NCBI RefSeq assembly: GCF_030684315.1
Contig: NC_081360.1
Location: 76,559,780 to 76,623,779, forward strand
Reading direction: 5' to 3'
DNA from: Stegostoma tigrinum
Taxonomy: Eukaryota
Length of the DNA: 64,000 nt
The translations under genes and the position numbers were made by a program. Shown here one piece after another: positions 1 to 64,000 of the stretch. Each line of letters opens with the position of its first letter. The first letter of the stretch is position 1. The notes under the pieces were generated by a model. The model was not told where the DNA came from. It saw only the letters and a list, made by a program, of their open reading frames with translations, and ran no database searches.

Positions 1-849
1 GTGGCCGAGTACAGAACTCGAAAAGAATTTCACAATCTTGATAGATGTTAATAGTGCTCAGATTACCATTACTGTAAGCATGGAGGCAGGTAACTTTTAA
101 CAAGATTGAAGAATGGCCCAGCAAGTGACCAAAATAACTGCGCAACACAAGTTTGGGTTTCAAGAATAACACATGAAAATCAACTTTGAACAAACATTAC
201 TTTTCAAGCAACTAATACACTAAATTCAGGAGCAAGTTCTTTCCCTATTAACTGGTTATTACGGCCAAAAGCAATGTTTATACATCACTCCAGAGTGGAG
301 TATCAGTTTTGAAGGGAAATAATCATGGATGCTTTAAAGAAAGGCATATGGTTAGGTAGAATTTAGGCTTTGTAATTTGGTTAATCAGGAGAATCTAACT
401 ATTACGCATGCCAACATGAATATTTACCTCACTACCAATGGCACTGAAAGAAGAGCGTCCAGTAATTTTTGACAGTGGTAACTGTGGGATCTTGCTGTGC
501 ACAATTTGGCATTTCAATGCAACAATAGCTGCACAACAGACCGGTGTTTCTGGCTGCAAAATTTTTTTATGCTGTCCTAAATTTTTTTAGGTGCATGACA
601 TAAATATAAGCTGTTTATTTCAACAGTACTGTTTCCTCAATCAAACAAAGTTATTTTAAATAAAAGTATATTTTGACAAAGAGTATAATATATCAGGTAG
701 GTACCATCTTGGTCTTTATTAGGTGGTTGCCCTATATTACAAACTCCATTGAGACAAGTAACTATTATTGTGGTGCTTGAATTTCCAAGCAAGCCATCAA
801 AACAATTAATGATGGGATTCCTCATTTTAAGACTTACTATGACTAGCCT

Positions 850-3382
850 GCACACCTTTCCCCAACTCCCACCCCCACCCCGGTGTGGTATCCACTATCC
901 CTCCTAACCTTCTGCTCTCTGATGCTGAAAGTTCTGTACTCAGCAACAGCCTCAGCTATATCCCTCTGCATCCTCATCCTAACGAATTTCGGGCACGGCA
1001 TGCCACCAAACTCTTCTTCTACTGTCTTCGCCTCTGTGCTCATTTCTTTGGACAAGAGTCCTCTCCCCATCCCACAGAACCCTTTGCCCAACTCCAATAC
1101 TCTCCCTCCATCTGGACCCCTCCCTCCAGCCTTTTACCTGCACTCGATCTTTTCATTGAGAACTGTCATTGTGACATTAGTCGCCCCAATTTCACTGCCC
1201 CTCTCAACAAATTCAACCTATCTCCCCTTGAACTGACTGCACTCCATGCGCTCAGATCTAACCCTAACTTTGTCATCAAGCCTGCCGATAAGGGTGGTGC
1301 TTTTGTAGTCTGGCGTACTGACCTCTACCTTGCAGAGGTTGAGCACCAGCTCTCAGATACATCCTCCTACCTTCCCCTGGACCATGGCACATCAGGCCAT
1401 TGTATCCACGATAGTTCTGGATCTCATTTCATCAGGAGATCTTCCCCCATCTGCTTCCAAGCTAATGGTCCCCCAACCCCACACAGCTCGTTTCTACCTC
1501 CTGCCAAAATTCCACAAACAGGACTGTCGAGGTAGACCTATTGTTTCAGCCTGCTCATGCCCCACAAAACTCATCTCTTCCTACCTTGACTCAGTTTTCT
1601 CCCCCCCCCACCCCCCCACCCCCCGTCCAATCCCTTCCCACATACATCCATGATTCATCTAATGCCTTACGCTGGTTTCAAAACTTCCAGTTTACTGGCT
1701 CCAGCCACCTCCTCTTTACCATGAATGTGCAATTCCTTTACACATCTATTCCCCACCAAGAGGGTCTCAGGACTCTCCGCTTCTTCCTGGAGCAAAAACC
1801 TGAACAATCCCATCACCCTCCTCTGTTTTGTTGAGCTGGCCCTCGCCCTCAACAACTTCTCTTTCAACTCCTCTCATTTTCTTCAGGGTACCTGCATGGG
1901 CTGTAGTTATACCTGTCTCTTCATGAGGTATGTGCAACATTCCTTGTTCCAGTCTTTTTCTGGCCCCCACCCACAACTCTCTCTCTGATAATTGATGATA
2001 TCATTGGTTCTGCTTCCCTCTCTCATATGGAATTGGAAAACTTCATTAATTTCATCTCCAAATTCCACCCTGCCTTCACTTTCACCTGGTCTACCCCTGA
2101 CTCCTCCTTACCCTTCCTCGACATTTCTGTTTCCATTTCTGGGGATAGACTGGCCACTAATATCCATTAAAAACCCACTGACTCCAACAAATACCTGGAC
2201 TATATATCCTCACACCCCACTTCCTGTAAAGCCTCTATCCCAGTCTCTCAGTTCCTCTGTCTCCGTTGCATATGTTCAGATGAGGGCAACTTTGACAAGG
2301 GACCCTCTGAAATGTCCACCTTCTTCCTCAACCAAGGATTCCCCAGCTCCATTATCGACAAGGCGCTTAACCAGGTCCGGCCCATCTCCCGCACTTCCGC
2401 TCTCAACCCCTTTTGTCCCACCTGCAACAGTGATAGGGTTCCCCTTATCCTCACCTACTATCCCACCAGCATCCACATCCAGAAGATCATCAGACGCCAT
2501 TTCTGCTACCTCCAGCAAGATGCCACCACCAGACACATATTCCCCTCCCCTCCCTTGTCTGTCTTCCAAAGGGACCTTTCCCTCCGGGACACCCTGGCCC
2601 ACACTTCCCTCAACCCCAGCTCCTCCCTACAGTCCCCGGCACCTTGTCCTGTAACCAGCGAAGGTGCCACACCTGCCCAGTTACCTTCACCCTCCCCAGT
2701 ATCTAATGGCCCAAACATACCTTCCAGGTGAAGCAACACTTCACCTGCACTTCCCAGAACCTAGTCTACTGCATTCGCTGCTCACAATGTGGTCTCCTCT
2801 ATATTGGGGAAACAAAGCATAGACTTGGTGACCACTTCGCAGAAAATCTACATTCTGCTCCCAATAAAGACCCTGAACTATCTTTCACCTGCCACTTCAA
2901 TGTCCCACCTTGCTCCCTGCCCAAGATCTCTGTCTCTGGCTTGCGACAGTGTTCCAGTGAAGTTCAGCGCAAGCTGGAGGAACAACACCTCATTTTCCGC
3001 TTGGGGACCCTAAAGCCCTCCGGACTCAATATTGAGGTCAATAATTTTAGGGCCTAAACTTCCCCGTGTCCCAGTCCCCACCCCACACACCAGGCCTTGT
3101 TACCGCATAGCCTATCATTACAGACCCCTGGTTGCTAATCACTAACGTTCCCCATTAATAACTATTCACTCACCCAGCCTGATCATTAGTAACTCTTTTG
3201 TCTGTCCAATAGTCTTTCCGTCTCTTTGCGTTCTATCCTATCGTTTACTCCCTACCACACCCACGTCCCTATTTTCTGACATTTTCCCAGCCACCATCAG
3301 TTCTGAAACATTAACTCTGTTTTCTCCTTCATATATGCTCCCAGACCTGCTGAGCATTTCTATTAACTTTGTTTTTGTTCGT
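850..3382 (+). mobile_element. Penelope-like retroelement (Neptune-type), frameshifted RT + GIY-YIG endonuclease + 3' tail
   Basis: Broken ORFs with PLE RT motifs ([13 protein letters not shown]; [21 protein letters not shown]; FTMNVQFLYTSIPH) and a GIY-YIG domain (LVYCIRCSQCGLLYIGETKHRLGDHFAENL...GLN). Boundaries approximate. Confidence 0.9.
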
Positions 3383-3729
3383 GAATTGAATACAACACTG
3401 GCTGAAAGCACAACCAACTATAAATTTGAGCCCATCCAAAACTCTTGTTGCCGGTATTCTAACAGTTCACACGAAAATTTAAAAATTTCACACTTTTGTT
3501 CAATATGGTACCTAAGGTTACAATTTCCACAACCTGTTCAAGTCCTATTTCACTCTGAAATTTCTGTGGTTCTCGATTCATCCAGCTTAAATCGTCAGCA
3601 CAGTGATGGAAAACAGTACGAGCATTGTCGCGATGTGGTACTCACTCAGCAACAATGTTACGATGCTCAGCTTTGGTTCTGACAAGTGCATTGCACTTCA
3701 AATTCCCAGTCCTTCAATCAAACATAGGC

Positions 3730-4090
3730 AAAGGAGCTGAATTCCAGAGGTGAAGTGAGAGTCAATGCCTTTGAAATCAAGGCAACGTTTAACCATGTGT
3801 AGCATCAAAGAGCTTAAGGTAAACTGGTGTCAGTTAGAATCAGGAGAAACTCTCCACAAGCTTGAGATGTACCTAGCACAAAGGAAGATTAATGTGGTTG
3901 CTGCAAGCAAAATATCTAATTTCCAGGACAGCTGTGCTGGAGCCCCTCAGGTTAGTGTCCTGTGACCAAACATCTTCACAGCAGGAATGATTTACCTTTC
4001 AGTATAAGGGTGCTGATGATTGCACCTTACCAAGTGAGACTCCTCGAATACTAAGCTAGCCCATGCTCACATGAAGCAAGATGCAATGGA
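3730..4090 (+). mobile_element. Decayed L2/CR1-group LINE RT fragment
   Basis: Recognisable RT nucleotide motifs (aaggcaacgtttaaccatgtgt; gagcccctcaggttagtgtcctgtgacca; gctgatgattgcac). Confidence 0.5.
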
Positions 4091-5179
4091 GGAATGAATT
4101 GTTAAAATGCCAGATAATCTCCAGCTCCAACAAGAAGGAACCCGACCTGGAAAGCTGTTGTTTATTTGTTGTGTACGTAGAAGTATACAGGACTGCACTT
4201 GCTCATCTCACTTGAAGTCACACAATTTGCACCAGGACATAGATTTAGATTATAACTGTGTGAAGAATTTTAGTGGAATACTGGCATACAATTTTCTGGA
4301 CTCTTATACTGTTGGAAACTCTGCAGGTCTGGCTCACTAATCCAAGGCCACTTTGTTAAACTGATGACTTGAAAAAGTCTGGAATGTTACAATGGCAGCA
4401 GCTGATCTTTTAGCCATGTAAGGCACACACTATATATGTTTAAATAAGCTAGGTTATCGTCGTGGCAATGCACCCCTTACACGTACACTTGGTCATTGAA
4501 TGTACGGACTGGAAAGCAGAAAAGGATTGCCAGTTACCCAGGGGAGAAGCTTCAAACAGAAACATAAATCTGAAAAGATTGCAGTTTTTAAAATAGTCAT
4601 TGGGCTGCATGTTGCATTCTTGTGCTGGGACCGTTGTGAGATAGATGTAATATCTTTTGTGTGTTTGCTATTCTATAGTCAGTGCGTGTCAGACAGATTT
4701 AACTTAGGTGAAAGCCTCATTTGCTAAACAAGCACCTCCATGATGTTGCTTTTTGTAATAACTGCATTGTGAGATTCAACTGTATAAGCTGGAGTGAATT
4801 GTTTTAAACTTTTTAAGATTTTAGCAAACAGTCCAGATTTGATAATTGTGATAAATGTAAGTATAAAAGTAATCTCTCCTATTATTTCTCTCCAATAGGA
4901 AATTGAGTATTTGTTAAGTATTTATGTTAATATGTCACAGTTGCATCAATAATTCCAAGGTCACAAAAGGCATACGTCTACATCTAGTATAGCATTTTTT
5001 TAATGTTAGTTCAGCCTTAGCATCATCATGACAGTGAAATCAAGCCTTCCTTCATTGTTTGTTCTTAAAGATTATTCACTAAAATTACTAATCAGAAAAT
5101 CTGTTTTGTGTAATGCTGGCAACTGAATTCTATGCAATCTGTTTAATGGCACTGTTGAATTGGGAAAGTTACTTAATCA

Positions 5180-5338
<159 letters not shown>

Positions 5339-5816
5339 TCATGTGATCATTGTCGTTTCTCATTAGTAGTCTTTTAATCTTGAAATACATCTTACCTGGT
5401 CAAATTACAAAGGAACGCAGATCATTTTATTGTATTATTGGTGATAGATTGATACTAGAAGCAAAATTTGTCAGTCCACTTGGTAGATGGTGTGGGGCTG
5501 AATGTTGTATTATGGGGAAGGTACACAAATGGATTTCCTGACTCCCTTAAATCAGTCCAGAGTGGGAATGGTCCAGATCTGTCTTCTACCTGATCAAAAG
5601 TTAAGAAACTGAAATAGTCATGTGAGGGTCTCATGTTGCCACCACTGGCAGCACTCAGTTGGGGTCGAGGGCAGGACTAGAGTTTTGGATTGCATGCCAT
5701 GTGAGAAAGCCACCAGGCATATCCTGGCAGGTATTTCTGTGCCAGGTGGGATGCGTCCATTGTTCTTTCACATAGAGGGACATGCAAGGCAGCTATCCAC
5801 AGGAAACCAAACCATT

Positions 5817-6156
5817 GGCGGCATGGCAACTCAGTGTGAGCACTGCTGTCTTACAGCGCCAGGGAGCCAGTTCAATTCCAGCTTTGGATGACTGTTTGTG
5901 TGGGGTTTGAATGCTCTCCCAATGTCTGCATGAGTTTCCACTACCTCCTCCAGTTTCCTCCCACTGTCCACAGATGTGCAAGTTAGGTGGAGTGGCCATG
6001 CTAAATTTCCCACAGTGTTCAGGGATGTGTAGGTAGGGTGCATTAGCCATAGGAAATGTAGGGTTAGGGGTATGGGTCTGGGTGGGATGCTCTTCGGAGG
6101 ATTGGTGTGGACTTGTTGGGCTGAATGACCTGTTTCCACACTGTGGGGATTCTATG
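5817..6156 (+). mobile_element. tRNA-derived SINE (HE1/V-SINE-like)
   Basis: tRNA-like head with A/B-box remnants (ggcggcatggcaactcagtg...gttcaattcc), central gtttcctcccactgtcc core, and CR1-like tail (ttgggctgaatgacctgtttccacactg). Homologous to copies at 48.7, 52.2 and 55.2 kb. Confidence 0.85.
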
Positions 6157-9100
6157 GCCCATATTGCTACAATTAGGCCTTGTGTGATATTTTTCAGTTG
6201 CCTTGATATTCTCTAGCATATTGATGAACGTGCAAATAGGCTAGTATATGTCATCAAATGATTTAATAATTGGAGCAATGTTAGTCAGCAAATAGAACCT
6301 GTTTGAACAACACTCCTGGACATTTTTAACCATTAATAAGCAACTCTTCCTTTAGTTTACCAATTATTGCTACAGCCTTGGAACAATTTATGTTGTGAGT
6401 CAATAAAACATGCAGGGCCTCCCTGTGATCTGGGAATTCAACAATGTTCAAGAGCCTTGGCTGATTACAATATCAAGAGTGCCTACAGTATCCATTGATG
6501 TTGCCATTACTGAAAGTTTGTCAGTTTCTAATTACTTAGCAACTCTCAACGCTGGAATAGCAACCTTGAAAGAAAAAACGTATGGGAAACACAACCCTAC
6601 AGGAGCTAGAAACCGTGACAGGTGTAGTCAGCTGACTAATTGGGATTTACTCAAAATAATGACCTCGGTTAAGTTCCCAGTTGGTGTACGGGTCCACTGC
6701 TGCAGCCTTTAAATTCTACTCTGTTTCGCTGTCAGATAATGTCCATGTGAGGACTGGTAGCTACATCAGTGCAAATCGTCACTTTTAGATAAAGATTTTA
6801 CATCCCAAGTGCACATCATGATCAATGACCATGTTGTCCCTTATTCAAAATAAATGGATGAGACAACATATCAAACCTTTTACATCATCTCTGGGATAAT
6901 GCCACTGTGATCAGGTTTCCGTCGGTTTTATACACATTAATCAGATGGCTGATCTCTTTGTGATTAGCTGAATATAAAGATGTTCACTAAAGTGCTCTTG
7001 TGATGCAGCGGTAGTGTTCCTACCTCCAGGCCTTAGGCCTAGGTTCAAGTCCTGCTTGCTCCAAAGGTGTGTCATAACACACCTGAGCAGGTTATCTACA
7101 CTCTAATTAGAGATTGACAGGAGATCGGCAAAATAATAAAAGCCTGAAGACAGAAAATTCAATTGTTTAACATTTAAATAGTTCTCATAATATTTTGAGA
7201 AGACCATATTAAAATTTACACATATAAACATATCTTGATTTGATATAAAATGCAGTAAATTTGTACTTGGTTTTGCCAAGAAATGATTGATTTCCACAAC
7301 ATTTTTATTCTTTAGTCGCTGTTCAGAAGACATCTTCATGCTCCAAATGTTTTGCACAGCAAACCATTTCTCATGAATTGCACATTTTAGGAAGGCAAGC
7401 GAAATACTTTGTTGTGGTATATATCTGGCATTTATGAGCACAAAGCTCTGCATATTGTACTGCATTTCTGCTGCATTATTCATTAACTGTTCCATGGCAT
7501 CATAGTGAATCATCATCAAAAATAACTTGATTCTAAATGACTGTATGTTTGACTCCCTGATTTTAATACAGTACCAACAACTTTACATGGAAACATCTTC
7601 CATTTCCAATTGTGCTATATAGGAAATATCATATATTCCCAGCAATGATATGACAGAGTGTCATTGCAATAATGCAATTTCTTTCAACTATACCCTGGTT
7701 ATTTTTTACCAACTTGACTCGGTGAAAAACAGTGGTTGAAGTGAAGGAATATACATGTGTTACTTTCCAAATGAGTGACTTATAAAGATGACTCATGTAT
7801 CTCTAAAGTAAAAATACCAGTGCACTGACTAGAACACTTGCTGTGGGTCAAAATGCTAGAAATCAGCTTTGTTTTGCAGTGCAATTTGTGAGATTATCCG
7901 ATGAGTTCAAACTGTTGCCCATGAGAATGAGGCTCATGTACTTTGTTGAAATTATCTATTAAGGTGCAGCAATTAAATGTAAATGAACTGTGGCAGTCCA
8001 ACACCCACCTTCTAATGATCAGCAGCATTGACAGGAATGAACTGCTTGTCACAGTGTGTTGCTAAACGATGTAAATGAACAAGAGCAGGACAGGAAACTG
8101 AGAAAATGGGAGACATTTCTCCACAAGATAATGCTTCAAATTTATGCAACCATAGTTTTGTACTCAAACTTGAACAGAATAACTGCCTGCTTGCAATGTC
8201 ATTGAAAACCTATTGCGATTATCTGAAACAGAAAATGAATTAACAGTTCCAACTATACGCCAGATTTATGACTGAGGCCAATTTATGTTATATAGGCGAG
8301 GGCATTAGTGTTTGGTGGAGCAAAATTGCTAGATAGAGTTCAGAACATGGACATTATATTTGCTATATATTAATAATTGCTACGTACGATTGGCCATTTG
8401 TCATCTACTTTCCTTGGATAAGCTATTGATTTTCTCCGGAGGTTTGCCCAAGATCTATGTTTAATGTGAAAAGAATGTTAAAAGAAAATCTCAACAACTT
8501 TGCCTAAGGTTTGTGTCAAGTAGAAAAGCTTTATGAATCCCTTTGCCTGCTGTTCCTCATAGGACATATAAAATGTTAATAGAAAGGCAAGATTTAGTTC
8601 AATGTTCAACATGAAAAAAGGTCAGGGAAATGGATTCCATCAAAATGTTTGCTGTGTGGAATTTGAAGGCAAACAAAATTACAGTATGACTGAAATTCCT
8701 ACTCTGTACACTTTAACCAACCTACAACAGAAGAATATAGATGGACTTTTCCAGGAAGAGAAATGCAAAACCAGTTTATAGTAAGACTGCAGAATACAGC
8801 AGTGGTTCACTCTTGTTGAAATATTATACATGCTGGACATTTTTCAAATCCTTTGACTGTGCATCACTGTTTACTACACCATACACAATGACAGAAATAG
8901 GGCATACCTAAAGTAAAAGCAAAAATAATTTCTTAAATCAGACTACAATGTATAAAAGACGATCAAATTTTAAGGCTAATCAACAAGATACAAAGGATTT
9001 GAAGTTTAGATACTCACAAGAATATTTTGGCTGTTTCCACTTGTAACAGCTTACAGGACAAATGTCAGTAAGACTAAAACAGTTGGAATCCATCATAGGA

Positions 9101-9599
9101 TTAATGCAATAATGCTTCTGCACAATGATTGTCTTCAGATAGTGTATTCTGAAAACTTCAGCTGGATAACTGGGCAACACATAAAATACTCTTACATGCA
9201 ATGAAACTTCCAACATTACATACATATATAATACATATATGGTGCCTTTCCTTTAATGCATTTTTTCATCAGCCAATTAATTACACAGAAACCTTTTCCA
9301 ATATTAGTGAGTAAATGGTCACTTGGAATGTGGCAGAATGAGCTCCAAGTGACTTAACCACTGATATTTCTGCCATGGCATACCAAGGATGTGGGCCAAG
9401 TGCTGGAAAATGGAATTAGACTGGATCGATGGTTGTTTTTAACGGGTGCTGATTCACGGGCCTAATGGCCTCATTCTGTCCTCTACAATTCTGTAGTTTC
9501 CCACTTTGCTGCCAGCAAGTACTGAAATTCTGCTTGAATCACAGCCAGTGGCAAATCAGACTTGTGTTTCAGCTAGCCAGTTTAAGAGTGGAATTCCAC

Positions 9600-10500
9600 C
9601 ACTCTAGCAGCCGTCAGGTTATTAACCTGCATCAATGATGTTTCCTCCATCGTATGGTCAGATGGAGGGATTTCAATACCCAGCACTGTGCAACTCCTCA
9701 GATACTGAGGCAATCTGTGCTTACGTGCATCAGACCTGGAAAACATCCAGGCTTGGGCTGGTAAGTGGCAAGTAAAAGTAGTGCCACGCAAATGCCAGGC
9801 ACTCACCATCTCCTACAAATAGAATCTTTCAACTGCATCTTTCGGACGTTACCATTGCTGAATCATTTGCTATCATCATTTCGGGGTTACCATTGAGCAG
9901 AAATTGTACTGGAACAGCCATTTAAACATCTGGATACATCAGAATAAGGTTCTAGACCCAAAATGTCAGCCACCCTGCTCCTCTGATGCTGCTTGGCCTG
10001 CTGTGTACATCCAGATCTACACCTTGTTATCTCAGATTCTCCAGCATTGGCAGTTCCTACTATCTCTGATACAACAGAAGGTAGGATTTCTGTGGAACTT
10101 TCTGTCTCTCACCGTCTGTACAAGGCAAAGGCCAGGAGTGCAATGGAATAAACTCATTGTGCCTGGAAGAATGCAGTTCCAACAACAGTCAAGAAGCTTG
10201 ACAATATTCAGAACAAAGCAGCCCAGTTGATTAGTGTCCTATTCACTACCTTCAATCTCTCCCTTCATCACCGCCACACTGTTATAGCAGTGCATATACC
10301 ATTTACAAGATGGTCCACAGTAATTCAGAAGGGCTTCTTTAAAAGCATCTTCCAAACCCATGATCTTTACAAACTGACAGAAATATGCTATACACCAAGG
10401 ACTGCAGCAATCAGAAATGCAACACGCCCACTGCCTTCTCCTAGGCAAATAAGAATGGCCAACAAAAGCCAGCCTAGCAGTGATACTAATGAATTAAATA
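9600..10500 (+). mobile_element. Decayed L2-like LINE 3' portion, interrupted by a Penelope terminal fragment
   Basis: Motifs acatccaggcttgggctggtaagtggcaagt; caaggcaaaggccaggagtgcaatggaata; tail ggccaacaaaagccagcctagcagtga. Confidence 0.55.
9945..10067 (+). mobile_element. Short Penelope-like terminal (pLTR) fragment
   Basis: Matches the 3' end of the 60-61 kb element. Starts inside hammerhead stem II. Flanked by gatacatcagaa (9933-9944) and gatacaacagaa (10068-10079), a 12-bp TSD with one mismatch. Confidence 0.8.
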
Positions 10501-10654
10501 CAGCCCCTTGAACATGATTAGACTCCATTTCTCTGCTTGCTACGTGTGCAAGTACAATTTGTCTGAGATCAGGCAAGCTATCAAAAAGAGAGAAACATTT
10601 CTAAAGCAAAAAAAAACAAAAATGAAAATAAAATTTCTGCAAACGTTACCACTT

Positions 10655-10992
10655 AGAACATAGAACATATAGAACATAGAACAATACAGCGCAGAACAGA
10701 CCGTTCGGCCCTCAATGTTGTGCCAACCCATGAACTAACCTAAGCCCATCCCCCAACACTATCCCATTGTCATTCATCTGCTTATCCAAGGACTGTTTAA
10801 GTGCCCCTAAAGTGGCTGAGTTAACTACATGGGCAGGCAGGGTGTTTCATGCCCTTACCACTCTCTGAGTAAAAAACCTGCCTCTGACATCTGTCTTAAA
10901 TCTATCACCCCTCAATTTGTAGCTGCGCCCCTCGTACAAGCTGACGTCATCATCCTCGGAAAAAGACTCTCACTGTCCACCCTATCTAATCC
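10655..10992 (-). mobile_element. CR1-clade LINE 3' end
   Basis: (AGAACAT)n tail followed by acagcgcagaacagaccgttcggccc, the reverse complement of the CR1 3' end seen at 25.8 kb. Confidence 0.8.
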
Positions 10993-12049
10993 ACTTATAA
11001 ATTAAATGGTGTAATGGAAGCCAGGTTCACACACTGGCCGTATCCCCAATTCAAGTCAATCTTCAGGCCAAGTTTCACTGAATTGCATCTATTTGTTGAA
11101 TGAGGTTCTTTAACATTGTGGCCTTCCCTATCTCCTCAGTTCAACGGACTGATTCCGAGCTGGCTGAGACACAGCCAGTGTACTGTGTTCAAGTAAATAA
11201 AGGGTGAGTTGGTGATGGGATACTGGCCTCTGTACAGTTATTGCAGATAATAATGTATTAATATGCATTAATTTAACTTTGTGAGGCATGGAAAAGCAAG
11301 AACATTGCCCACGTCTCACCACACTTTCCCTGGTCCTTTACAATTTGCCTCAGAAGAAATCTGCAGTCCATTCTTTGCCTGTCAACATTTGCCAACATAT
11401 CCTGTTATTCTCTTTACGTTGGAGGCAACTGGCTGACAGGATATTAATGAGAACTAAACACAAAAGAAAAGGGTCTAGTGTCCCTCAGCAACTTCAAAGC
11501 AGCAAGTCCAATGACTCCTCCCCCTTCAGAAGCATGGTAAGCATGCCTTGTAATCTCCATATCCATGGCAAAAATAGAATTCAGCTCACAAAGGACAAAT
11601 CTGAGTATTAAATAATTTTTGATTCAAAATATTCAGGAATATCAGGGGAGAAGAAAGAGGAAATGGATAAACGAAGGAGGAAAACATTTTAATGCATCAG
11701 GTATTTATGATCATATATGAAATGCCTGAAAGGGGTTGGGCGTTTAAAATAAAGTGAGATAATACATGAAAGGAATGAAACTATAGATTGAAGGGGAAAA
11801 GGTGGTGTTGTATATTTGGTAAGTATGGTGGGCTGTTTCTTAAGAGCCTAAACTCATGCAATAATGATGTAATTAGTCATTCTGAGTGGGAAGCAATTTA
11901 GTTTAACTTTATTACCTGTAGAATAAGCACCCTCATAATAAAACTCCTGCTATTTTAACACTCTTGATCATTCTTGAAAATTAACAGATGTGTGAGTAGG
12001 ACTGATTAAATTGCTCCTGCAGGAAGCTGACTTGTAATATCTACAAATA

Positions 12050-14055
12050 CATTGAGGATAACTTGGGAGAGAATAGGACTCTTTAAAGATCTCCAAGGCT
12101 GCCTATGGATGAAACTGCAGTAGATAGGGGAAATACTAAATGAGTACTTTGCATTGGTGTTTACTGCGGAGAAGGGAATGGAAGCAAGACGACTTTGCGA
12201 AATAAATAACAACATCTTGAAAAATATCCATACTGCAAAGGAGGAGGTGCTGGGCATCTTAAAATAGTGGTGGTCTTGTGGAATTCATTGCCACAGAGTG
12301 CAGTGGAGGCCAGGACGTTAGATGCCTTCAAGGCAGGGATCGATAAATTCTTGATCTCACAAGGAATCAAGGGCTAGTGGGGAGAGTGCAGGGAAGTGGA
12401 GTTGAAATGCCCATCAGCCATGATTTAAATGGCGGAGTGGACTTGATGGGCCAAATGGCCTTACTTCCACTCCCATGTCTTATGGTCTTATGGTCTTAAA
12501 ACACATGAAGGTGGATAAATGCTGGGATCCGGTCAGGTATACCCGAGAACTCTGTGGGAAGCTAGGGAAATGATTGCAGGGACCCTTGTTGAGATATTTG
12601 TATCATCGATAGCCACAGGTGAGGTGCAGAAGACTGGAGGTTAGCTAATGTTGTGTGAATATTTAAGAAAAGTGGTAAAGAAAAACCATGGAATAATAGG
12701 CTGGTGAGCTGGATATCCATGGTGGGCAAGATTTTGGAGGGGATCCTGAGGGACAGAATTTACATGTACTTGGAAAGGTAAGGACTGACAAGTGATAGTT
12801 AATGCAGCTTTAAGAATGGGAAATTGTGTCTCACTAAATTAATTGAATTTTTTGAACAGGCAACGAAGAAGATTGCTAAAGAGAATGGCGGACATGATCC
12901 ATATGGTCTTCAGTAAGGCGTTTGACAAGGTTCCTCACAATAAATTGTTAATGAGGTTTGATCACATGGAATATAGAGAGAACTAGCCATATGGATACAG
13001 AACTGGTGCAAACGTAGAAGACAGAGGGTGGAGGTGAAGGATGGTGGCGGAGGTTTGCTTTTCAGATTAGAGGCCTGAAACCAATAGTATGCCACAAAGT
13101 TTGATGCTGGGTCCACTGCTTTTTGTTATTCATATCAATGATTTAGATGTGAGCATAGGAAATATGGTAAGTAAGTTTGCAGAAGACAAAAAATTGGAGG
13201 TTGCAGTGGACAGCCAAGAAGGTTACCTCAGAGTACAATACGACCTTGATCAGATGGGCAGGAGTGGGTTTAGAGTTTAATTTAGAAAAATGTGTGTTGC
13301 TGCATTTTGGAAAGGCAAATCAGGGCTTAGTGGTAAGGTCCTGGGGTGTGTTGCTGATCAAAGAGACCTTGGATTGCAGGCTCATAGTCATTTGAAAGTG
13401 GACAGACAGGTAGACACCTTTGTAAAGAAAGTGCTTGGTATGTTTGCCTTTATTGGTCAGAGCATTGAGTATAGGAGTTTGGAAGTCATGTTGCAGCTGT
13501 ACTTCAATTAGGCCACCTTTGGAACGTTGCATTCAGTTCTTGTCTCCTTGCGGTTGGAAGGATATTGTGAAACTTGAAAAGGTTCAGAAAAGATTTCCAA
13601 GGATGTTGCCAGGGTTGGAGTGTTTGAGTCATAGGGAGAGGCTAAATAGGCTGGGGCTATTTTCCCTGGAATGTCAGAGGCTGAGGAGTGGCCTTATAGA
13701 AGTTTATAAAATCATGAGGGACACAGATTGCGTGAATAGGCAAAGTCTTTTGTCCAGGGGCAGCAGAGTCCAAAACAAAAGGGCATAGATTTATAGTGTG
13801 AGGGGAAAGATTTAAAAGAGCCTGAAGACGTAACATTTTCATGCAGAGGGTGTTGCATGAAAGGAATGAGCTGCTAGAGGAAGTGGTGGAGGCTGGCACA
13901 ATTACAATATTGAAAAGGTATCCAGTTGGGTATTTGAATAGGAAGGGATATGGGTCAAATGTTAGCAAATGGAACTAGATTAATTTCGAATATCTAGTTA
14001 GTGTGGATGAGTTGGACTGAAGCATTTGTTTCCATGCTGTACGCTCTATGGCTCT
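12050..14055 (+). mobile_element. CR1-clade LINE (HER1-like), decayed ORF2 RT region to 3' end
   Basis: Fragments PQSLMLGPLLFVIHINDLD..SKFAEDKK and LEKVQKRFPRMLPGLECLSHRERLNRLGLFSLE, plus a CR1 3' UTR. Confidence 0.9.
12265..12493 (+). mobile_element. Younger CR1 3' fragment nested in the older CR1
   Basis: Ends in a (TCTTATGG)n tail. Flanked by tcttaaaa at 12257-12264 and 12494-12501. Confidence 0.8.
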
Positions 14056-14354
14056 CTGGTCTGAATAGCTTCCACCTATGATGCAACTCTATTAACCCTA
14101 TGATTCCAAATATCACATCTCAAATTATTTGTTAACCCCTACTCGATCACCGTACGAGTCTACCTGTGAATGATTTTCAACTCACAAATATTGTATTTTG
14201 GAAAGAGAGTCAAATCTCAACTAATGTTTGACCATATTTCATTCAACAGGTTCATAAATTTTCCTGTGGATAGCACAGTGCAGCTGGCATTTTATCAGAA
14301 AAATGCCAAAATGAACAGGAACATACAGTATTTTTTGCAATCCAATGTGATTTT

Positions 14355-14900
14355 GACAAGAACATGCAGGAGTTGGCCATTTGACCATGCTCTGCTATTC
14401 AATAAGATTATGGTTGATCTGACATTAGTCATGTCCACTTTCCTGCCCTTTCCCTTTATTCCTTGATTTGCCCGATTGATGAAGAATCTATCTATATCGG
14501 GCTTAAATAAACAAGGACTCTGTTCCCACAATTCTCTGTGGCAAGGCATTCCAAAGAGACTGAACCCTCTGAGAGAATTTCCTCCTTTTGTCCACCGTAA
14601 AATAGTGCCTATTAATTCTGAAACTCTCCACACTTTGATGCCTTTTGGTCTTAGAACCTCCCAACTGTGTAAACATCTCAGCATTTACTTTTTCAAGCCC
14701 CTTCAGAATCCATTCTGTTTCCCACAAGGGGAACCATCTCAGCATTTACCTTTTCAAGCCCCTTCAGAATCCTATATGTTTCATCGTGGTCATCTCTCAT
14801 TCTTCTAAATTACAATAAGTAGTGCTCAAACTGTTTAACCTTTTGCTCATAAAACAATCCGTCTATTCCAGGGATCTATCCTTGTGAACCTTCTTTAAAC
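14355..14900 (-). mobile_element. CR1-clade LINE 3' fragment with an internal tandem duplication
   Basis: Minus-strand ORF ..FSQRVQSLWNALPQ... A 38-bp unit is repeated at 14674-14711 and 14735-14772. Confidence 0.75.
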
Positions 14901-16659
14901 CTTCTTTAAACTGTCTGCAACTGACTGACTGATCCTTGCAAAAATATTGCATGCATCTGTGTGTTTGGGCTTAGTTATAATGGTAAGTAAGTCTGGTAAT
15001 ATCGATTAGACATATAGCATTCGATCTCTAATTGTCTATTGTTTCTTCCTGGGAAAGAACATTCACAGCTCATCCATCTATAGTTTGATGGAGCAAAGTA
15101 TCACAACTTGTTAAACTTCATCAGTAAATAATTTGAGAGGAAACTCTCTTCAGGTACACGTGGAAGCAAGTCATATTTTCACTGGAATGAAGTCACAGAA
15201 TCTCCGAAGCAATTTTCTGCATTTTCTCAAACACACATATGCTTAAGGGATATTTCAAAGCAACAGGCCACAGGGAGTATTAAAAATTAGAGCTAGCCAG
15301 ATAACCCAGATGTTTGTGCATGAATGAGCTAGATTTCTGTTTTTTTGTTTCACCTATTTTTCTAAACAACCTGTTCAGAGTTGTAATCTCTGGAGCAGGT
15401 GGGACTTGAACCTCAAACTCCCAGTCCTGGGGTAGGGACACCAGAAATGTTTGGCAAGGGAGCCACTAATGAACCAGAGATAGTATAGTTTATCTCACCC
15501 ACTGACCACTGGTTCCCCATACTGATACAACAAATTCAATTCACTCTGTTATTTTTCTTTTTCCTTATAATGCTCTTTTCTTTTTGAAAATCCCCCACAC
15601 CACCACAGTAATGGTTATACTTTTCCCCAAATTACTCATGGCTGTGTGAAATGTATTTGTGTTTACAGCAACTTAGTGAAAAGACACCATTATTATCTTT
15701 TATGTCTGACCACCAAGAAAATTCCCATTTGGCCAATTGAACATTAACAGGCGGCGCCAGATTTTGCTGTGAGCTGTTAATGAATAGCATCTGGAGTTTG
15801 TTAGACTTGTGATTGCTCTTAAACTTTCTACAGGTTTTTGTATGGTGAGTTAGTCCCAGTGGGACAGCCAAATATAACACCATGTGTGAACAGAGCAATG
15901 AATGGTGCATCATCTTGATTCAGCAAATTTGAGAACTATTAACAAGCAGTTTAGGCTCGGGGGTGCATGCCGGAAATAATGAGTTCAACATGAAATAGAA
16001 GCTAAGAAGAAAAAAATAACCAATAACAAAAGATTTAAAAGGGAAATAAATGTGTTCTTTTATGGAAGAAAATCTTCAGCAATAATTAAAAAGGGCTTGT
16101 TCAGTTGTAATTACACTGTGTCAAAATTAGACCCAATAAACAAGCCTTAACTTTTTATGGTGAGTTTGGTCTCCAATTACTTTGCCTGAACAAAATTTCA
16201 TGTTGTTAAAACATTTGAATGAAAAATCTAGTGTCATGATACAATTTTTATCAAGCTTATGAAGAAATGATTGGCCCAATCCTGCAACATTTAAACTAAA
16301 CATTGTGCACATAGTTCATCACTTCTTTATCATCTTCCTTTTCTGATCTTTCCCTTCATGGTATGTAAATAATTCCAGCCTTGTTAAAGAGTTTCTCCAT
16401 TGATCCTTTGTAGTTTAGTGTACTCTTCCATTTAACCATGTTTGTTACACAAAACAACCTAATCAGTAAAATTGCTCTTTGTCTCATCAATATTTTCAAA
16501 ACAAAGTCAACCTTGTGTGCAGTATGAAGTAATAAAAAGCACAATTGTTTTGTCAATTTATCTTATCCAATCAGTAAAGAATGTTTGCAGTCCCCTGCAT
16601 CATATCTTGTAAAGGTATCTTGAAAGAATCTGTGAATTTCTTTGACTCCATTCGCCAGA

Positions 16660-17040
16660 AGAAGTAGGACATTCAGCCCTTTGAATCCCCCTCACCCTAC
16701 AATGGGATCATAACATCAATTAACAGCAATTTCTTATGTAATCTACATCTCCAATAATGTTTTTTTTAATATGCAGACATCTATTGCTCTGAGATCGAAC
16801 ATACTCAATGACTGTTTCCACAGTTTTCTGTGGCAAAGAGTTCTCAAGGTTTAGCATGGAGTGAAGAAATTCCTCTTCATCACTGTATTAAATGGCCTGC
16901 CTTGTATCCTGATGCTGTGTACCATGGGGTCCACCCAAAAGTTGAAGAAACATCCTCCTTGTATCTACCCTGCCAATCCCTGTAGTTTTGTTTGTTTGAA
17001 TGATATTTCCTCCCATGTGTCTAGACTACAGACAATATCA
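16660..17040 (-). mobile_element. Decayed CR1-like 3' fragment
   Basis: Similar to other minus-strand CR1 ends (attcagccctttga...; gtgaagaaattcctcttcatcactgtattaaatggcc). Confidence 0.6.
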
Positions 17041-20024
17041 ATGATGATCTACAGTAGCCAGTGGAAAAAGAGATTCTTCTTGACTTTTTAAAATTGTTTT
17101 CTCAAAAATGTTTTTTCAGAGATTATCACAACAGATGGATTTTGGCAGTTCAAGAGCATCACCCATTTCTCAAGTCAAATCAGTAATGGACAATAAATCA
17201 GGGCTTGGGCAATAGTACTCAGTATGCCAAAACAAATATAAAACAACCTTGACATCTTGATGCTTCAGCTTTAAATAATCTGTGACTTATAATATCCTTA
17301 ATGATACTACTACAATGACAACCTACTTTCAAAATGAGTATACAGTTGTGCTATGCATATGATTCAATAGAGGTAATAAATCTCATGGCTTTCCATTGTT
17401 CTGCCTTCATAGCTTGAATGCTTCTCAAACACCCTGATTGCAGCAACCGAAGATGCAAGCTGTCCAAGCCCCAGTGTGGTTTCAGCACAACCATTTCTGT
17501 CGTAAATTGTATACTGATTTAGTAGTTTCATCCAATTTATGATTCCATTAACTAAATACTCTCGCAAAGTCTGTCAGCAACTGTTGCTCGTGTCATTAAA
17601 ATGATTCATATGGGCTCTTCAGTGTTGTTGCTTTTGTAGACATGCATGGACTTGCAGTTCTCTTCAGACAAGTTTAGATCTTGCAGTTTTCTTGCACTGA
17701 GAGACAATCATCTCAACTCAGCACCAAAAAGCACATTATTAAAAATACTTTGGAGTATAATTTCCCAAACAAGCAGATAAGGAATTATTTACTTTTTGTT
17801 CTCACCTTCCTCCTCCTCTGGCCTGCCTAGAAATCCACAACATCTCACTCCTACCTATTTTTCCTGCTTAAGTCTTAAACTTTAGTGTACTATTTTAAAA
17901 CAATTGTGTCCTGATTCTTAAGAATACCTGGACCCAACACACCCACACCACCTGTTGTGCATCCTCTGCTGCTTGATGTTTTGTATTGTCATTCAGGTGT
18001 ATCGTATAAACTGCATTCATGAAACATTCATGAGTGTCTGCCAAGGAGCAGTAATACAAATCACTATAAGGACACAACATGATCTTTATCTACCCTGACA
18101 ATACTAACGGTGATTCAATTATGACTGTCACTTGAGTTATCCTGTACAAGGTTATACTCTCTCAGACAATACCCTGTATATACTGAACAACTTGGGGAAG
18201 CATCTCTTTAGTCTGTCCATCTTTAAAAACTCATCAGGTCAGAAAAGTTGGAAACCAAACTGATCACAATGAGACATCTCCATGGAGACAGAAAAGTAAA
18301 ATCAGAGGTACCCAATGCTTTTCTGCTCTTGACAGAATCCTGTGAGAAGCATATTTTAATTGAATTTGCAGAACCAGGACATGCTCATGGAATAAGTACC
18401 AATATTTCCAGCTCCAACAAGCCTCATAATTTGATGAGCAGTGGAAATGACTGTGCCTGTCCCTGGGTCAGATGTATGCAAGCATGTCCAAGTTGTTACA
18501 CATTTAAATGATTCAAAGGTAATCAAGCTGTGAGAGCAGTTTTAAAAAATATTTGTTCAAATAGTTTTTCTAAACACAAACATCTATTTCTTTTTACAAG
18601 TTTAATGTTAGTTGCTTATTTGACCAGGGAAAATAGTTATAGATTATCTCTTGTTCATTTATAATGTGAATTGGCCATTTTAACAAAATGTAATTTTAAC
18701 AGTTGAAGTAAAATCCTTAAAGTAACTCACGAGAAGGTAAACATCACTATATCTGAGGAATTTTCTTTCTGCAGGCAACATTTCTGTTCTTTGGTTTAGA
18801 GGTACTGAATTGGGACAAAACAAAATGGCAGATTTCACCTTTCTGGAGCATAAAATAGATATTATGAATCCAATGATTTAGTGGAAAAGAAATTTTGGTG
18901 GCTTCAATTAAAGGTGCTTGAAATGCAACATCAATTTTATGCTATAATGATAAGTTGCACATGACTCCTAATATGCTTTAAATGAAAACATTGCATTACG
19001 TGACTGGCAGAAGTAGACAAGAATTTTCTTTACTCAGTCAAGTGAAAGTTTTACATAGTAGCTGATTTATCATTGTCAGTCATGTAAGATTATGGAATCT
19101 TCCACAAGCAGGACCAGTATAGAAGTATTTAGCTATGTCATAAGTATGACTGATGGGGTAAACCATTTAATTTTATTGTGGTTGTACAAGTTGACAAGTG
19201 AGCTATTAGTTGCCCATTGCAAAAATAAATTTGCCAAATTAGGTGGTGTTTGGTTTCAAGTTGTTCTGCTCCCCCTGCTGTGTAACATAAAGATGAATGC
19301 AGGAACTATCTTTGGAAAACAGGCGAATATGACAGTGTGATTTGTTTCATGCTTGGATACCTTTCCAGGAAATATGTTTTCTACTTCTGCTGAAGTAGTA
19401 TGGAGCTTATACATTACTCACAAGTTCTCTAATCTGCTTCATCAAGGGAAAATACAACGAAATTCAGATGGCAAATAAACTTGTCTCATTATTTCACTAT
19501 AAATTACAAATCTGCATTATGGAAGTAACCTTACCGGTGTGTATTACGACAATGGTAACTCTCATTCTGTCCTTTCATGTGAAACTTGTGGGTTCAGAAT
19601 AAAGTCCATTGAGTCAAGGGCAAAGCCTAGACTGATACAATCGTTCCCCATCTACTCTCTCAGGTAAGCACATGTTTGAAATGAAAAATTGGACCATTTC
19701 CATTTCTTCCTTCAATGCAAACTGTATTGAGTATTACCACATGACCACTGCTGTCACAGGAGGTGGCCCTCTGTAGCATATTGTGTACAGTTTTTGCATT
19801 TTGGGCTTTGTGAAATCTGCACATCCAGGATGTGCAACAGAGTTCTGTCCCCAAAGCAGCATCAGTAATCTTGTTAAGTTGGATCTCTGAATTTTCATCA
19901 ATGGGTCACACCAATTTCTATTTGAACCCAGAGGAGAAGCATTGCTAGCTTTATTAGGGAGATGTGGGTGTGAAATAATATGCCAACAAGATCAGAGAGG
20001 TTCAACGGTGTCATCTTGAACTGA

Positions 20025-20122
20025 GGTTCTGAGGAAGGGTCACTGGACTGAAACATTAACTCTGTTTTCTCCTTTACAGATGCTGCCAGACCTGATGAGC
20101 TTTTCCAGCTTCTTTGTTTTTA
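20025..20122 (+). mobile_element. Penelope-like terminal fragment (second tail family) starting at the hammerhead motif
   Basis: gttctgaggaagggtcactggactgaaacattaactctg...gatgctgccagacctgatgagc, homologous to the tail of the 0.85-3.4 kb element. Confidence 0.75.
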
Positions 20123-20624
20123 TACTCTGTTTAGTGTTGGGACAGAAAATTTGAATTATAGAAACTAGCAAATAATAATAAAGTGAAAAGGAGGTCCTGA
20201 GCGTCAATTAGTTCTTTTCTGAAAAAACGGTATGTGTGTTTACCAATGCTTAAAATAAACAACAAAAAAAAGTAGCTAAATTAAGCATTGGTCTCTTAGA
20301 GGATGAGACAGGGGAATTAATAATTGGAAGCAAGGAGATGGAAGATATTTGAAACAAATTTTCAATCTGTCTTCTGGATAAAACACACTCAAAACATCCC
20401 AGTCCTAGTAATGCAAATATTATTTGCAATGTATCTACCTAAACCCAAATGTTGTCCAGGTCTTGCTGCATGTGGATACAGATTGCTTTATTATCTGTGC
20501 AGTTGGAAATGATATTGAACACTAATCACTTATAAATCCATCCGTACTGTATCTACGATTTCCAGAAGAACAATGGTGAAGCAGCTGATGATGGATGGGC
20601 CCTGGACATTACCTTGAAGAACTC

Positions 20625-20970
20625 CCAGCCCACTACTCCACACACCAGGCTTCATTAACACATAGTGTGCTGTTACCACTACCTGTTATTAGTCACTAAA
20701 AGTCCCCATTAACAACTATTCACCCTCCCAGCTTGATCATGATCAACTCTTTGTCTGTCCAATTGATCTTGTCTCTCTTTAGGCTCTATCCTATCAGTTA
20801 CTCCCTACCTCGTCCCTCTCCCCATTTTTTCAGCATGTTAACTGACATTTTCCCAGCCACTATCAGTTATGAGGAAGTGTCACTGGACCTGAAATGTTAA
20901 TTCTGTTTTTTCCTTCACAGATGCTGCCTGACTGCTGAGCTTTTCCAGCAACTTTGTTTTTGTTCCTGAA
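20625..20970 (+). mobile_element. Penelope-like 3' UTR/terminal fragment
   Basis: Colinear with about 3070-3382 (ccacacaccaggc...gtctgtccaa...ttttcccagccac...). Retains a degenerate hammerhead at about 20869-20898. Confidence 0.8.
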
Positions 20971-21179
20971 ATAAAATCCTGGGAGTGAGCTGATTAATCT
21001 CCAACAAATACATCACCTTCCTTTGCACTAGGCATCTTTACAATTATGGAAGACTATTATTTGGTTCTGATAGTTACTAACTTCAGGCTTGATCACATTT
21101 TGATGTCAAGGGCAGTCACTCTTTCAAAAATGTTAGTGTGTTTGACTTAATGTTTCTACATTCTCTGAATGTTTAAACT

Positions 21180-24100
21180 TATTTCCATTATCTTGCCTTT
21201 TCTCTGCAACCCTGCAAATTGTTTCCGTTTAAAGAATCATCCAGTTTCTGCTTAATGACTCAATGGAATCTGCCTCACCACATTTTCAGACTCTAACTAC
21301 TAGCTGTGTGTAAAACATTATTCACCTCACATTTGCTTCATTTGCAAAATGCTTTAAAACTGTGCCCTTCTGTTTTTGATCTTTTTATGAGTAAGAATGC
21401 TCTTTCTATTGATTCTGTTCAGATTCTTCAAGATTATGAAAGTTTCTATCAAGCCTCTTAGCCTTCTCCTCTACAAGAAAATCAGTCCCAGTACTTCCAT
21501 TCTTTCCTTATAACTGAAGTGTTTTATCTTGGAGCCATCTGTATAGTGGCCTTTGCAACTCTCTCCAATGTAGTCACATTCTTTCTTGAGTGTGGTGCCC
21601 AGAACTGTACCCACTCCTGCACTTTTTCTGTGTCCCTATTTTTGAAGCCGAGAATAGTATTCAGTTAATTCACAGCTCTCTCAACATTTCCTGTCACTCT
21701 TCATAAATTATGCACATATACACCCAGGTAGCTTTGCTCCTGTACACTCTATTGAGAAGCATGCCTTAATTTATATTATTTCTTCACATTGTTTCTAAAA
21801 AAAAATGCTCACGACAGCAAATTTCCAGTATTTTTGAAGTTCCCCTCAGTTTACAATTCTCCCAAATTTTCAATCAGAAACATTGAAATTATCTTTTGCA
21901 CAGAAGATCAAGATAATTCATACATATAATCAGGAATGCCAAAGGTCCCAAGACTGACCTGGCAAAGTCCATTACAAACAATCTTCCAACCTGCAAAATG
22001 GCCATTAACCATTCTCTGTTTATTATGCTTCTCTTAACTTTACATTCATATTGCTACTTTCCATTTTATTCCATGATCTGTAACTTGAAGGATAGGTCTG
22101 TTGTGTGACATTACATTGAACTGTGACAGCCTCCTGGCTTCTAAAACAGAGATAGATTGCCAACTTGGTTAAACAGCAAGGGATGCTGGGTATATTGGCC
22201 AAGTGAAACTCTGGAAGTCACAAAATACTGTGCAAACATAGCAGCCAGGTGTTCATGATATTAGCATAATGTAAAAGGCAACATTTATTCTGCACAAAGA
22301 CTACCAACTTTTTATCTACCAGACAAACAGCAGACCAGAGAGAAAAGCACACGGTCTTGCTACACAAAGAAATTGACAGTAGCATGCTATCTAAATGGAG
22401 TCCAGACGAAGGGTGCAATCACGAAACATCAACATCCCTATTCCACTGATGCTGCATGGCCTGCTGCATTCCTCCAACTCCACACTGTACTGACTGCTGC
22501 CATCTAAATGATTGATTCGTGTTGCAAACTATTAAGGGTATCTCCCTGATTGGCCAGAACTATGGAAAGTTCCAGGAAACCATCTAAAAAGTATTAAGAC
22601 AAAATTTACCTGCAGACACCTCTCTTGGAACCCCTCTTAGAGTCATCTGTGGCCTTCTGAGACCAGCACAACAAGAGGCAGAGACCAGCTGACCAGTCAG
22701 AGAGAGAGGGAGAAAGCAGCTTTGCAGACCCAGAGTTTTAGCCACAGAGATGGTGACTGCATGAATTTAAAAGTGACTTGGGAAGTATTGTAATCTTCAG
22801 GGGACAACCAAATAGGATTATGGATCACATATTTATTATTAAAGGTTATTGTAATTTGCTTTCTAATGAAGTAGGAATATTTTACTTTAGGACCAGCTTG
22901 TGTTCATATTGATTTGACCACTTTGGCATTGTGGGACACCTGCACAAATTCATTCATAACATTCTAGTCAGAGTTGTCTGTAACTTATTTAAAGATTATC
23001 CTGACAATAGAATGATTTTTTGGAAATTCATGTGCACTACATCAATAGCCTTTCCCTAATCGACACTACGTTACCAGCAAGTCAGTCAGGCATGATATTC
23101 CCGAATGAGTCCACGCCAGCTCTTCTGAATCAATCAAACCTTTTTCTGTGTGGCTATTCCTTATATCCCAAATAATTGTATTTGAAGATCTCCTCCACAG
23201 AAGCTAAACTTCCTGGAATATAATTGTTGGCCTACCCTTACAACCTTTTTGAACTTGTCATAACATTTGCAATTCCCCAGTTCTCCAGGGCCAGTCCCAA
23301 ATCCAGAGAAGGTAGAAAGATAATTGTCAGTGCTTCTGCAATTTCCACACACACTCTTCAACATCCTTGGATGTATTCAACTCTAGCCCCTATGCATGAG
23401 CAACTTTAAGTACCAACATCTTATAGAATACCACATCTCTATCAATGTTTAACCTCTTCCATGGATTATGTTTCTTTCTGTCACCATGGCTTGGACAGCA
23501 TCTTCCTCACAGTTAAAGACTTATGTAAAGCATTCATTTAACACTTCAACCATGACTCATGCCTCTAAATATGAATTTTTTTTTGTTTTGGAACACCGCT
23601 CCTTTTATCATCCTTTTGCAATTGATACGCTCATAAAAGGAACTTTTGAAGTTTTCTACTATCTGCCAATGATCCTAATCCCTCTGCTTCACGTGCTTGC
23701 TTTTACACCTCTGCTCTGAATCTTCTGTATTCAGTTTGATTTCTCCATCATATTTACCATCTGATAAATATGTGGCTTGAGAGAAAAAAAACTGCAGGTG
23801 ATGGCATCCAAGGTAGACGAAAAGGAAGCATTCCTCTTGGCTTGCTATGTTCTTCCAGCCTCCTGTTTATCTACCACAATTATATGGCTTAATTGTTATC
23901 TCCTTTGTCATCCAAGAAGCTCTGGATTTATTTAGCTTAACTTTCCCTTTTCCAGGGATTTTGTTTTACAGCCAACCCATGGAGTTCCAGTCTCTCCAAC
24001 CCAGCTCTGTTCTTGCCTGTCTTAAGATGGCCCCCAACTGGTTCAGAAGTTTTCCTCTGTATTGATCAATGTCATTCTTCACTGTCATCCTAAATCATGA

Positions 24101-24210
24101 GAAGCAATTATCTCTTTCTTCTAAATATTCTTCCACTTCTCACTTGATCTACATGGCCCACCACATTGACAAGAACCCGATCTAGAAGCATCTCCTTTCT
24201 CATTGAACTG
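21180..24210 (-). mobile_element. Old fragmented CR1-like LINE with small nested insertions
   Basis: Reverse-strand CR1 motifs (gtgtggtgcccagaactgtac; aaggtcccaagactgacc; aaattcatgtgcactacatcaatagc). Penelope terminal fragments at about 22400-22490 and 23778-23875. Confidence 0.6.
23693..23870. repeat. Arm 1 of a 178-bp local inverted duplication (partner 26664-26841)
   Basis: Reverse-complement match with about 6 substitutions by manual comparison. Confidence 0.9.
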
Positions 24211-24675
24211 GGCTCAGTTTTTGCGTTTGAATCTTTGCTTATGTTTGAAATGAGTCTGTAATGAGGTCAAGAGCTGAGTGAACATGAGCGAACTTAAATG
24301 AAGCATTAGTGAGCAGGTTTGTGCTGAGGAAATGGTTTTGATCACAACTTTGATCACTTTGCTGATGATTTAGCGTAAGCTGGTGATGTGGTGATGAGTG
24401 GGGTTGGATTTATTCTATTCTTTGTAGACAAGACACAGCTGGGCAATTGTCAATTCATCTTGTTAGCTATTTTTAAAAAAGCACATATATGATGGAACAG
24501 AATAATAAAAGGCCATCTTATTGCAGAGGCAAGAATATCATATGACTGTATGCCACCTATCTTTGTTTCATATAATTTAGATACGTACGTACTGTGGCTT
24601 TACTGCAAGATGTCATCATATTGTATTTGTAGTGTTCCTGAGCACAAAGATAATTTGCACCATAATCTGCTGGAG

Positions 24676-25827
24676 GCAGTAAGGCATTTGATAAGGTTCC
24701 CCATGGTAAGCTCATTCAGAAGGTCAGGAGGAATGGGATACAGGGGAACTTAGCTGCTTGGATACAAAATTGGCTGGCCAACAGACGACAGCGAGTGGTA
24801 GTAGAAGGAAAATATTCTGCCTGGAAGTCAGTGGTGAGTGGGGTTCCACAGGGCTCTGTCCTTGGGCCTCTACTGTTTGTAATTTTTATTAATGACTTGG
24901 ATGAGGGGATTGAAGGATGGGTCAGCAAGTTTGCAGACAACACAAAGGTCGGAGGTGTCGTTGACAGTGTAGAGGGCTGTTGTAGGCTGCAGCGGGACAT
25001 TGACAGGATGCAGAGATGGGCTGAGAGGTGGCAGATGGAGTTCAACCTGGATAAATGCGAGGTGATGCATTTTGGAAGGTCGAATTTGAAAGCTGAGTAC
25101 AGGATTAAGGGTAGGATTCTTGGCAGCGTGGAGGAACGGGAGATCTTGGTGTGCAGATACATAGATCCCTTAAAATGGCCACCCAAGTGGACAGGGTTGT
25201 TAAGAAAGCATATGGTGTTTTGGCTTTCATTAACAAGGGGATTGAGTTTAAGAGTCATGAGATCTTGTTGCAGCTCTATAAAACTTTGGTTAGACCGCAC
25301 TTGGAATACTGCGTCCAGTTCTGGGCGCCCTATTATAGGAAAGATGTGGATGCTTTGGAAAGGGTTCAGAGGAGGTTTACCAGGATGCTGCCTGGACTGG
25401 AGGGCTTATCTTATGAAGAGAGGTTGACTGAGCTCGGTCTCTTTTCATTGGAGAAAAGGAGGAGGAGAGGGGACCTAATTGAGGTATACAAGATAATGAG
25501 AGGCATAGATAGAGTTGATAGCCAGAGACTATTTCCCAGGGCAGAAATGGTTAGCACGAGGGGTCATAGTTTTAAGCTGGTTGGTGGAAAGTATAGAGGG
25601 GATGTCAGAGGCAGGTTCTTTACGCAGAGAATTGTGAGAGCATGGAATGCGTTGCCAGCAGCAGTTGTGGAAGCAAGTTCATTGGGGTCATTTAAGAGAC
25701 TGCTGGACATGTATATGGTCACAGAAATTTGAGGGTGCATACATGATGATCAATGGTCGGCACAACATTGTGGGCTGAAGGGCCTGTTCTGTGCTGTACT
25801 GTTCTATGTTCTATGTTCTATGTTCTA
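24676..25827 (+). mobile_element. Young 5'-truncated CR1-clade LINE (RT C-terminal part and 3' end)
   Basis: ORFs 24795-25427 and 25151-25732 give SGVPQGSVLGPLLFVIFINDLD..SKFADNTK..WQMEFNLDKC and LYKTLVRPHLEYC..FFTQRIVRAWNALP with one frameshift near 25140. Ends in a (GTTCTAT)n tail. Confidence 0.95.
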
Positions 25828-26663
25828 TAAGCTGTTAAGTGTTGAAAGGACTACAGGGAATCTGAAACTTCAGAGAATGATGTTAGCAATCTTGCTGTCT
25901 GCAATAACATAACAAATTAAGAAGCAAACAGGACTGAGGGAGAAAAAAGAGCACATTTAACGTCAAATCAGGATCAGAAAGAAAAGTAAGGAGGAACAAA
26001 AGATTGAATTGCAAGACAAATAAAAGCTGAAACACAAAGTAATATTAAAATAAAATATAAAATTCGAAATGACATCGAAAGATTAAAAACAACAAAAACT
26101 GTTGCGTTTTTGGACTGGAGAAGTTGAATTGCATAACAATTGTCACGTTGTTAAATGGGTACATCCGGATGTTAACAAAATGCAAACCTGTTTTGTCAGG
26201 CTTAATAGGCAACTACTATGAAAATAGACCAAGTTATTAAATGTAACAGGGAAATTAAGGGTAACCTGCAACCATATGAGTCAAATCGTGGTTGAAATAT
26301 GATTGGAAATTGTGTGCATCCACAAATTGTGGCTCAACCACATATGAAGACGTAACTTTGGATCAAAAGTAGTTTTTGGTTTGCTGACCTATTTAATGAG
26401 ATCATGACTGGTTAGTTTGTATCCTGAATTCAACAAATACTCCTAAAAACTTTTGGTCCTCGTTAGACAAGGAAATCAATCTCCAACATCCTGAAAATAT
26501 TCAATACCCGTAGTCCCTCCAACTTCTGAGCCAGGTTGGTGCTTCAGCCAGCGGCAAAAGCTATCAGTCCGACTGTACTAAAGTTTTGTTTTGTGCAGAC
26601 ACACAGGCTGTTTCCATGCTTGTCAGGAACCTTGTAGTGGTCGGCCCAAGGGCTCATTTTGAT

Positions 26664-26841
26664 ATAAACAGGAGGCTGGAAGAACATAGCAAGCCAGGAG
26701 GAATGCTTCCTTTTTGTCTACCTTGGATGCCATCACCTGCAGTTTTTTTTGTCTCAAGCCACATATTTACCAGATGGTAAATATGATGGAGAACTCAAAC
26801 TGAATACAGAAGATTCAGAGCAGAGGTGTAAAAGCAAACAC
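26664..26841. repeat. Arm 2 of a 178-bp local inverted duplication (partner 23693-23870)
   Basis: Reverse-complement match with about 6 substitutions by manual comparison. Confidence 0.9.
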
Positions 26842-27549
26842 AGAGATGTCAGCGTAACATTTATAAACTCATGTCTGCTGCCTGTGCACAAACATTTTGT
26901 TTCAGCCAAATGGCCATGTGAGAAACTAATTGAGGCTAGTCCTCAGTCCAGTCAATGGGGGGGGAATACGTTGTCTGTCAGGGAGTCCCAGTATAAGTGG
27001 TAGTCACGGGAACAGTCCACGTGCAGTTCAGGGTCTCGGCCACAAAGCTTCGCTAGGAATGTTCATGAGCAGGGGCTCTGTCCAACTACAGTTCAGGGCA
27101 TGGGCAGTGGTCAATAGTCAGGAGACTGGTGTATCATCAAAAGGGGAGCTATAAAGACCAAGGTTTGGATTAGTCATGTCTAGAGGGTGCTTGTCCAAGT
27201 AGGTCAGAGGTCCAAGTAAGTCAGAGGTCTATGGTGAATAAAGACCTTGGTGTCTGCCAAGCATTCAGCAAAGTGCAAGGAGCATCTATATAGGCTGGTG
27301 AGATATCATTGGTACGTTGCTAGAAAACATGCAGAAGTAGAGGCTGGGGTTTGGAAGGGTGGGGAAGCAGAACTCCTTGATAAGGTGGAGGTACTGACAG
27401 TGCTGGGGAACTCCAGGCAATGGCATTAGAACATATTGTAAGCTACAGAGCTGGGGGAAGTGTTATTGAGAGTGTATAATGCTGAGTCTGGGAAGACAGT
27501 TGGAGACAAAGTTCAGTGAGGTGGGTGTCCACATAGTGGGATGTATATA

Positions 27550-27905
27550 AGATCATAAGAAATAGAAGCAGGACTAAGCAATCTGGCCTGTCGAATCTGC
27601 TCTGCCATTCAATAAGATCATAGTTGAACTTTTCATGGATTCAGCTCCACTTACTGACCCACTCACCATAATCCTTCCTTTACTGCTAAGAAATTGATCT
27701 GTATTTGCCTTAAAAACATTCAACAAGGCAGCCTCAACTGCTTCATTGGGCAGGGAATTCCACAGACTCACAATCCTTCAGGTGAACAAGTTCTTGCTCA
27801 ACTCAGTACCAAATCTACTCTCCCTTATGTTGATGCAATGCTCGCTAGTTCTAGTTTCATCCAACAGTGGAAACAATCTCCCTGTTTCTATCTTATCCAT
27901 CCCCT
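27550..27905 (-). mobile_element. CR1-clade LINE 3' fragment
   Basis: Minus-strand ORF SLWNSLPNEAVEAALLNVFK, with a cataagaaatagaagcagga tail. Confidence 0.75.
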
Positions 27906-29551
27906 AAATTTTACGGGCTGCCAGAGTAGAGTGAGCTAGTACAGAGGGTCTAATGGAGTTTCTGACAACTGGGCAGAGTCTGTTGTTTATGGTGTTCACC
28001 ATTGGCTGTGTTCGCTGCTGCCACTTGCTAATCTTCAGATGCAAAGTGCTACTAGATATTGGCCGTGACATCCCACAGGGTGGGTGGCGTTTAATGGTCG
28101 AAAGTACAGGATTCTCATTTCCTACATGATAGGATATTGATGGAACAAATTCTTGGAGCAGCCATTTGCAAACACCAGCTAAATTTAATTTATAATCCCT
28201 CCAATTTCCATATTTTATGCAAGCAGAATGATGGGGTCAGATGCTGGTCAAAGGTGACTTGCATTAATGCCTTTGCTGCATTTGAATTAAACAAATGGAC
28301 ACAGACCATTAGAAAATAGATGACAGGTTAGAGAGAGGATCTTGATCGGCACAGGCTTGGAGGGCCGAAGGGCCTGTTCCTGTGCTGTAGGTTTCTTTGT
28401 TATCTCAGTGATATAGGAAAGGTTAATGCTGGCCAATAGCAAAACATTTATTCATGTAACTTTGATGGGGGCTGTTAGAGCCGGATACCATTGGTTCATC
28501 TGTCTTGTAAGTTTAAGAATTGCCTGGACAGAATGCAGTGAGAAATTGAATGATTGATGTGGTCTGGGATAAGAAGGGATTAGATGTACAGCAAGCACTC
28601 CCCTTTTTCATACGATGTGCTGGTCCCTCAGCTAGTTGTCTCACATTCTGAAACTGAATAAATGATGGAGATGAATGATGATGGCCCTCATTATTCGGGT
28701 TCAGCATGTCTCATTATACAGAGAAGGGTTTTAAACATTTGCAGATATGCTGCTGCTGAAGGTTTTTGAGATCTATGAACTTTGTCTGTTATTTTTCCAC
28801 TGTAGGTCATTTCCAATGAGAATCCCGTATTTCTTCACTGCCGGGATGTTGGTTTCTGTTGTGGCCTTCCTAAGACTGCAAAGGTGCATGCAGGAGGCCC
28901 AAGGACCAATTGCAAGCGCTAAAGTAGCAGCAAGCTGTCACAGAGAATGAAGAGCAGGAACATGTTTCAGCCTGTTAATGGTGTATGCGGTCCACAAGGA
29001 GGCCCAGAGGTTTTTGGTTCTGATTTAATTTCCCGGAGGTGAGCAAGACACCATACACCTTGGAATACCGTGAAGCTAAACAGGCTGTGGGAGTGGGAGG
29101 TCATCCGTTTCTTAGAGGCTCTGAAGGTAACAGCAACTTCGAGCCTCTGTGATTGGATCTTTCCAGAAAGTGACAGTGACCTGTGTGAAATCTCTGCCCA
29201 CAAATGCATCAGGATCGTGACTGATGCCATCTGTGCGAATCATACTGGTTTACTGCAGCCCTGTATGATGAAGTCAGTGCTATAGTCTTGGCTGTAGGAT
29301 TCAGGAACATCAGTTATCACCACCTGGAAGTGTGTGCCTGTAACACTGGCAGCAACACGGCACTCCTATAAGTAGTCTTGTGAACCTGTTGAATTTGAAG
29401 AACCAGTTGCCTTATCAGGTTGGTTACTAACAGGGGTTATTCACTGAACAATGGCTTATGAATTTATTGTGCAACCCCTTACTGATGAGGAGAGCAGGCT
29501 TAGTGCTGTCCATGCCTCAACCAGGGCTATGGTGGAGCAGAGTATAGGAAA

Positions 29552-29976
29552 GAACATCAACTAGCCACAAAACGACATGATCCACTATCACTCGTATCCT
29601 TACATACAGATGAGGAAGGACACCACTTTGATTGGGACAACACATCCATCCTAGGGCAAGCCAAACAGAGACATGCACGAGAATTCCTAGAAGCATGGCA
29701 TTCCATCAACAAACACATTGATTTGGAGCCAATCTACCATCCCCTGAGAAAAAGAACAGGAAATGACATCACCAATGGAGGAAATGACATCAACAGCCCA
29801 AGGAAACCTAACCAGATAAATAGAAAGCAGGACATAACACCACCGCTTCATCGGAGGCTCACTGATGATGTTACCTAGAATAGTGACGAAATGTCTGAAA
29901 ACTAACCTTCCAGCTCAGCGAGCAAGCTCACATCCAGAACCGCAACCTGAGCTACAAATCTTCTCAAAACTCGCTT
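29552..29976 (+). mobile_element. Penelope-like element 3' end (Poseidon/Penelope-type): GIY-YIG C-terminus and hammerhead
   Basis: Reads EHQLATKRHDPLSLVSLHTDEEGHHFDWDNTSILGQAKQRHAREFLEAWHSINKHIDLEPIY from 29552, followed by a 3' UTR with CTGATGA...GAAA. Confidence 0.8.
29859..29898 (+). ncRNA. Minimal type I hammerhead ribozyme motif (Poseidon-type PLE)
   Basis: tca-CTGATGA-t-GTTAC-ctagaata-GTGAC-GAAA-t-GTC-tga. Core, stem II and a 3-bp stem I (tca/tga) are present. GAAAT probably reflects CpG decay of GAAAC. Confidence 0.75.
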
Positions 29977-31000
29977 GCCTTTCATTGTGGAGATAAACCT
30001 CAGCTTCTATTGTTCAGTTTTAGTTTCCTTTGATTGTTTATAAAAAAAGCACACTTGGAATTGTCTGAATATCTGCATTTATTTGATGGTCCATATGGTG
30101 CGATGATGAGATGTGAATCTCCAGTGGTACTGGGGACAAAGCAGACCTCTGTGTTGTATAGAGGATGCCCTATGCCCACAGCTGGAGTCACAACATCAGG
30201 CAGTAATTGGTCCAGAGCATTACCTCTGTCATGCCTGCCAGATTTTCCCCCGCCTGCCTATGCATCTCTGTCAGCACATTAGTGGCCAAGCCCAGCAGCT
30301 TATCATTTGTAGTGGGCATATTCTCTAGCATTGCTCTGAGCATTGGGGACTTTCAGTTGTTTCTTCCTCCTGCAGCTGCTAGCCTATTCCAGTGCTATGC
30401 TCACAAGTGTGTGACCCTGTGTTTATTCCAGATAGGTTCCCCACCAAGATAAATGTCTCTTTGCTGGTGGAGGGGATGGAAGAAGGCCTCAGTTTATGAC
30501 TGTTCATCTTCAGAGGAATAAACAGTAGCTGGTAGAGATGGAGCACTTCTTTTATTTTGTCACATGGCTTGAGAGAGGTATGTGGAAGCTGCAGAGTGAA
30601 ACATAAAGATTGTTAATGTTGTGGGATAGTACCTTCTACTCAAGGTCTAATTCAACTATTGATGCTTGAAGTCCAGATAAGAATAGCAGATTGGAAGCTT
30701 CACATTGGATGGTTGTGGCTGCCAAATGTTATCTTCAGCACAGGCAGCTTCTGCCTGCGCTCCTGCGAGCTCAGTGGTTTATTCCGCAAGGAGATCAGGA
30801 ACCTTACACCATTGCAATCACCTTCCGAAGCCCCACCCTGCTCACTGGGCACATTAACTCTTCTGTGATGCCACAGTGATGGCAGCAGAACATGGCTTAC
30901 AAGAGTTAGAAAGCATACTGTGCATATCATTCTCCCACAGGAGTAGGGAAGCATTCTGAGATACTCATCATGAATAATGCATGATAACTATATCTGCATT

Positions 31001-31109
31001 GATAGATATATAGACAGTTAGCTAGTTATTTAGATAGATAGATAGAGATAGTGATAGAGATAGAGATAGAGATAGAGATAGAGATAGAAAGATAGACGGA
31101 TAGATAGAT
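31001..31109 (+). repeat. Compound (GATA)n/(GAGATA)n microsatellite
   Basis: Directly visible. Confidence 0.9.
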
Positions 31110-31689
31110 GTCAGTCTTCAGAGCTGTGATTGCCCAAAAACAGGATTCAGTACAGAAAATGATGGGTGTTAATGGGCTCTGAGTGAAAAGTGGTTCAATA
31201 TGATCAAAAAATAACAGTTGATGAAGCATTTTGATGAAATAAGAAACAGAACTGGGCATGCTGGATATCAAGAGCAAAATCAGAAATGCTGGGAAAAGCT
31301 CAGTACATCTTGTAGCATCTGTGGATCCAGTAATCCTTCTTCAAGAGCTTTTGGATGATATGTTTGAAGTCTTCATTTCCAAAACAATCTTTTGTTATGT
31401 GCCATTGTTCCCTGCAAGCCTTTGGCAAAAAGCTATTGGATGTGTACATTAAAAAAAATCCTCTTGTTGTGAATGTTAGGTCTGCCCCCCCATGGTTGAG
31501 CAGCACCAAATATCCGACAGCTGCCCACAGTGATGGCAGCAGAACATGGCTGACAAGAGTTAGAAAGCTTGGGAAAGTATTTGATTGATGTATTCTTCAC
31601 AAGTAGAGCAATAGTAGCTCTGTAGAACCAAGATAACAGAACTGATATAGAATATGCAGCTTCAGTTGTTTTTGCATAGGATATAAAGA

Positions 31690-31950
31690 ACTAAGGACAA
31701 AGAAAATTACAGCACAGGAACAGGCCCTTAGGCCCACCAAGCCTGCGCTGATCCTCTATCTAAACCTGTCACCTATTTTCCAAGGATCTGTATCCCTCTG
31801 CTCCCTGCCCATTCATGTATCTGTCTTGATACATCTTAAAATGATGCTATCGTGCCCACCTCTACCACCTCTGCTGGCAACGCGTTCCAGGCACCCACCA
31901 CCCTCTGTGTAAAGGATTCCCCACGCATATCTCCCTTAAACTTTTCCCAG
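31690..31950 (-). mobile_element. CR1-clade LINE 3' fragment
   Basis: acagcacaggaacaggccc...ggcaacgcgttccaggcacccaccaccctctgtgtaaa is the reverse complement of a CR1 3' end. Confidence 0.8.
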
Positions 31951-33106
31951 GCATTGATAAGAACATCTAATATTTTCCCAAGCTTTCTACCTACTGTCAG
32001 CCACATTATGCTGCTAATGCCGTGGCTGCACAGAGCTGCTGAGTATTGCAGTCCCTTTTTATGTCCTAAGTGTGAACCCTGGCAGGTGTGTGAGAAGTAG
32101 CAGCACCGTGGTGCAATTAATGCTACACTGGTAGCTGCAATGAAGGGACAGATTACACATAAAGCAGCTGGAGATGGCCAGCATGCAACCTTGGGAGGAA
32201 ATCATCTTCAGTGACAATTTTACACTATGACTCCCACTAATGGGAACAAGAAACATTGATACAGTGATACATACCGCAGTGTAATTTAACTAATTATTCA
32301 TTCTATTGCAGCATTGGAGATTGGTTCTCTTGAGCTGTTTGCAAGTGCTGACCTCTGCAGCCACGACCGTCTGGACCATCTTCATCCATTAACGTTAACT
32401 CCTGTCAACATCCATTAACAAAAGAACCTCCTTTCTCTCCTGGACACCCTTCAGGAGAACACTTCCAGTGGCATGCTAAAGTGTGGCTCAGCTTTTTGAC
32501 TGGTCTCTAATAGTCTCCAATCATGGGATGGGGTGATGAGCAGAGGTTGAGTGATGTTTTTAGATTGCCAGGACTGATGTGCCATATTGCACCTGGAAGT
32601 TCAAGACCAGAAGTCCTAGCAGTGGGACACAAAACACTGTCCCTGTTTGCTCATAAAACGTAATATTGCATATCCAACAAACTGAGAAAAATGTAAATAG
32701 GCAGGAAAGCCTGACTGAACCCTCTCTTTACCTCCAGCCATACCAGTGCAATTAACTTAGGCTTTTAGGCCTGTTTCTATACTTGCTGTCAAAAATCAAG
32801 ATTCTGCGAAAAATAATAGTTTTCCCACCAAATAATACTCTTTAAAATAATGATCAATACGTTTGGATTTGAAAAGAATTCCTCATTAGAACATACACAT
32901 AACAAGCTTTCTTCAGAGCCTTAAAGTTTGAAGACTTGTTTTCTTTGCAAGATAGAAGGAGGAATGAGAAGAATTAAGATTTTCCCAAAAATCATAACTT
33001 TTATAGGTTAATATAGAACATTTAACATTTTCACTTATTTTGAAACATTGCTTAATGAGTAATTGATATCAGCACTATTCCATTAGATTTCAGAAACAAA
33101 ACATAC

Positions 33107-33232
33107 CGCATTCTTCTTTTGGCTCATCAGAACCATCTCCACAGTCATCCTCTCCATCACATTTCCAACGTGCAGGAACACATCTGCTCGTGTCTTTACA
33201 GTGGAAATCATCTGTGCCACATGCAATTTGAG
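33107..33232 (-). CDS. LRP1B: LRP1/LRP1B-family coding exon: LDL-receptor class A repeat
   Basis: Acceptor gactttag|CT and donor TGC G|gtatgt. 126 nt, phase 1 to 1. (T)[41 protein letters not shown]. Confidence 0.93.
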
Positions 33233-34941
33233 CTAAAGTCAATCAAAAATGGGAAAACAGAAATAGTGTGTCTGTAGCCCACAGTTCAAAATGACTGTTA
33301 TATAAATCAAATATATGGCTTCTTTTCAACAGTTAATATTGAAGATCTATATTACGTCACACTTAACAAGAACAAGTAAAGTTTGAAGTTTCTCTGTCTC
33401 TGATCATTACACCAGTGTTCAGACAGTAATTTCCCTTTACCACTTATTTCTTTTCCTTTTCATGCTTTTCTTGAAAATGCCAAGATTTTAAATGGCTTCA
33501 GGACCAAAAACACAAAAAGCAATTTTCTTCTCTTTTGCACAAGTGAAGATATATGCTTCCTATTTAAAAATCTTGGCCTGAAAGTTGGTGACTGTTATAA
33601 AGAGAGAGCTGATGAACAACACTATATCTTTTACTTATGCTGTTTCATTTATTTAAAAAGTGATTGAGTCAAAGCTGACAAGAACACTATTTTAGATTTG
33701 TTGTCTTCGAGAAAATTATCCCACAAGAAATTATGAAAACTTTATTTTCTGCGCATAGCATTAGAAGCGCACATCTCAATTAGATAACATGATGGGAAAT
33801 GTATGTTCTTTATTTCTGAAGGTCAATGAATAGCAATTTACTTTGCATGAGTGAGAACTTCACCCAAATGTCATAACTCATTAGTAGGTATCTTGTGATC
33901 AAATAATGGTATAAACGTAATGTTTAACATGAGTCTAGCTGAATAACGTGTCTTCCTCTTTAGATTTCAATGCTCCCTTTCCCCTGGCATATATGTGCTT
34001 GATTTCAACTCTTCCTACTTTTTCATTGTTCATAATCTTAGGAAATGTCTTGTTGTTTTCTGTCCCTCCAATAACTTCTATTTTTGAAATGGAGCATAGT
34101 TGAATTTATGGTAATCAACAAAATACATGTAATTGCATTTTAAATTGGTCAAATAACACTTTTTAAATTTTAAATCTCTTAAAATTCAATTCCCCAAATT
34201 GCAATCATAACTATATCCTGCAGTCTTTATTGATGCTAATATGTTTCCTTATTTGTGCATGATTGTAATGATGCTTTCAACTTAATTTTCCACATTTTAT
34301 TTCCATTGTATTATTTCTTACCTTTTGATTTCTACTTTCATGTTCCTTGGAACATAATGGTTAATTAATCATATTACGAGAATCGACCACTATTATTAAT
34401 GTAGCCACCCTCTATACAGTAAACTGCAAATAAGCTTAGAAATGTGTGACACAGCAAACTGTTTAGAAAAATACTGCGAATGTGGTTATAAATGACCTAT
34501 GCACGAGTACTGTGCTTGCATTTTTCTTTTTATTGAACATGAAGTGTAACGTTGTTTCAAAATAACCTATTTGCAAAGTAACCCTGTGTCTAACAATCAA
34601 ATACTGCTGCTCAGGGGAAAAAATACAAAGGGGAAAACATTGCAAAGGGCAAATGTACATACAAATACTCTTTAACAAATTGTCCGAGCATATGAAATAC
34701 TGAATCAGCTATTTCTAATTTGGGGTCTAACACATTTCATAACTACAATTTGCCTTTGTGAGAGAGGATTCTTATTAGTTAGTTTGAGTGCTTCCTCTGT
34801 GAGTTAGATGGGCGTATATTTTCACTCTGTCAAGGGAAGGAATGAGTGTCAAGAGAAATGTTTTTAAAGCAAAGAGGTAGAAGCAGTTTGCTAGTATATG
34901 TTGTACAATGGTTCCGAGTCAAAGAAGGAGTGAAAATGATT

Positions 34942-35000
34942 CAGTGATAATGGGAACTGCAGATGCTGGAGAATCCAAGATAATAAAATGTGAGGCTGGA
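34942..35000 (-). mobile_element. ~60-bp Penelope-like terminal fragment
   Basis: Reverse complement of the element 3' end. Flanked by tgaaaatgatt at 34931-34941 and 35001-35011. Confidence 0.8.
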
Positions 35001-35098
35001 TGAAAATGATTAGATTCTTTTATTTTATAATGTCAGACATGACCTGGAATGCCTTGACCAGATTTGCAAACAAGTCTCCGCCTCATTATGAACAATGA

Positions 35099-35282
35099 GG
35101 TCCGCCTCCCCCTCTGTCCCTATTTATTCCAGTTGTCTCTCCCCATCCCCCTCTCTGATGAAGGGTCTAGGCCCGAAATGTCAGCTTTTGTGCTCCTGAG
35201 ATGCTGCTTGGCCTGCTGTGTTCATCCAGCTCCACACTTTGTTATCTTGGATTCTCCAGCATCTGCAGTTCCCATTATCACT
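35099..35282 (+). mobile_element. Penelope-like (Neptune) terminal fragment with hammerhead motif at 35155-35182
   Basis: Near-identical to about 61229-61410. Contains CTGATGA-aGGGTCtaGGCCC-GAAA-tGTC. Confidence 0.9.
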
Positions 35283-36012
35283 AAGTTACTGATACTGTAT
35301 GGGCCACATGGTCATTCAGCATCTTGGGTAGAAGCAAGGTTCAAATTTGATGAACAGTAAATATGTTTATTACATACTAGTTAATGGCTATATACACTAC
35401 ATGTAAGATACAAGATAATTTAATTTGGGACATTAGGCTAAAGTAAGTGCTAAGGTCACACTATAACTGGTAACACATTCTCTCAGAGTACTCTCAACAA
35501 GAACAAAACTTGAAGCAACACTCATTCAGACAGAAACCAGCAACCGGTTAACTCTTCCTGGGAGCAGTCCTTTATTTCCCGATGGGCAGACTCATCTTGC
35601 AATGTCAGTTAATGCTTTTGTCCTAACTATCTTTAACAAGACATTGGAGTTTTATTTTCCCCAGAGCAACAACAGATATTATTAGTAAACGGGCTATTTT
35701 TCTGCAAATTTCACTCAAGGTTTGTAGGAAATTGAGCCTGCAATTTTGTCATTCATTCAAACTTTGGGACATAGTCTAAATCATAAAAATATCATTGCAG
35801 CTTTCAAGAAAATCTTAAGAAATTAGTGCACAAAAACTAGTGTCTTTGAGTATTAATCACTATCAAAATGTGCAGCTATTTTAACATTACAAATATCCTC
35901 AAATCTTTTACAACTAAACAGATTCTCATTTAGCAGGCACATATTTTGAAATACAAAGACTTTCTAGTCATAATTTTCCACTTTTTTTTCCTTCCTGTTA
36001 TAAATAACTTAC

Positions 36013-36132
36013 TGCAATTTGATTCATCAGAGCCATCTGCACAGTCATGGTCCTTGTCACAGACCCATTCTTCAGGAATGCAACGTTTGGTTACAGCACA
36101 CTGGAACTGGTTTGGAGAACAGGTAACTTCAG
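36013..36132 (-). CDS. LRP1B: LRP1/LRP1B-family coding exon: LDL-receptor class A repeat
   Basis: Acceptor ttgtccttag|CT and donor TGC A|gtaagt. 120 nt, phase 1 to 1. (P)[39 protein letters not shown]. Confidence 0.93.
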
Positions 36133-37119
36133 CTAAGGACAAAGTTTTAAAATAATCTGTCAGATGTTACAAGTGACATTAAATGTCAAAACTTCCACCA
36201 TGGCAACATTCAAGTTATACTTGACTCCTGAACATATTTTTGAATCAAATTTTCATCCTTTTGAAATGGCTTAGCTTCGTACTTAAAATTGTGGTTGTTA
36301 CCTACCACTTTGAAAATGTTTAAATAATAGTTCACAAAATCACTATCGAAATTGCAGTCTTGCAGTTCTGAATGATGATGTTCAAATTAAATTCATAAAT
36401 ATACATACAAATTGTCCAAATTAGTTTTGCATTTTGAACCTTTTTTTTCACCAACTCATCTGACTCATTCAATTGATTAGTATCTGTCATAGTTTCTATT
36501 TTATGCTTGTATGTGCAAAATTTTGATGTATTAAATTCGATCACACATTAAGGTATTAACTGAACTGAAGAAACCATATTCTTCTGCTTTTCTTTTGAAC
36601 CACGCATAGCTGAATAACTTGCCGCACAGCTATTATCCTGATTTTCGATCTTAAAATCATTAAATGAATTTTCACTTCCATAATCTGTAAAGTAACAACC
36701 TTCATGAAGTGTATTAAAATTTCTGCAATTTTATTTGTGCCGATTCATACTTTATCTGACAAGTAATTTCTGTTGCACTTTAATGGATAAGCTACCAATT
36801 AACATCTATCAATCTCACTACATGTTATAACTGTAAAATTACGCAGAAAATTGAATTAATCCTTTGCATAATGCTATTACAATAGGTGAATAAAAAAGTA
36901 GCAATCTAGTTATGAATGATTAAATGTGTTGCCAGCAGATAATACGGATGAATTCAACTTTTTTGTTAAATAAATGCATTTTTTTCTTTCAAACTATGAA
37001 CTTTGGCTAAGATTGCATCAAATGGCATTGAGATCCATTGCTCCATCCACTTGATTAAGGATATATAATTCCTTTTTAAAACATCCAGAAAGCAGGCCTG
37101 ATCTTGGGAAACGAGCAGA

Positions 37120-37316
37120 GATAATGGGAACTGCAGATGCTGGAGAATCTGAGATAACAAAGTGTGGAGCTGGAGGAACAGAGCAGGCCAAGCAGCATCT
37201 CAGGAGCGCAAAAGCTGATGTTTCGGGCCTAACGGTCTCGGCCTGAAACGTCAGCTTTTGTGCTCCTAAGATGCTGCTTGGCCTGCCGTGTTCCTCCAGC
37301 TTCACACTTTGTTGTG
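37120..37316. mobile_element. Palindromic Penelope-derived mini-insertion: two terminal fragments joined back-to-back at hammerhead stem II
   Basis: The left arm is the reverse complement of the right arm around 37230-37240. 16-bp TSD ttgggaaa(c/t)gagcaga at 37104-37119 and 37317-37332. Confidence 0.85.
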
Positions 37317-37799
37317 TTGGGAAATGAGCAGATTTCTTTTACTGCGAAGTGCTGCTAAAAAATAAATTGACAAAACCATTATGAAGTAGAATTCACCAAG
37401 AAGTAATTCTACTGAAGTTGTAATCTTCCTTCTATTTCTTCCGTAGAAAGTGGCAAGTATATTGAGATATTATTTCCTCATTTTTTGTTAATTCAGTAAT
37501 TCTGAAAGTGGTAATACTTGATGGGGTGACACTTCTTTCTCCCCCAGTGTGATGATAGCATGTGACAGAAAGTGGAATTTCTTGAGAACAAGAATAGGCC
37601 ATGCATCTCTTTGAGTTTGCACGTCTATTCATTAAAATCATGGCTGTTCCGATGATAACCTCAACTCTACACTCCTCGTGGTAAGGTCATCCTAATAGTT
37701 TTTGTAGTAACGTAGAGTGTATTCTTAAAATGCATCACGTTTATTCTGAGACTCCCCTCATTAGATGAGAAGAACACTCGTATATCATTTGACTACAGT

Positions 37800-37980
37800 G
37801 GGTCTGGCAGCTTCTGTGAAGAAAAGATCAGATTTAACATTTCTGAGGAAGGGTCCAAACCGGACCCAAAATGTTAACTCTTATTTTTTTCTTCACAGAT
37901 GTTGCCAGATCTGCTGAGCTTTTCCAGTAACTTCTGTTTTGTTCCTGATTTGTAACATTCACAGTTCTTTCAGTTTTTAT
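37800..37980. mobile_element. Penelope terminal fragment (second family) with a short inverted arm
   Basis: 37800-37842 is an inverted copy of about 37869-37912. Degenerate hammerhead CTGAGGA-aGGGTCC-aaacc-GGACCC-aaaa-tgtt at 37843-37875. Confidence 0.75.
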
Positions 37981-38049
37981 TTTACTATTGTGTAGTTTTT
38001 ATTAAAAACACACACACAAAAGACAGGGGTGGCAGCACACTCAGTAAGG

Positions 38050-39900
38050 TGGTCAGCATGGGATCTAAAGATGTAATGTGTCAACAGCAGGCTCAAAAAG
38101 CAAATATGCTGGTTATGTAGAAGACTTCAATGAGAACTGATATTGTTGCTTACTGAGGAAAACAAACATTTGAGAAAAATCTTGTGGAACACTCGCTGCT
38201 AGAAAATAATTGAAAGATGACACAAACATTTTATCTCTTCTCGGAGATGCACTGGAAGAGAAAAATCTTGTAGTTCAAAAATATAGGTACAGGCTCTATC
38301 ACAAGTTTGTGGGAATTGTCCCAACTCCAAATTCAGCCAGGAGAGAACAAACATTACAGACAGCATGAATCAAAAGTAAAAATCCTGGGCATAAAGGACA
38401 AATATAAAAAAAAATCAGTTGGAACTCAGATCAGACATTGCTGCCATAGCATATGTGTAGGAAAAGGCAATGCTAGAAAGAAACAAAACTATCCCGGCAA
38501 AGGGAGAATCTCACTTAATTGAGGAAGGGAGGGCCAAGGAAATTGGGGAGTCTAACATATAGAGCCCATAAACATTGGACAATATAAAAAAGTAGCAGAT
38601 CCTGATCTAGTATGGAAAATTTCCAGAAGTGTCCACTAAACCAAAAAAGGTGGGAATCCTCCATTAAAACTGTAGAGAGTGGGAAAACCCTCAATAACAG
38701 CAGCAAATATGAGACAACAGCCATTCCTGTGAACTAATAATCTTTAAAGAAGCTAAAATATGTAATCATGTTAGAATTATAAAAATAAATAACATTGCTA
38801 GGAAGATTTAAATTGAAAATGGACCAAATAAAACACAAGTTTGGTAATCCTGGAGAAAACAACTCTTTGGGCATAATGTTGAATTTAAAAGCTATTCTAT
38901 GTCAGAAACTGAACACTTATGTGCACAATAGAGTTATTACATTACCAAGAGTTTTTTTTTGTTAAAAATACAAAAGATATGTTGAAAAGGTACTGAAAGT
39001 GTTTGACAACTCTTTGAACCTCAGAAATTATAAAATCCCTGGAAGAACAACATTCAGCAGAAGAATACCACATCCAGGGAATCCATAGACAATGATCTCT
39101 TCAGACTACTGGAGATAAATGACTATGGCAACTTAAAGTCAAATTTTATAATAGATCAAATTGATTACTGCTAAGTCGTTGTCAAATTTATAACAGCCCA
39201 AAGAAGATCTAATTCTGCAGAAATGTCAGTCACAGAGGGAGTGTGGTAAAAGTACAGAAGCAGAGAGATCAATCCTAACGGGAGAAGATAAAACTGCCTA
39301 GGATATTTTCAGAACATATTCAATTGTTGGGGTACAGAAAAATAAGGGGCATGCGATAAGTTGATGCAGTGGATACAACATAAACAAGTCACTCAAAGTT
39401 CTTGCCAATGCTGTAGAGTAAAGAAGCTTCACAGGCATAAAAAATGCCCAGTTACGAAAACAGAATATCTTGTTTAAAAAAGCTCACTTTCAGAACATAT
39501 GCTGAAGCACAAACTTGAGCATAATACAAAATGATGAAAGAACTACCCACACAAAGAGATAGATACAGCAGAACATTTCCAGTAAAAGACAAGCCAAAAG
39601 CTTCCCTAGGAATGTTAGTGACCTAGGCCAAAATTTTGACAAGATGACATATTTCAATAAGCATCTCACAAGTAATACATCAGAAAAAAATGTCACAATA
39701 ATATTGGAATGTAAGTCATGGTTCACAAAACAATTTAATCCCAAAAGAAGTTCAACTACATGGTCCAGGGTTACAAACATAATGTTAAATATATGCTACA
39801 AGTAATTCTCAAACATGGGTGATACCATGTATTAGAAATCCTGTGATTACTTCACAACCATGAAATTTCAGTCCAAAGTAAAGCAGTATTTATTAACCTA
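38050..39900 (+). mobile_element. Possible ancient LINE ORF2 relic
   Basis: A-rich strand bias with faint endonuclease/RT-like motifs (gacttcaatgag; aaatccctgga). No continuous frame. Confidence 0.25.
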
Positions 39901-40189
39901 CATTTCATTAAAATTTGGTCGAGATTAAGCAACATATCCCAATTTATTGAAGGGTAAAGATGCTTAAAAACCAAATACAGCATCAGACTCAAGGAATGTG
40001 CTAAATGCATATGCCTTTACACGTCAAAATGCCACATCCTTTAATGAAACAATTTGAGAACTGCCTTGCAGCGATGACAGGGGGGATCTTATTTCTGTAG
40101 CTGTGAAACCAACAGTGTAGCATTTAAGATAATAAAATGTGAGGCTGGATGAACACAGCAGGCCAAGCAGCATCTCAGGAGCACAAAAG

Positions 40190-40221
40190 CTGACGTTTCG
40201 GGCCTAGACTCTTCATCAGAG
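40190..40221 (-). ncRNA. Minimal hammerhead ribozyme motif (Neptune PLE), sense to the host pre-mRNA
   Basis: Minus strand ct-CTGATGA-aGAGTCtaGGCCC-GAAAC-GTC-ag. Full core, one stem II mismatch, and only a 2-bp stem I. Confidence 0.7.
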
Positions 40222-40443
40222 AGGGGGATGGGGGGAGGGAACTGGAATAAATAGGGAGAGAGGGGGAGGCGGACCGAAGATGGAGAGTAAAGAAGATAGG
40301 TGGAGAGAGTGTAGGTGGGGAGGTAGGGAGGGGATAGGTCAGTCCAGGGAAGACAGACAGGTCAAGGAGGTGGGATGAGGTTAGTAGGGAGCTGGGGGTG
40401 CGGCTTTGGGTGGGAGGAAGGGATGGGTGAGAGGAAGAACCGG

Positions 40444-41400
40444 TTAGGGAGGTAGAGACAGGTTGGACTGGTTTTGGGATGCAGTGGGTGGGGGGGAAGA
40501 GCTGGGCTGGTTGTGTGGTGCAGTGGGGGGAGGGGATGAACTGGGCTGGTTTAGGGATGCAGTAGGGGAAGGGGAGATTTTGAAACTGGTGAAGTCCACA
40601 TTGATACCATATGGATGCAGGGTTCCCAGGCGGAATATGAGTTGCTGTTCCTGCAACCTTCGGGTGGCATCATTGTGGCAGTGCAGGAGGCCCATGATGG
40701 ACATGTCATCAAGAGAATGGGAGGGGGAGTGGAAATGGTTTGCAACTGGGAGGTGCAGTTCTTTGTTGCGAACTGAGCGGAGGTGTTCTGCAAAGCGGTC
40801 CCCAAGCCTCCGCTTGGTTTCCCCAATGTAGAGGAAGCCGCACCGGGTACAGTGGATGCAGTATACCACATTGGCAGATGTGCAGGTGAACCTCTGCTTA
40901 ATGTGGAATGTCATCTTGGGGCCTGGGATGGGGGTGAGGGAGGAGGTGTGGGGACAAGTGTAGCATTTCCTGCGGTTGCAGGGGAAGGTGCCGGGTGTGG
41001 TGGGGTTGGAGGGCAGTGTGGAGCGAACAAGGGAGTCACGGAGAGAGTGGTCTCTCCGGAAAGCAGACAGGGGAGGGGATGGAAAAATGTCTTGGGTGGT
41101 GGGGTCGGATTGTAAATGGCGGAAGTGTCGGAGGATAAAGCGTTGTATCCGGAGGTTGGTAGGGTGGTGTGTGAGAACGAGGGGGATCCTCTTGGGGCGG
41201 TTGTGGCGGGGGCGGGGTGTGAGGGATGTGTCGCGGGAAATGCGGGAGACGCGGTCAAGGGCGTTCTCGATCACCGTGGGGGGAAAGTTGCGGTCCTTAA
41301 AGAACTTGGACATCTGGGATGTGCGGGAGTGGAATGTCTTTTCGTGGGAGCAGATGCTATAATTTTTGTGCACATAGACTGTCATGTAAGCAAATCTCAT
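40444..41400 (-). CDS. Chimeric 318-aa ORF: ~15 aa from captured DNA fused to the PLE RT C-terminus, Zn-linker and GIY-YIG endonuclease
   Basis: Open frame from the ATG at 41400 (MRFAYMTVYVHKNYS|ICSHEKTF...). No evidence of expression. Confidence 0.4.
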   Translation of the reverse strand: MRFAYMTVYVHKNYSICSHEKTFHSRTSQMSKFFKDRNFPPTVIENALDRVSRISRDTSLTPRPRHNRPKRIPLVLTHHPTNLRIQRFILRHFRHLQSDPTTQDIFPSPPLSAFRRDHSLRDSLVRSTLPSNPTTPGTFPCNRRKCYTCPHTSSLTPIPGPKMTFHIKQRFTCTSANVVYCIHCTRCGFLYIGETKRRLGDRFAEHLRSVRNKELHLPVANHFHSPSHSLDDMSIMGLLHCHNDATRRLQEQQLIFRLGTLHPYGINVDFTSFKISPSPTASLNQPSSSPPPTAPHNQPSSSPPPTASQNQSNLSLPP

Positions 41401-41742
41401 GTGACAAATTTGGAATCTTTGAATTCTTAGAGACTTTTGTGTACGTTCCTTCTCGTTGAAAGAGAAACTTCAAAAAGATCTGTTTTGATGGCCACTTTCA
41501 GGCCAAAAATGTAATGTGAATATCTTCAGAGACCAACGTAACTGAAAGAGCGTCTTTCTCAATCACTGTGTACTATGTTTCTGTAACACAATGCTTCTGA
41601 TGAGTGATGAGTTAGCTTGTGACACCCTTTTGGCTGCTCCTGGAAATCTACTGCTCTGAAATTAGTAGCTAAAGATTTTGATGCTATTATCATTAGAAAT
41701 TGAGGATTATAATCTGTCTTCTGAAAAGCATTCGCATAATGA
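41357..41742. repeat. 386-bp inverted copy of 42837-43222
   Basis: No mismatch found on manual reverse-complement comparison. Confidence 0.95.
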
Positions 41743-42004
41743 CGTCAGCTTTTGTGCTCCTGAGATGCTGCTTGGCCTGCTGTGTTCATCCAGCCTCACA
41801 TTTTATTATCTTGGAATCTCCAGCATCTGCAGTTCCCATTATCAGTGTAGCATTTAAGGCTGGGTTACTGTTTTCAAGCCTGATCATACAATCCAAATTT
41901 GTTTTCAATCAAACGGCCCAAGGTGTTAGAGAAATATACATTTGGTGAGAGTGTAGCTGAACTATCCAAGTGAAACAAAGCTCGAGGCAAATAATGGATT
42001 TTTT

Positions 42005-42325
42005 TTTGAATTTGTAGGATGAGGGCATCACTGGCTAGGCTAGCATTTATTGCACAGTGGGCTGTCAAGAGCCAACCATGTTGCTGTGCTTCTAGAGTGA
42101 CTTATAAATCCGACCAGATAAGAAAGGAAGTTTCCTTCCCTCAAGAACATTAGTGAACCAGATAGGTTTTCCTGACAGTTGACAAAGGTTTCATTGCCAT
42201 CATAAGATCCTTAATTCCAAATTTTTATTAACTTTAGATTTCACTGTCAGCCATGGTGGGTACCATTCTGGGTTACTAGAATGGGTTACCTGGGTCTCTG
42301 GATTTGTAGGCTAGTGAAAATACCA
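42005..42325 (-). mobile_element. Decayed SINE with L2-like tail (SacSINE1/DeuSINE-like)
   Basis: gggcatcactggctaggctagcatttattgc...aacattagtgaaccagatagg...ctgggtctctggatt. Reverse-orientation homologue of 58.4-58.75 kb. Confidence 0.55.
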
Positions 42326-42449
42326 TGAGGATTAATGGATTCTGCCAAATACTGCTGGATGAACATTCAAGATTTTGGAAGCACATTTACAATTTTTTTG
42401 GAAGGTGTCATTTTAGTAGATTAGCATTTGCAATCACCTCTGCTCCAAA

Positions 42450-44080
42450 GATTTTACAATTAACTATGATCAACATTTATCAAAGACTTCATGCTAAGTC
42501 ACATGGATGACATAGAGTTCCGTTGGACAACGGAGAAATGACATAGAGTATGCTTGATGTTTAGGAACATTTATGAGAAAATGGCCTCATGCTTAATGAA
42601 AACTGTAAATTCTCCAAAGAAATTATTCTTTTTTGTTTGGACACATTGTCAGTATTGAAGACATATGGGCTGATCCTCAGAAGGCTAAAACCATTACAGA
42701 GTTCCACAGTCCAAAGTCAAGTTGAGGATATTCAAAGGTTCTTGTTTATGGTAAATCAGGTGAAGAAATATTTTTGCCTAAGCAGGCTATCATTACAGAA
42801 CACTTGAGACAAATCACAAGGTGGGGATTTGAATACTCATTATGCGAATGCTTTTCAGAAGACAGATTATAATCCTCAATTTCTAATGATAATAGCATCA
42901 AAATCTTTAGCTACTAATTTCAGAGCAGTAGATTTCCAGGAGCAGCCAAAAGGGTGTCACAAGCTAACTCATCACTCATCAGAAGCATTGTGTTACAGAA
43001 ACATAGTACACAGTGATTGAGAAAGACGCTCTTTCAGTTACGTTGGTCTCTGAAGATATTCACATTACATTTTTGGCCTGAAAGTGGCCATCAAAACAGA
43101 TCTTTTTGAAGTTTCTCTTTCAACGAGAAGGAACGTACACAAAAGTCTCTAAGAATTCAAAGATTCCAAATTTGTCACATGAGATTTGCTTACATGACAG
43201 TCTATGTGCACAAAAATTATAGATGACGGCAGATGTGCCCTCAAGAGTGACAGGTAACAACTGAATGAATTATGATGTGATTTCATTCACAGAAATATAA
43301 GAATACGCTTGGTGCATGGCAGAACAAGGGCCAGCAAGTCACAATTGAATCAAATAGATTCAATGAGAACAAAATAGATTCATAATGTCTCAACATTTTC
43401 CAATGTTGCACTGATTGTTTAGCCATTTCAAAGACCCACAACATAGTCATGAAACTGCATTTACCATTGTTGATGACTTACTGACATATGATAAATGATG
43501 GGTCAGGGCAAATTTACTTTCAGAGCATTTCTCAGCAAAGCTGCACCAAAAGCATTTGGTTGTCACCAAGAGGCCCAGGATCTCTACAGGCATTGAGGAA
43601 CTCATTACAGATAGTGAGGCATGTGATGTCCACAGGCCAGAACAAATAGAACTCATTATATCTATCAAGTTTCCAAACAGACCTTGGGAATACTTGGGAA
43701 TATTCCAAATAGACCTTGGGGTAGTTTTGTTTTTATATTTCATGTAAAGTCTTATATTATCCTCATTTAGTATTTCACCTCAGGGGTCAAGGAGTAGAAA
43801 TCGCCAGTTTTGGATTTGAACATGTTCAAAATTCACTGCAATACCCATAATTTAACAGCGAGGTAGAAAGTGGGATGAGAACAATTAAGTTGCTCTTGAA
43901 GAAATCTTACTCCTACAGAGGAATGTGACTTATTTGTCTGCCTTATTTCAACGTGATCTTACGTAATCAGAGTTACTAATGTTCAGAACACAAAGACTCA
44001 GTTCCCTATTGTGCCTAAGAAATTAGCTCTGCACTTATGCCATCATTACCAAGCAGTAGATGATAAAAAAACCAAAAAAC
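42450..44080 (+). mobile_element. Decayed Ty3/Gypsy LTR-retrotransposon pol (RT end, RNase H, integrase)
   Basis: Remnants QRFLFMVN (RT end), EKDALSV...KTD (RNase H), EELITDSEACDVHRPEQ..PNRPWEYLG..DL (integrase zinc finger and core start) and a P..N.E.E...RTIKLLLKK-like motif. Confidence 0.65.
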
Positions 44081-44104
44081 CGAGAAACGTCTAAAATTTT
44101 AACA

Positions 44105-45065
44105 GCTTGCCTTCACTGGTCAGTACACTGGATATCGGAGTTGGGATGTTCAGGGCATTGGTTAGGCCACTTTGGAATACTGCATTCAGACCTGGTCTCC
44201 CTGCTATAGGAAAGATGTTGTTAAACTTGAAAGGGTTCAGAAAGGATTTGCAAGGATGTTAACGGAATTGGAGGATTTCAGCTACAGGGAGAGGCTGAAT
44301 AGACTAGGGATTTTTTTTTCCCCTGGAGTGTCAGAGACTGAGGAGAGCCCTTATAGAGGTTTATAAGATCAGGAGGGGCATGGAAAGTGTGAATAGCCAA
44401 GGTCTTTTTCCTAGGGAAGGCGAGTCCAAAACTAAAGTGCATATGCTTAAGGTGAGAGTGGAAAGACTTAGAAAGGATTTGAGATACAACCTTTTCATGC
44501 AGAGGGTGGTGCATGTATTGAACAAGCCGCCAGAGGAAATGGTAGAGGCAGGTAAAATTACAACATTTTGAAAAAAACATCAAGTTGGGTACACCTACAG
44601 GAAAGATTTAGAAAGATATGGGCCAAGTGCTGGCAAATGGGACCAGATAGGTTTAGGATGCCTGGTCAGCGAGGATAAGTTGGATTGAAGGGCCGTTTTC
44701 TAACACTATGTTCAATAACACTATGGCTCAGCAGAGAAAATTTAAAAGGGTTGTTCCCAATGGCTGGGGAGTCCAGAACAGGGTATCACAGTCTAAGGAA
44801 ATGGGAGAGGCTATTTAAGACTGAAATGAGAAGAAATTTATTTACCTAGAAAGTGGTGAACATTTGGAAATCTTTGACACAGAAAGCAGCTGAAGCTAGA
44901 ACATTGAATGTTCGCAAGAAGGAGTTAGATCTCGGTCTTGGAGATAAAGTGATCAAAGGGTGTGTGAAAAAGCAGGAGATGGGGTACTGAGTTGGATAAT
45001 CAGCCAGAATGATATTGAATGGCAGAGCAGGTTGGGGCTGCTGAATGGCTAACTCCTATTTTCTG
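44105..45065 (+). mobile_element. Two adjacent CR1 3' fragments (about 44105-44710 and 44740-45065)
   Basis: LEYCIQTWSPCYRKDVVKLERVQK and FMQRVVHVLNKPPEEMVEAG, with two separate CR1 3' UTRs. Confidence 0.85.
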
Positions 45066-46791
45066 TTAAAGTTTCTGTTTTTGGAGAATGATCCTATCAT
45101 GTTCATCAGACAGAACATTATAATAAACATTACTGCATGAGTTAGGGAACAGCGCACCTGACGGTGATCAGGTATTTAAATAGAAAAGGTACAATTGCCC
45201 AAAAAGATGCCAATTTATACTGTTAAAAAGGTTGCACAAAAAAAACAGGAACTTCAACTTTTATCCCGTTCTGATTGAGCCATCCTCAGATTATTGCTTG
45301 GAATGAACCAAATGGTAAACCTGACAACAGAGGAGCACCTTGGACATTAGGTTGTTTACACAATTTTCCAAGGCAATTATATTCTACCCAATAACTATCT
45401 TTCTTCCAAATCCAAAGAGAACATATTCAGGAAAGACAGTTAAGCATCCAGATAATCTAAATTTCTAAAATCAAAGATTTTGAGACAGATGGGTTGTGGC
45501 ATATATAATTATATAAACAAATAGAAATGATAATTACCATAATAAAGCTTGGGGTTGATGTTGCTTTTGATTCTGAAACAGTTAATACTTGTTTAACTGC
45601 AATAAGTACCATCCACCATGATAATGTCATAAACACTTAATGGGAGACAGGTCTAAAACGATGTCTTCCCAACAAACTCTAGAGTCATAGGGGTCTACAG
45701 AATGGAAAAGGGCCCTCCAACTCAACAGGTTTGTGTTGGTAAAAGGAAAACAAACATCTAACAATTTCAATCTTTTAATATTCCTATTTTCCAGCAGTCT
45801 GAATGTTGAAGATACTTCCATAGTGCTAGCAGTGAAGATCCCATGGAAATAAACTGTTTACTTCATGCTCCCAAGCTCATTGTTTCTTCACCCCAGTCAT
45901 TAATTTTCACCTCATATAGCTCTGTACCACCTGAAGTGGTTAAAATAGAAAACTATAAACTTTAGATAGGCCTGGGTAATTTCAGTTTAAATATGCTATT
46001 CCTTGAAGCATTAAACATTCTCTGCACCCACTCTTGTCTTTGTAGACCATCTTATAAAACTCATCCTTTCACTATTTTGTAACTTGAGTTCTCTATCGTG
46101 CTGCTACTTTTCCCTTTATCCAACAATTTCAACAGGATCATTGCATTGCCTGGAGTCTATTAAAATCTGCACATAATTGCAGAGATGCAATAAGCATTAT
46201 TTTGTTTTTCAAGGCTTTTTGTGTTAGATCAGAAGGTGGTTACCTTCACCCAAACTAGGCCATGCAAGTCCCTTAAGAACCCGTACACTGAGAGCTAGCA
46301 GCATAGGCAATGCATATCCCTTCCAAACAGCCATTCTTTCTACAAGCCCAGGGAATGCGTTGACAGAATATCAATGGAGGAAGATCTCCAGCCAAGTCTA
46401 ATGGTATACTCTGCTGGTATTAATACCTTCTAACCACATCAAGTGTGAACATCTTGGGTCATGAAACCTTTTTGCAACTCAGAGTTACAAGCTAGGGTTT
46501 TGTGCTTTTGCCTTTGTGATTTTCAGAAAATTTAAGTGTATGTTTGGAAAAAGTATGGATTAGAATGAGCAGGCATAGAAAACCATAGCCACTGAATCCA
46601 GTGAAGCAGTCTAATCTTGACAGAAATGCCAACTGTCAGGAGGAACAAGAACTGAACTTAGGACATCATTCATGATATTACTTAGTACCAAACTAAATGG
46701 CTTTTTATAACTGATTCACTGGGAGCTCACTGACTAGAATACATTCATATGCAAACTACATTAGCTTCAAAAGATGAATGTTAAAACTCAC

Positions 46792-46911
46792 GGCAATCAC
46801 TTTCGTCTTCTCCATCACCGCAGTTGTCTTGACCATTACATCTGAAGATGATTGGAATGCACCGTTTCTTCTGTGAACACTTAAACTGACTTGGGAGGCA
46901 AACATGTGTCT
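46792..46911 (-). CDS. LRP1B: LRP1/LRP1B-family coding exon: LDL-receptor class A repeat
   Basis: Acceptor attctttag|AG and donor TGC C|gtgagt. 120 nt, phase 1 to 1. (E)[39 protein letters not shown]. Follows a 113-nt intron. Confidence 0.93.
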
Positions 46912-47024
46912 CTAAAGAATTATGAATAAACACATTGTGGTCAATGTTCAAAACTGACCTCATACAAATGGCATCTAAATATTTTCTCAGTATAAAGTTG
47001 AACAATTTTAATGCAAATACTTAC

Positions 47025-47141
47025 CACAGTTTGCCTCATCTGAATTATCTCCACAGTCATTCTCACCATCACAGATGAAGGCAGGTTTAGTGCATATTCC
47101 TGTGCCACACTGAAACTGACCTGGTCTGCATTTAAATTCAG
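47025..47141 (-). CDS. LRP1B: LRP1/LRP1B-family coding exon: LDL-receptor class A repeat
   Basis: Acceptor acttctcag|CT and donor TGT G|gtaagt. 117 nt, phase 1 to 1. (P)[38 protein letters not shown]. Confidence 0.93.
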
Positions 47142-47564
47142 CTGAGAAGTCAAGGAAATGTTGCTTATAGAAAGAAAGAATTTTAGGACATTTGGAACAA
47201 TCACTGTGTGTATTGAAAAGTTAAGGAAAAAATGCAAAAGAGTTGTAATAGATTTCTGTTATCTTCAGAATTATTTCTATGCTGTCTTATAGCTCATGAA
47301 AGGAATGACACATTCTCATTTACAGCTTCTGCCATCTGTTTTGTTAACAATTTTGTCATCATATGGATACTTTCACACCATTGTTGGCACCAAAGAAAGT
47401 AATGACTGCATGTAAGGAGCAGGATGATGCAGTACCATTCCAAACAGGGCATTTATCTTGTATTAGCAAATATCTCGATTTGAAACTCCCCAATTATGTT
47501 AGAGATGGAATGGCAGATATTATTAAATACAAATATTTATGTCAAACTGATCAAAAATACTTAC

Positions 47565-47658
47565 GGCAGTATTCAGGTTCGTCTGATCCATCTCCACAGT
47601 CATCTTCTGTGTCACATTTCCACCAGAATGGAATACATTTGTCGTTGCTGCAGACAAA
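47565..47658 (-). CDS. LRP1B: LRP1/LRP1B-family coding exon: LDL-receptor class A repeat
   Basis: Acceptor ctcaacag|TTT and donor TGC C|gtaagt. 94 nt, phase 0 to 1. [31 protein letters not shown]. Not in the ORF track; read manually. Confidence 0.93.
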
Positions 47659-48727
47659 CTGTTGAGACAGTATCATGTACTTACAATACAATGAAGATAA
47701 TTAAACCTAATATGAAATGTATATTCATAGTCATACATTGCAGAACATAAGCAGCAACTTGGCACAGAAATTGAAAGGTGTTATTTTGGTGATACTCCTT
47801 GGCCAAATAATGTTTGGTCTCACTCAGATTTACCAAATTGGTGGATGTAATAAGCTGGAAAATTGCCTTGTGCATTATTCATAATAAGCACAAGGCCTTT
47901 CTCAACAAGGTGCAGATCTCTTGGGGTAATCTTTAAATCATTCATTTATTTACCTTTCTTATTTTTCACCCTATGCAAAAATAGTGACTCATGCTGCTCT
48001 TGGCTTTTTGAGTGTTTAATGCAATGCCATATCAGCCTAGTAGCATATTCTTCATCTGTGAGACTTGATAGCAAAAAGTGAAAGGCTAACTAATAACTGA
48101 GAACATTGCAGCACTTTCCCAGTTATGTTTTCATCCATTGTCTAGCGAAAAATGAGAATATTGAATGATTTTTCCTTTCCCTAACTGAAGATTCTGAAAT
48201 TAATTGGAATGTCCTACTAGCTCTCCTGCTGAAAGCTTGTGTTCATAAAATATTTAGTGCAGCCTAAGAAGTGGTCTGGAATGTCCTGACCTTTATGTGA
48301 AAGCAATGGAAGAGGATTCTAGTTCGGACATATCCACACTTTGAAGATCAAGCTGCTATGCAATAACTGTTAGTATCTCTCTGTTGCCCAAACACTTAAA
48401 TCACTTTCAAGTTTAATTGCTTCAGTACCACTGGATTTGACAAGTATACCAGCAAGAGAAAGAAAAAAACACCTATCTGATATCAGATCACATACAAATT
48501 TAGCCCCACATTTGATCACAAGCAATGCCTCCCATTCTAGATGAAGCTAACTAATAACAATAGTTGAGATTTGACTCTTTAAAAAATACATGAGATGCAA
48601 GTGGCATTGATAAGACCAGCATTTATTTTCCATGTCAAATTACTTTTGGAAAAAGTTGTAATTGCATTCTTGAACTATTGCCATCCATGTTGTGCAAGTG
48701 CTGTTGTACAGAAAGTTGATCCAGGAT

Positions 48728-49065
48728 CACAGTAGCCTTACAGTAGAGGCCATTTGGCAGAGAGAAGTTGCACTGAGCCTCTGAAGAACATTCCATACAG
48801 GCCCACCCCAGCCCTCACCCTATCCCTGTTACCCTCTGGGTTATGTTGGCTAATCCCCCTAGCCTACGCACGCCTGGGCACTATGGGGCAATTTAGTACA
48901 GCTGATCCAACTAACTTTCACATCTTTGGACTGTGGGAGGAAACCGAAGCACCCAACAGGAATTCATGTGGACAAACTCCGTACAGACTGTCATGCATAG
49001 AATTGAACCCAGGCTTCAGGGCACTGTGCGGCAGCAGTACTAACCACTGTGCCATTGTCTCACCC
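48728..49065 (-). mobile_element. tRNA-derived SINE (HE1-like) inserted in an L2-like relic
   Basis: Head reverse complement taaccactgtgccattgtctcaccc and core tgggaggaaaccgaagcacc. Possible TSD ccaggat at 48721 and 49064. Confidence 0.8.
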
Positions 49066-50430
49066 AGGATTTTGATACAGTGACAGGGAACAAGTGGTGA
49101 TAGATTAAGGGGACTGAGCATAGTGGTATTACTATTGAAACTAGCAATCCAGAAACTTGGACTGACATTCTAGAGAAATAAGGTCAAATTTGACCACACC
49201 ACCTGATGGAACTTTCAGTTGGTGAAGTTCTCATGCACCCGTTCCCCTTGTTCTTTTTGGTGCTAGAAATAGCATTTTAGAAGGAATTCTCAATCTACCC
49301 TTGGTGAGTTAAGACCTTAAGACGTAGGAGCAGAAAATGTATCCTATAAATGATACACATTGAACTACAACAACAAAATATCTAGAGTGGTGGCTGGAAT
49401 GCCAAACAACAGACTACTTCATCAAGGAATGTTGTTTAATTTCTTGAATGTTACTAAAACACTTCTTACTAACTAAGTGAAGGCTATTTTATCACACTCC
49501 TAGTAGCACCTTGTAGATGCTAGACAAGCTATGGGGAATCAAGACGTGAAAAGCACTGCATAGGATTCCCAATCTCTTACTGCTGTTGTAGTTACATTAT
49601 ATATGTGATTGGCACAGTTAATTTTCTGGTCAATGGTGATGCTCAGGATGTTGATAAAGGGCAGTTCACCAATGAACATGAAGGGGAAATATTTATATTC
49701 TCTCTGTTTGAGATTGTCAGTTTAATATATATGTGATGCAAGTTATGTCGTATCAGCCAGTTTTCAGCCAGTCAACTTTAGTTGTACAATAAGATTATTA
49801 CTGTAGTATGCTTACGAACCAATATTTCAATTGTTTCCATAGTTTCCATACCTTATGCCTGGTTCCATTTTAGACTAATTGATAGGGATTGATTGCTATG
49901 ATAACCTCATTATCATTGCATCATGCAACAAATAGAATTGTAGAAGCCAAACTTGATGTATAGCTTTCATCTATATCCAAAAAATTCTATTTGTAAGTGG
50001 GACTGCATTCCAAACTTACATTTTCACAGGAGCCGTGTAGATAGCTGTCTGTGCTGCTGGGCCTACAAACCACAGAATGCTGCAACTACTACAGTGAAAG
50101 GTTGGACATGGTTTACCTCCCTAAAACTAACCTGCACTGCAAGGGCACATTTAAAGTACACTCTGCATTTGTACAGGATCCATGATCAAATTCTCCTGCT
50201 AGCAATGCAGATGCCTTCTTCAGTATATTACAAAAAAACATATGTGCAGGGCAGCAGTCAGACACTCGTCAAAAAATCCATCTCAAACTGTTTAACATAG
50301 GCAATGACACTTTTCTACTGCGAGTTTTTCTGTGTGCAGGATTTTTAAAGCGACTTACAGGGTAATTACAGAAGATAAACTAATTGCACAGGGAATTTAA
50401 TGTATTTACATATATGTTTAAAGACAATAC

Positions 50431-50579
50431 CTGGCTTGCAGTACAGTTGGAAAGGCAAGTCCTGCCATCAGCAGCAAGGTAGAAGTTTGTCGGGCAGGCA
50501 CATTTGTATTTTCCTCCAGGTGACAGCAAACATAAATTGCTGCAACCTCCATTATTGACTTTGCATGGGTGACCAGGCA
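50431..50579 (-). CDS. LRP1B: LRP1/LRP1B-family coding exon: EGF-like module and start of the ligand-binding cluster
   Basis: Acceptor tgtctcag|TG and donor CAG|gtattg. 149 nt, phase 1 to 0. (V)[49 protein letters not shown]. Confidence 0.93.
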
Positions 50580-52214
50580 CTGAGACAAAGATAAAAAGAA
50601 ATCCTATGAGCTTTTAATCTGATGGACAGTGAAAACAAGTTGCGTACAAACATTTACAACTGGAAAACTTTGATGGTCCAAAATTCATAACATTAGAAAG
50701 TAGAACTGTAATTACAGTTTACAGACAATAATGAAACTGTATTATAGACGAGAGTTGTCTGCATGTTCTAACTAACGCGGGGACACAGTGATGATCATCA
50801 GCAAAAGACACCATTATCATTTCTGAGCCATTTCTGAGGCCATGGCTAGCGATGGAGCAGGAACCACTTGAGATGATAAACTCTTCAAACTCTTCTTTCT
50901 TACATCCCAAAGAAAGTTGCAGGTAATATAAGCATACACCTCTTTCTCCCTGCTTCTCATCATAACCTTACTCTTGTATGTTTTTTCTTTTTATATAACC
51001 AAAAAGTACAACCTGTTTAGGCAGTGGAAGAATAACAAGGAGGGGAGTGATGAAGAACAATCAAATTTTAATTTGCTATTTCTAGTTAACACTGTCATTA
51101 TAAACAGCTTGGAAAATAGCACAGAGGTGGTATCTGCATATGCTGAGGCAGTGGGACAAGGATATTTGCCAGATAGTGATGGTTCACATACATTCTGGTG
51201 GGGCCAACTCAGCAAATTTTCATTGAACAACAAAAGGAGAAGGTTGATGGGTGTATATATCAAAATGATTTGTTGCTACAGGCAACTTCACAACTATCGG
51301 CAATACTGTTGTTGTCTTACTTTGTGAATGAAATTTTGACTCTAGCAGTTGAGAGATTTCAGTGGTAAGTCCCTTAATGACAGCCAACATTTGAGGTATT
51401 TTTTTCTGAGTAGAGTTTCAGGAATGAAGTATTGTCCCCGAAATTTCTTGGCTGGAAACGGTGTCTTGTGAACAGCTATTCTACTTCTCCTCCCTCTTCT
51501 AGTAGTTTGTCCTTCACTGTGTGACCTCTCCCAGTCAATCTTGATAAAGGACAACACACAAATAGGTCCTATTGCTGAGAGCAAGTGATTTGTGCTGAAG
51601 CCTAGAGCTAGCGAAAAGGACTACAGCACTCCTTGTATTCCTGTAAAATTGAAACCTCTATTGAAAGCCCAAAATCATTTAGGAATTTAGCGACAGTTTG
51701 AGAATTCAACTAGAAACTATTTGCTAAGCAGTTGACAATTTCCTTGCTTAGCTAGGGGTGAGAATGAGGTGAGCTTCCTCACACTGCATAATGCATTTTT
51801 GCTGTAAGGTTAAAAAAGGCCATGAATCAGGGCAGGAAGCCTTAGAATAGAGGCATGTCTGTTAAATCAGTAATGACATGGTATGCTCGCTGTGGATGCT
51901 TCCAGCTCCCCATGTACAGGTGACATTGGTGTATTTCCAGTCAGAAGAAAGAGTACGTAATACAGGCTTGATTTTGGATCACTGATTGTACTCATGGCAT
52001 CTAAAATCCAGTGCTATCTAGCCAAACTGAATCTTACAAAATAGTATTACTCAGATTATACTACTGCTTCATGTTGGCTCCATTAAAGTGCACCCCTCAT
52101 ACCTATTATGTATTTGCTAATTTCACCAGTTTATGTCCTTCTGAAGTCTGTGACTATATTTGTCACTATTTATTATGTTGCCAAGATATTTTATAATATA
52201 CTTTGAAACAGAAT

Positions 52215-52537
52215 GGGGCGGCACGGTGGCTCAGTGGTTAGCTCTGCAGCCTCACAGCACCAGGGACTCAGGTTCAATTCCAGCCTCAGGTGACAGTTTT
52301 GTGTGGGGTTTGCGCATTCTCCCCGTGTCTGCGTAGGTTTCCTCTGGGTGCTCCAGTTTCCTCCCACAGTCTAAAATCATGCAGTCTAGGTGGATTGGCC
52401 ATGCTAAATTACCCATAGTGTTCATGGATGTGTAGATTAGATGGGTTTTAGGTGAAAGGGTTTGGGTCGGTGCTCTAAGGGTCAGTGTGGACTTGTTGGG
52501 CCAAAGGTCCTGTTTCCACACTGTAAGCGTTCTATGA
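52215..52537 (+). mobile_element. tRNA-derived SINE (HE1/V-SINE-like)
   Basis: ggggcggcacggtggctcagtggttag (A box), ggttcaattcc (B box), conserved core, and tail ttgggccaaaggtcctgtttccacactg. Confidence 0.9.
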
Positions 52538-52539
52538 GT

Positions 52540-53870
52540 ACATCTAATATCCAAATTCAAGTCATTTACATATAAGAAAAGCAAGGACCCTCTAGTGATT
52601 CCTAAAGGACTTCACTGGACAATTATTTTGTGTCAGAAATATATTCACTCACCACTGCTCTCTCCTTCCCATCACTTATTTGTTGCCAGATACATTTAGC
52701 AACCATCGTTTTAATTCTGTCTCCATTTTCCTGTCTCTTACATCTTTTCAAAGCCCATACATGCAACACGTATGTCATCATTTTTATCAGTCTGCTTCAA
52801 TATTTCATCCAAACTGTTTAATCACGTTGGTTGGACATGATGTGTCTTTCAAAAAGCAAACAGATTTTGTAACGGCTACCCCTCAATAATTCTTATATGG
52901 AGAAGCATGAACTAAGTTTGTCCTTGACAATTTTCACTAGCTGTTTTCCCAGCACACTGGCCTTTAGTTACCAGGCTTATCCTCCTGTTTCTGAATAGGA
53001 ATGTAATATCTATAAGTCAGTTATCCATGGTCCTGGCGTATCTGCTTTATCCAAGGAGGACTGAAAGAAAGACTGGGGTCAGAACCTATGCTCCATACTT
53101 GGTTCACTTATCAACTTTAGACGCATTCTGTCTGATTTGGTTGGCTTCTTTATTTTGATTGATGCTGACTTATTTACACTTCCCTTCCATTTTTTCCCCC
53201 TTTCCTTCTTTATAGCAACATTAGCTGATCCTTATTCTTTGGGGAGACTCTCATTCAGTTCTTGAAATGTCCTTTGATTCCAGGGGGAGAAAAAAAATCC
53301 TTCTGAATTGAATCCAACATTAACAATAATTTTCTATTGTATACGTTTATAACAGATTTTGGGGTTGACTTTTATTTTGACTGTTTGACTGCTATTCTTT
53401 TCTCATGTGCTGTTTTTATTCTTAAATCCTTTCCCAATAGCGCCCTGCACATTTTGTATACTGCCTGGTGTTCAATTATATTCTACACCTGTTAATTGCT
53501 ACAAGCCTCCTTGTGTTTTGCTATTTTAATGTGTGTTTCCATTGTCATCGAGGACATTTGGATGAGATAGGCTACTTGGGTAAAATTTTTGGTTTTTATC
53601 TGAGCATTCTCCACTTTGAAGGCCTACTTATTGCTTTTTTAACATTTCCTTTTTTTGTTTCTAGTCCACTGTGTTACTTTCTTCCCAAATAATTGAAATC
53701 AGAAACCTTCCAATCATTGACTTTCATTTTTGATCATCTTATGTCCTTTTCTATTGCTACTTCAAAACTAATGTTGTTGTGATCTTGATTACCCAGATAT
53801 TCTCCCACTGAAATATGTTCCACTTGCCTGACTTCATTCCTCAGAACTAGACCTTAGAACTGTTTCCTTA
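52540..53870 (-). mobile_element. Old decayed CR1-like LINE
   Basis: Scattered reverse-strand CR1 motifs (aatgttgttgtgatcttgattaccc; ttcattcctcagaactagacc). Confidence 0.45.
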
Positions 53871-54052
53871 GTTTAATACCTCATTATTCATGTATTAAAT
53901 CAGGCAGAAGAAAACATGCTGTCATTTACTTTTTACTGTCAAAATACTTCAGTCTACACATTGGTTTCTATCTTTCCCTTTTGAATACTCTCCCTCTCCA
54001 GGAGCAAAACCTGTTCTGGAGAAAAATCAAGGTCTTAAAGACAAACTTCTAT

Positions 54053-56262
54053 CAGAGATAACACAGTGTAGAGCTGGAGAAACACACAGGCCAGGCAGGA
54101 TCAGAAGGACCAGAAAGTTGACGCTTTGGGTTGAGACCCTTCTTCAGAAAGGGGGAGGGGGGGGCAAGGGAGCTGGGAAATAACTGGATAGAGGGGGGGG
54201 AGGCGAGGCTGGGACAAATAGGTGGGATGGTAACAGGTGACTGCAGGGAGGGTGTGGTGGGGATTGGTCAGAGGGATGGATGAGGCGGATTGGTGGGAGA
54301 GAAGGTGGACAGATTGTGCCAGGGCAAGGAGGCGGGGATGACAGGGTGTGTTGGAAATATGATGAGGCTGTGGGCGGGAGATTTTAAAACTGGTTTCCAT
54401 ACTTAGGCCATCGGGCTACAGGTTCCCGAGGGGGAATAAGAGGTGTTGTTCCTCCAGTTTTTGGGTGGTGTCAATGTGACACTGCTGGGGTCTCAGGGTG
54501 GACATGTCACCTAGGGAGTGGGAGTTAAAATGGTTGGCAACTGGAAGGTGTTGTCGTTTGTCATGTACAGAGCACAGATGCGCTATGAAGCGGTCTCCAA
54601 GTCTACGCTTGGTCTCACAGATGTAGAGTAGGCTATATCGAGGGAACAGCAGATAGAGTAGACCAAGCTGACAGTTGTGCAGGTGAACCCCTGTCTGATA
54701 TGAAAGGTTTGTTTTGGGCCTTGAATGGAGGTGAGGGTGGGAGGCGTTAGGGCAAGTACAGCATTTCCTGCAGTCGCAGGGAAAGGTGCCTGGGGTTGTG
54801 GGGTTAGTGGGGAGTGCGGAGTGGACGAGGGAGTTATGGAGACAGCAGTCCCTTTGAAAGGCAGATGGGGTGGGGAGGGAAATTAGTCTTTGGTTGTGGG
54901 GTCAGATTGTAGGTGGGAGAGAATGATATGCTGCATGCGGATGTGGGAGGGATGACATGTGAGGAGAAGGGGGAACTCTGTCTTTATTTTTGTTGGGGGA
55001 GGGTTTGTGAGGGCAGAAGTGTGGGAAATGCAAGAGATGCGGTCGAGGGCATTTTTGATCACTGTAGCCTGGGAAGGAGTTATAGTTCTTGAAATTGGAG
55101 GACATCTGGGATGTTCAGGAGTGGAACACCCCACCTTGGGACAGATGTGGTGGAGGCGGAGGAATTGGGAGTATGGGATCACATTCTTGCAGGACGGTTT
55201 TTTTAAGATTAGATTTCCGACAGTGTGGAAACAGGTCCTTCAGCCCAATAAGTCCACACCACCCCTTACAGCATCCCACACAACCCTGAACACTATGGGC
55301 AATTTAGCGTGGTCGATCCACCTAGCCTGCACATCTTTGGACTGTGGGTGGAAACCGGAGCACCCAGAGGAAACCCATGCAGACACGGGGAGAATGTGCA
55401 AACTCCGCACAGACAGTTACCCGAGGCTAGAATCAAACCCAGGCCCCTGGTGCTGTGAGCTAACCACTGAGCCACCGCGCCACCCAAGGTAGTGAGAGGA
55501 AGTGAAGCCCATGTAGCTGTGGGAGTCGGTGAGCTTGAAATAGATGTCAGTTTTGAGGCAGTCGCCAGAGATGGAGATGGAGAGGCCCAGGAAGGTGAGG
55601 GAGGTATTGGAGTTGGTCCAGGTGAAATTGAGGTTGGGATGAAAGGTGTCAGTAAAGTTGATGAACTGTTCAAGCTCCTCATGGGAGCATGAGCAGCATC
55701 AATACAATAATGTTGCAGAGGAAGAGGTGTGGGATAGTGCCAGTATACAGTGGAAAAGGGACTATTCCACATATCCTACAAAGAGGCAGGCATAACTTGG
55801 GTCCATGCTGGTGCCCATGGCCACCCTGTTCGTCTGTGGGAAGTGGGAGGAGTTAAAGGAGAAGTTATTCAGGGTAAGGACAAGTTCTGTTAAGGGAAGT
55901 CACCAGTTTTTAAATCTTCCCACCCAAGGCCTCATTCCATTTCCAACCCTCCCTCTCATCTCCGCCTTTTGACCTGACACAGCTTGTCCATTTTCTCTCC
56001 CACCTATGCACCTCACCCATCCAACTGACCAATCCCCACCCTGCACTCACCTATCACCATCCCACCCACCTTCCTCAGCCCCACCCCTCCTCTCTATTTA
56101 TTTTGCAGCTCCCTTCCCTCCGCTTGTCCCCATTTGTGAAGAAGGGTCCCAACCCGAAACGTCAACTACCCTATTCCTCTGATGCTGTTGGGCCTGCTGT
56201 GTTCCTCCAGCTCCACAGTGTATTGCCTCTGACTCCAGTATCTGCAGTTGTTGCTATCTCCT
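54053..56262. mobile_element. Older Neptune-type Penelope-like insertion: minus-strand body (about 54053-55895) and plus-strand 3' arm (about 55899-56262)
   Basis: Minus-strand IPYSQFLRLHHIC and RT/GIY-YIG remnants colinear with the 40-kb copy. Degenerate hammerheads at 54120-54147 (-) and 56136-56163 (+). Confidence 0.85.
55198..55485 (-). mobile_element. HE1-like SINE nested in the Penelope-like element
   Basis: Reverse complement of the SINE at 52215. PLE sequence resumes on both sides. Confidence 0.88.
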
Positions 56263-57699
56263 TTCAAAATCACCGGTCTCAATTATCACTGAAACCGTTC
56301 TGGTTTATCTTTTAAAGATCCTCATTTCTAAGATTGTAATTGTTCCTCATTGGACTGAAAATATAGTTATCAAGAACAATCTGCAAAATTTGATGTTAAA
56401 TCGTCTAAAGATATATTAGTATAGATGAGCCAAACGTACATCAGTGAGATAGTATTTCAGGAACACTTTCAAGGAGATGGAAAGATGTAGAGCTTTAAGG
56501 AGGGAAGTCACAAGTATAGACCTTAGCAGCTGACTTCATGGTTTCCACTGGAATAATTAAAAGTGGGACACTCAAAAGCCTGCACACGTTTTAGGAGCTC
56601 TTGATTGTCATTGCTCTTTTATTTTCATCTTTGTCAGGGACTTGAGATTCCATAATATTGCTCTTGCTGCTTTCATACTTCTCTAAAATTTACTAACTGA
56701 TGTGTATTCCTATCTCCTATTCTCTGGCCATTGACAGAAAATACGCATCAGTTACATATTGTGTTTTTATTCCTTAAAAATAATCCAATACAGTCTGTCT
56801 TCAGACCCTCTAGTACTTTAGCAACCTGCAGAATTAAAGCTTTTCCTCACATGTAATGCTGAATAAATATCACATTATATATTTGCAGGAGCTTACACAA
56901 GGCACACAGGGTTGAGATAGACAGGCTTTAAATCAGTAAGGAAATCCAAGGTTATTTGAAAAAAGGCAGGAAAGTGAAGTTCAGGATTGCCATATCAGCC
57001 ATGGTCTCATTGAATGCTAGAGCAGACTTGAAAAGTCAAATGGCGTCAGTTTAATTCTATATATTTTTGTTGTGTTTTATTTTTGTCCATTTAAAGGCTC
57101 AATAACTAGCTGTGTGCAGTTTGAAGCAGTTGTAATAATAAGACTGGATAACTCAGAATTTATGACTTGTGACTCTTTGAGCTTGAAGTCATCTCTGCAG
57201 GCTATAAACGAATGTCAACCACCTCATGAAATCCTGACATATCTTAACAAAGGCAAATGAGTCACTGGACAGAGGATGGCTGTTGCAGAACGTGGGTGAA
57301 TGCCAAGTGCATGCATCTATAGTTTTGAAACAAGTTTTAAAAGCCTTGTTAGCAATTCCACAAGAAGTTACATAAAATCAAGAGTTTAATTTTTACTGGT
57401 AAAAATCAGCTTCAAGGCACTTATGCTGACTCTACAAAACTCCTGTTCGCTCAGCAATATAAGGGTCAGTGCATGTGATATATTCTCTGTTCATCAATTT
57501 ATATAGTTTGAGCAGACTTCAGTCACCTATTGTTTTCATTTTTATGCATGACACAATAATACTTCCCGTGTGCAACATTTTTTTTCCTTAAGAAGACAAG
57601 ATAAAATTATTTCCTAAGCATAATTACATCGATCATTCAATTACACAAATGATTTTTACATTAAATTTGGAAAGCATACAGCATGTTGCAAAGAATTAC

Positions 57700-57888
57700 C
57701 ATCTGGTTGTCTGTGAGGATGATACACATGGATATCCATTATCTGATGCCAGGAGCTGATTAGTGACATCTTGTTTAAACCTGTGGTTTTATGAGCACGG
57801 CTGACTGACTTAGTTTTCCAATCTGTCCAGTAAATGTAGTCTTCAAATAATGTCACTGCTAAAACATGTGGGATATCTTGGTTCTGAA
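57700..57888 (-). CDS. LRP1B: LRP1/LRP1B-family coding exon: last YWTD beta-propeller blade(s)
   Basis: Acceptor cctattgcag|TT and donor GAT G|gtaatt. 189 nt, phase 1 to 1. Translates (V)[62 protein letters not shown]. Family is certain; LRP1B versus LRP1 is tentative. Confidence 0.93.
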
Positions 57889-58429
57889 CTGCAATAGGAT
57901 ATGGATATATTAGTATATTATATTGGAAGAATGCCAGCCTCAACATCCAACATTGTATGAACCATCAGACACAACTGGAACATAATTTTTTTTATGAATA
58001 GCTGCTGCAACAGTATACCAGCTCCCTGTGTTCTTCATTACTATTTGAAAGATCATAGAACAAAGCATAAACTCTGCTATCTTGCAGTTTCACTTGGTCT
58101 AACACTTGACAGAAAATGAAAATGCCTGCTTATAACAGAATCTTTAGAAATTCTTCAACATGAAATCACAATTTTATTTGCCTTTAGTTTTCGCTCTTCT
58201 GAAGGTACCACATTGTAATGAACAAACTATCTTTAAAATGTTTTTAGAAGGGGGAGGTGCTAACTTTTTGGGTGCTCCATTACCATCAGGGACATACCCA
58301 GAGCAAATAATACCTCACTTCCACCCTACCTGCCTATAATTCAAAGTCCATCCCCTAACTTTCCTCTTGCCCTCCCTAAAGTAGGCAAACACTCCTTGCA
58401 AATGTCCCTTAACTTATCTCACTCCAGAA

Positions 58430-58750
58430 TGTCAACATCCATTACAAGACATGGCATTCCACCATAGCAACTAATGGAACTTAAATTCAATTAATATCAC
58501 ACTCTGGAACATAAGGCTAATCTCAGTAATGATGCCAAGAAATCATCATCAAACTTGTGAAAGCCCATCTGGTTCAGTAATGTCCTTTACTTGTCTTGCC
58601 TACATGTGATTCTCGACCTATACCCCTTAAATGTTGACTCTTATTGGCTCTATAAATTGCTCTGGCAAGCCATCCAGTCCAAGGCCAATTTGTAATGGGC
58701 AACAAATGTTGGCCTTGTTGATAATGCCCATTTTGCATGAAGAAATAAAC
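58430..58750 (+). mobile_element. Decayed SINE with L2-like tail (SacSINE1/DeuSINE-like)
   Basis: ttcccaccatagca..; aagcccatctggttcagtaatgtccttta; gttgactctta..gcaagcca..; atgggcaacaaatgttggccttg. Confidence 0.55.
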
Positions 58751-59779
58751 TCGAAGAAAATTACAGCTGGAGAGAATCGATGAATAATTTATTTCCCTTT
58801 AGTTTTTTGATCTGTTTTGAATAACCTTTCACTGTTACCAACCACTGACATTTTCTCAGTATTAATAAACTTGCTACAGATTTACTCTATTAGCCTAAAC
58901 ATGCCTGATTATCAATTAACAGATTGATCAACAATAAAATTCAAACACTCAGCTTGTCCTGCCTCGTAGATAATCTCTAGGCAGAACTTAACATGATTCT
59001 GTCTAGACAGCTATTTTTTAAAAAAAAAATCTTCTTCGACTTTCAGAACCCTTTGTGGTCAGCGTCTTGAAAATCCCTTAATGAGAACAGAGAATTCACA
59101 AGGCCGTCTTAGTTTCAAACAGAACATGTTGCGGCAATCAATGATTGACCTAGGAATAAACTTTAATTCCAAGTAACAACGGCAAGGAAGGAAGCCTTGA
59201 GCATGCCTTTAAATCTGATATTTTAATTCCAGTACCAAACGTTGGCCCAAAATCAGAAGCAGTTTTTACAATACAGTGAACATAGAACGTTACAGCACAG
59301 TACAGGCCCTTCGGCCCTCGATGTTGTGTCAACCTGTCATACCAATCTGAAGCTCATCTAACGTAGTTCTAGAGAACATAGAAGAAATTTTATTCTGACC
59401 TTGTTAACATGTTTGAATTAGAATAAATTCATGCAAATGGTATTGAATTGCACCTTTTGCCACAGTGTATATTTATATATATGCAAAACTGTTGCCGTCA
59501 CAGAGAAGATTTCTGTTATCCACCACAAGTGGATGATATTTTTATGCAATTAAAAAAAGAGGAAAATCTGGGTCAGATAAAATCCTAATATTTTGTTAAA
59601 ACACAATTGACTCATCATCATTCGAGGAGCTAATATTGTCTTTTTGTGTACACTCTCTCCTTTTTTTAATCTGATCAGCATTTTTTGCACTTCTTCCAAT
59701 CTCTGTCATCAGGCAAAAGATATAAAAGCCTAAACACATGTGCCATTTTCAAATAGCAATAATATATGGTGCAACACGC

Positions 59780-60125
59780 ATAGGAACATATAAATCAGGA
59801 GCAGGAGTAGGTTATTCAGTCCCTTGAGCCTACTCTGCTCTTCAATACAATCATGCTGATTGGATTATAACTTGAAATCCACATTCCTGCTGACCCTGAT
59901 AATGCTTTAATCCATTGCTTAACAAGAATCTGTTTGCCTGCCTTACAAATTGTCAAGGACTCTGGAACTCTTTTTCTGAAAAGATGATGGAAACAAAGAC
60001 TCATGAATCTATGAGTGAAAAAAAATTGCCTAATCTCTGCTTTAAATTAGTAACCCCTTAATTTTAGACAGCTACTTCTAGTTCTAGAATCTCTCATAAC
60101 AGGAAACATTTCTCCATATCTACCT
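59780..60125 (-). mobile_element. CR1 3' fragment, continuing after the Penelope insertion at about 61424-61960
   Basis: Tail aggagcaggagtaggttattcagtcccttgagcctactctg. Split by the PLE with a TSD. Confidence 0.7.
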
Positions 60126-61408
60126 ATTACCAATTCCTCCGCCGCATCTGCTCCCACAATAAGACATTCCACTCCCGCACATCCCAGATGTCCAAGTTCT
60201 TCAAGGACCGCAACTTTCCCCCCACGGTGATCGAGAACGCCCTTGACCGCGTCTCCCATATTTCCCGCAACACATCCCTCAAACCCCGCCCGCCCCCGCC
60301 ACAACTGCCCAAAGAGGATCCCCCTCGTTCTCACACACCACCCTACCAACCTCCGGATACAACGCATCATCCTCCGACACTTCCGCCATTTACAATCCAA
60401 CCCCACCACCCAAGACATTTTTCCATCCCCACCCCTGTCTGCTTTCCGTAGAGACCACTCTCTCCGTGACTCCCTTGTTCGCTCCACACTGCCCTCCAAC
60501 CCCACCACACCCGGCACCTTCCCCTGCAACCGCAGGAAATGCTACACTTGCCCCCACACCTCCTCCCTCACCCCTATCCCAGGCCCCAAGATGACATTCC
60601 ACATTAAGCAGAGGTTCACCTGCACATCTGCCAATGTGGTATACTGCATCCACTGTACCCGGTGTGGCTTCCTCTACATTGGGAAAACCAAGCGGAGGCT
60701 TGGAGACCGCTTTGCAGAACACCTCCGCTCAGTTCGCAACAAACAACTGCACCTCCCAGTCACAAACCAATTCCACTCCCCCTCCCATTCTCTTGATAAC
60801 ATGTCCGTCATGGGCCTCCTGCAGTGCCACAATGATGCCACCCGAAGGTTGCAGGAACAGCAACTCATATTCCGCCTGGGAACCCTGCAGCCTAATGGTG
60901 TCAATGTGGACTTCACCAGTTTCAAAATCTCCCCTTCCCCTACTGCATCCCTAAACCAGCCCAGTTCGTCCCCTCCCCCCACTGCACCACACAACCAGCC
61001 CAGCTCTTCCCCCCCACCCACTGCATCCCAAAACCAGTCCAACTGTCTCTGCCTCCCTAACCGGTTCTTCCCCTCACCCATCCCTTCCTCCCACCCCAAG
61101 CCGCACCCCCATCTACCTACTAACCTCATCCCACCTCCTTGACCTGTCCGTCTTCCCTGGACTGACCTATCCCCTCCCTACCTCCCCACCTATACTCTCT
61201 CCACCTATCTTCTTTTCTCTCCATCTTCGGTCCGCCGCCCCCTCTCTCCCTATTTATTCCAGTTCCCTCTCCCCATCCCCCTCCCTGATGAAGGGTCTAG
61301 GCCCAAAACGTCAGCTTTTGTGCTCCTGAGATGCTGCTTGGCCTGCTGTGTTCATCCAGCCTCACATTTTATTATCTTGGAATTCTCCAGCATCTGCAAT
61401 TCCCATTA
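60126..61408 (+). mobile_element. Young 5'-truncated Neptune-type Penelope-like element
   Basis: 15-bp TSD tctccatatctacct at 60111-60125 and 61409-61423. GIY-YIG ORF (VVYCIHCTRCGFLYIGKTKRRLGDRFAEH) with a frameshift near 60290. Hammerhead motif at 61285-61312 with GAAA changed to AAAA. Confidence 0.95.
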
Positions 61409-62319
61409 TCTCCATATCTACCTTGTCTATTCCTGCCTGAATTTTATGTTTCAATTAAATCACCTCTTAAACTTCTAAACTTCAGGAGATATAAATCTAG
61501 CTTTTCCAATTGCTCTTCAAGTAATTGAGTGAATTTTCTCTGAACTGTCTTCACTTGCCTCTCCTTAACTTAATTTGCCAACTGACTTTACCCAGCTCTA
61601 TTTCATGATTTCATTATTGCCCTTATTTACATGTTCAAAAATGAGACTCAGACCTACTCCTCTCTCCCTCAACCTGAACATAAAATGCGATCATATTGAG
61701 GTCGTTGCTACCCAGGGCTGCTTCATCACGAGATCATTAATCTTATCTTTTTGTAGGATAGTTGGTCTAGAGTAGGCTGATCGCTGGTTAGTACCATAAT
61801 ATGCTGTTCTAAGAAACTGTCCAAAAAACATACTATGAACTCCGTATCTCAGCTGCCTTTGAGCATTTCACTTTACAATACTGAAAGTAGCTTAAAATTC
61901 TCCAGATCATTGCCATGTCTGTCTGACCAGTTTTCCAGTTCTTCCTTTATTCCACACCCGATTGTATGGTTACTGTTAGAATGTCCTGGGTAGAACTATC
62001 CTGAAATAGTCAATCATATGCTGCGAGCCCAGTAAGACTGCAGAGTTGTAAACGGTGGATTTGTTTTTGTAGGTCTCAAAATGACAAATCAGCAGTTTGG
62101 CTGGACTGGCAAGTAACCCATGAACAAAATATGGTGAGTCATCTCAAATGGAATTCTCTTGGAAAATAATCATTTTAACAAGGCAATCAAAATCCAACAC
62201 ACAGCTCATTTTAAATTTCTTATTATTGCTCTCATTTCCTGAGCTTCACCACATCACCATTCAAAGTAAAACTTGAAATGAATAGAATGTAACAGCAGAA
62301 TACTTAAAAATGCATAATC

Positions 62320-63578
62320 AAACTAAGAAGAGTCAGCATAGCGTCAGGAAGGAGAACTCATGCCTGACAAATTTTCAGAGAATTGTTTTGAGAAGCTTAT
62401 AAGCAGGATAGATGAATGTGAAACAATTGATGTAGTAAGTTTCGATGTCAAAAAGACATTTGGTAAAGTATTGCTCATTAGACAACTGAATAAGACAACG
62501 GCCCATAGTGTTGGGGGTAGCAATTTAGCTTGGATAGAGAACGGGCTAACTAACAGAAGAAAGAGTGGGATCAGGGAGGCATGTTCAGGTTGGTAACCTA
62601 TAACTGGTAGAGTGCAGCAGGGATCAGTGTGGGGCGGCAATTATTTAAAATATACATTTATTATTTGGATGAGGGAAGTGAAAGTACTTTGGCAGAGTTT
62701 GTGAATGCCACAAAAATTAATGGGAAGCCAATTGGTGAGGACAACACAAAATCCACAAAAGGATATAGACAGGCTAAGTGAGTGTGCAAAATCTCGGCAG
62801 ATGGGATAAAATGTGAAAGAAAATGGGTTCAGGTATTTTGGCAAGAAGAATAGAGGAAATAAATATGATTTAAATGGAGAAAGACTGCAGCAAGCTGCAG
62901 CACAGACAAATGAGGGTTTCTCATGTATAAATCATGGGTTGTAGGAAAGATAAATAGGCTGTTTGTCTTTATTTCGAATGAAATGGAATGTAAAAACAAA
63001 GAAGTCTTGCTAAAACTATGTAGGACACTATTTAGACCACACTTAGAATATTGAAAACAGTTTGATCACATAATGGAAAGAAAATATACTGATATTAAAA
63101 GTAGTCCAAAGAAAGGTGGTCAGGTTCATTCCAGGTGTGGAAGGATTTTCATATCAGGAGAGGTAGAGTACATTGGGCCTGCAATCATCAGAGTTAGAAG
63201 AATGACAGGTAATCTTATTGAAACCTGTAGGATCTGTAATGGTAGATGTTAAGAGATTGATCACTTTTGTAAGAGAATCTAGGACAAGAGGGCATAATCT
63301 GAATGAAGGACCGCCCAATTTAAGAGACATTATGAGAGTTTTTTTTCTCTTGGAGGACAGTGAATCTATGATTTTTTTTAGCACCGATTACTAAAGAGGC
63401 TGGGTGATTGAGTATATTTGAAGCTGAGATAGATACTTTTAAAGAGTAAGGGAAGCAAGGGTTATTGGGCAAAGGCATGAAAGTGGAGTTCAAGATTATC
63501 AGATTAACCATGAAATCATTGAATTCCAGAGAGACACGATGGGCTGAATGGCCAAATTCTACGCCAACATTTTATGAT
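62320..63578 (+). mobile_element. Decayed CR1-clade LINE (RT to 3' end)
   Basis: IDVVSFDVKKTFGKV..LAWIENGLTNRR; gtgcagcagggatcagtgtgggg; 3' UTR gatgggctgaatggccaaattct. Confidence 0.85.
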
Positions 63579-64000
63579 GTGGAGGCCCCAGTGTTTGACT
63601 GGGTGGTCAAGGCCTGCTATCAAATGACACCAGGTTATCGTTCAACAGGCTTATTGAAAAACATCTTATGAAAGATTACTAGATTGGGAGGATGACATGA
63701 GTGAGGGCCATTGAGTGAACATGATGCATGCAATAGTGAGAGATGAAGTCTTTGAGCTTTGGCATGAGTTCTTTGTAATTGCAGAGTTAGAGTGAGTGCT
63801 GGCAATACGAGAGTGAGGAAGCACAGAGAAGATAGTGGCATTTATCCTTGTGGGGCATAGAAGATCATTGGCCTTTTTTATGCACTGCTGATATCTTGCC
63901 TTATTTATTTTGCAACATTATCTGATGTTGCAATCTATATCTAGCCTGGCTATGTCTGATGGTATGGTCCACTGGGAAAAGGATTTCTTCTCCTCTGCAA

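Follow-up and report, generated by a model that had tools for sequence, protein, structure and literature searches.

An intron in Stegostoma tigrinum contains what is probably a single young Penelope-like element (PLE) insertion whose two cDNA arms were joined, during the same integration, through 386 bp copied from a neighbouring DNA strand. The insertion lies in a stretch of 64,000 nucleotides of contig NC_081360.1 (positions 76,559,780 to 76,623,779), which we call the window and to which the positions below refer. The structure of the insertion is confirmed, and its product is a dead, functionless scar.

Structure of the insertion and its support from reads

The insertion is bounded by a perfect 16-bp target site duplication (TSD), identical at 16/16 positions by sequence comparison within the window (40113–40128 and 41843–41858, plus strand). 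Between the two TSD copies lie, in order, a 1229-nt inverted arm, a 386-bp filler and a 102-nt forward arm. The left arm (40129–41357, minus strand) is predicted to be a 5'-truncated Neptune-type PLE with the end of the RT thumb, a C-x4-C-x2-C linker, GIY-YIG, the 3' region and a hammerhead; its start is offset inwards by ~32 nt relative to the end of the right arm (41742–41843, plus strand), which is the element end including the tail. The filler (41357–41742, minus strand) is the reverse complement of the donor (42837–43222, plus strand) at 386/386 positions, and the match stops at both edges. The donor lies outside the TSD, 978 bp downstream of its right copy, within the relic of an old low-copy repeat. 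At each inner junction a single base is common to both sides, the two arms have a 71/71 inverted repeat in common, and among the 473 bases duplicated at the insertion there are 0 differences. A preliminary description of the window had reported the perfect TSD, the exact inverted copy of an outside donor and the 1-nt microhomology at both junctions, and each of these holds. Its picture of a three-part insertion stands as far as the parts are concerned, but we read them as the ordinary two-arm form of the family plus a filler.

A search for the empty site, suggested in the preliminary description, located it in a related species (organism B), where position 40112 is joined directly to 41843 with one copy of the TSD. 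This join is present in one contig in each of two runs from two studies, and the two species differ by ~5% in this intron (22 changes in 412 nt). Together with the exact TSD, the empty site bears out the earlier claim of one insertion. In reads of organism A (runs X1–X4, from one study and possibly from the assembled animal), both outer junctions are spanned, the right TSD by contig 41822–42045 in X1 and X2. The right inner junction is present as a 54-bp contig (41713–41766) in three of the four runs, X1, X3 and X4, at depths of 22.1, 8.2 and 11.4, close to flank depth; it has 29 and 24 letters on its two sides, under the 31-letter bar for bridging. No such contig is among those listed for X2, and some records were dropped from the contig sets. 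For the left inner junction (41356/41357), no bridging contig is among those listed for the four runs, and the support is by depth: the donor contig in X1 has a depth of 29.2, against 27.7–30.7 expected for a doubled 386 bp. Duplication sizes from depth in X3 (735 bp) and X4 (162 bp) are both too noisy for sizing. The reads thus support the right junction by a contig and the left by depth.

That the left junction is an artefact of assembly is highly improbable. Such an error would fit the unbridged position in 4/4 runs and a donor contig that is unbroken at 43222. However, the same contig breaks exactly at 42837, the depth in X1 fits a 386-bp doubling, and the right junction forms a separate contig at single-copy depth in 3/4 runs; the spanned outer junctions and the empty site in the relative also argue against it.

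All of the minus-strand frames tested (8/8) match LDL-receptor A, EGF or LDL-receptor B repeats in Pfam, which places the insertion in an intron of a giant gene of the LRP family, with transcription running from right to left. The closest detected exon frames, both of LDL-receptor class A and on the minus strand, lie downstream at 35933–36166 (PF00057, E 7e-15) and upstream at 46784–47020 (PF00057, E 3e-10), in agreement with the minus-strand host described earlier. PDB relatives of the neighbouring exons are paralogues only (LRP2, LRP4 and LDLR); we take the gene to be LRP1 or LRP1B. The donor is wholly intronic, and the copy, with 0 differences from it, contains no splice junction.

Identity of the element and anatomy of its family

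In the left arm, a GIY-YIG domain is matched by Pfam at E 9e-4, below the Pfam cut-off, with the C-x4-C-x2-C linker directly before it (frame 40444–41355). The neighbouring copy L038 (98% identical) has RVT_1 (E 6e-5) and then GIY-YIG (E 2e-3), both below the curated cut-offs, in one 698-aa frame. Thus the arrangement of EN+ PLEs, RT followed by a C-terminal GIY-YIG in one ORF, is found through L038, and the insertion copy retains the GIY-YIG part. The other EN+ PLE feature, an inverted or tandem pLTR with an optional 30–40 bp tail and a TSD, is found as the 32-nt offset between the arm ends and the 16-bp TSD. According to the available text of PMC8557442, a zinc-finger-like CX2-5CxxC linker between RT and EN marks the Neptune and Nematis clades; the C-x4-C-x2-C linker has this form, which Neptune shares with Nematis. 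These predicted features support the earlier assignment of the element as a Neptune-type PLE. Further copies are close in sequence: the left arm (40126/9–41357) is 96% identical to a copy at 60144–61378 and 98.6% identical to its nearest genomic copies, and the right arm is 98% identical to 61308–61410.

Two inverted arms are the normal form of this Neptune-type family. We classified the neighbours of 475 arms (at least 85% identity with the terminal end) from 172 sequences totalling 1.91 Mb, with 8 overlapping loci dropped; 1.16 Mb of this sample is the window with flanks plus arbitrary blocks, and the rest consists of loci picked for their junction pattern or for their similarity to the arm of this insertion. 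The neighbour was an inverted arm in 306 cases, a TSD in 53 and a direct piece in 48, with 68 unresolved. One arm end in the family lies ~32 nt short of the other, which is the known tail. The 155 two-arm joins comprise 70 with microhomology, 17 blunt joins, 49 with 1–7 extra bases and 19 with 8–60 extra bases, several of these last being element-derived. One-base microhomology is the commonest join class (21/155). The junctions of the insertion are ordinary for the family, and the length of the filler alone is unusual. For the 45-nt filler of another locus, L125, the genome held no second exact copy and no local source exceeded 9 nt. In the available text of PMC11167929, the PLE protein of Anolis is described as cutting both strands and extending them from two start sites, one at each edge of the tail, with no need for hammerhead cleavage in vitro. 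Given this activity, the most plausible interpretation of the two arms is a pair of cDNAs made from both target nicks.

A core motif of the minimal hammerhead family (described in the available text of PMC4209133) is predicted by motif scan in the left arm at 40194–40219 on the minus strand. An Rfam scan of 38–46 kb gave 0 matches, hammerhead included, and the monomer had no stable fold (z 0.96), a result that is uninformative. Genome-wide, 478 matches start exactly at the predicted cut and 33 start 4 nt upstream, the patterns being unequal in length; the -102 pattern is 4 nt longer and contains a CpG. The downstream control at -94 (466 matches) is inflated, since about half of the 100 matches listed look on inspection like 1-nt deletions in a run of T, and the pile-up at the cut site is therefore a step relative to upstream positions and not a sharp spike. 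The 154 unselected arms end directly upstream of the core in 38 cases and at the cut in 12, of which 5 belong to a single array; the 4-nt interval used by the insertion holds 2 ends, one of them that of its right arm. Because the right arm starts 4–5 nt 5' of the predicted cut (41746/41747), and thus extends past it, its template would have been uncut there. The closeness of the junction to the cut site is then no evidence for a template jump, and the link drawn earlier between the hammerhead and the switch point is weak.

Origin and template of the filler

When the 386 bp were used in a DNA search of the 3.2-Gb genome, all five candidates were scored (5/5): two are exact, the donor and the capture, and three are partial at 68–75%. 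Since only two exact copies exist genome-wide, the filler is a local copy and not a dispersed part of the family, and a dispersed chimeric family is ruled out. A second insertion of the donor relic is likewise ruled out by the 68–75% identity of the other copies, in line with the local templating proposed in the preliminary description. Inside the TSD there is thus non-element sequence that copies unique nearby DNA, with the source intact. The relic resembles a Gypsy pol in its motifs. The label of decayed Gypsy pol given to it earlier found no support in Pfam, where none of 16 window segments and none of 4 homologue segments matched a retroelement family.

Long local copies beside an arm junction were found in three insertions of the sample, roughly 1% of insertions, a rate that is a lower bound as many loci extend only 1.5 kb; the further loci of the sample yielded no additional ones. 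Besides the insertion studied here, these are G000:C5:20045794-20046739, from a random block, and L025. The insertion at C5:20045794-20046739 combines a 320-bp duplication (97%) with an inverted strand that carries the flank, the TSD and the second arm. A fold-back of the second cDNA on its own strand, ~70 nt beyond the TSD, accounts for both; it requires a DNA hairpin and fits the mechanism given for L1 in the legend of Fig. S9 of PMC11702581. The copy at L025 is a repeat, 100% identical and lying between the arms, of 335 bp that span arm, TSD and flank; synthesis may have overshot along the DNA strand, or a second insertion may have occurred with a TSD of 232 bp. Neither of the two needs host RNA. 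Other candidates were dropped on inspection: L120 and B14 as separate insertions, a block at window+248 kb as an old inverted repeat, and L150 and B1/B12/B15 as element-derived.

Read from the right cDNA end, the filler starts at 42837 and proceeds away from the site along the plus strand, which means that a minus-sense template was copied. Such a template is either the DNA strand continuous with the right cDNA or the host pre-mRNA, and both fit the locus equally. If the DNA strand was copied, as we think probable, the endonuclease would have cut both strands 16 nt apart, a cut to which the TSD and the empty site point. Reverse transcription would have started from each 3' end, with one start 32 nt inward of the other, to yield the observed arms of 1229 and 102 nt; priming from two ends is suggested by the Anolis enzyme (available text of PMC11167929). 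Resection or displacement could then have exposed the strand that carries the right arm, so that the 3' end of this arm folded back onto it 978 nt beyond the TSD; synthesis from there would have added 386 nt in the direction away from the site. The new end would have been released and joined to the left cDNA, presumably in this order, through the one common base seen at the junction. Alternatively, invasion of the other (plus) strand by the left cDNA would give the same product, and the filler may have been made by a host polymerase or by the PLE RT.

Both the side of the donor and the inverted orientation are as predicted by a fold-back of the right cDNA. Counting against it are the ~1.4 kb of exposed strand needed, the 1 nt of perfect homology (3/4 with a bulge), and the fact that templated insertions in the L1 tumour set are, in the published text available, mostly shorter than 250 bp and derived from no more than 15 bp away, compared with 386 bp and 978 bp here. 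Additionally, the host pre-mRNA has the same sense as the putative DNA template. The preliminary description had favoured this RNA, naming the same DNA strand as the other option. In such a model the RT, having made the 102-nt arm, would have switched to nascent minus-strand LRP-family pre-mRNA at a distance of ~1 kb, and its 386-nt copy would have been joined to the left cDNA. We regard such a switch as doubtful. With minus-strand host exons on both sides, the intron RNA does have the right sense, tandem arrays starting at the hammerhead cut suggest that the RT jumps between RNA templates, and one L1 case of co-inserted vicinal pre-mRNA is reported in the available text of PMC10191854. However, the orientation has a prior of 50% and is equally predicted by DNA fold-back, the minus DNA strand giving the same product, and the copy bears no splice junction as a mark of RNA. 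An end-to-end RT jump would favour an arm ending at the template end, whereas the right arm ends beyond the cut site, away from the common stops. Copying of DNA is favoured over copying of RNA because the sister events are at the DNA level, because the arm is not at a template end, and because snap-back is documented for R2 and L1, although the independent long events number only two and one of them, L025, could be a second insertion.

The timing of the copy is a separate matter. Over its 1229 nt the left arm carries 4 strictly private changes, or up to 8 if nearly private ones are counted; at that rate, capture and donor should differ at 2.5–5 positions, and 0 differences are seen in 386 bp (Poisson P 0.08–0.007). 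This strain on a same-event origin would be relieved if a two-arm insertion came first and a later break at its hairpin-prone centre was repaired by templated insertion, or if gene conversion erased the differences; inverted arms are plausible break sites. We nevertheless judge a later event of either kind quite unlikely. The TSD and the inverted repeat of the arms are likewise unchanged, both junctions resemble ordinary arm ends of the family, and no filler-less allele was found in two samples, possibly one individual. Unsampled source elements, which account for some private changes, also lessen the strain; an example is L160, where the arms have 0 differences in 1354 nt and 3 shared private changes.

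Relation to known by-products of retrotransposition

The event belongs to a known class of L1 and R2 by-products and does not define a novel type of element. For L1, fold-back with inverted duplication is described in the legend of Fig. S9 of PMC11702581 and in PMC10191854, the available text of the latter giving four fold-backs and one pre-mRNA case. As in the L1 fold-back and templated insertions (available text of PMC11702581, PMC10191854 and bioRxiv 10.1101/2024.08.27.596794), a nearby genomic copy sits at a cDNA-end junction within a TSD-bounded insertion, the arms are inverted as in twin priming with little or no microhomology, and both DNA and pre-mRNA templates have been proposed. Unlike L1, the element is a GIY-YIG PLE with no poly-A, and both arms start at the element end and overlap. 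For R2, the available text of PMC11371274 describes snap-back of the cDNA onto nearby rDNA, its 3' end priming synthesis on cDNA or nearby DNA before the 5' junction forms; those are engineered single-cDNA events in human rDNA, whereas ours is a germline event with two cDNAs.

Among EN+ PLEs (PMC8557442, PMC11167929 and PMC3846280, available text), the inverted 5'-truncated copy, the TSD, the hammerhead motif and a tail of 30–40 bp at one end only, 32 nt here, are all familiar. Adineta Pen1 and solo pLTRs also enclose captured host DNA, but these are spacers and genes moved in trans with no local donor mapped (available text of PMC3846280). An exact local inverted donor between two arms is not described in the available text of the three papers. 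Our literature search found no published report of exact local capture by PLEs, and closer L1 cases may exist in preprint supplements. The novelty suggested earlier is limited, as the same by-products are published for L1 and R2.

The end of PLE integration, second-strand synthesis and joining, is not worked out (available text of PMC11167929). Had a single RNA self-primed before integrating, a filler between inverted arms within one TSD would be difficult to account for; the arrangement suggests that two cDNAs, each anchored to the target, were joined on site and that their free 3' ends could copy neighbouring sequence. With such copies in ~1% of sampled insertions, a full genome scan would yield hundreds and could settle whether the template is DNA or RNA. 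It is a tentative and rather unlikely proposal that, close to its target, the PLE RT switches in cis to host pre-mRNA still being transcribed and so returns the sequence of local intron RNA to the genome; if true, such switching would be a recurrent route to intron-retaining capture of host sequence, readable from thousands of fossil junctions. The insertion is a clean, well-supported example and one data point on how PLEs finish integration.

Variation among two-arm insertions

At other genomic loci of the Neptune-type Penelope-like element (PLE) family, the two inverted element copies (arms) of an insertion are arranged in several ways. The arms at L160 (G000:C19:26049328-26052395) form a perfect palindrome, with 0 differences over 1354 nt, indicating either that the insertion is very recent or that its arms have been homogenised. 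Two arms at L125 are separated by a 45-nt non-element filler (L125:5025-5069), for which no second exact copy was found in the assembly. Three occurrences of the TSD were identified at L025:1410-2203 (G000:C22 near 63185000), and an exact repeat of 335 bp, comprising the right arm, TSD and flank, lies between the arms. In the two-arm insertion at L191 (G000:C5:20045794-20046739), one arm is inverted together with the TSD and ~70 bp of target sequence, and a 320-bp inverted duplication is also present. This inversion and duplication represent a fold-back hairpin that was resolved by cleavage.

Additional repeats in the window

The same host gene carries additional PLE copies of the same or older families at 34946-35004, 35099-35282, 54052-56249, 60136-61410 and 37116-37320, the last being a miniature two-arm hairpin. 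Separately, an inverted repeat of 178 bp (96.6%; 23693-23870 and 26664-26841, 2.8 kb apart) encloses a LINE-like RT fragment (24666-25732).

Arm ends, tandem arrays and the predicted hammerhead

Genome-wide, the 5′ ends of arms concentrate at two points, the predicted cut site and the stretch immediately upstream of the core hammerhead motif, which hints at in vivo cleavage by this family's ribozyme. Short element units are found in tandem arrays at L075/L076, L126, L138 and L146, with another array ~93.5 kb to the left of the window. In several arrays, the start of the unit coincides precisely with the predicted hammerhead cut. The tandem arrays suggest an origin from serial template jumps or from a retrozyme-like circular RNA template.
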